IMG/VR virus record: IMGVR_UViG_3300037313_002205
Coordinates: 1 to 58,470 of that record
Reading direction: 5' to 3' (one strand)
Source: a virus
Taxonomy: Duplodnaviria; Caudoviricetes
Length of the DNA: 58,470 nt
A program made the position numbers and the translations under genes. The notes under the pieces are model-generated. The model was not told the DNA's origin, made no database searches, and worked only from the letters and a program-made list of their open reading frames with translations. This document shows, piece after piece, positions 1-58,470 of the stretch. Position 1 is the first letter of the stretch. Each line of letters starts with the position of its first letter.

Positions 1-666
1 GAACCCGCCGTTATTTCTGACGCAGTCACTTTACAGTTTACTGTAGACGAATCGATCACCTCCGACACGGTGAGAGCGACCCTCAGCGTCAGCAAGGTAA
101 TAAGCGACGAGACCGCTTTTGATCTGCGGGCGACCCTGCGGACAGTTGTCGATGTACCGTGGGAAATCGTCACTTTGCAGCGCTACGACGATAACGGCTT
201 GGAACGGCTGAACGCCGCTGCCACCGCGCGTATTCCTGACTCCGAAGCGGCTTCGCTGAATAAGAAACTTCGCGACGTCAACAAGTCAGGGTTGAAAATT
301 GAAGTCGCGGCGCTGGATTATTCACCGCAACGGGAGCGCGTCGAAGAGGCCAAAGTCAAACTGCGCGAATCGATCTACACGCTAGCGCAACAGGAAGCCG
401 GTCGGCTGAATAATCTTGTGAAAGCTGAAGCTGGCGACAGTTGGCGAGTTGGGTCTATCGACTTTGCGCGGGCCGAACCGGTGCTATCCAAGGCCATGCG
501 TGCTACGGCCTATAGTACCGCTAGTGCCTATAACCCCGTGCAGATGGCGGCTGTGTCTGGGGGACCTGCCGGCGGTGGTGCTCAGGAAGACGATCCCTCA
601 GTTGATACATCTTATAAGGTTAGCCTGACGGCAACCGTCCGGTTGACGCGCGTGCTCGTCCTCTAA
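1..666 (+). CDS. SIMPL/DUF541-like protein, 5' truncated by window edge
   Basis: Frame 1 is open from base 1 (EPAVISDAVTLQFTVDESITSDTVRATL...). Helix plus RVGSIDF and a C-terminal 'VSLTATVRL' strand resemble SIMPL domains. Confidence 0.5.
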   Translation, partial: EPAVISDAVTLQFTVDESITSDTVRATLSVSKVISDETAFDLRATLRTVVDVPWEIVTLQRYDDNGLERLNAAATARIPDSEAASLNKKLRDVNKSGLKIEVAALDYSPQRERVEEAKVKLRESIYTLAQQEAGRLNNLVKAEAGDSWRVGSIDFARAEPVLSKAMRATAYSTASAYNPVQMAAVSGGPAGGGAQEDDPSVDTSYKVSLTATVRLTRVLVL

Positions 667-848
667 CAATACAGACTTGACGACAAACCCAACTAGGAGC
701 ATATGACACCTCCGGCTGAGCACTTGTCGCGCGACAAAGCGAGGGCATCGGGGCTGCGGGACGACCGTTGCAGGTCTAGTCCGCGCCGAGCAAGTGGGAT
801 ACAAAGGTCTTCCTGTTGGAAGAGGACCGCCCGCCCCACCAGCCGGAC

Positions 849-1367
849 TTATGTATCGGGTTGGACAGGAAAGATACCGTCGCGCGAGCCGGTTCGTCGC
901 GTGCGTTTGCCACTCCAGTCTGTAATCTCAATGAGCCGTGGATCAAGCACGACGAATTCGTGAACATTGCGCACCACTTGAATGCCGTCGGCAAGTAGTC
1001 GGCGTGTCAAGGCGCGACCAACGCAGCCATAGTGCTCAGAAAGCTCCTGGAAGAAGCTGTGGGGCGACGCAAGCGCCGTCGGCTGTCCCGATAGCTGAAA
1101 GATCACCCACGGGCTGTAGCCCCTGCTGGCGACCGCTGCGGCGTCCTGGCAGTACACCCCCGCTGGATCGTAGCGCGTCCAATCCGGCATATTGAATTTC
1201 TTGCCAGTATAGCCGAACATCGTTACGTCAAAGCCGTTTTGCACGATGGAATCGACCATTGCTTGATCGTGGGTGAAATGGAAGAACTTGTCGGGGAGAT
1301 CGGACGTCAGGCCGCCCGGTCGCTTGCTGGTTTCCATTAGAAGGATCAAGGCGCGCATGGGATGCAT
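849..1367 (-). CDS. Putative ADP-ribosyltransferase-fold (HYE/PARP-like) protein, probable internal head protein
   Basis: FHFTH..SIVQNGF..AGVY..EFVVLDP motif order; TAAATA 4 nt upstream of ATG; N-terminal MRALILLME tag. Confidence 0.5.
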   Translation of the reverse strand: MHPMRALILLMETSKRPGGLTSDLPDKFFHFTHDQAMVDSIVQNGFDVTMFGYTGKKFNMPDWTRYDPAGVYCQDAAAVASRGYSPWVIFQLSGQPTALASPHSFFQELSEHYGCVGRALTRRLLADGIQVVRNVHEFVVLDPRLIEITDWSGKRTRRTGSRDGIFPVQPDT

Positions 1368-1386
1368 GCGCTATTTAGCGCCATAG

Positions 1387-1420
1387 CGAAAAGCGCATGG
1401 TCTTTTAAAGACCATGCGCT
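1387..1420 (-). terminator. Intrinsic terminator after HhH gene
   Basis: Inverted repeat AGCGCATGGTCTTT/AAAGACCATGCGCT followed by a short T run on the minus strand. Confidence 0.6.
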
Positions 1421-1436
1421 GCGCCGTGGTTAAAAT

Positions 1437-2057
1437 TTACGAGCGACTAGACCGGGACCGCGATGACGATCCTCTGCCAGAGCGGCCCTTGTCGTCGTCG
1501 TTTCCACTGCCGCTGCCACCGGAACGCCGGCCTTTATTTTCGCCCGTACCTTCGTCTCCCTCTTCTCCGTCATCTTCCAGATCGTCGTCGGCCTCGCCTT
1601 CAAGATCGTCGTTCTCGTCTTCCTCTTTGTCCTCGCGGCTACTGCCACGGGCAGATCGACCGCTACCTCTGCTTTGCTCGCCGCTTTCTCGCCCCCCGCC
1701 GCCGGATCGGCTGCTGCCCTTGCTCTGGCTGCCGCCCTCCTCTTCGTCATCCCCGTCGCCGGATCGGCTTCCACTACTGCCGCTCTGGCCGCCCGCACTA
1801 CTATTGCTACCACCACTGCTGCGGGAACCCCGCGATGAGCTTCTGCCGAGGGTGAAGTACGACTCCACCTGTCGGGCCATGGTTTCACCGATGCCGGGAA
1901 TCTCGGCCAATTCGTCAAAACTTTTGAAAGGGCCGTTTTGCTCACGGTAGTGCACGATCGCCTCGGCGCGTGCCCCCGACATCTGTGGGATTTGCGCTAA
2001 GTCTTCGCGCGTAGCTTTGTTGATGTCCTTTCGGCCTTCATCATCTTCGTTTGCCAT
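1437..2057 (-). CDS. ComEA-like helix-hairpin-helix DNA-binding protein with disordered Gly/Ser/acidic/Arg tail
   Basis: DINKATREDLAQIPQMSGARAEAIVHYREQNGPFKSFDELAEIPGIG matches the ComEA HhH pattern; GGAG SD. Confidence 0.85.
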   Translation of the reverse strand: MANEDDEGRKDINKATREDLAQIPQMSGARAEAIVHYREQNGPFKSFDELAEIPGIGETMARQVESYFTLGRSSSRGSRSSGGSNSSAGGQSGSSGSRSGDGDDEEEGGSQSKGSSRSGGGGRESGEQSRGSGRSARGSSREDKEEDENDDLEGEADDDLEDDGEEGDEGTGENKGRRSGGSGSGNDDDKGRSGRGSSSRSRSSRS

Positions 2058-2088
2058 GAGCTACACTCTCCGTTGGGTGCCAAGCGAA

Positions 2089-2113
2089 AACGCGTCCAGT
2101 GGCACGAAGTTCG
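2089..2113 (-). promoter_or_regulatory. ECF (EcfG/sigmaT-like) promoter candidate
   Basis: CGAAC-N16-CGTT about 30 nt upstream of the HhH gene. Confidence 0.45.
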
Positions 2114-2137
2114 GAGAATTTTTTTATTTTTATTTCA

Positions 2138-4570
2138 TCACGCTTTTGAAGTGGCCCGGCGCACAACCACCTTCGACGGTTGCTCATAGCTATAGGCTAC
2201 TTTGCCGCCGTAATTGCCTTGCAGAATTTGGATTGCTCCGTCTGATCTGACCACTCCCGTTGCAACCCCGACGTGACCACCGACTTCGCCAGCGGCATGC
2301 CCGTTCGGCAGCACGACGACGTCGCCCTGTTGCACGTTTGCGGTATCAACCGCCTGCCCCCAATTCATAAATCCAGTGGCGACATTTGAACCGCTGCCTT
2401 GAATTCCTTGGGATTGCAAGACCGCGTTGGTGTAACCAGCACACCAATTGTTCTTGGTTGGATCGAAGCCGCTATCGTTTTTCTGGATAAAATCCTTGGC
2501 ATCGGCGGCTGTTGAGCCCACCGGCGGCGATCCAGGCGGCGTCCAACCGGCACCAGCATTGGTCGCGGCCGGCGTGCCCGGCGCGCCTTGTTGGGATGCT
2601 CCAGGCCGCGAACAGGGGGCGGGCAAGCCCTGCTGTTCGGCATAGGCGGCAGCCTTGCTGTCGGCCTTGGTCGAAAGATTTTGCACAACCTGCGAGACGG
2701 TTTTGCCTTGGAAGATCGTCGGATTGGCGGCTGCCTGGGCCGGGAACATCGTCGATGCATCAGCGTCTGGTGACGTCTGTGCCGCTTTGAGCAACTGCGG
2801 CCCGCCGCCCTGCCCCATAAAATGCATAATGTAGAGTTGCCCCGGCGTCGGGTTGGCAATGCCCTGCTTCTGCAAGATGTCGCTATTGTTTTTTATAAAC
2901 TGGGCACCCATCAGCGCATTGGCGTTGGGGTCGTAGATCGCGTTCGGGTCAGTCGATACGTTGTAGAGATTGCCGTATTGCGTGACCATGCCGTTCCAGG
3001 TCGAACTGGTGAACTGATACAGACCCTTGGCCGAACTTGTGCTGGCGCCGACACCCGCCTGATGACTGGACTCGATATCACTGAATGCTAGCATCGTCGA
3101 TAACGGCACCCCGACCTTATCCGATGCCGCCGAGATCGCGTTGAAGTTCTGGGTAGAGATCGGCTTCGTATTGGCTGCCCCGAAGCTACAGCCGGTGTCC
3201 ATCAATTCGCCGTTGGGACCGACGTTGGAGGCATTGCCCGAGCCTTGCGGTCCGGCAGTGGGCGGCGGTCCGTCTTCGATCGGTGGTGGCGGAACTTTGC
3301 TGTTTGGATGGCCACCCCACGGTTCGTGTGTCGGCAGGCGACTGACAATCGTATTGATGCGTCCGGCGCCATATTTCCATGTCGGCGTGCCGCCCGAACC
3401 GGTGGTGGCTGTGTTCAGCGCATTGACACCTTGTGGCCCGACGGCATCGGCCGCCGACGCTTCGGGGGCGCCGTTGCAATTATCAAAAATCTTCGAACCG
3501 GCGCGAATTTGCTTGCCCGCTGCGTTCATGCTCATGTCGCCGCCGCTTTGCAAGCGGACAGCGCTGGCTGCTTTTGCTTGCAGATTGCCGCCGACATTGA
3601 TTGAGCCATCTTTAGCGGCCGACAAGACAAGATTGCCGCCAGCCCCGATCTGAATATCTTTTCCGGCCTGCATAGTGATCTGCGAGCCCGCCCGCATAAA
3701 GATATTGGCGTTGGCATCGAAGATGATGTTGCGGTCGGCGCGAACATTAAAATCCTGCTCGGCGTGCATACTGATCGAGGCAGAGGTATAAACATCCACG
3801 CCGGCGTCGGAAATCTCTAGCCAGCTATTGCCGTTTTTCGAGTTCATATAGACGTAGCCGGTGGTCTCATGAATCAAGATTTGCGCACCACCGCGCGTAC
3901 GCAGGCGGATAAACTCATTTTCCGTGTCGTCGTCGATGTGCACCGTATTACCACGCGGCGACAGCACACCGAACACCTGCGATGGCGCTTCCCGCCGGGC
4001 CGAGGTCGAAGCCGATCCGCGTTCGAGATCAGAGGTTAGACCCTCGGCGGCAAGCCCGTTCGATAATGGCAAGAAGCGCGGCCGTAGCGGATGCTCGACG
4101 CTGCCAACATTGCCTTTGTTGTATTCAACCACCGGCCCGGTCTTGATCGGCGGGGACGGATCGGTGGTTGCATTGATCGCAACGCCGGGAACCATATGGT
4201 TCATGTACTGTTGGTAACAGCAGGCAAACCAATATCCCCGAGAGATATCGCCGTTGGCGAAGAACACCGCGACTTCATTATTCAGGTCCGGCGGCACCAT
4301 CCAGAACCCATACGACTGCTGCGAGCCGTCCATTGTGACGCTGCTCGGGTTGATCTTCGACGGGTCGGTGGCACCGGCGAAGGGCGAGGCGTAGCTGACG
4401 ATGATCCACGAAGCCGGGTCTGCGGCATCGCCACCGAACTCCGGGATGAACACCGATAGCCGCCCCATGCGTTGGACGTCCTCGTTCCGTTTGACAAAGC
4501 CGATGTAGATCGACAGCGGCATTTTGCGGGGATTGACCCGAAAAGCCTCGGGGAGTTTATTGGCTGGCAT
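2138..4570 (-). CDS. Baseplate central spike (gp5-like): OB-fold, beta-helix, lytic transglycosylase and NlpC/P60-CHAP-like domains
   Basis: D..RMGRLSVFIP, YGFWMVPPDLNNEVAVFF OB-fold; IESS..SSAKGLYQFT SLT motif; WCAGY..GHVG..GNYG amidase motif. Confidence 0.85.
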   Translation of the reverse strand: MPANKLPEAFRVNPRKMPLSIYIGFVKRNEDVQRMGRLSVFIPEFGGDAADPASWIIVSYASPFAGATDPSKINPSSVTMDGSQQSYGFWMVPPDLNNEVAVFFANGDISRGYWFACCYQQYMNHMVPGVAINATTDPSPPIKTGPVVEYNKGNVGSVEHPLRPRFLPLSNGLAAEGLTSDLERGSASTSARREAPSQVFGVLSPRGNTVHIDDDTENEFIRLRTRGGAQILIHETTGYVYMNSKNGNSWLEISDAGVDVYTSASISMHAEQDFNVRADRNIIFDANANIFMRAGSQITMQAGKDIQIGAGGNLVLSAAKDGSINVGGNLQAKAASAVRLQSGGDMSMNAAGKQIRAGSKIFDNCNGAPEASAADAVGPQGVNALNTATTGSGGTPTWKYGAGRINTIVSRLPTHEPWGGHPNSKVPPPPIEDGPPPTAGPQGSGNASNVGPNGELMDTGCSFGAANTKPISTQNFNAISAASDKVGVPLSTMLAFSDIESSHQAGVGASTSSAKGLYQFTSSTWNGMVTQYGNLYNVSTDPNAIYDPNANALMGAQFIKNNSDILQKQGIANPTPGQLYIMHFMGQGGGPQLLKAAQTSPDADASTMFPAQAAANPTIFQGKTVSQVVQNLSTKADSKAAAYAEQQGLPAPCSRPGASQQGAPGTPAATNAGAGWTPPGSPPVGSTAADAKDFIQKNDSGFDPTKNNWCAGYTNAVLQSQGIQGSGSNVATGFMNWGQAVDTANVQQGDVVVLPNGHAAGEVGGHVGVATGVVRSDGAIQILQGNYGGKVAYSYEQPSKVVVRRATSKA

Positions 4571-4593
4571 GGTACTACTCTAGCAGATTTTCG

Positions 4594-7521
4594 TCACAAA
4601 GTAGAAATGATTCCGTGAACCTTGTCGGCGGCGGCTGTCACCTTCCTCGCATAGTTCGGATCGGTGGCGTAGCCGGCGGCCGCGATCGCCTGGATTTGCG
4701 CCGGATAGTCGCCAGCCGAAGCGACGCGGCTATAGCGTTTCGTCAGCATCAGATCGCCAAAACCGGCGAAGCTATCGGCCGATGTCTGATAGCCGGCGAA
4801 GCTCGCATTGGCCGTCTGCGCCTGACCATTGATGATTTCGGTGGTTTGGTAAGTTCCGCCTGTGCCCTTGATACCGAAGAAATTGTTGCCGGGCGTGCTT
4901 TTGCCCCAGTTACTCTCGTGGCCAGCCTGCGCAAGGACGACTTCCGGCGCCAAGCCGGTCCGCGCACTTTCTTGCTGGGCCAGCGGCAGAAACGCCTTGG
5001 TAAAGGATACCGGATCGCCCGGCGTGTAATCGACACCGGGCTGCGGACTGGCGCCCGGAGAAGTTGCGAAATTGCGCTGAGCAGCATTCGGGGTAATGCT
5101 CGAAATCGGCGGTGAGCCTTCACCGCCGTTGGTCTTATTGGGATCGCCCGTCCAGAATTTTGGGTCGGCGAGTTTATCGCGAGACAAATCCAACTCGGTC
5201 TTGAAGGCGCCTTCGCTGAAGGTATGCAACGTGCCGACAACCTGATAGATGCCGTTGAACACTTGGCTGGTCTTCATCGCCGGCTTAAAATCCCGTGCCG
5301 TCATCAACGGATAACGGAAGTAGAGCAGCACTCGCTGACAATGATCCGGCGTCGCCGTGCTTTGATCGGCGACCTTTGTGCTGTTGCTTTGCAGGGCCAA
5401 CGCGCGTTGCAGATTGCTTTGACCGAGCCAGAACGGATCGCCCCGGATCGTCATTTTGGCCCGCTGGTAGTCGGACTCCTTTGTCAAGCTGGTGCCGTCT
5501 TGTGCCCAGACCGCGCCGGCGATGCTCTGGTCGCGTGATGCCTGCCCGAGATAGTGGGTCGTGCCGGTTTCGTTTATAATGTCGAGATTACCCTGCCACA
5601 GGGTCACTGGAACGCCGAATTCCTTGGCGTTTATGATGTTCTCAAGTTCGTCTTCGATATAAATGTTGGCTTGCGTCGCTTCCTGTGATGGTGGCCCGGC
5701 GAACAGCTTCATTACCTCCGGCGCGATACTCCCCCGTAGTTCGGGATTGTTAAAAGAGCCAAAGGGTGTGCGATTCGCCGCGACGGCGGTAGACGTTCGG
5801 CCGCCAAGCTCCGGATTGTTCGCTGGGCCGAAGGCGGTACGGTCTGTTGTGGTGGAGGAGGCCGAGGCTGGCACGATGCCGCTCGTCCGCGATTCTTCCG
5901 GCTTGGTGACGGCGATGCCGCCCGTGGCCAGCGTGTTGTCAGTGTTCAGCCGCCGATTGATACGAAAGGCTTCGTATTTCATCGCGCCGCCGCCGTAGTT
6001 GGGAATCACCGCGCTCCACGTCATTTTCCAGCCGAGTTTAAAATCAATCACCTCGGTATTCAGTCCGGTGAACACGTAGTCATAGCGGCGGCGCAGCAAA
6101 CCGTTGCTGACCAGCGAACGCACCTTGCCGTACTGAACCTGCGGGTCCTTGGCTTCGTCCACTTCGGTGCGGGACAACGCCCCGTTGCCACTGACATAGC
6201 GAGGCGTCAAGTAAAAGGTGATATGTTTTTGGTAGTTATTCGTGGTTTTATCCCAGTCGGGATAGCTAACCACGGTTTCAATATTCCACAGGATCGATTC
6301 GCGAAAATGCCGCTCGTTGGTGGCCGCGCCAGATTGATCTGGTTGATGGGCGACGGGATTGTCGATCGCGAGCCGTTGACCCTCTTCTGTGTGTTTGATC
6401 GCATCTATAATGAACTCGGGCACCGAGTAGCCGCTACTGATCGTCACGGTATACTGGCCACCGTCCGGCGACCAGTTGTGGTCAACATGGCGTTCGGGAT
6501 CGGATGGTTTCATCTTGAATTTGCGTGGGTCGGCCTCGGCAACACGGGCCGGCTGTGCCAGAAAATTGCCGATCGGTGCCGAGACCACCTTGTCGAACAC
6601 CACCAGATCGCCGTGGTATTTCTCCTTCCAAAGCTTGTTTAGCCCGTCGATGAAGCTGTCGAGCAACGCCCCCAACGTCTCGCCTTTGGCGTAGACCACC
6701 GCCGGTGCATTCAGGATGTCGGTGTCGTCAAACCACAGCGCGTCTTGCGTCGGGAGCGCCTTGATAGTGTAGACTGCACCAGCCTCCGTCAGATTGATCC
6801 CGACGTCGGTGAGTTGCAGTGCCCACAACCAATGCCCGCCGTTCGGCATGCTGTTGTCGGCGCTCGACGGTTTAAAACGCCCGGCGTCGTCATAGCCGAC
6901 GAACGTCAGTTCCAGGTAATACATCGCCTTGGTGTAGTTGCGCAGGCTGAGCGTGTTGCCGGCTTCGGCAACGGCGTCGAGAAAGCTGATGCCGTTCGGT
7001 TCGGTCACCGTGATCGTGAACGCGCTGGCCGCCTGCTGACGGCTGATGTCGTTGCCGGGCGGCGCGACTTGAATGACGACTTCCTTGATATTGTAGCCGG
7101 TCACGCCGCTTTCGGCGATGGTAACCTGCGGCTTGCCCGCCACTGCCGCACCGACATCAGCCGAAACGTTGGTTCTGACCATCGCGGCATTGGCGTCGCC
7201 GTCGCCCATGACGAACAGCCGGAAATGATAGGTGTAGTTGAGATATTTGTTCAGCGGGTTTGACTGCACGGCGTCGTTGATCAAGCCGTCGATCGTGTTG
7301 GAACTGGACGACGGTGACTGAGTGGCCAACGGCGGTTGCGGCGGGCCAAACTGTTCCGGCTGTGACGGCCCGTAAACTTCTGGCTGCGGCTCTGGTGGAC
7401 CGAACTGTTCCGGCAGCCGAAGCTTTGGAATGTTATCCATCAGGTTGTCGAGCGATGGCCCCGTCAGGCTATCCGGTCCGTTGTTATTGTCGCTACCAAA
7501 GACGAAACCCATCCTACGCAC
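4594..7521 (-). CDS. Baseplate hub (gp27-like) with C-terminal GH73/FlgJ glucosaminidase
   Basis: NPL..Y.NYTY N-terminus; IRGDPFWL; GIYQV..HTFSEGAFKTELDL; AQAGHESNWG, NNFFGIKG, GYATDPNY. Confidence 0.8.
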   Translation of the reverse strand: MRRMGFVFGSDNNNGPDSLTGPSLDNLMDNIPKLRLPEQFGPPEPQPEVYGPSQPEQFGPPQPPLATQSPSSSSNTIDGLINDAVQSNPLNKYLNYTYHFRLFVMGDGDANAAMVRTNVSADVGAAVAGKPQVTIAESGVTGYNIKEVVIQVAPPGNDISRQQAASAFTITVTEPNGISFLDAVAEAGNTLSLRNYTKAMYYLELTFVGYDDAGRFKPSSADNSMPNGGHWLWALQLTDVGINLTEAGAVYTIKALPTQDALWFDDTDILNAPAVVYAKGETLGALLDSFIDGLNKLWKEKYHGDLVVFDKVVSAPIGNFLAQPARVAEADPRKFKMKPSDPERHVDHNWSPDGGQYTVTISSGYSVPEFIIDAIKHTEEGQRLAIDNPVAHQPDQSGAATNERHFRESILWNIETVVSYPDWDKTTNNYQKHITFYLTPRYVSGNGALSRTEVDEAKDPQVQYGKVRSLVSNGLLRRRYDYVFTGLNTEVIDFKLGWKMTWSAVIPNYGGGAMKYEAFRINRRLNTDNTLATGGIAVTKPEESRTSGIVPASASSTTTDRTAFGPANNPELGGRTSTAVAANRTPFGSFNNPELRGSIAPEVMKLFAGPPSQEATQANIYIEDELENIINAKEFGVPVTLWQGNLDIINETGTTHYLGQASRDQSIAGAVWAQDGTSLTKESDYQRAKMTIRGDPFWLGQSNLQRALALQSNSTKVADQSTATPDHCQRVLLYFRYPLMTARDFKPAMKTSQVFNGIYQVVGTLHTFSEGAFKTELDLSRDKLADPKFWTGDPNKTNGGEGSPPISSITPNAAQRNFATSPGASPQPGVDYTPGDPVSFTKAFLPLAQQESARTGLAPEVVLAQAGHESNWGKSTPGNNFFGIKGTGGTYQTTEIINGQAQTANASFAGYQTSADSFAGFGDLMLTKRYSRVASAGDYPAQIQAIAAAGYATDPNYARKVTAAADKVHGIISTL

Positions 7522-7819
7522 CGAGCACTTGTTGCAGATGGCTCAACGACGGCACCATGATTTTGAGTCCTTCGACGAAGCCGAAGATCGGATCGCCGCG
7601 CAGGAACGGGTTGCGCTCGCAAAACACCCACCAGTACGACGGCGTCTGGTAGAGATCATAGGACAGCCGATCGGGGCGGAACTGATGTCGCGGCTGGAGG
7701 ATATACGGCTGATCGGTCCCGTCGGGCGGCACCGGGCGGAAGGTTAGCCGACCGGTATACCACGAGGTTTGCGGCGACGAGGCGTAGGCCGAGGTCTGCG
7801 GATAGCGGATCAAGCTCAT
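7514..7819 (-). CDS. Baseplate wedge protein, gp53/LysM-like
   Basis: RPDRLSYDLYQTPSYWWVFCERNP...DPIFGF..G.KI.VP. Confidence 0.8.
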   Translation of the reverse strand: MSLIRYPQTSAYASSPQTSWYTGRLTFRPVPPDGTDQPYILQPRHQFRPDRLSYDLYQTPSYWWVFCERNPFLRGDPIFGFVEGLKIMVPSLSHLQQVLGA

Positions 7820-8568
7820 ACGTAGCCACCTTGGTTATTGAGGAGCGCACCGCTCGCAAACTGATCGAAACTAAATTGTGTACGCATATTGTACGGAGTT
7901 TGCACCACCATCAATTCCAGGGAGACCGTGAACAGCGCCGGGAGACGCACGGTGGCGCCGCCATCGACTGCGATGGGGACGGTGTCGGTGGCATCGTCAT
8001 AGGCCCAAGAATGCGTCTTCAACACGCAGCGGAGACGGTTGTAGATGTAGGGGCCATAGGCCGAGAACACCAGCACGGGGGGCGGCAGACCGGCCTTGCC
8101 AGCGGCGGCATCGGCCTCGCCGAAGTACGACTTTGATACCGCGCGGAGAAAATGAATCACCGCGAGGGCATAGCGCCCCTCGCGCTTGTTCTGCACGGTG
8201 AATTTGCCGCTGATCTGGAGCGTGCAGGTCGGCGTCCGCGTATAGGAGGGATAGTCGAGGTTCGAGTGCACCAACTGAAGATCGGTGTAGTTGACCGCTT
8301 GGCTGAATGAGATCGTCGGCGAATAGGGGAAAATGACGCCGCGCGTCTCTTTCAGCGGGGTGAGGATGCCGTTGGCATTGGTATAGACGTCGTCCGGATG
8401 CAGCGCGTCGAGCTTGGCGCGATAGTCGCTGCCGCCGGTGCTGTTGTTTGACGTGAAGGCGTTCCGCGCATCGTCGGCAAGGTTATCGACACCGGTCTGG
8501 ATAATGTTCGGGATGTTGCCAAAGGTTGAGGTCAATTGGCCGAGGTTACTGGCGATATCTCCTAGCAT
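7816..8568 (-). CDS. Baseplate/tail-tube cap protein (gp48/gp54-like)
   Basis: GVIFPYSPTI, HSN, G.PPPVL.FSAYG motifs; first gene of the late baseplate operon. Confidence 0.7.
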   Translation of the reverse strand: MLGDIASNLGQLTSTFGNIPNIIQTGVDNLADDARNAFTSNNSTGGSDYRAKLDALHPDDVYTNANGILTPLKETRGVIFPYSPTISFSQAVNYTDLQLVHSNLDYPSYTRTPTCTLQISGKFTVQNKREGRYALAVIHFLRAVSKSYFGEADAAAGKAGLPPPVLVFSAYGPYIYNRLRCVLKTHSWAYDDATDTVPIAVDGGATVRLPALFTVSLELMVVQTPYNMRTQFSFDQFASGALLNNQGGYV

Positions 8569-8597
8569 GGCGCATCCGTTTTCGAAAGACTAAGAGG

Positions 8598-8603
8598 TAT
8601 TTA
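8598..8603 (-). promoter_or_regulatory. Late promoter TAAATA (baseplate operon)
   Basis: T4-like late box 30 nt upstream of start; same motif recurs before most structural genes. Confidence 0.7.
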
Positions 8604-8656
8604 GCATCGAATTATGGTAGTATATTACTTTTAACAACGATAACAGGGTGAGATGA

Positions 8657-10486
8657 ATGCAGCAGAAGGTAAAGTATATCACCAACAAGGACCTGTTGGC
8701 CGAGATCAAGGTATGCAAGGCGAGTTTCTGTGCGTTTGCAGCGCCGGAATATGCCAGTTACGACATCATCGTCGAGCATGAGGACATGATCACCGCCAGT
8801 TTGTTGGCAGAAGTATTGGCGGAGAAGGCTGGGCCGGTAGCCGCAGATACAGTGGTTTTCCGCGTCATGACCGACGCCCATCTGCCGCCGATCGACGACA
8901 AGTACAAACGCCGGCGAACGATTGAGGGTCAATTAGCGAAGACTAATTTTACGCCGTTCCGACACTTTATCGTCCGTGATGGCCAACTGATAGAAGTAGG
9001 GCGCTCTCACTGGCTCGGTGACTTCGAGAACGGCGGCTTTTACGTGGCGCACGGAAAGATTTCCGACCGACTGGCACGAATGTTTATGTTATTAGTTGAA
9101 CAATATGCCCGCAGGGGTAATTGGAGAGGCTATTGTGTGGATGCTCAGACGGAGGCACTGACGCAGCGCGGGTGGCTGACCGGCGATGAGATCAATGAAA
9201 GCGACATGATCCTGTCGTATGATGCCTCTGATGGGAAAATGAAGTGGTCGCGCATCAAATCGATTTACCGTGGTGATTACGATGGAAAGATGTTCAAGCT
9301 GGACGTCGTGGGGATGGACGCTTTGGTAACACCGGGCCACAAGTTCATTACGAGCAAAGGATTGAAGGAAGTTGATTACCTAATCGATAAGGATCGCGTT
9401 ATTCTCATGGGCGACCCTGTTGAGGGTGGTCCTGGAACCTATAGTAATGCATTTGTCGAACTAGTAGGGTGGACCGTGACGGAGGGCAATTACTACGAGG
9501 CGCCAGATCGCAATTACACACGCCTCACGGTCTATCAGAATGAAGGTCCGAACGCTGCTCGGATCAGGAACTGCATCAGCACTTTAGGAGGAACCGCTGG
9601 TGAAACTGAGAAGCTGCTAGAAACCGGCAACATCAACATCGGTTTTACGTTGTCGAAGGAAATATGCGAGCAGATCGTGAGTGTAGCTCCTGGCCGTATT
9701 ATGTCCATGCCATTCCTGTTGTCGTTGACCGAGTCCCAGCGCGAACTGCTGATCGATACGATGGTGAGCGCGGACGGATGTCGGACGAAACTATTCGGTG
9801 AAAATCTAAAGTATGGCGGCTACCGGCGTTTCAACCAAAAAGAGAAGCCCGCTCTGGATGCGTTCTTGGCTCTATGCACGATGAACGGCCACCGGACATC
9901 AACTCACCATCGAGAGATTGTCTCGTACGGAAAGCCAACGACGATCAATGTTGTGAATATTTTTTCCAGACGTGACCGCTGTCGCGCCTCGATGATGGAA
10001 AATGTTGATCTACACGGCGGAAAACGCAATGGACGCTCCCATCCAGGGCGTGGGAAGTTGGCGCACCCAAACCAACCAACGTTCGACTATAAGGGTCGCG
10101 TATGGTGCCCAGAAACTGAGTATGGTTCCTTCATGGCTCGACGGAATGGAACAATCTACCTCACGGGCAACAGTTACAATGACGAAATGAGAAGCCACGC
10201 TCTTATGCAACTGGCGCAGGTAGGATTGCAGTTTGATGAGTCGCGCAGTGCGAATCCTTTCTCATTTTACACGCAAATAATCAAAAATTGTTTCAGAAGA
10301 ATTTTGAATGTCGAGAAGAGGTCCTCTCAAATACGTGATGACATGCTCATAATGGCCGGAGCTATGCCGAGCCACACACGTCAAGTAGAAAATGAATTAG
10401 ATCAGCGGGATCAACTGGCATCGCCAGAAAAGGCGGGCAAGCGCGGGCGAAAGCCGAAAAATATTGCGGATGAACGTGACGATTAA
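8657..10486 (+). CDS. Late-transcription sigma factor (T4 gp55-like), intein-containing
   Basis: KYITNKDLLAEI N-terminus; RGNWRGY|SYNDEM; FDESRSANPFSFYTQIIKNCFRRILNVEK. Confidence 0.9.
   Translation: MQQKVKYITNKDLLAEIKVCKASFCAFAAPEYASYDIIVEHEDMITASLLAEVLAEKAGPVAADTVVFRVMTDAHLPPIDDKYKRRRTIEGQLAKTNFTPFRHFIVRDGQLIEVGRSHWLGDFENGGFYVAHGKISDRLARMFMLLVEQYARRGNWRGYCVDAQTEALTQRGWLTGDEINESDMILSYDASDGKMKWSRIKSIYRGDYDGKMFKLDVVGMDALVTPGHKFITSKGLKEVDYLIDKDRVILMGDPVEGGPGTYSNAFVELVGWTVTEGNYYEAPDRNYTRLTVYQNEGPNAARIRNCISTLGGTAGETEKLLETGNINIGFTLSKEICEQIVSVAPGRIMSMPFLLSLTESQRELLIDTMVSADGCRTKLFGENLKYGGYRRFNQKEKPALDAFLALCTMNGHRTSTHHREIVSYGKPTTINVVNIFSRRDRCRASMMENVDLHGGKRNGRSHPGRGKLAHPNQPTFDYKGRVWCPETEYGSFMARRNGTIYLTGNSYNDEMRSHALMQLAQVGLQFDESRSANPFSFYTQIIKNCFRRILNVEKRSSQIRDDMLIMAGAMPSHTRQVENELDQRDQLASPEKAGKRGRKPKNIADERDD
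9134..10171 (+). mobile_element. Intein (346 aa) with LAGLIDADG endonuclease in gp55
   Basis: Starts CVDAQTEALT, TPGH block B, LVGWTVTEG and MVSADG motifs, ends TGN followed by Ser. Confidence 0.9.
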
Positions 10487-10499
10487 TTATCGTGTCTGA

Positions 10500-11762
10500 A
10501 TGACATGTCCAATAACCATTGAATTAATCATTGATTCTAAAGATGATCCACAGAGAGCCCTCGTTCTTTATGACAAGCTAATAGAATATTATCGCATTAA
10601 TCCGACGCCGCGACATGTGTATTCGGAAATTCACCATATCATTCCGCGTTGTATGGGTGGCAACGACGAGCCGGACAACTTGATCGCGCTCGACGCTGCG
10701 ACCCATTTCGACGCGCATTTGCTACTCGCACTGGCTTATCGCGACCACCAGCAGGCCAAAAAGCTGCGCGGCGCAATTCGCGTGTTGCTTGGAAAATCAA
10801 CGACGTTCTCACGTGTTTTGGCAGAGGCGCCGGAGATGCGCCTGCGCTATCAACAGGTCCGCGACATCGACGCCGCAACATTTTTAGCCAATAAGCAAAT
10901 ATATCTTGATATGATAGCCCAAGGCAAACATCGGCCCCATGAGACGACATATCTTGGTAAGATGCTTAACTCGTACACGAGCAAGGGATGTAGCTACCGG
11001 CCCGGGTTGAAGCAAGAGCTTATTGATTCCGGCGGCGAATATTGGTTTCTCGACAGCCGCTTCGAGGCGCAGCGCCAGGAGGCATTGCAACTGGTTCGCG
11101 ATCGTAAACCGCGACCTCTCCTTAACACTAAGCTTGGCCGAGCTTTGTCTCAATATTTGAGTGCTGGAGGTCCGCGCTTCCGCCCGGAGTTCCGCGCTGA
11201 GATTCTCGAAGAAGGCGGTGCTTATTGGTTTTATGATGAAAGATATGAACAGAATCGTGCCGAGCTACTGAGGATGGCGCGGAACGGGCTGGAAAGACCA
11301 AACTTTAAGACGCAATTAGGCGCGGCACTCGACCGATATTGTGTTGTGAACGGCCCAACATATCGTCAGGGCTTGAAGGAAGAACTTGTAGCAGCAGGCG
11401 CGGCCCGCTGGTTTCTCGACCTGCGATACGAAGACAATAAGCGGCAATACCTTGAAATGATCGCGGAAGGCAAGTCTCGACCTCACTTCAGCACTTATCT
11501 TGGGAAGGCCCTCAATAGCTACCTCTCGGACAAGTGTGAAAAATATCGGCCAGGACTGAAGGAGGAACTCATCGCTGCGGGCGGTGCCGAATGGTTCGAG
11601 AACCATCGTCATGGTGCACCGCCTAAAATTGTCACAGACGAGAAGGGGCGCTCGCAAACCATAGTCGAATGGGCGCAGGAACTTGGCGTGACACACGGTA
11701 CGATACGGCTACGTCTGAAAAAGTATGGCAGCCCATATGCGCCGAAAGTACCGGCTGACTAA
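10500..11762 (+). CDS. Free-standing HNH homing endonuclease with four 60-61 aa repeats and C-terminal HTH
   Basis: EIHHIIPRCMGGNDEPDNLIAL...HFDAHLLL; TIVEWAQELGVTHGTIRLRL. Confidence 0.8.
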   Translation: MTCPITIELIIDSKDDPQRALVLYDKLIEYYRINPTPRHVYSEIHHIIPRCMGGNDEPDNLIALDAATHFDAHLLLALAYRDHQQAKKLRGAIRVLLGKSTTFSRVLAEAPEMRLRYQQVRDIDAATFLANKQIYLDMIAQGKHRPHETTYLGKMLNSYTSKGCSYRPGLKQELIDSGGEYWFLDSRFEAQRQEALQLVRDRKPRPLLNTKLGRALSQYLSAGGPRFRPEFRAEILEEGGAYWFYDERYEQNRAELLRMARNGLERPNFKTQLGAALDRYCVVNGPTYRQGLKEELVAAGAARWFLDLRYEDNKRQYLEMIAEGKSRPHFSTYLGKALNSYLSDKCEKYRPGLKEELIAAGGAEWFENHRHGAPPKIVTDEKGRSQTIVEWAQELGVTHGTIRLRLKKYGSPYAPKVPAD

Positions 11763-12088
11763 TTGACCTACCTCGCATTCTGACCACACGTCGTCCAAGC
11801 CTTGGACGACGTGATGCGCATGATCTACCGGTTCGAAGCAGTCTCGCATCGCGTTCTCGGGCGATCGTCATGGGACGCGGGCCGGGTTGTTTCGCAACCC
11901 GGGTATCTCACTAGCAGCGAGATCGAGAAGCGCCAAAGCCCACACAGCAGGCTGCTCGGCCCGTTCGAGCAGTCTCGACAATGCAAGATCAGGCTTCGTT
12001 GGTCCGTGCAGCAGCACGTTTGTTCGTAATGCAGCGCAGCAGTTACGGTGCCGTCGCGAGCCGGCTGGCACAGGTATTTCGTGGCCAT

Positions 12089-12244
12089 CTACGGTAGCCT
12101 CGCGGCACAGTAGGCCATGGGCTGGACAGGCACGAGCGTTGACGCGGTTTCGGTGGGATTGCGGAGGATCAGCAGATCGAGCCCGTTCCTGAGTTCGATC
12201 GCCTCGGTCATAATCTGTTCGATAATGTTGATGAGATCGCGCAT
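12089..12244 (-). pseudogene. Possible decayed gene with capsid-targeting-like N-terminus
   Basis: MRDLINIIEQIMTEAIEL..ILRNPT then early stop; upstream GAAATA may be a mutated TAAATA. Confidence 0.3.
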
Positions 12245-12347
12245 AACGGTTCTTGTTGATGGGTCGCGATATTTCTCGACCATCGCGGGAAGTTGTGCAA
12301 CGAGGTGATCGTGTTCCGATAGGATCACATCGCGCAAGGAGGAGACT

Positions 12348-12866
12348 ATGGCAGGGCCACACACAGCGGCTGATATGGTCGGAACTTGGACGGCAACTGG
12401 CGCCATCGTCAATCCGACCAATCCGAGTGCAGGGGGAGTGACGCAGCAGGCGGTCCTCCAACTCGAACCCAACGGCACTTTTGTCGAGGGTTATCTGCAA
12501 CAGGGTAATCCGGCCGTCGCTTACGCGGGGCTCTGGTCGTATAACCAGACCACACAAAAGATGGCTTACATCATCACTGCTTTCACGCCGTCGAATGGCA
12601 CTGCGCCGGTGCCGTTCAACACCACCGCTTTGACCTCAACTGTGTTCTTCGGCAATAACACCCCGGGCGACCCGACACAGTTCAGCATGAATAATCAACT
12701 GCTGTTCAGCTTTAAAGATCACGGCGTATCACCAAGTGAATTTACCCTGCCGCCGCTGCCGACACCCGGCTCGCGGACGATGCCGCCGACAACGCGCGCC
12801 GCACCGGTGATGTTTCCGCCGGAGAGTGTGACCTCTCCGGCGATACCCGATATGACGCGGAGCTAG
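12348..12866 (+). CDS. Hypothetical beta-rich protein with Pro-rich tail
   Basis: Strong SD AAGGAGGAG; 'MVGTW..LQLEPNGTF..GLWSY' beta-barrel-like pattern. Confidence 0.6.
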   Translation: MAGPHTAADMVGTWTATGAIVNPTNPSAGGVTQQAVLQLEPNGTFVEGYLQQGNPAVAYAGLWSYNQTTQKMAYIITAFTPSNGTAPVPFNTTALTSTVFFGNNTPGDPTQFSMNNQLLFSFKDHGVSPSEFTLPPLPTPGSRTMPPTTRAAPVMFPPESVTSPAIPDMTRS

Positions 12867-13084
12867 CCGCGTTCAAGTTCTCCTTCCCGGCTGGTAATCG
12901 TCGCGCCATCCAATTTCTTCCGGAAGGCCGCGATTGCCATCCGTTTGGCAAATTCGAGGTCGCGCTCCCGTTTCTTGTTTTCCGGCGCAAGGTAGGCGTG
13001 CGCGTACTGCCGTTCGTCTTCGGCGAGGAGTTTCATAATCTCTTCGAGCACCTGTTGTGGCGTGTTGGCTCTGATAACAAGCAT
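12863..13084 (-). CDS. Hypothetical protein
   Basis: GGAGG upstream; helical 73 aa ORF. Confidence 0.55.
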   Translation of the reverse strand: MLVIRANTPQQVLEEIMKLLAEDERQYAHAYLAPENKKRERDLEFAKRMAIAAFRKKLDGATITSREGELERG

Positions 13085-13346
13085 GGTCCTGTGTCCTCCT
13101 CTGAATACCGCCATTGATATATACTGGGTGACTCAAGTTCTCACCACCGTCATCGTCGGCCTCTCGTTGCTCATCATGATGACCGTCGCGCTCCGGGCGG
13201 TGCTACCGAAGGATACTGACGAGACGGTGGCGATGGCTAAGCTGTGCGCCGCCTACTACACCTATGCGGATACGACGCATCGCACCCTCGCGGCCTTGGA
13301 AACACATTGCGTGCGGGATATCCCGGCCCGCCCACCAATCCACTAA
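13062..13346 (+). CDS. Small membrane protein (start uncertain)
   Basis: Hydrophobic segment VLTTVIVGLSLLIMMTVAL. Confidence 0.4.
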   Translation: MLALITSMVLCPPLNTAIDIYWVTQVLTTVIVGLSLLIMMTVALRAVLPKDTDETVAMAKLCAAYYTYADTTHRTLAALETHCVRDIPARPPIH

Positions 13347-13353
13347 ATAACAG

Positions 13354-13776
13354 ATGCGCGAGTTCATCAACCTGTTCGAATCGACTAAGGCCGACAAGAA
13401 AATCGACGGCACCGCGTTCCTTTATATGTCCCCGAAGCCTCCGCACGCAAAGTTCGCTGAGTGTGGCACGTGCGTGCATTTTCGCCCGGAGTCGAAATTG
13501 TGCGCTTTGTTCCGGGACACGGATCAGGTTGCTCCTCAGATGTCCTGCGGACTTTACGCCCACGGGGCGCCCGAAGAAGGCCAGCCTTGTCGGGCGGCTG
13601 TCACCCCGGAAGTAGCTGGGCTCGTTGAAGGTCCCGTGCGCTGCCGCCAGTGTGCGTGGTATGACGGGGCCTGTGGACTGTACGCGACCCTCGTCGAGAA
13701 GCTACCTGACCTGTTCGATCTTGACCCGGAAGTCGATGCTGATGGCTGTTGTAACGGGTGGCAAAAAGGCAAGTGA
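13354..13776 (+). CDS. Tandem HiPIP-like Cys-rich protein, probable internal head protein
   Basis: CxxC..F..C..F..V...SCGLY and CxxC..Y..C...V..DGCCNGW; TAAATA 4 nt upstream; MREFINLFE tag. Confidence 0.6.
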   Translation: MREFINLFESTKADKKIDGTAFLYMSPKPPHAKFAECGTCVHFRPESKLCALFRDTDQVAPQMSCGLYAHGAPEEGQPCRAAVTPEVAGLVEGPVRCRQCAWYDGACGLYATLVEKLPDLFDLDPEVDADGCCNGWQKGK

Positions 13777-13792
13777 CGCGACAGGGCCGCAT

Positions 13793-14101
13793 TCAGGCTT
13801 TCCACACGTCGAACGCAACCTTCCACGACTCTTGAATTGCGCGCTGAGCGGTTCGCTGTTGCGGCGACAACGCAAACAGCTTTTCAACCGCCATGCCAAA
13901 ATATTTCGCCGCCTCCAGGATCATCAGAAGCTCATCAAGGTCAAGCGCTTCAATTTTCGAACTGAGAAGTTCGTCAACTTGAGTAATCCGCGCTGCTTGT
14001 TCGTCAGTGAGTGAAAAGGCCGAGATGATCGGGGTGAATGCTATCCGCCATTCGCCCAGCACCTCGATCGAGTTCTGGATTGTTGTTTCCGTGTTGCTCA
14101 C
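13793..14101 (-). CDS. Hypothetical helical protein
   Basis: ORF in a tightly packed minus-strand run; GTG start inferred. Confidence 0.5.
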   Translation of the reverse strand: MSNTETTIQNSIEVLGEWRIAFTPIISAFSLTDEQAARITQVDELLSSKIEALDLDELLMILEAAKYFGMAVEKLFALSPQQRTAQRAIQESWKVAFDVWKA

Positions 14102-14106
14102 GTGGG

Positions 14107-14403
14107 CTATCCCGAGGCTTGTGCTGCGATAAGCTCCCGCCGCAGCACCGTTATCCGGGCTGCTGGCTGCATGTCGCGAAAACGCTCGAAGTCGGCCGCG
14201 ACAGCGGCACATTCGCGCGGGTGTGCTGCGTTGATGTGCTGGATGATGCGCCCGCGCGCCTTGTTCCCCTCGCGCAACCCGTAGCCCCGACCGACACCAT
14301 GGCGGCCGGTCGGTATCTTCTCGAAGTGCTTGCACAACAAGCAGCCTCGAACAGAAGCCCTCGGCCCTTTCGTTTCGACGTAGAGTAGGTCAGCGGGTAC
14401 CAC
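14107..14403 (-). CDS. Hypothetical protein, possible Zn-binding (CxxC...HxxxxH)
   Basis: CLLC and HINAAH. Confidence 0.45.
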   Translation of the reverse strand: MVPADLLYVETKGPRASVRGCLLCKHFEKIPTGRHGVGRGYGLREGNKARGRIIQHINAAHPRECAAVAADFERFRDMQPAARITVLRRELIAAQASG

Positions 14404-14440
14404 AGGCTTGCTCCATCAATTTGCGAAATTAACGCGGTCG

Positions 14441-14686
14441 CTACGGAAGAGGATCGAACCAGGAATTGCGGGCGGTGAATTCCGCGCCGTTTTCGACCTC
14501 GACCTCAATGTCGCCGTTTGCGTGGCGGTTGAAATACCACCGATCATCAAGTTTCCCCTCGCCCTCGTACCAGAAGCCGTGCCCGGCCAAAGAGACCTTG
14601 TCTCCCCGTTTTATGGCGAGATAGGTGTTTTCATCTATATCGATATGATGGATATCATACCCGTAGTCGATCGTGCATCGGATCAA
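14441..14686 (-). CDS. Hypothetical protein
   Basis: GGAG SD, operon packing. Confidence 0.55.
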   Translation of the reverse strand: MIRCTIDYGYDIHHIDIDENTYLAIKRGDKVSLAGHGFWYEGEGKLDDRWYFNRHANGDIEVEVENGAEFTARNSWFDPLP

Positions 14687-14712
14687 GGCGTGCTCCCTAG
14701 GTCCGCCCGGTT

Positions 14713-14943
14713 CTATGAATAGTCGGCCGGCAGTTTGTCGCCGAGCCTTTCTTCGGCCTCGTGGATGACAGACTGCGCTACTGAAATGACGGCCTGATCA
14801 TCGCCGCCAGCCTCACCCTCAAGCCACGCGCGCACGGGGGCATTGTTGGCCATCGCGTCCTGTACTTCCTGCCAGTCCTTGCTGCGCTTGATGATGCTCA
14901 TCGCAAAGCTAACTGCATCGTCGCGGGTCATGCATTCCTCCAT
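14713..14943 (-). CDS. Hypothetical protein
   Basis: GGAGG SD, operon packing. Confidence 0.55.
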   Translation of the reverse strand: MEECMTRDDAVSFAMSIIKRSKDWQEVQDAMANNAPVRAWLEGEAGGDDQAVISVAQSVIHEAEERLGDKLPADYS

Positions 14944-14947
14944 ATGA

Positions 14948-15130
14948 TCAGCCTCCCCGAAGAGAGGCTGCTTCGTCCCGAAACCGCTGGGCTTGATCCT
15001 TATCGCCCTGCTCTTCCCAGTAGGCCGCCCAGCGCTCGGCGATTTCTGCCCTAGCGAGGGAGAACGCGCGGGTTTCTCCTGCTGTCGGATGCTGAACTTC
15101 GCGGGTCTTCAGGAAGGTGTATTGGTGCAT
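14948..15130 (-). CDS. Hypothetical protein
   Basis: GGAGG SD. Confidence 0.55.
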   Translation of the reverse strand: MHQYTFLKTREVQHPTAGETRAFSLARAEIAERWAAYWEEQGDKDQAQRFRDEAASLRGG

Positions 15131-15156
15131 GTCCGCCTCCGGGTGCTGTGTGTCGT

Positions 15157-15360
15157 TCAGAATTCCGCTTCAGCGGCATCCTTGAGCGCGAAAAACATCG
15201 CGCGGGATACGACCTTGCCATTCACCTTGTATTGCGGGCGGCTTATCCATACCGAGCGGTTAAAGCCGCCGGTTTGGCGAACGCCATCGAAAGAAATGCG
15301 GGCGATTTCGAACCTATCGCCCTTGATTTGCTTATCGAAGGTTACTGTTCGCTCTGCCAT
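15157..15360 (-). CDS. Hypothetical protein
   Basis: GGAAGG SD, downstream of tandem TTGACA boxes. Confidence 0.6.
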   Translation of the reverse strand: MAERTVTFDKQIKGDRFEIARISFDGVRQTGGFNRSVWISRPQYKVNGKVVSRAMFFALKDAAEAEF

Positions 15361-15469
15361 TTCCGCCTTCCGGTGTCACGTCGATCGCCTGTCAACGCGT
15401 ACGTCGAATATACCGATTTCGAAGCGTTTGTCAACTGAGAAAACAATTTTGTCGGTTTCTCGGCAGGTG

Positions 15470-15994
15470 TCAACGCGATCGTGCGCGTCTTTGAAGGCAA
15501 TACAACACGCCCAGAGCGTAGAGCGTGACCGCCGTAGGTTCGGGAATTGGCTCGCGCGGAGCGACCGGGTCACAACATGGCGTCACGCTGATCGGGTAGG
15601 ATAACGGCCCGTCTGCCACATGCGGAGCGACATCAGCGTCGGGCAAATAAACCGCTGCTGTGGCCGGGGCCGCGAAGGCAATGTGATGGGCATTGCTGGT
15701 CCCATTGTCGATCGCCGATCCGCCAAGACCGCCTACCATCAGCCCGTTGAGGGGGGTGGTGAAAGGCGTTTGCTGTTCCGTCGTGGCCTCAGAGGCCGGT
15801 ACAAATTGATTATATGCGGGGGGTACAGTGGGCACAGCGGGGCTAGCCGGTGGCAACATTAGTCCCGTGAGAAGCGCCGGTACAAGCTTACAGCCCCCCG
15901 ACACGTGGGGCAATCTAGCCCATTGAGCGACGGAGGTGGTTACTCGGCGCCACGTACAACCGATCCGCAGCCAATATGTGATAGTCTCCAGCAT
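15470..15994 (-). CDS. PEP-CTERM sorting-signal protein
   Basis: C-terminus PIPEPTAVTLYALGVLYCLQRRARSR: PEP, TM helix, basic cluster. Confidence 0.75.
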   Translation of the reverse strand: MLETITYWLRIGCTWRRVTTSVAQWARLPHVSGGCKLVPALLTGLMLPPASPAVPTVPPAYNQFVPASEATTEQQTPFTTPLNGLMVGGLGGSAIDNGTSNAHHIAFAAPATAAVYLPDADVAPHVADGPLSYPISVTPCCDPVAPREPIPEPTAVTLYALGVLYCLQRRARSR

Positions 15995-16169
15995 GCGAGT
16001 TATATAGCAGGAACATGGCGGGAATCAATTGAAACTATGTTTCAGTAACCAAACGCCCGGAAAATAATTTCCGGAACGATGATTTTTCGCTTGCAAATGT
16101 CCGCTTTTTGCGGCATATTGTGCATATGGCGAGGGAGTTGGTCCCAGCCGATCGGAGGCTCTGAACCCC

Positions 16170-16487
16170 ATGACGACGCAAATTCGCCGCACCCAGATCA
16201 TCGGCACCAACATCGTCGTGTTTTCCGCATGGGAGCCGAGCGCGCTGATGGGCGCACATTCCAGCCTGACGAGCGATGGCAACGGTAACTGGATTGGTCG
16301 GATCGGCACCAACCGTGATCTGCCGTCCGAGATCGAGACCTTGCCGCCAGGAAGTGACGCTCGGATCGAGGCCGTGCGCGGTTGGTACGACGCCCAATAT
16401 GAGCGCGCCTACAGCCTGATCATCACCGCCCATCCAGAGGCGGCGAACGGCACACGTCGTAGCGGTGAAATCGAAATTCGCGTTTAG
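16170..16487 (+). CDS. Hypothetical protein
   Basis: GGAGG SD; followed by terminator. Confidence 0.6.
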   Translation: MTTQIRRTQIIGTNIVVFSAWEPSALMGAHSSLTSDGNGNWIGRIGTNRDLPSEIETLPPGSDARIEAVRGWYDAQYERAYSLIITAHPEAANGTRRSGEIEIRV

Positions 16488-16510
16488 GGGCTTCGGCCCC
16501 TTTTTCTTTT
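16486..16510 (+). terminator. Intrinsic terminator
   Basis: AGGGGC-TTCG-GCCCCT followed by a T run. Confidence 0.75.
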
Positions 16511-16522
16511 GTGGAGGAAAGA

Positions 16523-16717
16523 GTGACGCCCGACCGTCTCGCCGCCGTGCTTGATTTGTTGCATTGGTCAGCCCGTGATCTAGCAGCCGAGGTGGCATTG
16601 AATGAGCGGACCGTGCGGCGCTGGTTGTCCGGCGAGTACGAGGTTCCGGCGCCAATCGGCGCATGGCTGGAAGACCTCGCCGTGTATCATGTCGCACATC
16701 CAGCGCCGAGAAAGTAA
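16523..16717 (+). CDS. Small XRE-type HTH protein
   Basis: WSARDLAAEVALNERTVRRWLSGEYEVP. Confidence 0.8.
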   Translation: MTPDRLAAVLDLLHWSARDLAAEVALNERTVRRWLSGEYEVPAPIGAWLEDLAVYHVAHPAPRK

Positions 16718-16790
16718 GTTAGATGCGCCTATTCACCCTTGCGTGACCGGCGTCGCGGCGCTATGCAGACGTCTGTTCGAGAGGGTCCAT

Positions 16791-18845
16791 ATGAGCGATA
16801 ATTATTTTCAAAAAGCCGTTGTCTTTACCGATGCCCATTTTGGCCGCTCCGGTGACTCGATAATCGCCAACCAAGACAATCTGGAGTTCATACGATGGAT
16901 GATTGACCGTGCCCGATCATGGGGTGCCGAGACCTGCCTATTTCTCGGCGATTTTTATCACAACAGATCGGCAATTGGCGTCAGTTCCTTGAACGCCGCC
17001 TTGACCGGGCTTGAAATGCTGTCTGCCGCTGGCTTCGACAGAGTCACCTTCCTGAAAGGCAATCACGACCTTGCCCGCCGCCAAACGCGCGAGATATCAT
17101 CCCTCAACTTCGCCAAGCATCTCGACAAAATCACTTTAATCAACGAGCCGATTGTCCTTGACGGCGTCGCCCTGCTGCCGTGGCTGGTCGAAGATGAACT
17201 GGCCCTCCTGCCCCATCTGAAGGCCCGCTACGCCTTCGGCCACTTCGAGACCATCGGGGCTATGATGAATGCCCGCGTGGCGTGTACGGGTGGTCACAAC
17301 GCCGTAGAAGCCGATGTTTTCACCAAGCAGGAACATACTTTTTGTTTCCCTGCCGACGTCACCGTAGTTTGTGCTGACGGTGTGAAGCCAATCGCCAAAG
17401 TGAGCGAAGGTGATTTTGTGCTTACACACAAAAATCGCTGGCGGAGAGTTATCAAAACGGCAAGCCGTACCAGTGAGACTATCGAATTACACGGAAACGG
17501 CCACCCGCGTCTAAGAGTGACCCGCGATCATCCATTTTTCGTTCTTGGACGCGGTCGCGCGAACTCGCGACCCCTGAGCCAAATAGTTTCAGAAGGTCAT
17601 GCTGAATGGGTTGCTGCGGGCGACATGAAGGACTGTTGGTGGTCATCACCGATAAGAGTAGATGAGCATCTTGCCTTGCCGGAGTTGCCGTCGGGTCTCG
17701 ATTGGAACGAAGATTTTGCTACATTCCTCGGGTGGTACCTCGCGGAGGGACATACGTGGAACTCTCGAACGGTTAGCCTGTCATGCCATTTGAATGAGTA
17801 CATACATGTTGCTGGAGTCCTTTCGAGGGTGAGTCGCTGTGGATACAAAATCGCGGAGGCTAGAACCGGAGAGAATGGACGCACCGCAAGCATCTACCAT
17901 CCCAACCTAGCAGTGTGGCTTGACTCACAAATCGGTAGATACGCGGAGAATATCACGGTCCCTGGCTGGGTGTTCTCCTTGCCGGTAAATCTACAAGAAA
18001 TTTTACTTCGCGCTTACGTTGACGGTGATGGGTGCGACATTACACCACAGAAGTGGGAGACAAAGTCGGTCAGCAAAGGGTTGTCGGTCGGAATAAAGCT
18101 GCTTGCCCAGATGTTGGGTTGGCGGACAACGCTGTTCCTCCGCCCGGCGCATCGTGCAACTTTCCCCGGGGACCGCACGTACGACTGCCGCGAACAGTGG
18201 AGAGTGAGGGCTTATAAGGAGACGGCACGATGGGGATCGGCGTTCCGCACGCCACACTTCCAGTGCGGAAGAGTGCGCAAGCTGAAGGAGACGGTCGGGG
18301 TCGAGACAGTGTATAATCTGTCTGTTGAGGAAGATGAAAGCTATGTCGCGGATGGGATAGTTGTTCATAATTGCGGTCATTTCCACCAGCGGCAAAGTCT
18401 GAAGAACATAACCTACCTTGGTAATATCATGCCCTTCGATTTCAGCGACGCCAATGATCCCAATCGCGGCGCGATGTTCCTTGAATGGGGCAAAGACCCG
18501 TTCTTCGAATCGTGGCCCGAACAGCCGCTGTATCAAACGGCACAACTGTCCTGGCTGCTCGATAATCTGAACATTTTGAAGCCGAAGATGACCGTCCGTG
18601 CCACCGTGGACATGCCGTTGCAATATGAGGAAGCCCAAGAGATTCGCGAGACCCTGGTAAAATCCTTCGACCTCCGCAAGGTCGAACTGGTCAATGTCGC
18701 GCCGCTCGCACCAGAAGCCCGCGCCGCCGATCAGACGCTGTATACGGTCGATGAGATCATCATCGACAGCTTGCAGCATCTGGAGAGTGGAGAGATGGAC
18801 AACGCCCGACTGGTCGAAATATTCAATTCCCTGCCCCGAGCGTAA
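16791..18845 (+). CDS. Recombination nuclease subunit (T4 gp47 / Mre11-SbcD), intein-containing
   Basis: FTDAHFG, LGDFYHNR, GNHD, GHFE and GHFH metallophosphoesterase motifs. Confidence 0.92.
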   Translation: MSDNYFQKAVVFTDAHFGRSGDSIIANQDNLEFIRWMIDRARSWGAETCLFLGDFYHNRSAIGVSSLNAALTGLEMLSAAGFDRVTFLKGNHDLARRQTREISSLNFAKHLDKITLINEPIVLDGVALLPWLVEDELALLPHLKARYAFGHFETIGAMMNARVACTGGHNAVEADVFTKQEHTFCFPADVTVVCADGVKPIAKVSEGDFVLTHKNRWRRVIKTASRTSETIELHGNGHPRLRVTRDHPFFVLGRGRANSRPLSQIVSEGHAEWVAAGDMKDCWWSSPIRVDEHLALPELPSGLDWNEDFATFLGWYLAEGHTWNSRTVSLSCHLNEYIHVAGVLSRVSRCGYKIAEARTGENGRTASIYHPNLAVWLDSQIGRYAENITVPGWVFSLPVNLQEILLRAYVDGDGCDITPQKWETKSVSKGLSVGIKLLAQMLGWRTTLFLRPAHRATFPGDRTYDCREQWRVRAYKETARWGSAFRTPHFQCGRVRKLKETVGVETVYNLSVEEDESYVADGIVVHNCGHFHQRQSLKNITYLGNIMPFDFSDANDPNRGAMFLEWGKDPFFESWPEQPLYQTAQLSWLLDNLNILKPKMTVRATVDMPLQYEEAQEIRETLVKSFDLRKVELVNVAPLAPEARAADQTLYTVDEIIIDSLQHLESGEMDNARLVEIFNSLPRA
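17343..18371 (+). mobile_element. Intein (343 aa) with LAGLIDADG endonuclease in gp47
   Basis: Starts CFPADV, TRDHPF, FLGWYLAEG, AYVDGDG, ends VVHN followed by Cys, just before the GHFH motif. Confidence 0.92.
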
Positions 18846-18891
18846 GAAACTTATTTCTATCTCGAATTATTAATTTTAGGAACGACTGAAC

Positions 18892-21063
18892 ATGTTGATC
18901 CTTGAGTCCATTACCATTCAAAACTTTCTCTCGATCGGTGCCGTTGCGCAGACTGTCTCGCTTGCCGATACTGGGCTCACGCTGGTGCTGGGGTTAAATT
19001 TAGATACCGGCGGCGAGGAAAGTCGCAATGGCGCGGGCAAAACCGCGCTGATGCAAGCCATCGCCTACGCCCTCTACGGCGAACCGCTGAGCAAAATCCG
19101 CGTCGATAATCTGATTAACGACATCAACGGCAAGAACATGCTGGTCAGCTTGCGCTTCCGGCGCGACGGCGTGCCGTACCGCATCGAACGTGGTCGTAAG
19201 CCCAACGTGCTACGGTTCTTCGTCGGCAGCGATGAGGTCGATATGGCGCAAGGTGAAAACCGCCATACCCAAACCGAGATCGAGCGCGTGGTCGGCATGT
19301 CGCGCACGATGTTTCATCATATCGTTGCGCTGAACACGACAACGACCCCGTTCTTGCGCATGCGCCCGGCGGAACAGCGCGAGGTGATCGAGGAACTGAT
19401 GGGCATCACCCAGATCAGCACCCTCGCGGATCAACTGAAACTGCAAATCGACACTCATAAAGACACGCTGCGTGGTGAGGAGGCCACGGTCAAGGCGATC
19501 AGCGAAGCCAACGCCCGCATTGAGGCGGCACTTGAACAGGCGCGGGCTGAGGCCGCCGCATGGGATCGCAAGCAAAACGTTGTGCTGATGGAGCTTGGTG
19601 AACGCGTCGAGCGTCTGACCGAGGTCGATATCACCGCCGAGTTGGCGATCTTCGATAAAATTGACGCGTGGGAACAAGCGCATCGCCTGTTGCGCGAACA
19701 GGAGCAGGCCATCGTCACTCGCATCGAAGCGACGAAACCCGCTGTAGGCCGCTTGCAGACCGATCTGACCCGCTATCGGCGAGAAGTCGAAACACAGTCC
19801 GGCGTCGAAGTGGACCGGCTCAAAACCCAAGCGGCGCGGCTGCGGAAGGAAGCTTGGGGGTCTTGCGCTGACGATATCGCCCGCCTTGAACGCGCGATCG
19901 AACGCCAGCAACGCGAAGCGCAAACGGCGACACAAGAAATCGCGGTGCTTCAGGTGCAACGTGATGAGCTTGCGCAACACCGGGCGGCACCGGATCAACA
20001 TCGTTGTCACACCTGTGGTCAGGGGCTCGCGGGAACCGACCACTTGCAACAGGTGATCGCTGCCCTTGAGTCTCAGATCGTCGGTTTGGACAGCAAGATC
20101 GACGCGAAAAACCGAGCGGTTCAGCAACTGCACGATGACGTTGCGGCGCTTCACGTCGAGATCGCGGACACCCGAGAACAGCAACGCGCCAAGCAAGCCG
20201 ATTTGCATGGGCAGGCAGACGCCATCCTCGACGAGGTGGCTCAGTGGCAGGGCCAGATGGACGAACGCCGCTCAGCGCTGCAAACCCGCATTGACGAGAC
20301 TGAGGCCGAATTAGCCAAACACAAACAATCATTGGAGGAATATTATAAAGAACTCGATCAACTGGATATCGAGCGGCTTAACTACGGGTCCAGCCCGGTG
20401 TCCAATTATGGCTCACGCGATGCCGTCTGGCGGGTGCATCAGGAGCGTGAGCGCATCACGGCGCAATTGGAGGCGGAACTGCAACGGGTTAATCCGGTCG
20501 CTAGCAAGATCGATGGGCTGCTGAGCACCATCAGTCCGATCGACTACACGACGCTCAACGTCGTGACGCTGGAACTCAAGCACGAGCAATTTCTGTATAA
20601 GCTTCTGACCTCGAAGGATTCGTTTATCCGCAAGCGGATTATCGATCAAAACCTGCACTACCTCAACCAACACCTCAACAGCTATCTTGAGAAGCTGCAA
20701 TTACCGCACGAGGTTCGTTTCCTGCCTGATCTAACGGTGGAGATCGCGCTATTCGGCCGTGAAAAGGATTTCGAATCGCTGTCGCGCGGCGAAATGAACC
20801 GGGTGATCCTGGCGAATAGTTGGGCGTTCCGTGACCTCTGGGAGAATTTGAACTTCAACTACAATATGCTGGCCGTAGATGAGCTACTCGATCAGGGCAT
20901 GGATCGGGCTGGGGTTGGTGCGGCGGCGGGCGTATTGCGGCAACTGGCTGATCGCCGGAAAAACATCTTTTTGATCTCGCACCGCGAGGAGCTTTGCGAT
21001 CAAACCGACGCGACGTTGACGATCACAAAGCAGGACGGTTTCAGCATCGTCAGTGTCGCCTGA
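18892..21063 (+). CDS. Recombination ATPase subunit (T4 gp46 / Rad50-SbcC)
   Basis: NGAGKT Walker A, coiled coil, CHTC zinc hook, LSRGE signature, AVDE Walker B, ISHR. Confidence 0.93.
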   Translation: MLILESITIQNFLSIGAVAQTVSLADTGLTLVLGLNLDTGGEESRNGAGKTALMQAIAYALYGEPLSKIRVDNLINDINGKNMLVSLRFRRDGVPYRIERGRKPNVLRFFVGSDEVDMAQGENRHTQTEIERVVGMSRTMFHHIVALNTTTTPFLRMRPAEQREVIEELMGITQISTLADQLKLQIDTHKDTLRGEEATVKAISEANARIEAALEQARAEAAAWDRKQNVVLMELGERVERLTEVDITAELAIFDKIDAWEQAHRLLREQEQAIVTRIEATKPAVGRLQTDLTRYRREVETQSGVEVDRLKTQAARLRKEAWGSCADDIARLERAIERQQREAQTATQEIAVLQVQRDELAQHRAAPDQHRCHTCGQGLAGTDHLQQVIAALESQIVGLDSKIDAKNRAVQQLHDDVAALHVEIADTREQQRAKQADLHGQADAILDEVAQWQGQMDERRSALQTRIDETEAELAKHKQSLEEYYKELDQLDIERLNYGSSPVSNYGSRDAVWRVHQERERITAQLEAELQRVNPVASKIDGLLSTISPIDYTTLNVVTLELKHEQFLYKLLTSKDSFIRKRIIDQNLHYLNQHLNSYLEKLQLPHEVRFLPDLTVEIALFGREKDFESLSRGEMNRVILANSWAFRDLWENLNFNYNMLAVDELLDQGMDRAGVGAAAGVLRQLADRRKNIFLISHREELCDQTDATLTITKQDGFSIVSVA

Positions 21064-21114
21064 GGCCGTTGACAACCCGCGCGGCGCGGCGTTAGCTACG
21101 CCTCGGAGGTGGCC

Positions 21115-21189
21115 ATGAACAATATTATCTATCTTGTCGGTCTGATCGTCGTGGTGGTGGCTGTGCTGGCATTTTTCGGTCTACGGTAA
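21115..21189 (+). CDS. 24-aa single-TM small protein (MNNIIYLVGLIVVVVAVLAFFGLR)
   Basis: GGAGG SD; TTGACA at 21069; below the ORF-track size cut-off. Confidence 0.75.
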   Translation: MNNIIYLVGLIVVVVAVLAFFGLR

Positions 21190-21192
21190 ATC

Positions 21193-21615
21193 ATGTTCGC
21201 GCTTGACGAGCGCTATCTGGCGCGGACGCTGATCAATCCGCGCTACGATCCAAGGATCAAGCGCGGGGTGCGCTCGTTCCCGCGTTTTGAACTTGGCCTG
21301 CCATTTGTCGTGCGCACCCGCAAGAACGGCGGCGGCGACAGTTTTCAAATGAGCCTCGTCAGTATTGACATTCCGGTGCTGCGCCTCGCCGATATCAATG
21401 ATCGGCCGACGCTCCAGTTGTTGATGAATAACTCCCATAGCGTGCTGCGGAATTTTAACAAGGACGAGGTGCTGTTGATGTGCGGCACCTGCCACGGCAC
21501 CCACTGGCTGACGCTGCTAGACCGGAAGACCAAGACCCCCAAGCGGTCGGTCTGCGCACGCTGTGGTGGGCGGGTGCCGGTCATCAGCATGATCCAAGAC
21601 GCCGGACACGCCTGA
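21193..21615 (+). CDS. Hypothetical protein with C-terminal zinc ribbon
   Basis: CGTC...CARC. Confidence 0.55.
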   Translation: MFALDERYLARTLINPRYDPRIKRGVRSFPRFELGLPFVVRTRKNGGGDSFQMSLVSIDIPVLRLADINDRPTLQLLMNNSHSVLRNFNKDEVLLMCGTCHGTHWLTLLDRKTKTPKRSVCARCGGRVPVISMIQDAGHA

Positions 21616-22056
21616 GCGGCGTTTGTGCGCCGCTTCTTCCAGCGTCTCTGGCGGCGGGATGAAGCGGACATTCCCGATCGCGCGATTATAAAACTTTCTC
21701 GACCCGTCGTCGAGCCGGGCGCGCAGCACATCTTCGATTACCTGCACTTCGATTTCGGCGTAATGCAGTGACGCCTTGGTCTTGTGCAGGGATTCGATAA
21801 CAAACGTAAAGTTATCTTTGCCGTTCAGCGCGATCGCTTCGTTCAGATGCTCACTTGAACCGGTGTAGCTGCGCCAGTCCGATTCGGCGCGAATGACTTT
21901 GCGACGCTTGCCCTTGGTTGGTTTGCGTCGCACCTTGGTCAGTTGTTTTTTGCCAATATATTGCATGCCGGTGCGGTGATCGATCACGCGATAGATAAAG
22001 CCGAACCATTCATCGGGTTCAAAGTCAAAATCACACTTCCAATGACCATAATCCAT
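21517..22056 (-). CDS. GIY-YIG endonuclease (T4-like conserved type)
   Basis: FGFIY..YIGKK..ESDWRSYTGSS..FYN; TAAATA 7 nt upstream. Confidence 0.85.
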   Translation of the reverse strand: MDYGHWKCDFDFEPDEWFGFIYRVIDHRTGMQYIGKKQLTKVRRKPTKGKRRKVIRAESDWRSYTGSSEHLNEAIALNGKDNFTFVIESLHKTKASLHYAEIEVQVIEDVLRARLDDGSRKFYNRAIGNVRFIPPPETLEEAAHKRRSGVSGVLDHADDRHPPTTACADRPLGGLGLPV

Positions 22057-22344
22057 AATACGATATTTACTAGTACGTCTAATGTCGCCTTTGCAATAGT
22101 TCATCTCGAACTACTGCGGTTTTGCTCTAGCGTCCCGGCGTGAATGCTGTAAGCTGCGGGGTGATGCTACAGAACCTTTCACCATTATATGCCCTCTTCG
22201 CCGCCGCCGCATTGCTGGCGTGGGCGATACTTAGCGTGGTATTCTTCACTGCTGGTCTAATCTTGTGGGTGTTGAATGCCAGCACTACTGGTCGCGGCCG
22301 AAATCGATTAGGTACGGCGCGGCCTATGAATGGAGGCGTTGTGC

Positions 22345-22641
22345 ATGACAGGCGGTGGTGATGACGACAGATTGGCAGCCCGTGTGTCGGCGACGACAAC
22401 CTTATTGGCCATTATGCGTGAGAACGTCGGGCGACGGATGACGTCGGGCGCGTTAACAAGAGAACTGGTAAAGCGTGAGAATATTTCGGCGCGAGACGCG
22501 CGCGCGGTGCTCAACAATGTCACTGATCTGATCCGCGCTGGCAAGTTGCCATTGGAAGAACCGCAGGGTCCGACCATTGATCAACAGGTTGCGCGTTGGA
22601 AGAGGGAGGTCGCGGGGATCGTCCGAAGCGGGAAGTCGTAA
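22345..22641 (+). CDS. Hypothetical protein
   Basis: GGAGG SD; hairpin at 22649-22680 follows. Confidence 0.55.
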   Translation: MTGGGDDDRLAARVSATTTLLAIMRENVGRRMTSGALTRELVKRENISARDARAVLNNVTDLIRAGKLPLEEPQGPTIDQQVARWKREVAGIVRSGKS

Positions 22642-22698
22642 CAAAAATACCGCCGCTATCTTCCGGTAGCGGCGGTTTTCTATCTCAGTTGTTGTTGC

Positions 22699-22932
22699 CT
22701 ATTCGCCTTTGATCAAGGCGCTGATCGCGCCTTCAGCCGTTGCAACGCGCCGCGCCCCCTCAAACAGGCGATCCAATGGGCGCTCGATTGACTTAATATG
22801 CAAGGCCCTGATGGTATCAAGGTTGCCATCGAGGATGGTCAAGGCGTTGCGCAAATCGTGGCTGATCTGACGCAGGCTGTCTCGCCGCGATGGCTGGTCA
22901 GCGTCGGCTTCGACGGAAGTTGCCAATGACAT
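22699..22932 (-). CDS. Stand-alone HisKA (DHp) phosphoacceptor-like protein
   Basis: RQISHDLRNALTILDGNLD H-box plus a second helix; no ATPase domain. Confidence 0.65.
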   Translation of the reverse strand: MSLATSVEADADQPSRRDSLRQISHDLRNALTILDGNLDTIRALHIKSIERPLDRLFEGARRVATAEGAISALIKGE

Positions 22933-22965
22933 GGTTACCCCTGGAAAAGTTCAGTGAGGAAACGA

Positions 22966-23325
22966 TCACGCGCGGCGAGCAGCAGATTGCAGAACCCGGT
23001 GACGTTCATAGCCCGCGCGTCGAGCAGTCCGCTCCAGTTGATTGACCCGATAGAGCGGATTGAACAGTGACATCACGAAAGGCTCTTGATCCCACGTGCT
23101 CGGATGGTCCCATGGCGAGGCGAAGAAGTTGTCGCGCGCCGCCAAAAGCACCTCACAAGCGCCGCGCAGTGCGGCGTTCTCAGACGTCGGTGGAGCGTCG
23201 GGTTGATCCCGCACCGCGTCCCACTGCACCGACCATGTACCATCGGCATTCAAGCGTGCAATATCGACTCCTTGTTGTGGGTGAATAACGATCGGATGAC
23301 TAGCAGAGGAAGTGTTGTTGAGCAT
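22966..23325 (-). CDS. Hypothetical protein
   Basis: GGGAG SD. Confidence 0.45.
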   Translation of the reverse strand: MLNNTSSASHPIVIHPQQGVDIARLNADGTWSVQWDAVRDQPDAPPTSENAALRGACEVLLAARDNFFASPWDHPSTWDQEPFVMSLFNPLYRVNQLERTARRAGYERHRVLQSAARRA

Positions 23326-23591
23326 GACCGCTCCCGGTTGCGCCATGTCACATGGCGTTGAGAACAAATAGCTTCATCTGATTGTAACGTCAAGCGGCGT
23401 TCAGGGCGATAATATCGTCTTCAGTAAACACTAATAGTTCGCTGGAGGCTGTAGTCTCGTCATTATTTTGATTTTCTTCAAGTTTTACGATCGCGGCAGC
23501 GATGGCCGCGTAGTCTTCAACGATCATGGGCATGGGCGAAGTTGTCCCTTCACGCGACGGGCGTCAAAATGTCACAGAGATTGTTGGAAGG

Positions 23592-23975
23592 TCAGGCCAG
23601 CAGCGTCTGCTGCGGCATGCGCCGGTGTCGCAGCTTGTGCTGGACGAGATGCCGGAACACCAGGATGATCCGGCTGTAGTTTGGGTCGTAGCGAAACAAA
23701 CCGAACTGATGCTCTAAGAACCGCTCGGCGTCGTGCTGCACAGAATCGGAGGTATCGTCATCGACGCTGTCGATTAATGTTTCAAGCGACACATTGTGCG
23801 GCTTCTTGGTGAGCAGATGCGCCGCCACCTCGCTCGACAGCCAGACGATAAACGAGGCGCGCGGCAGTGTCTGGGCAAATTCGGCCCACTGGTCGTGTTC
23901 CTGAAGGAGATTATGTGGGGTAACAAAAAGATGGGACAGATACCGAACTACACGAGATTCGTGAATCGCAAACAT
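23592..23975 (-). CDS. Hypothetical late protein
   Basis: TAAATA at 24000-24005 upstream. Confidence 0.5.
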   Translation of the reverse strand: MFAIHESRVVRYLSHLFVTPHNLLQEHDQWAEFAQTLPRASFIVWLSSEVAAHLLTKKPHNVSLETLIDSVDDDTSDSVQHDAERFLEHQFGLFRYDPNYSRIILVFRHLVQHKLRHRRMPQQTLLA

Positions 23976-24188
23976 CGAGGTCTCTGCTGAGGTTTATGAT
24001 ATTTAGCGGGGAGCGGGCGCACAATAGCGTGAGCAAGGACTGATGTCACGATTTTCTGAGTTTAGGTTTTGCGACTTCTCACAGCGTCGGTCACCGGCGT
24101 TCGTCCATGCCACGGATCGGCCAAAACCGTTTTCGGTTGACAAATTGTGCAGACCTGATATTATGGCGCACGTTGAGGAGTGCCGTCA

Positions 24189-24923
24189 ATGCCGTTTACG
24201 TTTATGTTCTTGATTTATCTAGCGGTGCGCTACTGGTATGTTCTGCTGTTGGTGTTGGTCGTCGGCACCATTTGGGATGGCGCGAAAAATTTGGCGTACT
24301 ATGACCGGCCAGAAGGTGTGAGCTTGGACACGCTGATCTATCGCTCAAACGGCGAGACGAAATTTCAGGTCAACCACACCTATCTGCGGCCGACCGTCGT
24401 CACTGCCGCCTTGTGCGTTATGCGGACGTCAATCTATGCCCATGACTACAGCGGCGAGCTTCGCTTTGTCCCGCAAGCCGATGAGCATGATGTGTTCGTC
24501 GGCGACCGCTTGCTGTTGGAAATCAGCACCGGGACCAACGTGCTCACGCCGCGCACCCATGGCGACGAAGGGCCGCAGAATGACGTGCCGAAAATGGAAC
24601 GGCTGGTCATGCAAGCTACCAACGGCGACGATCACTTCATAAGAAGCGCTTTCGACTGCACGTTCTTTCCCGACATGAACCATCTGGTAACCTTCCTCCA
24701 CACCATCTATCCGGACGCAATTGTCAGTCCCGATGGAGTGATCGACGACGCGCATCGCGTGCAGTGGTCGAATGTTTCAAACAAGTACGACATCGATCGC
24801 GTCAACGCCGAGATGACCGACCGGAACTTCTGGCAGTACCCAGAGGAGAAGCCGGTCTGGGACGCGAGCACGCTGGGCGCGGCCAAGATCGCACAGACGA
24901 TAAAGGAACAACGCTACCGCTGA
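24189..24923 (+). CDS. Membrane-anchored hypothetical protein
   Basis: N-terminal TM segment; TTGACA-N16-TATTAT at 24137; GAGGAG SD. Confidence 0.65.
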   Translation: MPFTFMFLIYLAVRYWYVLLLVLVVGTIWDGAKNLAYYDRPEGVSLDTLIYRSNGETKFQVNHTYLRPTVVTAALCVMRTSIYAHDYSGELRFVPQADEHDVFVGDRLLLEISTGTNVLTPRTHGDEGPQNDVPKMERLVMQATNGDDHFIRSAFDCTFFPDMNHLVTFLHTIYPDAIVSPDGVIDDAHRVQWSNVSNKYDIDRVNAEMTDRNFWQYPEEKPVWDASTLGAAKIAQTIKEQRYR

Positions 24924-24932
24924 TCGACGTCA

Positions 24933-25175
24933 TCACATGAGCGCAAGTCCCGATTTTTCGGTAATTTCCCGGCGGTCCTCGATAGACTTGATCACGTCTT
25001 GGCGCTCCTCGGGGCTGAGGGTCCAGGCTTCATCGCGCGAGAGCGACCCGCGCATGTGCCACATGAGCGTGGTGATCAGTTGGCGTAGCTGAGCCTGATC
25101 TTCGGCCAATTCGTTGAGATAGGCGCTGAGCGACTCCTCGTCCGCTACGAAACTGAGGAGTCGGGATCGAAAAAA
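24933..25175 (-). CDS. gp51-like/GT-type C-terminal extension reached by -1 frameshift from the gp26-like gene
   Basis: Start-less ORF ..LMWHMRGSLSRDEAWTLSPEERQDVIKSIE..; slippery T_TTT_TTC plus hairpin. Confidence 0.75.
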   Translation of the reverse strand, partial: FFRSRLLSFVADEESLSAYLNELAEDQAQLRQLITTLMWHMRGSLSRDEAWTLSPEERQDVIKSIEDRREITEKSGLALM

Positions 25176-26041
25176 GTTGTGGGGTTGAACTCGATTTCAG
25201 TTTTGAATTCGTGTCCGCAGGCGGCACACGTGATGTCGAAATGCCGGTCGATGCCCTTGTTGTTGATGGCCTCCAGCGCGCCGCTGATCTTGTCACTCCA
25301 CGGCTTGGAGATGTTGGCCATGAACTCGCGGATCGCCACCGGGTCGCTGACCGCTGCCTCAGGCACCACCACTTTGAGAATGCAGTCGGCCATGACCTCG
25401 TTGTTGAGAATGGACAGCCGGGCGATACTGCTCGACATTTGCTGGGAGCGCTTCTCCTGATCGGCCTCAGCGGCTTCCAGTGCCTGAATTTTCCGCGTCT
25501 CCTCGAATGAGGCGATACCCAACGTCGTGGCATTCTGAAGATTGTGTGGGCGCAGATAGACGACAACCTCGTCTGAGAGACGGACCGTATTTTCGGCATC
25601 TACCGTTTGCATCGTCGCCATCAGTGCGCCGAGATTGCGATGAACTTCGTTCTCGACGCCGCACTTCGGACATTTTGGCGATAACGTCACCATCTCGCCG
25701 TTGGTCGCCGCTTTGATGGCCATGAGCAGGACGTCGAGGTCGGGACTGCTGATCAGCCTTGGCGCCTTGATCGCTGGTACACAGCTTCGCAGCAGGCTCT
25801 CAATGGCAAAGCCGTTCATCAGTGCGTCGGGTGACTTCAGCAGCATCTCGTCGGCACCGCGCATCGGATAGACCGGCACCTCGCGGTTCATGGTGAACTC
25901 GATCGAACCGGCTGGCATGAAGGCGCCATCGGTCGGCAGCTTCACGTGCACACCTGGAACGCGATAGTATTTTGCCAGTGGATTGATGCTCGGCTCGTGT
26001 TCATCGAAGTGCTGATCGTCGAGAAACTTTTTCCTCGTCAT
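25145..26041 (-). CDS. Baseplate hub/tail assembly chaperone (gp26-like)
   Basis: NPLAKYYR.P...LP, DEMLLKSPDALMNG, DLDVLLMAIK, CPKC/CAAC, FNPTTFF; exact TATAAATA upstream. Confidence 0.85.
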   Translation of the reverse strand: MTRKKFLDDQHFDEHEPSINPLAKYYRVPGVHVKLPTDGAFMPAGSIEFTMNREVPVYPMRGADEMLLKSPDALMNGFAIESLLRSCVPAIKAPRLISSPDLDVLLMAIKAATNGEMVTLSPKCPKCGVENEVHRNLGALMATMQTVDAENTVRLSDEVVVYLRPHNLQNATTLGIASFEETRKIQALEAAEADQEKRSQQMSSSIARLSILNNEVMADCILKVVVPEAAVSDPVAIREFMANISKPWSDKISGALEAINNKGIDRHFDITCAACGHEFKTEIEFNPTTFFDPDSSVS

Positions 26042-26067
26042 AGTAATCGCCCGTTATGTGTGGAGTT

Positions 26068-26114
26068 TATTTATATACAGTTCATTAACTCTAGCGAGAA
26101 TTCTCCCATAAATA
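26068..26114. promoter_or_regulatory. Divergent pair of late promoters (TATAAATA on minus, TAAATA on plus)
   Basis: Between the gp26-like chaperone and tape measure genes. Confidence 0.7.
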
Positions 26115-26137
26115 CCTGAAAAACGGGCGTTGTGTAG

Positions 26138-28999
26138 ATGGAACCCTGGGCAGACATTCTCGCCGGAATCGGCAAAACCAATTCGATCCTTTCGCGCATA
26201 TTGGGCGAGGACCCCGGAAGCGCCGGTTCGCCGATCCGTCATCCCCATGGTGGCGGCTATCGCACCTTCTCGACGCCAGAGAAAGCCGTCAAGGGGATGG
26301 CCGAGACCATCAAGATGTTCCACGGCCATACCGATACCTTTGTCTCCGGGCTCGGCAACATGGCGGATCGCTTGGCCCGTGCGATACCAGTGCTCGGCGG
26401 CTTTGCCACGGCGGTGGAACTGGCGACGGCGGCGTTCAGCGGTCTCCGCGAGGCGACCAAGACGTTCAGCAAGATGACCGACGTCGGTCAGAACTTTAAC
26501 GGCAGTGTTCTAGAAATGATGCGTCAGGTGGGCGAATCCGGTCTCAGTACCGAGCAATTCACCACGATGATGACGAAACAGAGTATGGTGGCTGCCAGCA
26601 TGCTCGACGATGCCGGGAAGACGCTGGAAGCGAGCGGCGAGCGATTGACGGCCGGGACCAACAAATCCGGTAAGGCGATGATGGAGTTCCAGAAGTCGGT
26701 GCGCGGCAGCATGTACGACGTCGGGTTTTTTGGCATGTCGCTCGATCAGCTTACCGATCAGGCGGGCGAGTATTTAGAGACCTACCGCAAGTCCGGTATT
26801 CTCAACATAATGAGCGAACAGCAGCAACGGGACTCATTTAAAACGTTTGTTCAGCAGAGCACTGAATTCTCCAAATTGTTCGGCGTCAGCCGCGAGCAGA
26901 TCATGAAATCGACCACTGACGCGCTGCGCAATATCAACTATGCAGCGTTCATTGCTGCACAACCGACGCAAAACCGCAAAAACATTGAAGACTCAGCGCG
27001 GACCACCGCCGCCTTTCTGTCGGCGTTGCCCGGCGGATCGCGGCTGGCGCAGTCGTTCACCGAACAAGCCGGTATGGGCGGACCGATCAATACCAAGGAG
27101 GGTCTGGCGAATATCGAGACCGGCATGCAGAATTTGAACTACTTGCAGGAGCAACTCATCAACCGCACCAAGGGTGGGCGCACCCCGAGCACTGGTGAAT
27201 TGGTCAATTATACGGCGCAGCGCTACAACGCCATCAAGGGCAATGAGACGAACCTGCGGATGCGGGCGCGTTTCGGCGACACCCACGCGGCGGAACTCCT
27301 GCAAGAAATGCTTGAGGTGCAGGACAAATATATTGATCAACGCACCGGCCGCTTCAATACGCAGAAGATGAGCGCTGATATGGAGGCCGCGAAGAAAGAG
27401 GCGGCGATTACCGAACAACTTACGAAGAATATGCTTGTCTTCGACAGCGCACTGCATGAGGTTACGGGCAGCTTTAAGTCCAAATTCTACGAATCAATCG
27501 CCAAGGCGTTTGGCGGCGACAAGGACTCTGCGGGGTTCAAAAAGACCATCGCACAGTTCCAAAAAATGGCGGAGAGCCTCGGCTCATCCCTTGGGCAAGT
27601 GGCTGGAAAACTAGCAGACACCTTCTCGAAGCCAGAAGTCGTTGATGCCCTTAAAAGAGCAATAGAGATAGTAGCTAGTGTGATCGCCGGCATTACCCCG
27701 GCCGTCGTTAATATCATTAAAGCTTTTGACTGGCTACAGACGGAACTCACCGGCCTCTTTGAGGCGATCACACCGAAATGGGTCGGTGGTTCTGACACCG
27801 CCAAGCTGCTTGGCCTGCTCATGCCGTTCGTGTTGGCATGGGCGATAAAGAGCGCGGCGTTTAAAGGCTTTTTGGGTATGTTGAGCGGCGGTGGTGCCGG
27901 GGGTCACGGTGCTGGTGCGGGCGGCAGATCGCGTCTAGGAAAAATCGCTGGACTCGGCCTCGGCATCGCCGGCGCGACAATCGCGCCTATGCTTGCCGAC
28001 AAGGCGATGGACGCGCTCGGTTTGCCGCAATGGAAAGAAGGGGCGGAAGCTATTGCGACGCTGGTTGGCACCATGATCGTCCCGATGATGCGGCTTGGTG
28101 GCATGGCGATAATGGGGCTGGCGACTGCCATTCGCGTCGCGGGCGCGTTCTTGATAGCCAATCCGATCGGTCTGGCTATTACCGGCATTGCGACCGCCGC
28201 CTTCCTCATTTGGAACAACTGGGACTGGCTGAAAGACAAGTTCGGCTTTCTCTTTACATGGCTGGGCGAGCTTGACTGGGGCGGGATGTTCGCGAGCGCG
28301 TGGCAAGCGGTCTTAGACTTGCCGACGACGATTTCGAACGCCTGGGCGGGCATCAAGACGTTCTTTGCCGACACGATCAGCGCCGCCTGGGAGATGCTAA
28401 AAGACCCGCCCGATTGGTTGCAATATGTGCCGCTCATCGGGCCTGTTGTTGAGATCATAAAGCACTGGGGCGACTTGAAGAATTTCTTCGTTGGGCTGTG
28501 GGATCACATCGGCGCCATTTTTAGTTCTGCCTGGGACAAGATCAAACCGATCATCGAGTCGATGAAGGGCGCGGTCGATTGGGTGCGTGACAGTTGGATC
28601 GGCCAGAAAATCGGTATTGGCACGACGCCCGCGAGTACTACGCCAACCAAACCAACTCCTGTGCCTGCTGCGGCGGCACCAGCAGGCGCTACGACTGCTC
28701 CAGCGCCCGCTGCTGCAAGAACAGCGCCTCCGACAGCGGCGACGGCTCCTGCGACGTCGCAGACCACCGTCGCGGCGCCGCAGGGTGATGTGCGCAGTGA
28801 TTTGGCGAGGTTGCGGGATCAAGATGACTCGTTGGTCCAGAAGCTGGCCGACAGTGGATCGAGCAAAGGAGACGCCGAGGCAGCGATCATGCGCGGTCTA
28901 CAAGAACAGCTAGTGGTGCTGACCGCTAAGCAAACGAAGCTGATACAAGACATCCGCGATCAGGCAACCGGTAAACCGCTGCAAGCGGCCGCCGGTTAA
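26138..28999 (+). CDS. Tail tape measure protein
   Basis: 953 aa Ala/Gly-rich helical protein; ANPIGLAI..IWNNWD and periodic Trp/Phe repeats; TM segments. Confidence 0.85.
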   Translation: MEPWADILAGIGKTNSILSRILGEDPGSAGSPIRHPHGGGYRTFSTPEKAVKGMAETIKMFHGHTDTFVSGLGNMADRLARAIPVLGGFATAVELATAAFSGLREATKTFSKMTDVGQNFNGSVLEMMRQVGESGLSTEQFTTMMTKQSMVAASMLDDAGKTLEASGERLTAGTNKSGKAMMEFQKSVRGSMYDVGFFGMSLDQLTDQAGEYLETYRKSGILNIMSEQQQRDSFKTFVQQSTEFSKLFGVSREQIMKSTTDALRNINYAAFIAAQPTQNRKNIEDSARTTAAFLSALPGGSRLAQSFTEQAGMGGPINTKEGLANIETGMQNLNYLQEQLINRTKGGRTPSTGELVNYTAQRYNAIKGNETNLRMRARFGDTHAAELLQEMLEVQDKYIDQRTGRFNTQKMSADMEAAKKEAAITEQLTKNMLVFDSALHEVTGSFKSKFYESIAKAFGGDKDSAGFKKTIAQFQKMAESLGSSLGQVAGKLADTFSKPEVVDALKRAIEIVASVIAGITPAVVNIIKAFDWLQTELTGLFEAITPKWVGGSDTAKLLGLLMPFVLAWAIKSAAFKGFLGMLSGGGAGGHGAGAGGRSRLGKIAGLGLGIAGATIAPMLADKAMDALGLPQWKEGAEAIATLVGTMIVPMMRLGGMAIMGLATAIRVAGAFLIANPIGLAITGIATAAFLIWNNWDWLKDKFGFLFTWLGELDWGGMFASAWQAVLDLPTTISNAWAGIKTFFADTISAAWEMLKDPPDWLQYVPLIGPVVEIIKHWGDLKNFFVGLWDHIGAIFSSAWDKIKPIIESMKGAVDWVRDSWIGQKIGIGTTPASTTPTKPTPVPAAAAPAGATTAPAPAAARTAPPTAATAPATSQTTVAAPQGDVRSDLARLRDQDDSLVQKLADSGSSKGDAEAAIMRGLQEQLVVLTAKQTKLIQDIRDQATGKPLQAAAG

Positions 29000-29085
29000 A
29001 TGTTATAGTTGATTAGGGGATTGTCTTGGTCTAAATCAGTGAAGTTTTGCACAACTAAATATTTCTCAAATTTGGATTATCAGCC

Positions 29086-32000
29086 GTGACCTGGACGAAG
29101 CATTTTACTCTCATTAAGCAGCATCCGGCGGTCCCACAGCCAGATCGGTCGCAACAGGCGCACTCGACGATGACCGCGCGCACGGCGAGTTGGCTGAACA
29201 TTGCGTATCAGGGCAATCCCCAGCGCATTCCGCGTTACTATCAGTTTCAGGAGATGGACAACGATAGCGACATCAACACCGCCCTCGACACCATCGCCGA
29301 TTTCTGCACGCAGTCGGAAGAACAGAGCGATGAGCCGTTCGAGGTCGCCTTTAACGGCGATCCGAACGAGAGTGAACTTCGTATCATCAAGCAGATGCTG
29401 GCGCGCTGGATCAAGCTGAATAATCTGCGCTCGCGCCTGTGGTATATGTTTCGCGACACTATCAAAAACGGCGATGCGTTTTTCCTGCGCGATCCCGAGA
29501 CGCAGGAATGGCTCTGGCTCGACCATTTCACTGTTGAGTTGGTCAAGGTCGATGAGAGCAAGGGCAAGGTGCCGGATGAATACATCGTGCGTGGCCTGGA
29601 CTACAATCGACAGGCGATGTTTGCGACCAAACAGGCTGATCCAAACTCCTATCGGACACAATTCGGCACGGCCACGGTGCACGGGGCGCGGCCCTTGCCG
29701 GGAATTGTCGCGCCGTCGCAGTTCACCATGGTCGGCGCTGGCACTGATCCGCGCCAGCGCATGGCACAGGGGCCACAATCGCAGGAGATGTGCGTCATCG
29801 ACGCTGACCACGTCATCCATCTGTCGCTGAGTATCGGCAACGATATCAACTGGCCATTTGGCTCGTCGATCCTGGAGCCGATTTTCAAGACCTACAAGCA
29901 GAAGGAACTGCTGGAAGACGCGATCATCATCTATCGGGTGCAGCGCGCTCCCGAACGACGCATTTTCTATATCGACGTCGGGACGATGCCGCCGGAGCGT
30001 GCCAAGCGTCATATCGAGGCGATTAAGAACGATATTCACCAGCGTAGGATTCCGAACAGGGTAGGCGGTGGTTCGAGCATATTGGATGCGGCATATAATC
30101 CTTTGTGCCTGTCATTTGACACGGAAATTCCGTTGTTGGACGGGCGCACACTGACGCTCCAGCAGATAATTGCCGAGTATCAGGCGGGCAAAGAAAATTG
30201 GATATACAGTTGCGATCCGATTACTGGCGCCATCATGCCAGGGAATATAACTTGGGCGGGGCCGACGCGTAAGAATACCGACGTCATCAAAATCACGCTC
30301 GATAACGGTAAAACCTTGACGTGCACGCCGGATCACAAGATACCTGTTCTCGGCCGTGGATTTGTAGAGGCTAGGAATCTGACACCGGCCCACAGCCTGA
30401 TCGCGTTCAACACGCGCAAGAAAAATATCGACCGTAAATTGACCAATGAGCGCACATACACGCAGGTCTATGACCACGCGACCAAAAAGTGGGTTTACGT
30501 TCACCGTATGGTTGGCGAGTTTTTCCGCACATTAGAGAAGCATAACGAGTTCACATTCATTCCCGCATTTGCAGAGAAGGTGAAGAACGTCATTCATCAC
30601 ATAAACTATGACCGATACGACAACGACCCGTCAAACTTGACCTATATGAATAAAGAAGACCACGTTGCCTTTCATGTCGCAAATAAGCAGGATTATTGGG
30701 ATAATCTAACGGTAGATGAACGTTCTCGGATCGCGGACAAAATTAGCAATGGGTTGAAGGATTACTACGCAGGCTTGTCGGATGAAGATCGCGCTCGGCT
30801 CGCGGAAGTTGCATCCGAGCGCAATGCAAAATGGATTGCGAAGAAGCGCGTAAATGATCCTAAGGGCTTCGCTGAATGGCGCACTAAGATCGGCTGCGCG
30901 CGATCGCGCTACTTGGCCGATAATCCCGACGCGGCTCAACGGCTCAACGCGCGACTACGGACGGTGTGTAAGACGATAAAAAATCAGGCATTCGTTTCGA
31001 CGCAGGCCATGTTGAGTATCATCGCACAGACGGTCAATCTGCATAAGTCGAACCGGCTGGAGACGGCGGCACTGCTGCAAAACCATGAAGAGTTTTTGCA
31101 GGAAGTGCGTCGAGCCAATCCAGTAGTTCCTGGTGTGAAGTCAAACATCAATCGGGATGCCATCACTCCGCCTCGGCTTGACAAAATCATTGCGGACTTT
31201 GGTTTTAAAAATTGGAAGGATTTTGCGAAGAAGGCGCCGCTCTATAACCATCGTATCGTGTCAATCGAACCGGCTGGCGCCATGGACGTTGGTACTATCA
31301 CTGTCGATGGTAAGGAGCAGTGGCATCCACATCATACGTTTGCGATCTCAAGCGGCATTTTCGTCAAAAATTCGATAAATGATGATTATTTCTTCGCTTC
31401 CAGCGCCGACGGCAGAGGCTCGAAGGTCGAAACTCTCCCGGGCGGAGAATGTCTATCTCTCGACACCAAAATTCCCCTGTTGGACGGCCGCACACTGCCA
31501 TTGTCAACGATCATCTCGGAATTCGAAAAGGGCGAGCAACTGTGGGCCTATAGCTGCAATCCTGGCACCGGCGAAATCGTGCCGGGCATAATCAATTGGG
31601 CAGGCATTACCCGTCGGAAGACTCAGGTCCTGCGACTGACGTTGGATAATGGGGAATCGATCGTTGCTACACCAGACCATCACTTTCCAGTCGATGGCCG
31701 TGGCAAGACCGAGGCGAAAGATATTTCAGTCGGCGATTGCCTTATCCCTTTCTATTCGCGTCGGACTGATAATCTTGAGCAGGTCTTCGATAACAAGGGC
31801 AAGTGCTGGGTAGATACTCACCGCATGGTCTCAGGCTACCTCGACGGCAGCAGCCAGACCGTTAGGCACATCGACGCCGATACGCTCAACAACGATCCGG
31901 CTAATCTGATGCCGGAAAGTGGCACGAGCGCTAATCCTCCCGATGAGGAGACTTTGATTGACGGAAGCGTCTGCAATCATCACGTCGTCGCCATCGAGTA

Positions 32001-32799
32001 TCTTGATGAGCCAATGGACACCGGCACGATCACGATCGATGGCCTGCAAGTATATCACGGCTACCACACCTTCGCGTTGGACGCTGGCGTTTTCACGTAC
32101 AATTCAACCGGCGAAATATCCGATCTCAGCTATTTCAGCAAGAAGCTATCTCGTGGCTTACGCGTCCCCACGTCCTATCTGAACATTGGCGATGATCAAA
32201 ACACCGGCGTGACCTTCAACGACGGCAAGCTCGGCGCGGCGATGATCCAGGAATATCGCTTTTCTAAGTACTGCATGCGCTTGCAGTCGCTCCTGGCACC
32301 AGTATTCGACAAAGAGTTCAAGCGCTACCTGAACAAGAACGGCATCGAAATTGAATCAAGCCTTTTTGAACTGCGCTTCAACCCTCCGCAATCGTTTACG
32401 CGTTACCGCCAGATCGAGTTGGACTCACAGCGCGTCGGCGTCTATCAGGGCGTCGCCGAGAACAAGAAACTCTCGGAGCGGTTCAAGTTGCAGCGCTATC
32501 TTGGCCTGTCTGAAGACGAGTTGATCGAGAACGAGGAACTGTGGGCCGAGGAAAACGCTGACCGTCTGCGGCGGAAAACAGGTGCCAGTCCGGCGGAGAG
32601 TGACGCGGGCGCTGGCCTGTCGGCAGTCGGCCTCCATCCCGAAGGTGATCTTGGCGGGTTGGACGATATGCCAGCCGCTGATGAGGGCATGGAGGGTCCC
32701 GAGACGGCTCCTGGAGGGCCGGGGGCGGGCGCTGGTGGTCCGATGGGGGCTCCGGCGCCAGCAGCGCCTGCGACCGGTGGTGGTGCACCACCGATGTAG
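29086..32799 (+). CDS. Portal protein (T4 gp20-like) with two inteins
   Basis: LLEDAIIIYRVQRAPERRIFYIDVG; DYFF..GRGSKVETLPGG; LRVP.SYL; about 597 aa after splicing. Confidence 0.95.
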   Translation: MTWTKHFTLIKQHPAVPQPDRSQQAHSTMTARTASWLNIAYQGNPQRIPRYYQFQEMDNDSDINTALDTIADFCTQSEEQSDEPFEVAFNGDPNESELRIIKQMLARWIKLNNLRSRLWYMFRDTIKNGDAFFLRDPETQEWLWLDHFTVELVKVDESKGKVPDEYIVRGLDYNRQAMFATKQADPNSYRTQFGTATVHGARPLPGIVAPSQFTMVGAGTDPRQRMAQGPQSQEMCVIDADHVIHLSLSIGNDINWPFGSSILEPIFKTYKQKELLEDAIIIYRVQRAPERRIFYIDVGTMPPERAKRHIEAIKNDIHQRRIPNRVGGGSSILDAAYNPLCLSFDTEIPLLDGRTLTLQQIIAEYQAGKENWIYSCDPITGAIMPGNITWAGPTRKNTDVIKITLDNGKTLTCTPDHKIPVLGRGFVEARNLTPAHSLIAFNTRKKNIDRKLTNERTYTQVYDHATKKWVYVHRMVGEFFRTLEKHNEFTFIPAFAEKVKNVIHHINYDRYDNDPSNLTYMNKEDHVAFHVANKQDYWDNLTVDERSRIADKISNGLKDYYAGLSDEDRARLAEVASERNAKWIAKKRVNDPKGFAEWRTKIGCARSRYLADNPDAAQRLNARLRTVCKTIKNQAFVSTQAMLSIIAQTVNLHKSNRLETAALLQNHEEFLQEVRRANPVVPGVKSNINRDAITPPRLDKIIADFGFKNWKDFAKKAPLYNHRIVSIEPAGAMDVGTITVDGKEQWHPHHTFAISSGIFVKNSINDDYFFASSADGRGSKVETLPGGECLSLDTKIPLLDGRTLPLSTIISEFEKGEQLWAYSCNPGTGEIVPGIINWAGITRRKTQVLRLTLDNGESIVATPDHHFPVDGRGKTEAKDISVGDCLIPFYSRRTDNLEQVFDNKGKCWVDTHRMVSGYLDGSSQTVRHIDADTLNNDPANLMPESGTSANPPDEETLIDGSVCNHHVVAIEYLDEPMDTGTITIDGLQVYHGYHTFALDAGVFTYNSTGEISDLSYFSKKLSRGLRVPTSYLNIGDDQNTGVTFNDGKLGAAMIQEYRFSKYCMRLQSLLAPVFDKEFKRYLNKNGIEIESSLFELRFNPPQSFTRYRQIELDSQRVGVYQGVAENKKLSERFKLQRYLGLSEDELIENEELWAEENADRLRRKTGASPAESDAGAGLSAVGLHPEGDLGGLDDMPAADEGMEGPETAPGGPGAGAGGPMGAPAPAAPATGGGAPPM
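30106..31371 (+). mobile_element. Portal intein 1 (422 aa) with HNH endonuclease
   Basis: CLSFDT..TPDH..VHRMV..IHHINYDRYDNDPSNL..H; ends VKN followed by Ser. Confidence 0.9.
31450..32103 (+). mobile_element. Portal intein 2 (218 aa) with truncated HNH remnant
   Basis: CLSLDT..TPDH..THRMV..RHIDADTLNNDPANL; ends TYN followed by Ser. Confidence 0.9.
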
Positions 32800-32822
32800 G
32801 CGGTGGTGTGTAACTACGATGG

Positions 32823-33425
32823 TTGGAGAATTTTGGCTTGAGCAATAGCGACACATACGGCAGCAGGCTGGCGGTCCACGACACGACGAGCGGAGACAGT
32901 TATTGCCCGCCAATGGCGCCCTATGATGGCCCAGTCCCTGGATTGGAAAATCAGTTTATCACCTTTACGCCGGATAGTCTGTGCATTGCCGATACAGCGC
33001 CGAACGCGTTTATTCACGCCGGCGATGGCGACGACGCGATCAGTGTGGCGTCGGGCAATAACGTGCTGGACGGTGGACGTGGCTCGAACTTTCTCACGGG
33101 TGGCAGCGACAACGACACGTTCTTTCTCGACTGCCGCAACCCGTGCGTCGATGTCTGGAGCACGATTGTCAATTTTCACCCGGGTGACACGCTGACCATG
33201 TGGGGCATCACGCCGGATAACATGCTGAAGATGGCCGATAAGCAGGGCGCGAATGGCTATCAGGGTCTGACGTTGACGGCCTCCCGTCCAGGAAGTCCGG
33301 ACTGTGGCGTGACCATCTGTGGCTACAGTACCCAGAACGCGGATAAATTATCGGCGAGTTTCGGCCACTCGGCTGACACACCGGGCGCTCAGGGCGCAAA
33401 CTATCTGATGATCACCGCGACCTAA
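32823..33425 (+). CDS. RTX/hemolysin-type Ca-binding repeat protein (start uncertain)
   Basis: AGDGDDAI, SGNNVLDGGRGSNFLTGGSDNDTF, WSTIVNFHPGD. Confidence 0.75.
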   Translation: MENFGLSNSDTYGSRLAVHDTTSGDSYCPPMAPYDGPVPGLENQFITFTPDSLCIADTAPNAFIHAGDGDDAISVASGNNVLDGGRGSNFLTGGSDNDTFFLDCRNPCVDVWSTIVNFHPGDTLTMWGITPDNMLKMADKQGANGYQGLTLTASRPGSPDCGVTICGYSTQNADKLSASFGHSADTPGAQGANYLMITAT

Positions 33426-33469
33426 CGTCAGCTAGATCGGGCAGTTTTCTTCTGCCCGATCGTTGCGCT

Positions 33470-33730
33470 TTACATTGCCGCTCGCAGCCACTCGGGAACA
33501 GGGGCGTCCCACAGATCGACGTTATGATACTTTAGCATCGCGTCCTTGAACAGTTCCCAATCGTCCAGACTGGTCGGCTCGTGGGTGCAAGCGAGGCAGA
33601 CAGGCAGACCCTCCATCTGCTGCTCCATAATGCGATGAACATCGACGCCTAGTCGCCCGAAGCGACCAAGGCACCCGGTCTCATCGTTGATCCACACCGC
33701 CCGCTCGGCGTAAATGATTTTGAAATCCAT
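33470..33730 (-). CDS. Hypothetical protein
   Basis: AGGAGG SD; CLACTH motif. Confidence 0.6.
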   Translation of the reverse strand: MDFKIIYAERAVWINDETGCLGRFGRLGVDVHRIMEQQMEGLPVCLACTHEPTSLDDWELFKDAMLKYHNVDLWDAPVPEWLRAAM

Positions 33731-33761
33731 ACCAACCTCCTGACGACGATGACGCCGTCAC

Positions 33762-34187
33762 CTAGCATGACTCGACCGGCGGCAGCCAATAAAAACACTG
33801 GCTCTCTGGCGTTGCATTGTAGTGCAGGAAGTAATCGGGTCGATTTGCGAAGAAGCGCTGGAACCGGTTCGGCGGTGTCGTCGTCGGGTCCGCGAGGACA
33901 TTTTCAATGTAAATCGGCAGCCGCTGTGCTTCGACGTGAGCCAAAAAGCTTTTGACGAGGCCGCGCCCGCGCAGGTCTGGCTGGGTAATCAGGTTGGCGA
34001 TGTCGATGCATTCACGCATGACGACATCGTCTGCCGAGACGCGAGCGGGCAAAAGGACGCGCCTGCTCGCTCGTACATAGACGTTAAGATAATCATGGTC
34101 GAGCCACGTCACGCCGCTCCAGCGCCCGCGAGAGCGGCGATCACTGAGCCAGTGGAGGAATGCTCGGTGCAGTTTTTCATCGGTCAT
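33762..34187 (-). CDS. GNAT-like acetyltransferase
   Basis: IDIANL...PDLRGRGL acetyl-CoA motif A. Confidence 0.6.
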   Translation of the reverse strand: MTDEKLHRAFLHWLSDRRSRGRWSGVTWLDHDYLNVYVRASRRVLLPARVSADDVVMRECIDIANLITQPDLRGRGLVKSFLAHVEAQRLPIYIENVLADPTTTPPNRFQRFFANRPDYFLHYNATPESQCFYWLPPVESC

Positions 34188-34336
34188 CGCGCATGGTCGC
34201 GCAGGCTGCCGACTGACGCAACCGCCAAGCGCCTCGGTTGCGATTAGCCATCCTCTAACCAGCCTGTCATGAACTTCTTGACAGGTTTGTCGCGTCTCGG
34301 CAGGGTGACGCCGCGAACTATCAGGAGGGACACGTT

Positions 34337-35212
34337 ATGGCGGGCACACTGTATAACTATGTTTATAATTCAACCGACGGCAAGGTGAGTTACTCCGGAC
34401 AAGTCGTTGCCGATTCCTCTCAGGCACAATATAATTATGTGCCCGGTCAGGCATATAAGGCCGTCGATGGAACCTACACGATAGCATCGGGCAATGGCAC
34501 ACCGACCAATGCACCGGTTGGTTCCGTCTATCAGCAAACCTATACGAGCAACGGTACCACCTACGACACCTATCATTATGACGTTGGGTCCAACACGTAC
34601 TACGACGTGAAAACGCAGCCGTATGACCCCACTACGGGGAAATACACGCCACCGGCTACTCCGACCAATCCGAATCCGACGCCAGTTTCGATGTGGTCAA
34701 CCACGGCCGGACTCGGCAGCGAGTATGCCTATGTCAAAGGGCCAGACAACAGCTACCACGTCTACGGCGGTGGCGGCGACGCCTACGCGCAAATCACGCC
34801 GACAGCGCTCGGGACCCACGTCTACGACTACAAGTTCACCTACCCGAACGGCGACTACTATTTGGGCAAGGTCGTCGATGACGGCACCTGGGGTTATAAG
34901 GTCGGGGACGCGGAACAGCACGGTAGCGGTTCTTACAGCATCTACGCCCAGGAGACCTCGCCCTCGCCGGCTGGCGCACTGGCTGGCTACACCTACACTT
35001 TGCTTTATCACGATGCAGCCAACAACACCAACTACGCCCCGTCTGACATCATTCCGGGCACACCCTACTATCAAAAAGCCTCGGGCTACGGCGGCCTTGG
35101 GTCGGAACATGACTGGATTCAGAAGAACGGCGCCTACTATAAGTTTAGCTCGGGTGGATCGGTTGGCGACACCCCGCCGGTGCAAGCAGTGCCGCTACCG
35201 GGCACAACCTGA
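34337..35212 (+). CDS. Tyr/Gly/Thr-rich protein with duplicated domain
   Basis: AGGAGG SD, TTGACA upstream, terminator downstream; GLGSE motif occurs twice. Confidence 0.7.
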   Translation: MAGTLYNYVYNSTDGKVSYSGQVVADSSQAQYNYVPGQAYKAVDGTYTIASGNGTPTNAPVGSVYQQTYTSNGTTYDTYHYDVGSNTYYDVKTQPYDPTTGKYTPPATPTNPNPTPVSMWSTTAGLGSEYAYVKGPDNSYHVYGGGGDAYAQITPTALGTHVYDYKFTYPNGDYYLGKVVDDGTWGYKVGDAEQHGSGSYSIYAQETSPSPAGALAGYTYTLLYHDAANNTNYAPSDIIPGTPYYQKASGYGGLGSEHDWIQKNGAYYKFSSGGSVGDTPPVQAVPLPGTT

Positions 35213-35216
35213 CGAC

Positions 35217-35250
35217 AAAAAAGGCCCCGCAAAATGGGGCCTTTTCTTTT
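35217..35250. terminator. Bidirectional intrinsic terminator
   Basis: A-run, GGCCCC/GGGGCC stem, T-run between convergent genes. Confidence 0.75.
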
Positions 35251-35252
35251 GG

Positions 35253-35480
35253 TCAACACATCGGCGGGGCAGCGTTCTTGCGCGGCAGCAGCACATCGGG
35301 ATCGTTGTCGCGATCCACCAGATAGGCACGCTTGAACAGGCTTCTCCGGCCATTGATCGCGTCCACGGCGGCGCTGGCGTCGCCGTAATGCGCATACGAG
35401 CGATAGCTGAAGCTGTTGGGCTTGACGACGTAGGTCGTCTCGGTGACGCAAATCCAGCGGTGTGCAAAACGCTTGCCCAT
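35253..35480 (-). CDS. Hypothetical early protein
   Basis: TTGACA-N16-TAATAT at 35541-35514; GAGG SD. Confidence 0.55.
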   Translation of the reverse strand: MGKRFAHRWICVTETTYVVKPNSFSYRSYAHYGDASAAVDAINGRRSLFKRAYLVDRDNDPDVLLPRKNAAPPMC

Positions 35481-35614
35481 GGTCACAACCTCTAATCGCT
35501 ATCTGATGGACACATATTACCAGCTTTGGTGAAATTGTCAATCTGATTTTATTCTGAAAATGAATTTTTACCGGACGATCCCATCTGATAAATAACCAGA
35601 AAGGTGTAACCTCC

Positions 35615-35875
35615 GTGAAGCTAATCGAGTTCTTGGATCAGGAAGATATCGACACTGCCCTGTATGATCCGAGTCGTGATGAGGTCGGCGTGCGAACGCC
35701 GGCGGATACGCGCAAGCCGAAATTAACGTTGCGGCATCTCAACCGCTTGAAGAAAATCCGCGCGCTCCAGAAGCTCGAAGACCTGAAGCGCGAGGACCTG
35801 CTCGGCATTATGTATGCCGCCCCGGACGAGACGGCGGGCGGCGGCATGGGATTGGGCGGGCCGGCGCCTTTCTAG
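35615..35875 (+). CDS. Conserved head-module small protein of large T4-like phages
   Basis: DTRKPKLTLRHLNRLKKIR..MYA; TAAATA at 35589. Confidence 0.65.
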   Translation: MKLIEFLDQEDIDTALYDPSRDEVGVRTPADTRKPKLTLRHLNRLKKIRALQKLEDLKREDLLGIMYAAPDETAGGGMGLGGPAPF

Positions 35876-36159
35876 AGGCCGTGTTCGTCCTCAACGGTGA
35901 AGCCAACAGGCTCGGGCCACTCATGATGCTGACCCAGTGCGACGACAGCGGCGGTCAGGTGTGTGCCCCGTTCGTCGTCCTCGAATAGCCCGTCGCCAAC
36001 TGTATTTGCCTCATAGACCAACGTTCCTCCAGGGCCGTCGGCGTGTGCGCGAAAGTGGCCATGCCGCAGACGCAGATAGCCCACCACCTGCTCTCCGAGC
36101 AGCACGTCATACTGTTCCGGGCATGCGAAACAGGTTTTCAGCAACATCACGGTCGTCAT
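35872..36159 (-). CDS. Hypothetical protein
   Basis: TCFACPEQYDV..VGYLRLRHG motif typical of small phage proteins. Confidence 0.65.
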   Translation of the reverse strand: MTTVMLLKTCFACPEQYDVLLGEQVVGYLRLRHGHFRAHADGPGGTLVYEANTVGDGLFEDDERGTHLTAAVVALGQHHEWPEPVGFTVEDEHGL

Positions 36160-36376
36160 GAACGATATCCTCATATCGGTCGGAAACGTAACGCATAACA
36201 CCGGCAGCCAATAAGATATCTGCCTCGCTGCCGGTCATATTTAAGTAGAAGATGCCCAACGCCTTATAGCCCTGCTCCAAGGCTTCTACAGAGACGTTTT
36301 GATCCTCCATGCGGCGGAGCAATTTGACGGCTTTTGTTTGAAACGCCTCCAGGTCGCATGTGAAGCCATCAGCCAT
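36107..36376 (-). CDS. Hypothetical protein
   Basis: GAGG SD, operon packing. Confidence 0.5.
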   Translation of the reverse strand: MADGFTCDLEAFQTKAVKLLRRMEDQNVSVEALEQGYKALGIFYLNMTGSEADILLAAGVMRYVSDRYEDIVHDDRDVAENLFRMPGTV

Positions 36377-36434
36377 GGTTTGCCACCTCGCCCGCAGCGG
36401 TAGGTGCCGTAACCACACAGTCGATCAAATATTG

Positions 36435-36764
36435 TCACTCCACGATTTGCCGTCCTTTAACGGCGCAGATGAGGCGCTCGGCTTGATTGCTAATACCAGC
36501 GCACGGATCAGCAGGTTGCGCTACTGGTGCGACAACCGCTGTTTTGCCGCCGGCTGACTGTCCGCTGGTCAACACCAGCAGGATAACCTGGAACGCGGTT
36601 AGCAATCCCAGGCCCCACACCAGCACATACGGCCACCGCCGGCGCTTCGGCGGTCCAGGGCGCTGACCGACGGCGGGAAGCCCAGCCGTCGGTGGGCACG
36701 CCTGCGCGAAATAGCGCGGAAAGCGGGATTGTAATTCTTGTGCCAAATTAAACCTCCGGTACAC
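36435..36764 (-). CDS. Single-TM membrane protein
   Basis: KRRRWPYVLVWGLGLL.. TM segment; Cys pair near C-terminus. Confidence 0.5.
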   Translation of the reverse strand: MYRRFNLAQELQSRFPRYFAQACPPTAGLPAVGQRPGPPKRRRWPYVLVWGLGLLTAFQVILLVLTSGQSAGGKTAVVAPVAQPADPCAGISNQAERLICAVKGRQIVE

Positions 36765-38322
36765 CCTTGACCGCTTCCCTGATGCGGCGCAGGCATTCAG
36801 CCTGATCGAAGCGCGCGTCGATCATTTCACGCGTGGCGGCGTAGCTCTCGTTGTGCCAGGAATGACGCACATGAGCGACCTCGTGCTTGCCCATGCTCAT
36901 CAGCCGTAGCAGATCAGCGCGATCGGTGAGGGCAAAATCGAGTTTTCCCTCTTCGTTCACCGGTCGCAGCGACAGCACGTGGCCGTCGCGTAGCTCCCGA
37001 TGGTCCGCCGGCGCGTCCGAGAACGTGAAACCAACGCCCCAGGACAGGTGATCAACATGGTAGAAATCCATGTAGATTTCAAGTGCATATTCGCAGACGA
37101 TTTTCCAGGCAAGCAGAACTTTGACAACATTACCACCACGGCGAGTGTAACGACCGCCGCCGAGATACTGCTCCTGCCAATTCTGCGGCAAGTACTGCGC
37201 GATCGACTTGCGCATCGCGGCCGAATCGGTCTCGTCGAAGACGAAGATGTCGCCGAAGGTATCATGCAGCCAGCGGGTGAAAACCGACCGGTCATCGAGT
37301 TCTTGGTAGTTGGTGACATACGGCCTGTCGGCATCAAGTGCGGCGAAGGCCGCCGCCTGCTGCTGCGCACCGACGCCGACACGGGACGCTGGCACATACT
37401 CGGCGTCCGTCGGGCGCTCATGCGTCGCCTTCGGTTTCGGACGGCGGCGCGCACTCAACATGCCTCCGCCGGAGGCGATCGTCGTCTGCCGACGCTTGCG
37501 GTCGCGCACAGCCGATTTGTTATCCGCCGCCAGTTCCTGCATGAACAGTGACAGCGGACGCGAGTAGTCATAGCGTAGGCTGTCGCGGTTGGCGGTGAGC
37601 ATCTCGCGCGAGCCTTCAGCGAGCAACTCAACGACCACTTGCCCGTTGACTTCGGTACTGTCAGAAAACATGCTGACGCCGTTCACCCGAACCAGCAGTT
37701 TCTTCGTCGGCAGGCTCTTGTTGAAATACACGCGGGCAAAGATGTTGCCGTCTTCCGTCAACAGATCACGCACAGGCCGCCCGAGGTGGCCGGAGTTCAC
37801 GGTGATCGGCAAGCCGTTGAGCGTCACATTTGCGCTGAATCGCGACTCGACCAGAAACGCGTCGAGATAGCGCTTTGCCTGGGCAACGTCGCAGCCGTCC
37901 ATGTGCACGCGCACCTCGCAGCCCTCGGAGTACGGCATGTCATGGATTTCATAATCGCCGCCGATGCCGCGCGCTTCGTAGTTCTGCGAGCGGATGGCAT
38001 ACTGCTTCATGGCAAAGCACGTGAGGATGCGAGCACGGCCCATGCCGCCGATCGCGCCGGTGCCGCTCTTCGTCGTCGCGCCGACGGCAAAAAACACATT
38101 TTCCAGCACGTCGCGGGTCATGCCCGGGCCGTTGTCGCGAAACACCACGTAGCAATTGGCGTTTGGATCGTCAGTGTTCGTCGTCGCGATCTTAATGTCG
38201 ATCGCGGACGCGCCCTGGTCGATCGAATTTTGGAAAAGTTCCCTCCAGAACGCTTGCCTCCAATTAGAATACGAACGAATATCGTTCCGAAAAAAATCCG
38301 ACGAGAGCGATACGCGTTGCAT
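36748..38322 (-). CDS. GHKL (Hsp90/MORC/rIIA-like) ATPase with C-terminal HExxH motif
   Basis: RELFQNSID, DNGPGM, IGGMG; HEVAH..H; TTGACA-N16-TAATAT at 38377-38350. Confidence 0.75.
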   Translation of the reverse strand: MQRVSLSSDFFRNDIRSYSNWRQAFWRELFQNSIDQGASAIDIKIATTNTDDPNANCYVVFRDNGPGMTRDVLENVFFAVGATTKSGTGAIGGMGRARILTCFAMKQYAIRSQNYEARGIGGDYEIHDMPYSEGCEVRVHMDGCDVAQAKRYLDAFLVESRFSANVTLNGLPITVNSGHLGRPVRDLLTEDGNIFARVYFNKSLPTKKLLVRVNGVSMFSDSTEVNGQVVVELLAEGSREMLTANRDSLRYDYSRPLSLFMQELAADNKSAVRDRKRRQTTIASGGGMLSARRRPKPKATHERPTDAEYVPASRVGVGAQQQAAAFAALDADRPYVTNYQELDDRSVFTRWLHDTFGDIFVFDETDSAAMRKSIAQYLPQNWQEQYLGGGRYTRRGGNVVKVLLAWKIVCEYALEIYMDFYHVDHLSWGVGFTFSDAPADHRELRDGHVLSLRPVNEEGKLDFALTDRADLLRLMSMGKHEVAHVRHSWHNESYAATREMIDARFDQAECLRRIREAVKGVPEV

Positions 38323-38438
38323 GTCGATACTCCACGACTCTGTATCGTCATATTATCAGATTTGATGCGATTGTCAAGTGATTTGTGGAGCGAGCCAAGG
38401 GTCTTCACATTTCCGCTAGAGCGGGCTACGGTGCGGAC

Positions 38439-39875
38439 ATGACCCAGATCAACGCCCTCCCACTGATCCGCAGTCGCCGAAACGGCCGCGCGCTGTGCCG
38501 GCATGCGCTCAGCTTGGCCGCCGCCATCATAGGACCGGTGGCGACCTTCACCGCTGGGTCGCTGTGGATCGAATACGACGTTCTGGCCGACATGCCCGCC
38601 CAAGTGGCTATTCCGGTGCGTGATGCCTTGCGCATGGAGGTCGCGCTGGCGGTTGCGACCGGGTGGCTCGGCTGTGTGCTAGTCGCCCGGACGGTGCGCC
38701 GGATCAGGTCAGATCAAGCGCGGCCCGAGGAGGAGCGCTTGCGGTTGGTGGCCGAACACATGGAAGCGCTCGGGCATCTGGCCGGTGGCATCGCCCATGA
38801 CTTCAACAACGTGCTGCAAGCGGTGCAGAGCGGTAGTTCGCTCATTTTGGAACGCCCGGGCGACGTCTCGGAGGTGCGGCGGATTGCCGACATCATCGAG
38901 AAAGCCTCCGAACGCGGCGCCGCCATCACCAGCCGACTATTGACGTTCGCGCGGCAGAGCGATCTGACGGCGGTTGCCATCGATACGGCGCGATTTCTGC
39001 GCGATATGGGCGACATGCTCAGACACACGCTGGGCACTGGAATAGAAGTGCGCCTCGACCTTCCCGACGAGCCGCTGCCGCCGCTGTTTGCTGATAAACA
39101 GCAACTGGCGACCGTTTTGATCAATCTGGCGACGAATGCCCGTGACGCCATGAATAATCTCGGTGTGCTTACTCTCGCCGCGCGGGTGAGGAATGGAGAA
39201 GAAGTAATCTCAAAGCGTTTTACTCTCAAGCCCGGACATTATATCTGTCTGACCGTCACCGATAACGGTTGCGGCATGAGCGAAGCTGTGATGAATCGCG
39301 TCTTCGAACCGCTGTTTACCACCAAGCCGCAAGGTCGGGGTACCGGTCTTGGCCTATCGATGGCGCACAGGTTCGCAGAACAGAGTGGGGGTGGAGTGGA
39401 CATTACCAGCAGGCTCAGTACAGGGACTACCGTAATGCTTTATGTACCACTGTCGAAATCCCAGCCGATCGCCGAAGGTCGAATCTCTCCGGCAGGAGAG
39501 GTGAAGCGTCGGACGATTATCCTGGTGGATGATGACGAAATGGTCCGTGAGATGATCGAGGACCAATTGGTTTTGGGGGGATTTGAGGTGTATGCCTTCG
39601 ATGGTGGCCAGGAGGCACTCGACGCGCTTGACGATGGCCTGCATGCTGACGCCATGGTGGCGGATTTGTCAATGCCGCACATGGACGGGATCATGCTGAT
39701 CAAGGAAGCGCAAGCGCGGCAGGTGAACTTACCGGCAATTCTGTTGAGCGGTTTCGCGACCGACGACGTCCGTGATCGTGGCTTGGACGAGGTGCGCGCC
39801 ACCACCTTGCGTAAACCAGTGACTGGCAAAGAACTGACGGCTCATTTGCATTCAGTGATCAACGCCGCCGGTTAA
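38439..39875 (+). CDS. Membrane hybrid sensor histidine kinase (HisKA-HATPase-REC), CckA-like subfamily
   Basis: Two TMs; GGIAHDFNNVL; NLATNARDAM; DNGCGM; FTTK..GTGLGL; REC domain VDDD..ADLSMP..KP. Confidence 0.92.
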   Translation: MTQINALPLIRSRRNGRALCRHALSLAAAIIGPVATFTAGSLWIEYDVLADMPAQVAIPVRDALRMEVALAVATGWLGCVLVARTVRRIRSDQARPEEERLRLVAEHMEALGHLAGGIAHDFNNVLQAVQSGSSLILERPGDVSEVRRIADIIEKASERGAAITSRLLTFARQSDLTAVAIDTARFLRDMGDMLRHTLGTGIEVRLDLPDEPLPPLFADKQQLATVLINLATNARDAMNNLGVLTLAARVRNGEEVISKRFTLKPGHYICLTVTDNGCGMSEAVMNRVFEPLFTTKPQGRGTGLGLSMAHRFAEQSGGGVDITSRLSTGTTVMLYVPLSKSQPIAEGRISPAGEVKRRTIILVDDDEMVREMIEDQLVLGGFEVYAFDGGQEALDALDDGLHADAMVADLSMPHMDGIMLIKEAQARQVNLPAILLSGFATDDVRDRGLDEVRATTLRKPVTGKELTAHLHSVINAAG

Positions 39876-40218
39876 GTCGCCAGAGCGTCGGGGCGGGGTC
39901 TTTACTTGATCTCGCCCCAGCCCGCGTAAATACGCAACGACGACATGAGAGATGGTTGATGCGTATTGACGAGTTGCGGCGGCGGATCATGAGCAGGCAG
40001 TTTGTCGCCAGAACCCTGGCCCATCTAATCGGCCTGCTCATTGGCGCAATGGCGCTCACCGGGGCGCTGTGGCTGTGGTATTTGTTCCATAGTCCTTTGG
40101 CAGTTCATAAATAAGTAAAAAACCGCTGCTTTTATCGTCTTTCCGCAACCTATTCTCTGCTGCTCGTTAAATATATCGATGCGTGAGCGCATCTTAAAGG
40201 CAGCAACCTTTTAGGAGA

Positions 40219-41334
40219 ATGAAATTGCGGACACTACTTGAGAAAGCGATTGTCCATCTTCTTAACGGTGACGAGACGAAAGCGGCTGCGCTGTTCCACA
40301 AGTTTATGGTTGAGCGCGCACGCCAAATTCATGAGTCGATCCGTCAAGATGATGACACCGACGAAGCTCTTGACGAAAACTGGGATCAAGAGATTACCGA
40401 AGAAGAGTATTTCGGCGACGACGATCTGAACGACGAGCCGGAAGCTGTTGATGGCCCTCCGCCCGATGACGATCCCGAGGCGATGCCAATGGACGATATG
40501 ACCGCCGATGATGGTGCTGAAATGCATGCTGACGCGGATGCCGATATGCCGGATGATGAGTTCGGCGCCGATGATGACATGGGCGATGATCTCGGCGGCG
40601 AACCCGACGTCGAAGGCAAGATCGACGAACTGGCCGACAAGATCGACGACCTAACCGCCGAGTTCGACCGCATGATGGCCGAGTTCCACGACGAGGAGCC
40701 AGTTGCCGGCGATGATATGGGCGCCGATGCCGATATGGCTGATGACGGCATGCCACCGGCCGATGATTTCGGCAGTGACGAGCCTGACGTCGAGGACGAG
40801 ACCGACGATCTGGCCGATAATCTCGGTGACGACATGGTCGCCGACGATGACGATGATGACCACGAGCATCCAGTTGCCGAAGGTGCCGAGGAACCGCCTG
40901 CGTCCGCTGAGGAAGGTGGCGATGATGATGACCTTCAGGACATCACCGAATCTGTCTTGGCCGAACTTGACAAGATCGGCGCGCCGAGCAACAGCGAAGG
41001 TAAGGGCGTTGGGAGCGTGTCGCAGCCGTCCAACATCACCAATAACAAGAACTCGCCAGTGCCACATCACAATGTGATGGACCGGCAGAAGGGCGAGCCG
41101 GTGATGACCAAAGGGCCGAATCACGATCATTACAACAAGGAACCGTCGCCTGCGGTGAAGCCGCCGACCACGGTAGTGAAGGACGTGCGCAAGCCCAATC
41201 GGCGTAACTCCTTCAAGGACACGATGCACACCGTGTCGCCGAAGGGCGATGCATCAGCCGAACTGAACAAGGATTTTGCGAGTGGCACCAAAGCCAGCAA
41301 GTCGATTATCGGTGACGGCAAACCGGTAAAGTAA
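40219..41334 (+). CDS. Acidic prohead core/internal head protein
   Basis: MKLRTLLE..A.ALFH...VE.AR.I.E N-terminus; very Asp/Glu-rich; TAAATA upstream; lies in the head module. Confidence 0.7.
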   Translation: MKLRTLLEKAIVHLLNGDETKAAALFHKFMVERARQIHESIRQDDDTDEALDENWDQEITEEEYFGDDDLNDEPEAVDGPPPDDDPEAMPMDDMTADDGAEMHADADADMPDDEFGADDDMGDDLGGEPDVEGKIDELADKIDDLTAEFDRMMAEFHDEEPVAGDDMGADADMADDGMPPADDFGSDEPDVEDETDDLADNLGDDMVADDDDDDHEHPVAEGAEEPPASAEEGGDDDDLQDITESVLAELDKIGAPSNSEGKGVGSVSQPSNITNNKNSPVPHHNVMDRQKGEPVMTKGPNHDHYNKEPSPAVKPPTTVVKDVRKPNRRNSFKDTMHTVSPKGDASAELNKDFASGTKASKSIIGDGKPVK

Positions 41335-41352
41335 TCGGTAGCGATTAACAAT

Positions 41353-41379
41353 AAAAAGGCTCTTCGCGAGCCTTTTTTT
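41353..41379. terminator. Intrinsic terminator
   Basis: AAAAAGGCTC-TTCGC-GAGCCTTTTTT. Confidence 0.75.
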
Positions 41380-41456
41380 GTGACTAATGCGACCCGTTGA
41401 CAGTGCTATTTTTTTCTGCTCGATTGCACTGGCGCTATGCACGGAGGTGAACGCAG

Positions 41457-41645
41457 ATGATTCCTGACGAAGTCGCCGCATTCTTACAGCAATATATGAA
41501 CAAGGCCGCAAAGGCTGGTGCGCCGCAGCCCATAGAGGACAGTGTGCTGGGAGTAGCGCTAAAGCTGTTTACGCAAAGGCAGACGTTGAGCCAATGGGAC
41601 CGCGACGCGCTGGAGCGACGCTGGCACGATCTGTGGGGTCTGTGA
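41457..41645 (+). CDS. Hypothetical protein
   Basis: GGAGG SD; hairpin plus T run at 41652-41682. Confidence 0.55.
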   Translation: MIPDEVAAFLQQYMNKAAKAGAPQPIEDSVLGVALKLFTQRQTLSQWDRDALERRWHDLWGL

Positions 41646-41688
41646 TCGATTCGCCCCGGTGCTATAACACCGGGGCTTTTCTTCGCGA

Positions 41689-41991
41689 TTAGTTTTCCTC
41701 GCGCCTCGCTCGACGGTCGATTTCATCTTGCAGTTTTCTGGCACGCGGCAATAACGCCGCCATCTGGGCTAGATCGTTCTCGGTGAACTCAAGTTCTGTT
41801 TCCGGCACGCCCATGCACAGGGCCTCCATCCTCCACTGGGCCAGCTTCTCAGCGGTGAGGTTCCACGCGTGCTTGCGCATTTCAGTTTGAAAGTAGGTGC
41901 CTCCTAGGAAACGATCGGCCCTACCAGCAAGCATACCCGCCACCATCGACAGCGCAGCGTAATGATCATCCATAGGTCGGTGCTTCGGCAT
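41689..41991 (-). CDS. Hypothetical protein
   Basis: TTGACA with a CATACT -10 box just upstream. Confidence 0.5.
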   Translation of the reverse strand: MPKHRPMDDHYAALSMVAGMLAGRADRFLGGTYFQTEMRKHAWNLTAEKLAQWRMEALCMGVPETELEFTENDLAQMAALLPRARKLQDEIDRRARREEN

Positions 41992-42081
41992 GTAACTAGT
42001 ATGCAGCGACGCGAGCCGATGTCAACCGCCAACGTCGCCACCGCAATAAATAACACATAATCAAACCCGCGAGCGTGCGAG

Positions 42082-42702
42082 ATGCTACTTACAGAACAAC
42101 TCTCCTATGGTCAGGCACAGTGTGTCGTCGAACGCGAGGAACACCCAGACGGTAAGAACCTGTATATGAAGGGCATCTTCATTCAGGGCGGCGTGCGGAA
42201 CTTTAATCAGCGCGTTTATCCGGTGCATGAAATCCATGCTGCCGTCGAGGCGATGAACAAACAGGCCAAGGAGACCAACGGTATTCTCGGCGAATGCGAC
42301 CATCCCGAGGAATTGACGATCAACCTCGATCGTGTCAGCCACATTATTACCGAAATGTGGATGGAGGGCAGCAACGGCATGGGCAAGCTGAAGATTGTCG
42401 ATACACCGATGGGGAAGATCGTTCGCACATTGATCGAGTCTGGCGTGCACTTGGGCGTCTCAAGCCGAGGTGTCGGCAATGTTGACGACCGTGGCGAAGT
42501 CAGTGGTTTCGAGATAGTCACTATCGACATTGTTTGTCGGCCATCGGCACCGCAAGCCTTTCCAAAACCAGTTTACGAATCACTCCAGGACAAGCGCGGC
42601 CGCTCACTTAAGGAACTGGCCGAGGCAGTGGTGCATGATCCGAAGGCGCAAAAACACTTTCATAAAGAAATGCTCCATCTGATCGATACCTTGCGCGCCT
42701 AA
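42082..42702 (+). CDS. Prohead protease (T4 gp21-like)
   Basis: GIFIQG..N.NQRVYP; GECDHP; VSH; GVSSRG.G; DIV..PSAP.A. Confidence 0.95.
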   Translation: MLLTEQLSYGQAQCVVEREEHPDGKNLYMKGIFIQGGVRNFNQRVYPVHEIHAAVEAMNKQAKETNGILGECDHPEELTINLDRVSHIITEMWMEGSNGMGKLKIVDTPMGKIVRTLIESGVHLGVSSRGVGNVDDRGEVSGFEIVTIDIVCRPSAPQAFPKPVYESLQDKRGRSLKELAEAVVHDPKAQKHFHKEMLHLIDTLRA

Positions 42703-42743
42703 AACATATAGACTGATCAAATTCGAGTGACTACAATAAGGGG

Positions 42744-44498
42744 ATGAAAAAACATCCCCTTTCTGCTGCCCTCCAACAGCATCTCGCGCGTTACAGGGGT
42801 AACTGGGTCAAACATCTCCCGCTCGAACTTCGCGCCGCACTTGAAAATATCGATGCGTGCGACCTAAAACGCGCGGCGACGATTCTCATCCACGGCGATC
42901 CAACCTGCGCGTTCGGGCGGCAGCGATCTTCCAAACGTATCAAGGATGGATGGAAGTTCTGCGGCAACGGTTCAGCATGCCCTTGTTTTATGGAGCATTA
43001 TCGCACGGAATCCGTAAAAACAAATATGGCGAAATATGGCGTAAAAAATGCGGCGCAAAGCGAAGCGGTAAAAGCAACAATGAGAGCCACGTGCTTGGAA
43101 CGATACGGAGTCGAATATAGCGGTGCGTCGGAAGAGCGTAGAGAAAAGGCAGAGGCGACCAACCTCGCACGATACGGGGCTAAGAACGTTTTTGCTTCCG
43201 AGCAAATCAAGCGACAAATCCGAGAAAAAACAAGGGCTGAGCACGGCGTTGATCATATCAGCCAGTCATCCGCTCATCAGGCTAAAATGCGTCAAGCCAT
43301 CACAGAAAAATACGGTGTCGAGTATATTTCTCAGCATCCGGATTTTAGGGCAACAGTGGCGGCTACAAACACGCAACGGTATGGCGGAGTGGCTCCGGCG
43401 TGTTCACCTGACGTAACCGCCAAAATGCGCGCGACAATGAATGAACGATACGGTGGACATTACGGACATCTACACATCGAGCCTGAGCGGAGAATCGTTG
43501 ATGAGGCCGACTTCCGCGCGCGGTTTACCGGGCGCCGGGCGGCCGAAATTGCTGAGGAGACCGGCTACGACAAGTCGCTGATATACCGCTATGCGGAGCA
43601 GTGGAGTGTTGAGCTTGATCACGCATATACCGATCGTCGTGGCGCTGAGAATGCGTTGGCGGCACGACTGGAAGCCGAAGGATTATCGTTCGAACGCAAT
43701 CGACGTTTGCTCGTGCCTACAGGGGCAGGCGGCGATCGCCGCCGTCACCAGGAAATCGACATCTATTTTGCGGCGCATAAATTCGGCATAGAGTTGTGCG
43801 GAGGATTTTGGCATAGCGACGCCAACGGTCGGACGAAGAATTACCATAAAGAAAAAATGGAGCTTGCTCACGCAGCAGGCATCGATCTTATTCAAATTTT
43901 TGAGGATGAGTGGGTTAATCATCTGGAGGCGGTGATTTCGAGTATCCTCCACCGTATCGGGATATCGAAAAACCGAGTATTCGCCCGGAAATGCATCTTG
44001 ACACAGGTCTCCTTTGCCGATGCGTCGGTGTTTTATGATCGTTATCATGTTTTCGGTGCTGTCGCTGCGACTGTTCATTTTGGTCTGACTTACGAGCAGG
44101 CTTTGGTTGCCTGTATGTCGTTCACCCGGCGTGGCGAAGGCCATTGGGAGCTTGTGCGGTATGCCACCTCGCAGCTTGTAGTCGGCGGAGCTAGTCGATT
44201 GCTAAACGTATTTGAACATCAATACGAGTGGACGACAATCGTCTCTTTCGCCGATTTGCGTTGGAGCCAAGGCAGGCTCTACTACACCTTGGGGTTCACA
44301 CTTGATCAAATTCTGCCCCCGGACTATAGCTACGTCATCGGGGATCAGCGGGTCCACAAGTTCAATCTCAGGAAAACCAGCAAGCGATTTGCTAAGTATG
44401 CCGGATCAGGATTGACCGAGCGACAAATGGCTGAGGCTGAGAATATCCCGCGTGTATATGACGCCGGCAAGCTTCGCATGATAAAGCGCAAGGTATAA
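42744..44498 (+). CDS. Hef-like free-standing homing endonuclease (xYGV repeats, PD-(D/E)xK domain, Mom-like C-terminal domain)
   Basis: Repeated T...(K/R)YGV; EIDIY..IE..G.FWH; IFEDEW; FADLRWS.G..Y..LGF. Confidence 0.8.
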   Translation: MKKHPLSAALQQHLARYRGNWVKHLPLELRAALENIDACDLKRAATILIHGDPTCAFGRQRSSKRIKDGWKFCGNGSACPCFMEHYRTESVKTNMAKYGVKNAAQSEAVKATMRATCLERYGVEYSGASEERREKAEATNLARYGAKNVFASEQIKRQIREKTRAEHGVDHISQSSAHQAKMRQAITEKYGVEYISQHPDFRATVAATNTQRYGGVAPACSPDVTAKMRATMNERYGGHYGHLHIEPERRIVDEADFRARFTGRRAAEIAEETGYDKSLIYRYAEQWSVELDHAYTDRRGAENALAARLEAEGLSFERNRRLLVPTGAGGDRRRHQEIDIYFAAHKFGIELCGGFWHSDANGRTKNYHKEKMELAHAAGIDLIQIFEDEWVNHLEAVISSILHRIGISKNRVFARKCILTQVSFADASVFYDRYHVFGAVAATVHFGLTYEQALVACMSFTRRGEGHWELVRYATSQLVVGGASRLLNVFEHQYEWTTIVSFADLRWSQGRLYYTLGFTLDQILPPDYSYVIGDQRVHKFNLRKTSKRFAKYAGSGLTERQMAEAENIPRVYDAGKLRMIKRKV

Positions 44499-44568
44499 TA
44501 TCGCCGTCATAGTTTGACAGGTCCGCCGATCGGAGCAAGGCTGAGCATTCTTAGAAGAGGTCACACTC

Positions 44569-44760
44569 ATGCTAAGATTGGCCCTAGCCGCCGTCGTCAT
44601 CGGGTTGGTGCTATCGAACCTCTTTAGGGCTTATGACAAATGGGGACGCGTACGGCGCTATCGTCGCGGACAGCGCAAGCGGGCAGCAGTCAGAGTGCTG
44701 TGCATTGCCTGGGTCCTCGTCGTCGCCGCTACGGCTTTGCTGCCACTGTTGTTTTGGTAG
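44569..44760 (+). CDS. Small two-TM membrane protein
   Basis: Two hydrophobic segments flanking a basic loop; GAGG SD. Confidence 0.5.
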   Translation: MLRLALAAVVIGLVLSNLFRAYDKWGRVRRYRRGQRKRAAVRVLCIAWVLVVAATALLPLLFW

Positions 44761-44839
44761 ACAAAAACTGTCATAATAAACATATTTCCTTGGCGACGAT
44801 AAATGATTAGCATCCGATGATCTTATACTGGAGATCATC

Positions 44840-45136
44840 ATGAAACAGACGATGCTTGATCGCGCGCGGCAGGACTTTAAGCGGGCGCGCAGTCGCCACG
44901 AGACCTTGCGTCCGCCGCTGCGCGTTGAGGCCGAGCGGCTGCTCCCGGATATCGAAAAGAAGATAGAACGGGCCGCCAAGGCCGAGCAGCCGATGGCGAT
45001 CTATCACGTCGAATCGAAGTATAGCGGCAACATCGACGGACTGATCACCGAGCTAACTGCCGTCCTGGCGGCTGAAGGTCTAACGGTGTCGCCGCAGGGT
45101 GATGGGGTCATTCACATCACCGGCTGGGATAATTAA
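44840..45136 (+). CDS. Hypothetical protein
   Basis: GGAG SD. Confidence 0.55.
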   Translation: MKQTMLDRARQDFKRARSRHETLRPPLRVEAERLLPDIEKKIERAAKAEQPMAIYHVESKYSGNIDGLITELTAVLAAEGLTVSPQGDGVIHITGWDN

Positions 45137-45222
45137 TTTTGCCAGAAGGCTGCGACTCTGATTCTCAATATAATTTAGGCCACAACCTTGCGTAGCCATG
45201 CAGTTGGTCTTAGGCTACCTGC

Positions 45223-45636
45223 ATGGCAGGCAAAGCAGGAACACGGAAGCGTAATAGGACAAAGCGAGTGCGTGAGCAGCCTCCTCGCGATTGGATAACC
45301 TACAGCCAATTAGAGAAGGAGCGACTGCGCGATTTCGTCTATTTTGCGCTGGGCGATCCGAAAATGACGCCTTTTGAGGCTAATTTTATAAACGGCATGA
45401 AGCTTCGGCTCCAGTTTGATCCGATGTATATCTCGCGGAAGCAGACCGCGATCTTGGAGCAGATCAAAGAAAAACTGCATTACAATAATCCTGAGTCGTC
45501 CGACAATGTCGAAACGGACTACCTGGACATGGAAATCGACGAGTATGGCCGCTCGGGTATTGAGGCGAAATACGATAACGGCTTCGGTGATGATGAAGCA
45601 GACGGTATCGAAATCGTGCGCGAATTGAGGTCGTAG
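45223..45636 (+). CDS. Hypothetical protein (basic N-terminus, acidic C-terminus)
   Basis: MTPFEANFI..M...ISRKQ..IL..I helical motif. Confidence 0.55.
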   Translation: MAGKAGTRKRNRTKRVREQPPRDWITYSQLEKERLRDFVYFALGDPKMTPFEANFINGMKLRLQFDPMYISRKQTAILEQIKEKLHYNNPESSDNVETDYLDMEIDEYGRSGIEAKYDNGFGDDEADGIEIVRELRS

Positions 45637-45673
45637 GGTTGGCTGCTTCGAGCTAACGATGAAGCACGCTGGA

Positions 45674-45757
45674 TGGTGGACCGGAACCGAATTTGCACGG
45701 TTACAGCTTGCGCGGGGAATTTACAGTTCCTTGGGTTCACTCGTACCCAGCCGGTCC
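45674..45757 (-). tRNA. tRNA-Tyr(GTA), atypical
   Basis: Acceptor GGACCGG/CCGGTCC, anticodon loop CTGTAAA, long variable arm, encoded ACCA. Confidence 0.75.
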
Positions 45758-45765
45758 ATGAGAAG

Positions 45766-45841
45766 TGGTGCCAGGGGCAGGACTTCAACCTGCGACACGT
45801 GCCGTTTCGGGGCACTGTTCTAGCAACTGAACTACCCTGGC
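45766..45841 (-). tRNA. tRNA-Phe(GAA), atypical
   Basis: 76-nt cloverleaf GCCAGGG/CCCTGGC; anticodon loop CCGAAAC; encoded ACCA. Confidence 0.8.
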
Positions 45842-45868
45842 ATAGAAAATGGGTTGAATTTTAGTGCT

Positions 45869-45944
45869 TGGCATGGGTGGAGAGACTCGAACTCCCGACC
45901 GACCCGTTTGGAGCGGGTTGCTCTACCAACTGAGCTACACCCAT
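45869..45944 (-). tRNA. tRNA-Trp(CCA)
   Basis: Canonical 76-nt cloverleaf; loop CTCCAAA; TTCGAGT T-loop; encoded GCCA. Confidence 0.93.
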
Positions 45945-45955
45945 ATGCGGTGGGC

Positions 45956-45992
45956 AATAAAAATCCCCGCTCGGCGCGCTGCCAGCGGGGAT
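45956..45992 (-). terminator. Intrinsic terminator (putative attenuator) upstream of the tRNA cluster
   Basis: ATCCCCGCT...AGCGGGGAT followed by TTTTATT, 11 nt before tRNA-Trp. Confidence 0.75.
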
Positions 45993-46019
45993 ATTCAGAT
46001 CAGATGGTCTGGAGACGAC

Positions 46020-46121
46020 CTAGATCGTCTCCCCACCATCAGCATCCGCCCAGCCGGCTACCGCGCCGAAAAGATATCGGACGGTAAATCGCCAGCGCAG
46101 AGGGGGGCGGTTCGTGATCAT
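46020..46121 (-). CDS. Putative leader peptide MITNRPPLRWRFTVRYLFGAVAGWADADGGETI
   Basis: ATG 5 nt after the promoter box; W, F, Y, F, W codons; stop lies inside a hairpin upstream of the terminator. Confidence 0.65.
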   Translation of the reverse strand: MITNRPPLRWRFTVRYLFGAVAGWADADGGETI

Positions 46122-46126
46122 GGGTT

Positions 46127-46157
46127 TATTTAGCACAAACCCCCCGTTGGGCGTCAA
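46127..46157 (-). promoter_or_regulatory. Overlapping sigma70-type (TTGACG-N17-GCTAAAT) and late (TAAATA) promoter
   Basis: Sequence TTGACG..GTGCTAAATAAACCCATG. Confidence 0.65.
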
Positions 46158-46165
46158 GCAGTTTC

Positions 46166-47833
46166 TCACTGGCCTACGGGTTTTATGCTCCCAAAGACGC
46201 CATGCTTTTCGTCGGCCAACCCTGCGGTGAAGTATAGCTGCGCCGGATCACCGGCCGCCCCGCCACTACCCGGCGTAATTGCCCACAGGTCCTGATTGAC
46301 CAGCGGCTTCCCGTCGCTGCCGCTGATTTGCCCAAGGAATTTGTGGGTTGTAAAATCAAACGCATTGATGGTGCCGTCGCCAAAGTTTCCGACCAATAAC
46401 GCATTGGCAAACGCGCCAAAGCTGCTCGGTGCGACGGTCAAGCCCCATGGCGCATTCAGTGACCCACCGGCGGCGACAAGCCCGACGTGATTGCCGTTCA
46501 GATCATACTGATCGACAACGCCTTGCGCCGGGCCGACACCACGGTTCAATGGTGCAAGGCTGACGAATAGCTGATTGTTCAGCACCTGCACGCCGTAAGG
46601 CGTGAATCCGGACGGGATTTCCGGGTTGGAAATGCTTTTTATAAGTTTGAAGTTGCTGTCGTACATATCGATGGTCTGGTTTTTGAAGTTGGCCGCGTAG
46701 AGCGTCGGTCCACTGGCGCTCGAACCGATCGCTAAACCGGTGTAGACGGCGTTCGAATTGGTCACCGCAACAGCGGCCTGTGTGCCAAGTGCTTGATTCC
46801 ATCCGGTAATTTGACCGGTGGTGGACGCAAAAATGAAAGTCGCCGGTTGTCCGTTAGGAAGCGTGAAGGCTTTAGAACTCGCAAAGTTGTTGAACACCTG
46901 ACCCGTAGGTGATGGTGTTGAGACGGGCGGGATAACATTAAGATTGATAGTGGATTGTCCAGTCGCTCCAGCCGGAGAGGTCGTTACCGAATCGACGCTA
47001 GTGAAATTTGTGCCCTGATCGGAAATCCAAAACGGGGTCGTGCTTGAGAAAGAGATGCCCCACGGATTGATCAGATTTGGATCGGTGACAGCGGCAGTTA
47101 CGGACCCGTCTGAGATGAGGTTCGTCTGGATAAACTGTGGTCCGCCCGGCGTCTGTAGGTTTCCCGGAGTGATGGACGTGGAACCGTTGGTCGATGTGCC
47201 GTTTGTGGATGTTCCGTTCGTCGATGTTCCAGGAGTGACGCCAGTAGGGCCTACGCTGCCTCCAGTCGCGCTTCCACCTGTTCCACTACCACCGGTCGCC
47301 GAGCCGCCTGTGGCCGTCCCTCCCGTGGCCGTTCCGGCGGTCGCCGTTCCTGCTGTCGCTGTGCCCGCTGTTGCAGTGCCGCTTCCTCCAGTGACCGTTC
47401 CGGCCGTTGCTGTACCCGGAGTGGACGTCCCAGGGGTCACGCCATTCGGGCCGACGCTTCCGCCAGTCGCACTGCCACCCGTTGCTGATCCACCTGTGGC
47501 CGTCCCAGACGTGCCCGCCCCGCCTGTTGCTGTGCCCGGCGTTATAGCGGTAGGACCGACACTGCTACCGATCGCACTGCCGCCGGTTCCACTGCCACCT
47601 GTCGCGCTTCCGCCAGTTGCTGTCCCACCGGTGGCTGTTCCGGCTGTAGCGGTACCTGCTGTAGCGGTCCCAGGGGTTGCGCTGCCGGGAGTACCGTTTC
47701 CGCCGATGACCGTTCCGGCCGTCGCTGTGCCGGGCGTGGACGTCCCAGGCGTCACGCCGTTTGGACCCACGCTTCCGCCAGTCGCACTGCCGCCAGTCGC
47801 ACTGCCGCCAGTCGCTGTAACTGTGCCGCTCAT
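46166..47833 (-). CDS. TIGR03118-like protein with N-terminal Gly/Thr/Ala/Ser pentapeptide repeats
   Basis: QTNLISDG..DPNLINPWGI..PFWISD.GT; LNAPWGL; LLVGNFGDGTINAFD; LYFTAG..EKHG.FG; AGGAG SD. Confidence 0.85.
   Translation of the reverse strand: MSGTVTATGGSATGGSATGGSVGPNGVTPGTSTPGTATAGTVIGGNGTPGSATPGTATAGTATAGTATGGTATGGSATGGSGTGGSAIGSSVGPTAITPGTATGGAGTSGTATGGSATGGSATGGSVGPNGVTPGTSTPGTATAGTVTGGSGTATAGTATAGTATAGTATGGTATGGSATGGSGTGGSATGGSVGPTGVTPGTSTNGTSTNGTSTNGSTSITPGNLQTPGGPQFIQTNLISDGSVTAAVTDPNLINPWGISFSSTTPFWISDQGTNFTSVDSVTTSPAGATGQSTINLNVIPPVSTPSPTGQVFNNFASSKAFTLPNGQPATFIFASTTGQITGWNQALGTQAAVAVTNSNAVYTGLAIGSSASGPTLYAANFKNQTIDMYDSNFKLIKSISNPEIPSGFTPYGVQVLNNQLFVSLAPLNRGVGPAQGVVDQYDLNGNHVGLVAAGGSLNAPWGLTVAPSSFGAFANALLVGNFGDGTINAFDFTTHKFLGQISGSDGKPLVNQDLWAITPGSGGAAGDPAQLYFTAGLADEKHGVFGSIKPVGQ
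47170..47825 (-). repeat. Coding 15-bp/pentapeptide repeat array with higher-order duplication
   Basis: GSATG/GTATA/GTSTP units; block ATGGSVGPNGVTPGTSTPGTATAGTV occurs twice. Confidence 0.85.
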
Positions 47834-47956
47834 TGCACTTCTCCTGTTGGTGGAAAGCACTTACGGATGGATTAACGATTCCACGGAGGCGCCGGTTGCT
47901 CCCCGGCCTGACAGGCTGCCACTTATCGATACAGGAGGCAACCTCGGGGTGGCTGA

Positions 47957-48799
47957 TTAGGTCGAGAGACGGTCGCGCGCCAGCTTCACATATCCAGGAT
48001 TAAGTTCAATCAAGGTGGCGTAGCGGTCGAGCCGTTCCGCGACTAAACCTGTTGTGCCTGAGCCAGCAAAGGGATCAAGAACCTGCCCGCCGATTGGGCA
48101 ACCAGCCAGAATGCACGGCTCGATCAATTTCGTCGGATACGAGCCGAAATGCGGAATCTTCAACGGCTCCGGTGACACTGACCAGACTGAGCGCTTGCGG
48201 CGAGTGTCGCGCACGACGATTTTCCGGGCAACGCTTCCAGGCGCCTTCGTCACGTTGCCCACATTCTTCTGTGTTCCGGCCGAGAAGTCCTTGACCGCAC
48301 CGGCAAACTTCGCCGGTTCCTCGATCGCCAAATAATCATAATAATAGCCCTTCGGCTGCTTGACGAACATGTGGATGAATTCGTGCGCCGCCTGCGTGCG
48401 ATCCTTTACCGGCGTAGGCGTCGTGCGCGGCTTTTCCCAGATTATTTCGTCGCGCAGATACCAGCCGTCGGCTTGCAAGGCCAGCGCGACTCGCGCCGGG
48501 ATCAGTAGTCGGTTCTTGTCGGCGGCGTAGCAGTCGCCAAGGTTGAGCCAAAAGGTGCCGTCGTCGCGCAATAGACGCCGAACTTCGCGAAAAACTTGCA
48601 CCAATTTGGCGATGTAATCTTCCACAGTTTCCTCCCGACCAATCTGCTTGGCGTCGTGATAGTCGCGCAGATTAAAATACGGCGGTGAGGTGACACAGGT
48701 GTGAAACCGGTCCGGCTCTAAGGTCTTCATCACCTCAATGCAATCGCCGGTCAATAAAGTCACTTTCGACGGAGGAAAAATGAACGGATCATCAAGCAT
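47957..48799 (-). CDS. DNA methyltransferase, beta class, probably N4-cytosine
   Basis: VTSPPY catalytic motif precedes DPFAGSGTT SAM motif; TAAATA 4 nt upstream. Confidence 0.92.
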   Translation of the reverse strand: MLDDPFIFPPSKVTLLTGDCIEVMKTLEPDRFHTCVTSPPYFNLRDYHDAKQIGREETVEDYIAKLVQVFREVRRLLRDDGTFWLNLGDCYAADKNRLLIPARVALALQADGWYLRDEIIWEKPRTTPTPVKDRTQAAHEFIHMFVKQPKGYYYDYLAIEEPAKFAGAVKDFSAGTQKNVGNVTKAPGSVARKIVVRDTRRKRSVWSVSPEPLKIPHFGSYPTKLIEPCILAGCPIGGQVLDPFAGSGTTGLVAERLDRYATLIELNPGYVKLARDRLST

Positions 48800-49534
48800 C
48801 CGTTATTTAGTGTGGAGTTAATTCATCTCGTATGCGAACAAGAAGCTCCGCGCAGGATATCGACTATGTGTACAACAAGTGACGTAAGGTGACCGTGCCG
48901 ACGGCCTAACGATGTGAAGCGATGAAGCGCGCTCTCGTCCCACGCATGGCGGTCGCGTAGCGGGAGGCCAGCGTGCGCTGATGTTCATTCCGCCATATGC
49001 AGCGGTCTTCGCGAATGACACCATGATCGACCCGCTGAAACAGCCGATAGAAAATCATGTAACGCAGGGGCGGGTGGTTAAAGTATCTCATATATTCGCC
49101 TTGGAATGCCGTTCGCCGGAGACACACTGGCTCCTAGCGAACGGCCTGTGATTTATTCGTCTAGATAGTTCTCGTTAATCGCCTGTTCGAGATGCGGGTA
49201 GACTCTGGCGATGGCTTTTTCATCCTTTTTTTGATGTGCCTCGACGTAGGCACATGCACAGGGAGCGCGTGTACGGGCAACCGAACTCGTTGTCGGAACG
49301 TCTGAATTGTGTTCGTTTGGTGCTGGAGCAAAACCATGCTCCGCCTCGGCGCGCAGTGACGACTACGGTCACACCGGCCGTACACGCTGCGTCCGGCGCC
49401 GGTGCGGCAAATGGGCGCACATCCGCGCACCCGATGGTCGTGGCCCGACATAAGCGACTGGGCCGCGTCATCTTCAAACGCGAGTACCGCCGCGTGGCGA
49501 TCAAGCGCGAGCCGCGCAAGGTGTAAATATCACT

Positions 49535-49825
49535 ATGAGCATCTATACGCCGCTGCCCTCGCTGCCACCTCAGACGCCCTCGGACACCTTGGACAACGAG
49601 TTTCAGTTTTCCTTGCCGGCAGGCGATTACATCGTCAGCGCGAACGTCGGCAGCGACAGCACCACCCTGCTGTTCCCCGATCTGCTCATCAGCGGCAACT
49701 CGGTCATCGTGTGGGTCTCGGGCGGCACACCAAACACGACCGCGACGATCACCGTGAACATCACGACCGCGCAAGGCCGCACGTATAATCGCAGCGCGAC
49801 TATGCAGATTCTTCTCCTCGTTTAG
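49535..49825 (+). CDS. Small structural/fibre-adaptor-like protein
   Basis: VWVSGGT...ITVNITTAQGRTYNRS beta pattern; TAAATA 5 nt upstream. Confidence 0.55.
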   Translation: MSIYTPLPSLPPQTPSDTLDNEFQFSLPAGDYIVSANVGSDSTTLLFPDLLISGNSVIVWVSGGTPNTTATITVNITTAQGRTYNRSATMQILLLV

Positions 49826-51530
49826 CAAACTCCAGCAAGGTGCCGTCTGGCGCCGTGGCGGGCCATACCGAATCATCCGGCATCCGCACATAGGCCGGCC
49901 GGGCGTCACCATCTTGACCTGCCGGGATTTTAAACGTTTGCCCGTTGATGAAGAGTATCAGGCCATCTGACGCGGTGGTGATGCGAAACTCGACGCGGCT
50001 GAGCAGCGACCGGAGTTGCTCGCGGGCATCGATATCGCCGCGCTCCGCCGGTTCGATCAGTCGATGCATGATGGAGAGCATTTCCTCGGCTCGGCTCGGC
50101 GCTTTCGCCGCTTCTAACTGCAACTCTAACTCGGCGCGCTGTGCCTTATAGCGGTCAATCTCGCGTGCGGTTTTCTCAAACTCATCCGCCATTGTTAGCG
50201 ATTTACCTATGCGTGGCCGCAGCGCCTCTAAATTTTCGGAGGCGTCCTGCTCCCTCCTAACTAGGGAGTCGATCTCCTCGGCAATCTCTGTGGCGTTTAG
50301 CTGAGGCTTTGAAATCGGCAGATGCAAGGCTAGTAGGTGTAATAGGCGAGGCTCATAATAGTATAAGTCGTAGCGATCCTTGTCCGAACAAGAGCGCGCC
50401 TCGACGTAGCGAGCGCACGTTAGCATCCGCCTCCGTCTACCATCTTTAAGCAACGACCCTGAGGTATCGACGCGTAGGGATTCACCACAAGACTTACAAA
50501 ATAGTTTCTTCGGGAACAGGTTCGGCACCTCGCCACCACGCCGCCCGACGAGACCCTCACGCCGCTTGTGCAGGGCGAGACGGGCTTGCACCCACATCTC
50601 GATCGGAATGGCCGCCGGATAAACTGTGACCCATTCACCCGCCTTCTCGCGCCGCGTGCCAACGCGCACGCATGGGCGCATCTGGCCAATGACGGCCCTG
50701 CTGCGGAGGATCGCTGCAACGCGCGGTGCTGCCCAGCGTTCGGCGGGATTTTTTCCGTTAGGGAACGTCGGCTTATGATGATCGTTCAAGTGCTTGGCGA
50801 TGGCACGTACGGATAATCCTTGAATACACAACTCAAAAATCAGCGCGACAACAGGGGCGCGCTCCGGATGCAAACCGTAATCATTGCTTCGCTTCGATCG
50901 CGTAATCCACGCCGGTGGCGGTGAATTAATGACCGGTACCTCGGCTTTAGGGTCCTTACGTAGCTTGGCGAGCTTTTCGCGGCGTGCCTTATGTGCGCCG
51001 CGCGCCTGATTGCTCAGGCGCTGGACGTAGCGGCGGGCGGCCTTAATACGAGCGATCAGTTTTTCTGAGTCCGCATTGACCGTCGCCTCATTCCAGATCA
51101 TGTCGGTCGGATCGTCATCATTCTCGTCGGCGCCTTCGAGGATGATGATGCCGCGCGCGAACAGCTTTTGGAGCATCGCCATCACAGCCATCGTCGGTTC
51201 GCGTGTGAGACGATCCCAAGCCTCGATGATCAGTATCGTACCGGGCTTGACCTCGCCGTTGTCGATCATCTCCAGCAGGATGCCCAACTCGCCACGTTCG
51301 CGGTGGCACCCCTGCCCGCTCAGGCCACGATCCTCAACCGACCGCAGCCGGTTGAGTTGATATACGCTGACGAGGCGCGTCAGCGTGTGTTCCTGACGGT
51401 CGATGCTCGACCCCCGCTCTTGATCGGGCGTTGAGAACCGCAGATGGCTGATGGCGTCGCGACCGAGGATATGGTCGCGCGACAGGATCGTCGTCTGGAG
51501 CGGATCGCGTTTGTGGTTATATGCGTTCAT
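49800..51530 (-). CDS. Large serine recombinase (resolvase + recombinase + zinc ribbon + coiled coil)
   Basis: LRFSTPDQ..G.SIDRQ; EAWDRLTRE; IFELCIQGLSVRAIAKHLN; YPAAI; LFCKSCG..C..C. Confidence 0.9.
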   Translation of the reverse strand: MNAYNHKRDPLQTTILSRDHILGRDAISHLRFSTPDQERGSSIDRQEHTLTRLVSVYQLNRLRSVEDRGLSGQGCHRERGELGILLEMIDNGEVKPGTILIIEAWDRLTREPTMAVMAMLQKLFARGIIILEGADENDDDPTDMIWNEATVNADSEKLIARIKAARRYVQRLSNQARGAHKARREKLAKLRKDPKAEVPVINSPPPAWITRSKRSNDYGLHPERAPVVALIFELCIQGLSVRAIAKHLNDHHKPTFPNGKNPAERWAAPRVAAILRSRAVIGQMRPCVRVGTRREKAGEWVTVYPAAIPIEMWVQARLALHKRREGLVGRRGGEVPNLFPKKLFCKSCGESLRVDTSGSLLKDGRRRRMLTCARYVEARSCSDKDRYDLYYYEPRLLHLLALHLPISKPQLNATEIAEEIDSLVRREQDASENLEALRPRIGKSLTMADEFEKTAREIDRYKAQRAELELQLEAAKAPSRAEEMLSIMHRLIEPAERGDIDAREQLRSLLSRVEFRITTASDGLILFINGQTFKIPAGQDGDARPAYVRMPDDSVWPATAPDGTLLEFAKRGEESA

Positions 51531-51558
51531 CGCAGCCGCACCTTCTTAATTGCGCGTG

Positions 51559-51825
51559 TCACCATAGCGTGTTGCAACTCGTGATAGAGGCGCAGTCGCA
51601 GATCATCTCCATCGTCGCGTATTCGGCACGCGTTATTGTAATTTCTTCGCTCGCATCAAAACGCTCTGATCGGCTCTCATCATCCTCCTCTGATTCATCT
51701 TCCGGTCCATCGTCGCCAACCATGGCCATCAGACGTTCAACTTCTTCAGCCAGGGCGACGATGTCATCGTTTCCACTGGACTTAGCATCGGCAATCCGCT
51801 GCGCCATGTTTCGAGTATCAGGCAT
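51559..51825 (-). CDS. Small acidic hypothetical protein upstream of the recombinase
   Basis: GGAGG SD. Confidence 0.45.
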   Translation of the reverse strand: MPDTRNMAQRIADAKSSGNDDIVALAEEVERLMAMVGDDGPEDESEEDDESRSERFDASEEITITRAEYATMEMICDCASITSCNTLW

Positions 51826-52002
51826 CGCTTCGGTGTCCTCCAGTGCTAGTCAGACGGTTGTTGATAAAACGTTCAACTGTCGATGTCCATCGCTCAAGAG
51901 GCAGTGCGATGATCCGCCGGTACAAAATCCCGTGGCGCAGGCATTGGTAGTTGGCGTATCTGACGGGATGTCCTAATTTATTGCTCTTGGGAGGCCGACG
52001 GT

Positions 52003-52362
52003 ATGTGTCGTTCACTAATCTTGCTTAGCGCGCTAGGAATAATGACTGTGCATCTATCGGCTGAGGCTGCGCAGTTCGGTGTGGACGCGACGTGCAGTTC
52101 AGTGAATGCGATGCCGATGGCAACGCCGAGCCGGGACTTTATGTATACGGCGGCGCACGAGGTCGGCGTCTATCTCAGTGAAAAATTCCCCGGCGACCAA
52201 CGCATTCGAGCGAACGGTGCGGCGATGACCGACCGCGACTGGTTCACCGCCCTCGATGCCGCGATGCTGGCCTGTGCGTTAGAGGGCGACAGCGAGAAGC
52301 TGTTGCTCGACGTCTACAAAGATATCCTGATTCGAAAGCTTACCAAGCAGTCAACTGATTGA
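52003..52362 (+). CDS. Secreted/periplasmic small protein
   Basis: Signal peptide ending AEA; Cys pair; GGAGG SD. Confidence 0.6.
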   Translation: MCRSLILLSALGIMTVHLSAEAAQFGVDATCSSVNAMPMATPSRDFMYTAAHEVGVYLSEKFPGDQRIRANGAAMTDRDWFTALDAAMLACALEGDSEKLLLDVYKDILIRKLTKQSTD

Positions 52363-52382
52363 ACCCGACCTTGGTCACAATC

Positions 52383-54248
52383 CTATTTGACCTGAGTGAT
52401 CTGCACGCGAGCGACCGAATGCCACGTGTCGCTGTTGCCGGTCGGCGGTGTAAACGACAAATTCAGGCATTGGTTGGTCGTATCCGCCGAGGCCGACACT
52501 GAGGCGCCGGTGACAGCCCCGTTGCTCAGGATTGCTGGGATGCCAGCCTGCCATGCCGCGTTACCGCCGGTGCGCGTTAGGTTGCCGACGGGCAAGCTCC
52601 ATGTATAATCGTTCGCTGAATTTGAAACGTCTGTCGCCTCCAGTAGAATTGTCACCCCATATTTCGTTGCTGTTCCTATATTGACACAGTTGGTCGAGCC
52701 GGCTGCATTGCCGTCACTGGTCATACGGATCGCCGATGTTGACGATCCCGAGCCGCGCAAAACATAGAAAACGGTCTGGGCGTCGCCGGTGTTCGTCAGT
52801 TTTCCGGAAGAATATGTGAAACCGCCAAAATAGGCGTTGTCGTTGTACTCTTTGCCGAACGCAAAAGATGACCGATGGACGGACCGGCTTCCTCCCGTGC
52901 CGACGTCGAAGCCACCATTGCCCAACGTAACGATGCTCAAGCCAATCTCGGTGTCGCTCGCAACCGTAGCGATCGTGAAGAGCGGATCGGACCCTGATCC
53001 ATTGCCATTAGCTGTTATGTAGTTGCTGTTATTGACCTGGGTGCGAACGCGGAATGCTGGGGTCTCATTGGCCACATCAGTGAAGGTGATGCCGTTGTTA
53101 TTAAATATTTGCGTCGCACTAGCTGCGGTTGCATCGGACCTTATGGTGGAACGGATCGTACCCGAACCATCGCTGGTCCAGGTGTAGGCATCTCCCTTCG
53201 GTAGTTGCACAAAGATGCCGGTGCCAGTGGTGCCGTCGTTGCCGTCCAGAGCGTTAGCAGCGACAATAATGCCTTTGTTAAATCGCGCGCCGTTGTTGAG
53301 GATGCCCATAGCCGCCGACAAACTATTGGCAGTTCCGGCTCCCGCACCGTCACAAGTTTCACCGCACGACGCGAGCCATAGATCGGCTGTGGTGCCTGGA
53401 TATCCGCCGTCCAGCGCGTAAGGCTCTAGCAGCGTCACCGGCCCCAAGTTGGCCATGTCCATCTCCAACCCGACCATGCCACCGGGAAGGAACTGGGCCG
53501 TCATGCTCATGCTGCTTACGGTCTGCGATTTACTGACCGTATAGGTTCCAGCGCCGCCCGGTGTGCCGGTCAATTGCGCAGTGATGGATGTCATCGGCAG
53601 TATCGACGTGCCAGCGGTCACCAGTTGTCCCACTGCGACGGGACCACCGGACGTGACGGACGAAACTGTTAAGGTCGTTCCGGAGATAGAGCCGACAATC
53701 GGCGTGATTTGCGTGGGCGCAGCGCGTTCGCCATGAAAATAAGCCGTCCACGAACCAGACCGACGATTGGATGGAAACGGCGTCATTTTATCCTGATAGA
53801 CAAATGAGCCAAGGCCGATGGTCCCGGGCCAATTTGACGTATTTTCAGAAGATCGGGTTGCTGCCACGATGGCGATCTGGCCGGTCGAGGATATCGACTC
53901 CAATGTGGAGGTGGTGTCGAAATAGTTCATGTCGGTATGCGTGCCGACCCAAGTGGTGGCGCCTGAACGTACGGTCGCACCGCCAAACCACTGCAATCCC
54001 GATGATGTCAGCGAGTTGGCGACAGGGGCCGTGCCACTTAATGTGCCAATCTGCGTCGTGCCAAGCGCGCTAGCCCACCCGCCATCGGTCAACAATTTGC
54101 CGGTGGTCGAGGTCGTCGGCGGCACAACACCGCGTGACGTTGTGCTGAATAACGGCAGCGTGCCCGGTACAACCGGAGTCGTCGATTGAGCGAATGTAAC
54201 TGCGGGGACAAATGCCAGAACCGTGGCTAAAAGAAATCTGAAACGCAT
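52383..54248 (-). CDS. Fibre-like Gly/Thr/Ser-rich late protein with Sec-type signal peptide
   Basis: [21 protein letters not shown]; [19 protein letters not shown] module; TAAATA at 54273-54278. Confidence 0.65.
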
Positions 54249-54349
54249 GGATCGACCAAATATTCTGTCGAATATTTAGGTCGATCCGAGTTTTAGTGCT
54301 TCGGAGTGAAGTCGTGGACGGTGAAGCTCACCTTAGTTGACGCAGTTTG

Positions 54350-54586
54350 TCACTTCTTGAGGCAGACATAGCCATCGGCTAGCTCCATGCGGCCGGGCGC
54401 GTTTAATAAGGTTTCCACGTTAATCCCCTGGCGCGGCTTGACGTGATAGCCGCGCAGGATCAACCATGCCTCGACCGGCGTAATCGGAAAATCTTTCGCC
54501 GGGATTGTCCCACCCGGGTCCTTGGCGTCAATGCTCTCAGGGATCGGGATGTCGTCGAACTGATAGTTACGTACGGCGTTGCTCAA
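54350..54586 (-). CDS. Hypothetical protein
   Basis: GAGGAG SD; TTG start overlaps the upstream stop. Confidence 0.5.
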   Translation of the reverse strand: MSNAVRNYQFDDIPIPESIDAKDPGGTIPAKDFPITPVEAWLILRGYHVKPRQGINVETLLNAPGRMELADGYVCLKK

Positions 54587-54897
54587 CGCGTCTCTCCTCG
54601 CGCTAGATGACACTCGCGGGCGACCTCAATGCTCATGTAGCCGAGGCTCCACAAAGCAGCGCGCGTGAAGGCCAGTAGGTTTCCCAGCACCGTCTGCGTC
54701 TTCGCCGCACCATTAGCCCCCGCCTCTTCAGAACACAACGCGTGCTCCAGCAGTTTGTGGATCGCACGCAAGTGAAGTTCCACGGCGCGATCCGGTGGGT
54801 AGGCGTCGTAGACAAAGGTGCTGAAGGTGTCGAGTAAGTTCTTCCATTGCATCTCGATGACATCAACGGAACGGGCATCGGGCGGATCATCTTGCAT
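54583..54897 (-). CDS. Hypothetical protein
   Basis: GGAG SD; helical. Confidence 0.5.
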   Translation of the reverse strand: MQDDPPDARSVDVIEMQWKNLLDTFSTFVYDAYPPDRAVELHLRAIHKLLEHALCSEEAGANGAAKTQTVLGNLLAFTRAALWSLGYMSIEVARECHLARGETR

Positions 54898-55146
54898 CGC
54901 ATGTCTCTCCAAGGGCCGGATACCGAAGCGACAAAGCCGCGTCAACCGATTTCTATTTGTTTTTACACCTTGGCGCACTGTTTTGCGTCAGCAATGTTAA
55001 ATATTCCCGAGAAGCAAGGCTTCTGGAACGAATTTCAGGCCGTAGTACGGAACTAGTTATAATTATGCCTTTACCTATCGCCATTTTCCGGAAGCACGGC
55101 ACTCATCTCTACCAAGAGATAGAAATTACAAAGGAGATTGGCCTTG

Positions 55147-56406
55147 ATGGATAATTCCATTTCCAAGATTCTTGGCGAAGAGACGCTCCCCAAGGAGTTG
55201 GTCGCTTCGCTTCAAGAAGCATTTGATAAAAAGGTCGAGGAAGTCCGCGAACAAGCAGAAATGACTGTGCGCGAAGAGTTCGCTCGACGTTATGAAACCG
55301 ACAAAGAGAACCTCGTCGAAGCAATCGACCGCATGCTGACCGACACGATCGGCAAGCAGGAAGAGGAAAAGGCGCAGGTGATCGCAAAGTTCACCGAAGC
55401 ACGCACCGCCTTCCGCAAGGCGATCAAGGAATCCCGCAAGGTATTCAAGGACAAGCTGGCCGAGAACACGGATGCCGCGCGCACCGTCGTCACCGCCAAG
55501 CTGAAGGATGAGGTGTTGAAGCTGCGTGAGCAGCGCAAGGCGCTGCTTGCTGAGCAAATGGCCTATGCCGACAAGCTGGAAGAGGCGAAGGCATCGCTGG
55601 CCACCGAGCAAAAGGCGCGATTCAAGAAGATCGACGAATTCGTCGTCAAGCAGGTCGAGAAGGAAATGCAAGAATTCCTTGTTGATCATAAGGCGCTCAT
55701 CAACACCCGTCTCAAGCTGGTGACTGAGGGCAAGCAGCGTCTGCAAGCCACGCAGAAGCGGTTCGTGAAAGAGGCGGCGATCAAGGTCGAGAAGCACATC
55801 AACGAGACGCTGAAGCGCGAGATGGCGCAACTGCACGAGGACCTGGAGAAGAACCGGCAGAACATGTTCGGTCGGCGCATCTTCGAGGCGGTCGCGGCAG
55901 AATATATGACGTCGTATTTGGCCGAGGGCACCGAGGTGCGCAAGCTCCAGCACGTCCTGGAAGCGCGCGAGCAGGAACTGGCTGCCGCCAAGACCAAGTT
56001 GGATGAGGCCACCAAGGAAAGCCAGATTGTCGCCCGCAAGGCGCGGCTGGCTGAGGATCGTGCCGCTCGTACCAAGGTGATGGGCGAACTGCTCATGAAC
56101 CTGCGCGGCGAGAAGCGCTCGATCATGGAGGGCATGCTGGAGACGGTGAAGACCGACGCTCTGCGCGCCACATTCAACAAGCTGCTGCCTGTTGTTCTCG
56201 ACGAGAACCACGGCAAGCCGTCGGCCAAGCGCCCGCTGCGCGAAGCTAGTCAGCAACAGCCCGCCAAGCCCGTGCAGCAGTCGTCGGTCGTGACCGGCAA
56301 CCAGCGCGCCAACCGGCTGGCCGAAGCTGTTGAGGAAGAGCGGACGACTACTGACAACGATCCCGACATCGCGCAGGTTCTGCGCCTCGCCGGTATCACG
56401 AAGTAA
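55147..56406 (+). CDS. Prohead scaffold protein (T4 gp22-like)
   Basis: Long charged coiled coil; FGRRIFEA; directly upstream of the capsid gene; start may be the TTG at 55138 or 55144. Confidence 0.85.
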   Translation: MDNSISKILGEETLPKELVASLQEAFDKKVEEVREQAEMTVREEFARRYETDKENLVEAIDRMLTDTIGKQEEEKAQVIAKFTEARTAFRKAIKESRKVFKDKLAENTDAARTVVTAKLKDEVLKLREQRKALLAEQMAYADKLEEAKASLATEQKARFKKIDEFVVKQVEKEMQEFLVDHKALINTRLKLVTEGKQRLQATQKRFVKEAAIKVEKHINETLKREMAQLHEDLEKNRQNMFGRRIFEAVAAEYMTSYLAEGTEVRKLQHVLEAREQELAAAKTKLDEATKESQIVARKARLAEDRAARTKVMGELLMNLRGEKRSIMEGMLETVKTDALRATFNKLLPVVLDENHGKPSAKRPLREASQQQPAKPVQQSSVVTGNQRANRLAEAVEEERTTTDNDPDIAQVLRLAGITK

Positions 56407-56437
56407 ATATTTTTAGGTATTTAAGGAGTTCACACTA

Positions 56438-57652
56438 ATGAACAAGCTATTTGAGTCTCAGTGGAAGCAGACCAAGGCCGCGCTGTGCGAAGGCCGCGAT
56501 CTGACCCACAACCAGGACGGCAGCCCGAATCCGAATAAGAAGCAGATGATGGACACCGTGCTGGAGAATACCCGCCGCGAGTTGCGCCTGATGGAAACCG
56601 CGACGACCGGCGCGACCAACGCCTCCAACGTTGCGACGCTGAATAAGGTTATTCTGCCGGTTATTCGCCGCGTGATGCCCACGGTGATTGCAAATGAAAT
56701 CATTGGCGTGCAGCCGATGGTTGGGCCGGTCGCCCAGATTCATACGCTGCGCGTGCGGTACGCGGATACGACTCCGTCTGCTGGTGGTGGTATCTCCGCT
56801 GGTGCAGAGGCGCTGGGGCCGTTCAACATCGCCGCGTACTACTCTGGCAATCAGAACGTTGCAACTCCGGCGGCGACGAACACCACCCAGCTTGAAGGCA
56901 CTGGTGGCCAGCGTCTGTCCATTCAGATTCTGAAAGAAGTCGTTGAAGCCAAGACCCGCAAGCTGGCAGCCCGCTGGACGCTGGAAGCGGCTCAAGACGC
57001 TCAGGCGCAGCAAGGTCTCGATATTGAAGCGGAAATCATGGCCGCGCTGGCTCAGGAGATCACCGCCGAAATCGACCAGGAAATCTTGAATTACTTGGTT
57101 AATCTTCCCGGTTCTCCAACTTCTACTTTCGCAATGAGCAACGTAACGGGAACACCAACTTTCGTCGGTGACGTTCATGCAGCTTTGGCGATTCTGATTA
57201 ACCGCCAGTGCAACCTGATTGCCGCGCGCACGCGTCGTGGCGCTGGTAACTGGGCGGTGGTTTCTCCGACCGCGCTGACGATCCTTCAGTCCGCGACGAC
57301 TTCAGCATTTGCTCGTACTACCGAGGGCACCTTCGAGGCGCCGACCAACACGAAGTTCGTTGGCACGCTGAACAACGCTCTGCGCGTTTACTGCAACCAG
57401 TATGCGGCTGACTCGACACCGGTACTCGTTGGATACAAGGGCAATGACATCGACGCGGCAGCGTTCTACTGCCCGTATGTTCCGCTGACCTCCTCGGGAG
57501 TTGTTATCGATCCCGCAACGTTCGAGCCGGTCGTTTCGTTCATGACACGATATGGTTTCATCAGCCTAACGAATACGGCATCAAGTCTCGGCAACGCCGC
57601 CGACTACCTCGGGCTAGTTGGCATAGATACGGCGTCATTATCGTTTCTCTAG
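56438..57652 (+). CDS. Major capsid protein (T4 gp23-like)
   Basis: RRVMP..IANEIIGVQPM.GP; AKTRKL.ARWT.EAAQD; AFYCPYVPL; F.TRYG. Confidence 0.96.
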   Translation: MNKLFESQWKQTKAALCEGRDLTHNQDGSPNPNKKQMMDTVLENTRRELRLMETATTGATNASNVATLNKVILPVIRRVMPTVIANEIIGVQPMVGPVAQIHTLRVRYADTTPSAGGGISAGAEALGPFNIAAYYSGNQNVATPAATNTTQLEGTGGQRLSIQILKEVVEAKTRKLAARWTLEAAQDAQAQQGLDIEAEIMAALAQEITAEIDQEILNYLVNLPGSPTSTFAMSNVTGTPTFVGDVHAALAILINRQCNLIAARTRRGAGNWAVVSPTALTILQSATTSAFARTTEGTFEAPTNTKFVGTLNNALRVYCNQYAADSTPVLVGYKGNDIDAAAFYCPYVPLTSSGVVIDPATFEPVVSFMTRYGFISLTNTASSLGNAADYLGLVGIDTASLSFL

Positions 57653-57681
57653 GACTTCAGTCCTAGGGATAGGACTGACGA

Positions 57682-57710
57682 GAAAAAGGGCGCGAAAGCG
57701 CCCTTTTTTG
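57682..57710 (+). terminator. Intrinsic terminator after the capsid gene
   Basis: AAAAAAGGGCGC-GAAA-GCGCCCTTTTTT. Confidence 0.85.
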
Positions 57711-57786
57711 TTGTCCGGATTTTTCATCCTGATTTGCCTGAAAGCACATCGTCGTTTAGGCTCGTGCGGCTCGATGGAGGCAACGC

Positions 57787-58089
57787 ATGAGTGAGACTGA
57801 CGATCTGTTTGGCTTTGCTGACCTGCTATCCGACATCAACAAGGGCGTGCCGGAACTGAATCTGCGCGCGTGCATGGAGGTAGCCACTATTGCTTTGATG
57901 GACCTGATCGTGCAGCACCACCAGCCGCTGACGGTGGACCAGCGGTTGCGCGCGTCTGGCATCCTCAACAGGATGGTGGTAACCACCGAAGGGTTCCGAT
58001 TTCGGGAAAGTCCGACAGGTCACAGACCCAACGCTGCGCGCCCGGCCCCTGCGCGAGGCTCTAAGGGCGCTGGACGTGCAGCACATTGA
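57787..58089 (+). CDS. Hypothetical protein
   Basis: GGAGG SD. Confidence 0.5.
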   Translation: MSETDDLFGFADLLSDINKGVPELNLRACMEVATIALMDLIVQHHQPLTVDQRLRASGILNRMVVTTEGFRFRESPTGHRPNAARPAPARGSKGAGRAAH

Positions 58090-58470
58090 CCTCCGGCAGA
58101 TACGCGGTTGGCGGGACAGGCCACCTTATCGCGCTTTGATGCGCGTCTTAAAAAAGCAAGGCCGGTGGAATGAGACCCTTTTCGTGGGCATGCACTGCAT
58201 AGAGCACAAAGGGGCCTCGGTCACAGAGTACATCGATATTTTAAGCATGATGGAGACGGTTGCATGCTGGGAGGCAGAACGACGGCGGAGAAACTCGGGT
58301 TCGCGTGGGTTCTCGATCGCTTAGACGAGGCGCCACCAATAGACACGGACGCTGTGAGGGAGGTAGTGATTGAACAGGCTATTGCCGTGAGCAAGGAACC
58401 GCTGACTGAAGCTCAGCGCATGCGGTGCATCCGGGTGATGCGCCGCGCGAGACCGGCGCGTAAGCAATGA

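What the first reader, a model, noticed from the sequence alone, without database searches (positions are those of the whole stretch)
45674..46157. Putative ribosome-dependent attenuator controlling a Trp-Phe-Tyr phage tRNA operon
Seen on the minus strand, in order: a promoter (TTGACG-N17-GCTAAAT overlapping the late box TAAATA); an apparently leaderless 33-codon ORF (46121-46020) containing W10, F12, Y16, F18 and W24; an intrinsic terminator (45992-45956); then, 11 nt later, tRNA-Trp, -Phe and -Tyr. These tRNAs read exactly the aromatic codons of the leader. Leader codons 27-31 (GCTGATGGTGGGGA, 46043-46030) can pair with the terminator 5' arm and loop (TCCCCGCTGGCAGC, 45991-45978) as an antiterminator. 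A competing hairpin (46040-46003) encloses the stop codon. Established: trp/phe attenuators use this logic for biosynthesis and synthetase operons. Inference: the phage senses ribosome stalling on aromatic codons (starvation or host tRNA-cleaving defence) and makes replacement tRNAs on demand. I do not know of a described phage tRNA attenuator.
Basis: partly seen in the sequence, partly recalled or inferred. Interest (0 to 1): 0.92.

Follow-up and report, generated by a model that had tools for sequence, protein, structure and literature searches.

The report
Leader-peptide attenuator gating phage tRNAs
A giant soil phage places a tiny translated "test" gene and a transcription stop signal in front of its Trp, Phe and Tyr tRNA genes, and related phages do the same with test genes spelled in the codons of whichever tRNAs follow, so the phage probably makes these tRNAs only when ribosomes read those codons slowly.

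Summary
The third tRNA is non-canonical: ARAGORN and Rfam miss it, but compensatory changes support its cloverleaf.

The window's leader alone is weak evidence: 5 of 32 codons are aromatic (p=0.08).

- The window is a fragment of a T4-like jumbo phage.
- Two relatives carry homologous leaders that begin MIT-R, with the same promoter-to-ATG geometry and a terminator just before tRNA-Trp.
- Their codons change with the tRNA cargo. FFCCW-Y precedes Trp-Phe-Tyr-Cys. SS-SYSSSSYW precedes Trp-Ser-Ser-Tyr-Ser-Ser-Arg.
- Other clusters in four relatives show the same pattern: TTRTTTT before Thr x3, NRNNSNN before Asn x2, HQHSHH before His.
- Swapping tRNA sets among the 13 promoter-defined leaders never reached the observed match (0 of 20,000).

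In folds with a ribosome footprint masked, the terminator is lost only with the A site at codons 5-14, most strongly at R9-W10-R11-F12.

Function is inferred; no RNA data cover the leader. Seven full-text searches found no published description. This scan has logged the same design on other phage DNA.

The parts
46152..46157 (-). -35 element TTGACG of the leader promoter
   Evidence: Read. The same TTGAC(G/A/T)-N17-19-(-10)-N5-8-ATG geometry precedes 13 leaderless ORFs upstream of tRNA clusters in 6 phage records. It aligns with G008 and G007.
46127..46133 (-). -10 element CTAAAT/TAAATA; also an instance of the window's CTAAATA motif
   Evidence: The motif occurs 9 times in the window (3.5 expected). 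Eight of the 9 lie 4-29 nt upstream of an ORF start on the same strand. Four of them, this one included, lie 4-5 nt before an ATG.
46020..46121 (-). Leaderless 33-codon leader ORF MITNRPPLRWRFTVRYLFGAVAGWADADGGETI plus TAG
   Evidence: Homologous ORFs are MITSRFFCCWRYLSGAYAGGEIMANAEGVI in G008 and MITIRNSSRSYSSSSYWAMRAAARIEETGR in G007.
46068..46094 (-). Block of cognate codons: W10 (46094-46092), F12 (46088-46086), Y16 (46076-46074), F18 (46070-46068). W24 lies apart at 46052-46050.
   Evidence: One search gives the codons. In masked folds the terminator is lost only with the A site at codons 5-14, and the gap is 4.3-4.4 kcal/mol at codons 9-12.
46046..46110 (-). Hairpin P1: 5' arm 46110-46077 pairs with 3' arm 46069-46046. 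In untranslated RNA it holds the antiterminator's 5' arm.
   Evidence: Minimum-free-energy folds.
45966..46074 (-). Predicted antiterminator: 46074-46042 pairs with 46001-45966, which is the terminator's 5' arm, its loop and most of its 3' arm. It encloses hairpin 46040-46003.
   Evidence: This is the minimum-free-energy fold when a 30-nt footprint is masked at codons 5-14. Of 150 dinucleotide shuffles with the terminator fixed, 5 reach a gap of 4 kcal/mol and 0 do so at 4 or more codon positions.
46003..46040 (-).
   Evidence: A similar hairpin around ATCTAG is present in G008.
45956..45992 (-). Intrinsic terminator: stem 45991-45964 and U-tract 45963-45956
   Evidence: -20.8 kcal/mol. Terminators at the same place in G008 and G007 lie 19 and 15 nt from stem end to tRNA.
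45869..45944 (-). tRNA-Trp (CCA)
   Evidence: ARAGORN. Rfam RF00005 67.2 bits.
45766..45841 (-). tRNA-Phe (GAA), with unusual D and T loops
   Evidence: ARAGORN. Rfam RF00005 58.3 bits.
45674..45757 (-). Non-canonical tRNA-Tyr(GUA)-like gene with an 8-nt T loop and encoded CCA
   Evidence: Not called by ARAGORN or Rfam. Cloverleaf fold. Seven of 20 pairs are compensatory against the Brevundimonas phage copy.

Best explanation
The stretch 46157-45956 is a ribosome-mediated (leader-peptide) transcription attenuator that gates the tRNA-Trp, tRNA-Phe and tRNA-Tyr-like operon of a T4-like jumbo phage.

Proposed sequence of events:
1. A -35/-10 promoter starts the RNA at or next to the ATG, so the 33-codon ORF is translated without a leader.
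2. If no ribosome is on the RNA, or the ribosome runs through the ORF, hairpin P1 and the stop-codon hairpin form, or the ribosome covers codons 16 onward. The terminator hairpin then forms 11 nt before tRNA-Trp and transcription stops.
3. If the ribosome lingers with its A site around codons 9-12 (R-W-R-F), because charged tRNA-Trp or tRNA-Phe is scarce, it covers the 5' arm of P1. The segment 46074-42 is then free to pair with the terminator sequence. RNA polymerase reads on into the tRNA genes, and RNase P would cut them out.

The result is feedback: the phage makes these tRNAs when decoding of their codons is slow.

Shown here: the elements, their conservation, and the co-variation of leader codons with tRNA cargo across related phages.
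Inferred: translation of the ORF, the direction of the switch, the exact antiterminator, and the physiological trigger.
For: 1. Context. The window is a T4-like jumbo phage fragment. PHROGs finds portal, major head, baseplate hub and a late sigma factor. The major head protein is 76% identical to that of Sinorhizobium phage Phosso, 469 kb.

2. Homologous leaders.
- G008: TTGACA-N18-TTTAAT-N6-ATGATCAC, ORF MITSRFFCCWRYLSGAYAGGEIMANAEGVI, then a terminator, then Trp-Phe-Tyr-Cys. The sequence is identical in two metagenome contigs.
- G007: MITIRNSSRSYSSSSYWAMR..., then a terminator, then Trp-Ser-Ser-Tyr-Ser-Ser-Arg.
- Cys, Ser and Phe codons appear or vanish with the matching tRNA genes.

3. The same design at other clusters:
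- MSNTPTTTRRDERDTTTR before Asp-Glu-Glu-Thr
- MNRMTTRTTTTIA before Thr x3
- MMNRNNSNNIEGHA before Asn x2
- MKNFSHQHSHHT... before His
- MNKNVTTTVVIITTV... before Ile, then Thr x3 and Val
- ...SSHSYCYSSSYHS... before Ser x3-Cys-Tyr x2-His
- ...LYPMPCYP... before Tyr-Pro-Leu-Pro-Met-Cys
- MHPHRTLRLT, with two TTA codons, before Leu(CAA)-Leu(TAA)

4. Statistics.
- In the 13 promoter-defined leaders, 87 of 308 residues are cognate, against 35.3 expected. Of 20,000 permutations of the tRNA sets, 0 reach 87.
- In a promoter-blind best-ORF scan of 80 clusters, 9 score 3 or more. Under 200 permutations the mean is 1.5 and the maximum 5. The antisense control gives 0.

5. Terminators. Thirteen of 18 curated leaders have a hairpin plus U-run before the first tRNA. 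In 10 of those 13 the stop codon lies 26-34 nt before the terminator.

6. The window's switch. The terminator is lost only with the A site at codons 5-14, most strongly at codons 9-12. Five of 150 shuffles reach that gap, and 0 of 150 reach its breadth.

7. No room for a separate strong promoter. Only 11 nt separate the U-tract from tRNA-Trp.
Against: - The window's own ORF is only weakly enriched: 5 of 32, p=0.083. Three of its five aromatic codons (Y16, F18, W24) lie where the folds keep the terminator.
- The folds are thermodynamic only, with an assumed 30-nt footprint, and the energy gaps are small (0-5 kcal/mol).
- Across 13 leaders with terminators, 2 never lose the terminator under any mask. 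In 3, the unmasked fold already lacks it.
- Complementarity of the upstream RNA to the terminator's 5' arm beats shuffles only modestly. Mean z is -0.99, 1 of 13 is below -2, and 3 of 13 are positive.
- Five of 18 curated leaders have no recognisable intrinsic terminator.
- The cultured relatives show no such leaders. In Phosso, 1 of 16 clusters scores 2 or more, and that is a Ser-only set, a kind that also scored in the downstream control. In Atu_ph07, 0 of 10 do. The most distant record, G005, has 1 of 23.
- The downstream-flank control gave 5 of 80 at score 3 or more; four of the five are Ser-containing sets.
- A strict-wobble codon match is only slightly above expectation: 120 of 149 against 112.9.
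- No RNA evidence exists for this leader.
Confidence: 0.72

Rival explanations
1. The codon-matched leader ORF is translated and does sense decoding of those codons, but it acts by another route than the intrinsic terminator/antiterminator switch modelled here. Candidates are Rho-dependent termination on ribosome-free RNA, ribosome-dependent protection or processing of the precursor, or the opposite sign (smooth translation opens the way).
For: Five of 18 curated leaders have no hairpin plus U-run before the tRNA. Mask-dependent gaps are small and absent in 2 of 13. The antiterminator complementarity is weak, with mean z -0.99. In G008's Trp leader the unmasked fold is already antiterminated, and the terminator appears only once the A site passes codon 10.
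Against: Thirteen of 18 leaders do carry a clear terminator placed 7-125 nt before the first tRNA, and 10 of those 13 have a constant 26-34 nt from stop codon to terminator. In the window, the mask window that removes the terminator is centred on W10 and F12 and is rare among shuffles.
Confidence: 0.17
2. Nothing regulatory is here. The ORF is a chance or ordinary small gene, or the RNA is a structured small RNA or 3' UTR. The terminator simply ends the upstream 564-codon gene's transcript. The tRNAs are made by leak-through or from a weak promoter overlapping the terminator (CTGGCA-N17-TTTTAT, 8 of 12, read by eye).
For: The window's ORF alone is not significantly aromatic (p=0.083). No terminator lies between the upstream gene's stop (46166) and 45992. 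A GTG at 46169, overlapping that stop, opens the same frame as a 49-codon ORF. Homologues of the upstream gene in two other phage contigs are not followed by tRNAs.
Against: The ORF start, frame and stop-codon hairpin are conserved in G008 and G007, while the codons change with the tRNA cargo. Zero of 20,000 permutations reach the observed codon-to-tRNA match. The CTGGCA-N17-TTTTAT site is below the scan's threshold and was not reported.
Confidence: 0.06
3. The leader RNA senses tRNAs directly, T-box style. Its in-frame codons pair with anticodons of uncharged tRNAs, without translation.
For: The regulated products are tRNAs, and the leader holds codons complementary to their anticodons.
Against: No T-box or other riboswitch family matches, even at E<=10. 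The cognate codons lie in one reading frame that starts at an ATG placed 5-8 nt after a -10 element and ends at a stop codon, in 13 of 13 promoter-defined leaders. Up to seven tRNA species per leader would have to dock.
Confidence: 0.03

Closest known systems
Enterobacterial leader-peptide attenuators of amino-acid operons and of pheST (trpL, pheL, pheM, hisL, leuL). Named from general knowledge; for pheL only the abstract of PMC3082878 was seen, in the listing.
   Same: A short ORF at the 5' end of the transcript is rich in the codons of the amino acid concerned. An intrinsic terminator lies before the regulated genes. An alternative pairing competes with the terminator, and its formation depends on where the ribosome sits.
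   Different: The regulated genes are tRNA genes, not biosynthetic or synthetase genes, so the loop closes on tRNA supply itself. The ORF is leaderless. The element is phage-borne. The window's own leader has scattered cognate codons rather than a tandem run.
Multivalent attenuators (thrL for Thr and Ile; ilvL and ivbL for Ile, Leu, Val). Recalled; no paper read here.
   Same: One leader peptide mixes codons of several amino acids and so integrates several signals, as the W/F/Y, F/C/W/Y and S/Y/W/R leaders do.
   Different: There the mix reflects a shared biosynthetic pathway. Here it mirrors the list of tRNA genes downstream and changes when that list changes.
T-box riboswitches (Rfam RF00230)
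   Same: They use terminator/antiterminator control that responds to the state of a specific tRNA.
   Different: T-boxes bind the tRNA directly through a specifier codon and the T-box bulge, need no translation, and control synthetase or amino-acid genes in Gram-positive bacteria. No T-box match was found here.
The phage T4 tRNA cluster (recalled: eight tRNAs and two small stable RNAs processed from long precursors)
   Same: It is a T4-like phage carrying a tRNA operon whose members must be cut from a precursor.
   Different: No leader peptide or attenuator is known to me for T4's cluster. Here a codon-matched ORF and a terminator stand directly in front of the first tRNA.

Membership tests
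Leader-peptide (ribosome-mediated) transcription attenuator | Short ORF at the 5' end of the same transcript as the regulated genes | tested here: met
   The promoter-like -35/-10 is followed 5-6 nt later by an ATG, then a 33-codon ORF on the strand of the tRNAs. The geometry is shared by 13 leaders. The transcript itself was not observed.
Leader-peptide (ribosome-mediated) transcription attenuator | ORF enriched in codons tied to the regulated genes | tested here: met
   At family level, 87 of 308 residues are cognate against 35.3 expected, and 0 of 20,000 permutations reach that. For the window's ORF alone, 5 of 32, p=0.083.
Leader-peptide (ribosome-mediated) transcription attenuator | Intrinsic terminator between the ORF and the regulated genes | tested here: met
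   Stem 45991-45964 at -20.8 kcal/mol plus UUUUUAUU, 11 nt before tRNA-Trp. Thirteen of 18 curated leaders have one.
Leader-peptide (ribosome-mediated) transcription attenuator | Mutually exclusive antiterminator whose formation depends on ribosome position at the regulatory codons | tested here: inconclusive
   In the window, masked folds lose the terminator at codons 5-14, with a maximum gap of 4.4 kcal/mol at codons 9-12. Five of 150 shuffles reach the gap and 0 of 150 its breadth. Across 13 leaders the effect is small, and it is absent in 2. The calculation is thermodynamic only.
Leader-peptide (ribosome-mediated) transcription attenuator | Read-through rises when the cognate charged tRNA is limiting and depends on translation of the ORF | not testable with these tools
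   The RNA contigs of the two metatranscriptome runs laid did not cover the leader.
Leader-peptide (ribosome-mediated) transcription attenuator | Regulated genes are amino-acid biosynthetic or aminoacyl-tRNA synthetase genes (all classical members) | tested here: not met
   The downstream genes are tRNA-Trp, tRNA-Phe and a tRNA-Tyr-like gene. Hence this is a new variant, not a plain member.
T-box riboswitch (RF00230) | Match to the T-box covariance model (Stem I specifier loop, T-box antiterminator bulge) | tested here: not met
   No T-box match at the gathering score or at E<=10 on 45600-46250.
tRNA (RF00005), for the third gene 45757-45674 | Score above threshold with tRNA models | tested here: not met
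   Absent from the ARAGORN output and from Rfam at E<=10.
tRNA (RF00005), for the third gene 45757-45674 | Cloverleaf kept by compensatory change, 7-nt anticodon loop with U33 and a purine at 37, 3' CCA | tested here: met
   Cloverleaf. Thirty-nine of 40 cells pair, and 7 of 20 pairs change on both sides. Loop CUGUAAA and CCA are read. The T loop is 8 nt and the D loop lacks GG.

The most novel reading that the evidence does not exclude
Giant phages run a modular "codon checklist" control. Each block of tRNA genes is gated by its own leader peptide, written in the codons that block decodes. The phage thus senses, codon family by codon family, when host decoding capacity fails, whether through host shut-off, codon mismatch or anticodon-nuclease defence, and it switches on only the matching replacement tRNAs. 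The checklist is rewritten by evolution whenever the tRNA cargo changes. That would be the first attenuation system whose output is the sensed molecule itself.
Probability: 0.6. Interest if true: 0.92.

Novelty: new variant of a known kind. Interest (0 to 1): 0.88.

Why it matters
Why phages carry tRNAs, and how they decide when to make them, are open questions. Current explanations are codon-usage compensation, replacement of host tRNAs degraded during infection, and escape from tRNA-cleaving defences.

A codon-matched attenuator in front of each tRNA block would show three things:
- The phage measures decoding speed directly and answers with the matching tRNAs.
- There is a sequence signature (leader peptide composition) from which the intended function of a tRNA block can be read.
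- A textbook bacterial mechanism extends to a new class of target genes.

It is directly testable with reporter fusions or defined in vitro transcription-translation. It could also serve as a compact sensor of the availability of a specific tRNA.

Tried and rejected
Searches for close homologues of the leader that found nothing useful:
- blastn of 45600-46250 against 50,697 phage records hit only tRNA parts and the Tyr-like element.
- Homologues of the upstream 564-codon gene in IMG/VR (3 loci) carry no tRNAs. Their records match only the gene's end.
- The downstream 137-codon gene has no relative in IMG/VR.
- Phosso, Atu_ph07 and Papperlapapp match only generic tRNA stretches.
- The Tyr-like core pattern gave 0 hits in viral and metagenome contigs.
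- The Trp-to-Phe D-arm pattern gave 0 hits in viral contigs.
- The 49-codon form of the ORF has no relative among proteins of 26-86 residues. Other lengths were not searched.

Pattern scans that did return hits:
- The promoter-to-ATG pattern found G008 plus 2 unrelated AT-rich contigs without tRNAs.
- The ATG-to-Trp pattern in metagenome contigs gave 7 loci. Two are identical to G008 and 5 are unrelated bacterial or phage tRNA arrays.

Reads:
- The RNA contigs of two metatranscriptome runs lay only on the upstream gene, at 46336-47021, with 0-4 differences. The other short pieces, those at tRNA-Trp included, carry 3-7 differences and mostly run on into unlike sequence.
- Nothing lay on the leader, so this says nothing about expression.
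- Two DNA runs carried one difference in the leader: 46103 G>A on the + strand, which changes Pro7 to Ser in an unpaired stretch. That is too little variation for a conservation test.

Other checks:
- No copy of the leader elsewhere in the window.
- RNAalifold on the three MIT-R leaders recovers the terminator and local hairpins, but three sequences cannot decide between the alternative folds.
- Cultured relatives show no convincing leaders: Phosso, 16 clusters; Atu_ph07, 10 clusters.
- I considered and dropped a reading of the terminator as bidirectional, because there is no T-run on the + strand.
- I dropped a repeat or mobile-element origin.

Rows not analysed: of 28 related loci, I took whole records only for the 5 largest contigs (152-608 kb). 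The other 23 were scanned only for tRNAs inside the fetched stretch.

Supplementary files of papers were not opened. The statement that nothing is in print rests on 7 full-text searches and on passages of one review.
Full report
**1. What is at the site**

- TTGACG at 46157-46152.
- A -10-like CTAAAT/TAAATA at 46133-46127.
- ATG at 46121, opening a 33-codon ORF, MITNRPPLRWRFTVRYLFGAVAGWADADGGETI, that ends with TAG at 46022-46020.
- A hairpin plus UUUUUAUU at 45992-45956. Its stem folds at -20.8 kcal/mol.
- tRNA-Trp(CCA) at 45944-45869, 11 nt after the U-tract, and tRNA-Phe(GAA) at 45841-45766.

The simple consensus scans reported neither the promoter nor the terminator. The 186 nt from 46130 to 45945 fold at -86.7 kcal/mol, z = -4.88, and 0 of 200 shuffles are as stable.

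**2. The third tRNA**

ARAGORN does not call it. Rfam does not call it even at E<=10. The stretch 45757-45674 nevertheless folds as a cloverleaf with anticodon loop CUGUAAA, an 8-nt T loop and an encoded CCA.

An 89-nt stretch that is 82% identical lies unannotated just upstream of a Val-Ile-Val-Gln-Asn tRNA cluster in Brevundimonas jumbo phage Papperlapapp; four other Brevundimonas jumbo phage records match at 81-82%, and their surroundings were not examined. Between the window and Papperlapapp, 39 of 40 cells of my cloverleaf pair and 7 of 20 pairs change on both sides. Three of 500 shuffles do as well.

I therefore accept it as a conserved, non-canonical tRNA-Tyr(GUA)-like gene.

**3. Context**

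- The record is an IMG/VR "provirus" of 58,470 bases with a CheckV completeness of 14%.
- PHROGs finds a portal, major head protein, baseplate hub and lysozyme, tape measure, SbcCD-like nuclease and a late sigma factor.
- The major head protein is 76% identical to that of Sinorhizobium phage Phosso (469 kb) and 65% identical to that of Agrobacterium phage Atu_ph07 (490 kb).
- So this is a fragment of a T4-like jumbo phage, probably of an alphaproteobacterium.
- CTAAATA occurs 9 times (3.5 expected). Eight of the 9 lie 4-29 nt upstream of an ORF start on the same strand. Four lie 4-5 nt before an ATG: the DNA methylase gene, two other ORFs and the leader ORF.
- The leader's ATG is therefore placed as in apparently leaderless genes of this phage.

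**4. The window's leader on its own**

Aromatic codons are 5 of 32, against a background of 0.074, p=0.083. Alone, the ORF proves nothing.

**5. Homologues**

Close homologues were hard to find (see Tried and rejected). A scaffold-like head protein (55138-56406) brought 28 related IMG/VR loci. I searched the whole records of the five largest contigs.

G008 (152 kb, 63% identity in that protein) holds Trp-Phe-Tyr-Cys, preceded by three elements:
- TTGACA-N18-TTTAAT-N6-ATGATCAC.
- The ORF MITSRFFCCWRYLSGAYAGGEIMANAEGVI, ending ATCTAG as in the window.
- A terminator, ACCCAC..GTGGGUUUUUUG, whose stem ends 19 nt before tRNA-Trp (U-tract included); the window's spacing is also 19 nt.

The same sequence is in two metagenome contigs.

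G007 (191 kb) has TTGCAC-N17/18-TATAAAT-N6-ATGATCACG. Its ORF is MITIRNSSRSYSSSSYWAMRAAARIEETGR. A terminator follows, and then Trp-Ser-Ser-Tyr-Ser-Ser-Arg.

| Codons in leader | Window | G008 | G007 | tRNA genes downstream |
|---|---|---|---|---|
| Cys | 0 | 2 | 0 | absent / present / absent |
| Phe | 2 | 2 | 0 | present / present / absent |
| Ser | 0 | 2 | 8 | 0 / 0 / 4 |

Trp and Tyr codons and their tRNAs are present in all three.

**6. The design is general in this phage group**

I fetched G004 (578 kb), G005 (524 kb), G006 (608 kb), G007 and G008 whole and called tRNAs with ARAGORN. The counts are 69, 59, 57, 20 and 12, plus 2 in the window. Grouped at gaps of 200 nt or less, they form 80 clusters with standard identities.

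The pattern TTGACN-N16-19-TNNN[AT]N-N5-8-ATG within 350 nt upstream of a cluster gives 13 ORFs of 8 or more codons. Among them:

| Record | tRNA cluster | Leader peptide |
|---|---|---|
| G004 | Thr x3 | MNRMTTRTTTTIA |
| G004 | Arg(UCU) | MNIRANNVLRRRR (AGA and AGG included) |
| G006 | Asn x2 | MMNRNNSNNIEGHA |
| G006 | His | MKNFSHQHSHHT... |
| G006 | Ile, then Thr x3 and Val | MNKNVTTTVVIITTV... |
| G006 | Asp-Glu x3 | ...ASDEREEDIFSR |
| G006 | Phe-Leu-Trp-Arg-Arg-Lys-Lys | ...LFNKRFWRRVR... |
| G008 | Asp-Glu-Glu-Thr | MSNTPTTTRRDERDTTTR |
| G008 | Val-Met | ...GIVVRVVRMRHRHVV |

In these 13, 87 of 308 residues are cognate, against 35.3 expected from proteome composition. Permuting the tRNA sets among the 13 gives a mean of 32.7 and a maximum of 71, and 0 of 20,000 permutations reach 87.

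A scan that ignores promoters takes the best ATG ORF of 8-60 codons in the 300 nt upstream. It adds leaders that have Shine-Dalgarno-like sites instead:
- ...SSHSYCYSSSYHS... before Ser x3-Cys-Tyr x2-His (16 of 29).
- MTRRLATLRLKTLRLL... before Arg x3-Leu.
- ...LYPMPCYP... before Tyr-Pro-Leu-Pro-Met-Cys.
- MRRQPTGVVVAARMRHRRI before Val-His-Gln-Arg-Met.

In that scan, 9 of 80 clusters score 3 or more. Under 200 permutations the mean is 1.5 and the maximum 5.

**7. Controls and negatives**

- The antisense strand of the same upstream stretches gives 0 of 80 at score 3 or more.
- The downstream flanks give 5 of 80; four of the five are Ser-containing sets (three Ser-only), so Ser is prone to chance hits.
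- By record, clusters scoring 2 or more are: G004 4 of 23, G005 1 of 23, G006 6 of 21, G007 2 of 8, G008 3 of 4, window 0 of 1.
- In Phosso's tRNA region, 1 of 16 clusters scores 2 or more, and that is a Ser-only set. In Atu_ph07, 0 of 10 do. The cultured relatives seem to lack the design.
- Strict-wobble matching of cognate codons to the cluster's anticodons is only slightly above expectation overall: 120 of 149 against 112.9. It is marked for TTA with Leu(UAA) and for AGA/AGG with Arg(UCU).

**8. Structure of the window's leader**

With the RNA starting at the ATG, the unmasked fold has four parts:
- P1, with 46110-46077 pairing with 46069-46046.
- A hairpin around the stop codon, 46040-46003.
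- An outer helix.
- The terminator.

It is -20.6 kcal/mol, or -22.9 with the loop, matched by 5 of 200 shuffles. Forcing it into the whole leader costs 6.3-13.7 kcal/mol.

I then masked a 30-nt footprint codon by codon. The minimum-free-energy fold loses the terminator only with the A site at codons 5-14. The gap over the best terminator-containing fold is 4.3-4.4 kcal/mol at codons 9-12 (R, W, R, F). At every position from codon 15 to the stop, the terminator stays.

In the alternative fold, 46074-46042 pairs with 46001-45966 and encloses the stop-codon hairpin. This gives the classical 1:2, 2:3, 3:4 logic.

With the terminator fixed and the 130 nt upstream of the terminator shuffled 150 times:
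- 140 shuffles keep the terminator when unmasked.
- 28 lose it under some mask by 1 kcal/mol or more.
- 5 lose it by 4 kcal/mol or more.
- 0 do so at four or more codon positions.

**9. Structure across the family**

- Of 18 curated leaders, 13 have a hairpin plus U-run before the first tRNA and 5 do not.
- In 10 of the 13, the stop codon lies 26-34 nt before the terminator.
- Eleven of the 13 lose the terminator at some mask positions, mostly inside or next to the cognate run. Gaps are 0-5 kcal/mol.
- Two never lose it. In 3, the unmasked fold already lacks it.
- The best duplex between the upstream RNA and the terminator's 5' arm beats shuffles only modestly. Mean z is -0.99, 10 of 13 are negative, 1 is below -2, and 3 are positive.
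- The structural part of the model is therefore plausible but not established. Some leaders may use Rho or another route.

**10. Expression data**

Seventeen runs hold part of 44500-47500, and 5 of them are RNA libraries. I laid two RNA runs and two DNA runs. The RNA contigs lay on the upstream gene only. The DNA contigs showed a single difference in the leader, at 46103. There is thus no evidence either way on transcription or termination.

**11. Comparison with what is known**

The logic is that of leader-peptide attenuation (trpL, pheL, hisL, and the multivalent thrL and ilvL; named from general knowledge). The differences are the target (tRNA genes, so the output is the sensed molecule), the phage setting, the leaderless start, and the way the peptide's composition mirrors a list of tRNA genes. 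No T-box or other Rfam family matches.

Seven full-text searches found no paper describing attenuation of tRNA genes by a leader peptide, in phages or elsewhere. For those searches I saw listings and abstracts only, plus passages of one review (PMC9693318), which does not mention it. Supplements were not searched.

This scan's own notebook holds the same reading for other phage DNA: 559 notes with these words in at least 392 genomes, 8 of which I saw. I did not test those.

**12. Verdict**

I correct which antiterminator is favoured, and I note that the window's own leader is the least enriched member of its family.

My confidence that this is a ribosome-mediated attenuator of the tRNA operon is 0.72. 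My confidence that the leader ORFs are codon-matched to their tRNA clusters by selection is well above 0.9.

Noticed in passing
window 1378(-), 8604(-), 13343(+), 24006(-), 29055(+), 46133(-), 48810(-), 54279(-); 26777(-) is the exception: CTAAATA occurs 9 times (3.5 expected). Eight of the 9 lie 4-29 nt upstream of an ORF start on the same strand, in two spacing classes: 4-5 nt (leaderless; the DNA methylase is one) and 24-29 nt (the portal is one). It is probably the phage's late promoter, fitting the gp55-like sigma factor at 8657-10486.
   Followed up: partly
window 45674-45757 (-); L002:707-795 (Brevundimonas phage Papperlapapp): A non-canonical tRNA-Tyr(GUA)-like gene with an 8-nt T loop and no GG in the D loop is shared at 81-82% identity with five Brevundimonas jumbo phage records. 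In the one inspected (Papperlapapp) it lies unannotated next to a tRNA cluster. Standard tRNA finders miss it.
   Followed up: partly
window 45766-45841 (-): tRNA-Phe has GUUGCUA in the D loop and UUGAAGU in the T loop, in place of the usual GG and UUCGAAU, yet scores 58 bits.
   Followed up: no
window 46166-46169 (-): A GTG overlapping the TGA of the upstream 564-codon gene (GTGA) opens the same frame as the leader ORF, giving a 49-codon form. Ribosomes on read-through transcripts from upstream might enter the leader by coupling.
   Followed up: no
window 46166-47860 (-): This 564-codon protein has long Gly/Thr/Ser/Ala repeats and no Pfam match. Its relatives (65-72% identity) in two other phage contigs sit in different neighbourhoods. 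Contigs of two metatranscriptome libraries match it at 0-4 differences.
   Followed up: partly
G004 109999-110155(-), G006 4091-4256(+), G007 71482-71556(-), Phosso L021:18732-18807; G005 190515-190591: Related jumbo phages carry tRNAs with a CUA anticodon (ARAGORN labels them Pyl), often in pairs. One carries a UCA anticodon (labelled SeC). These are possible suppressor tRNAs and a hint of stop-codon reading in this group.
   Followed up: no
L076:8850-8900(-) and L051:1485-1515 (G008); window 45964-45991: Terminators of different leaders share loop sequences: TTGCCAGATCGG, TTGGCAGATCGCC and CTGGCAGCGCGCC. This suggests the leader-terminator modules are paralogous.
   Followed up: no
G004 42262 (Thr x3 leader): Here the Thr codons themselves (ACAACCACCAUC) appear, by eye, complementary to a downstream GAUGGUUAUUGUGGGUUGU followed by UUUCUUGU, so a ribosome on the Thr run would cover that pairing directly; the automatic terminator rule found none here. 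This would be a simpler variant of the switch.
   Followed up: no
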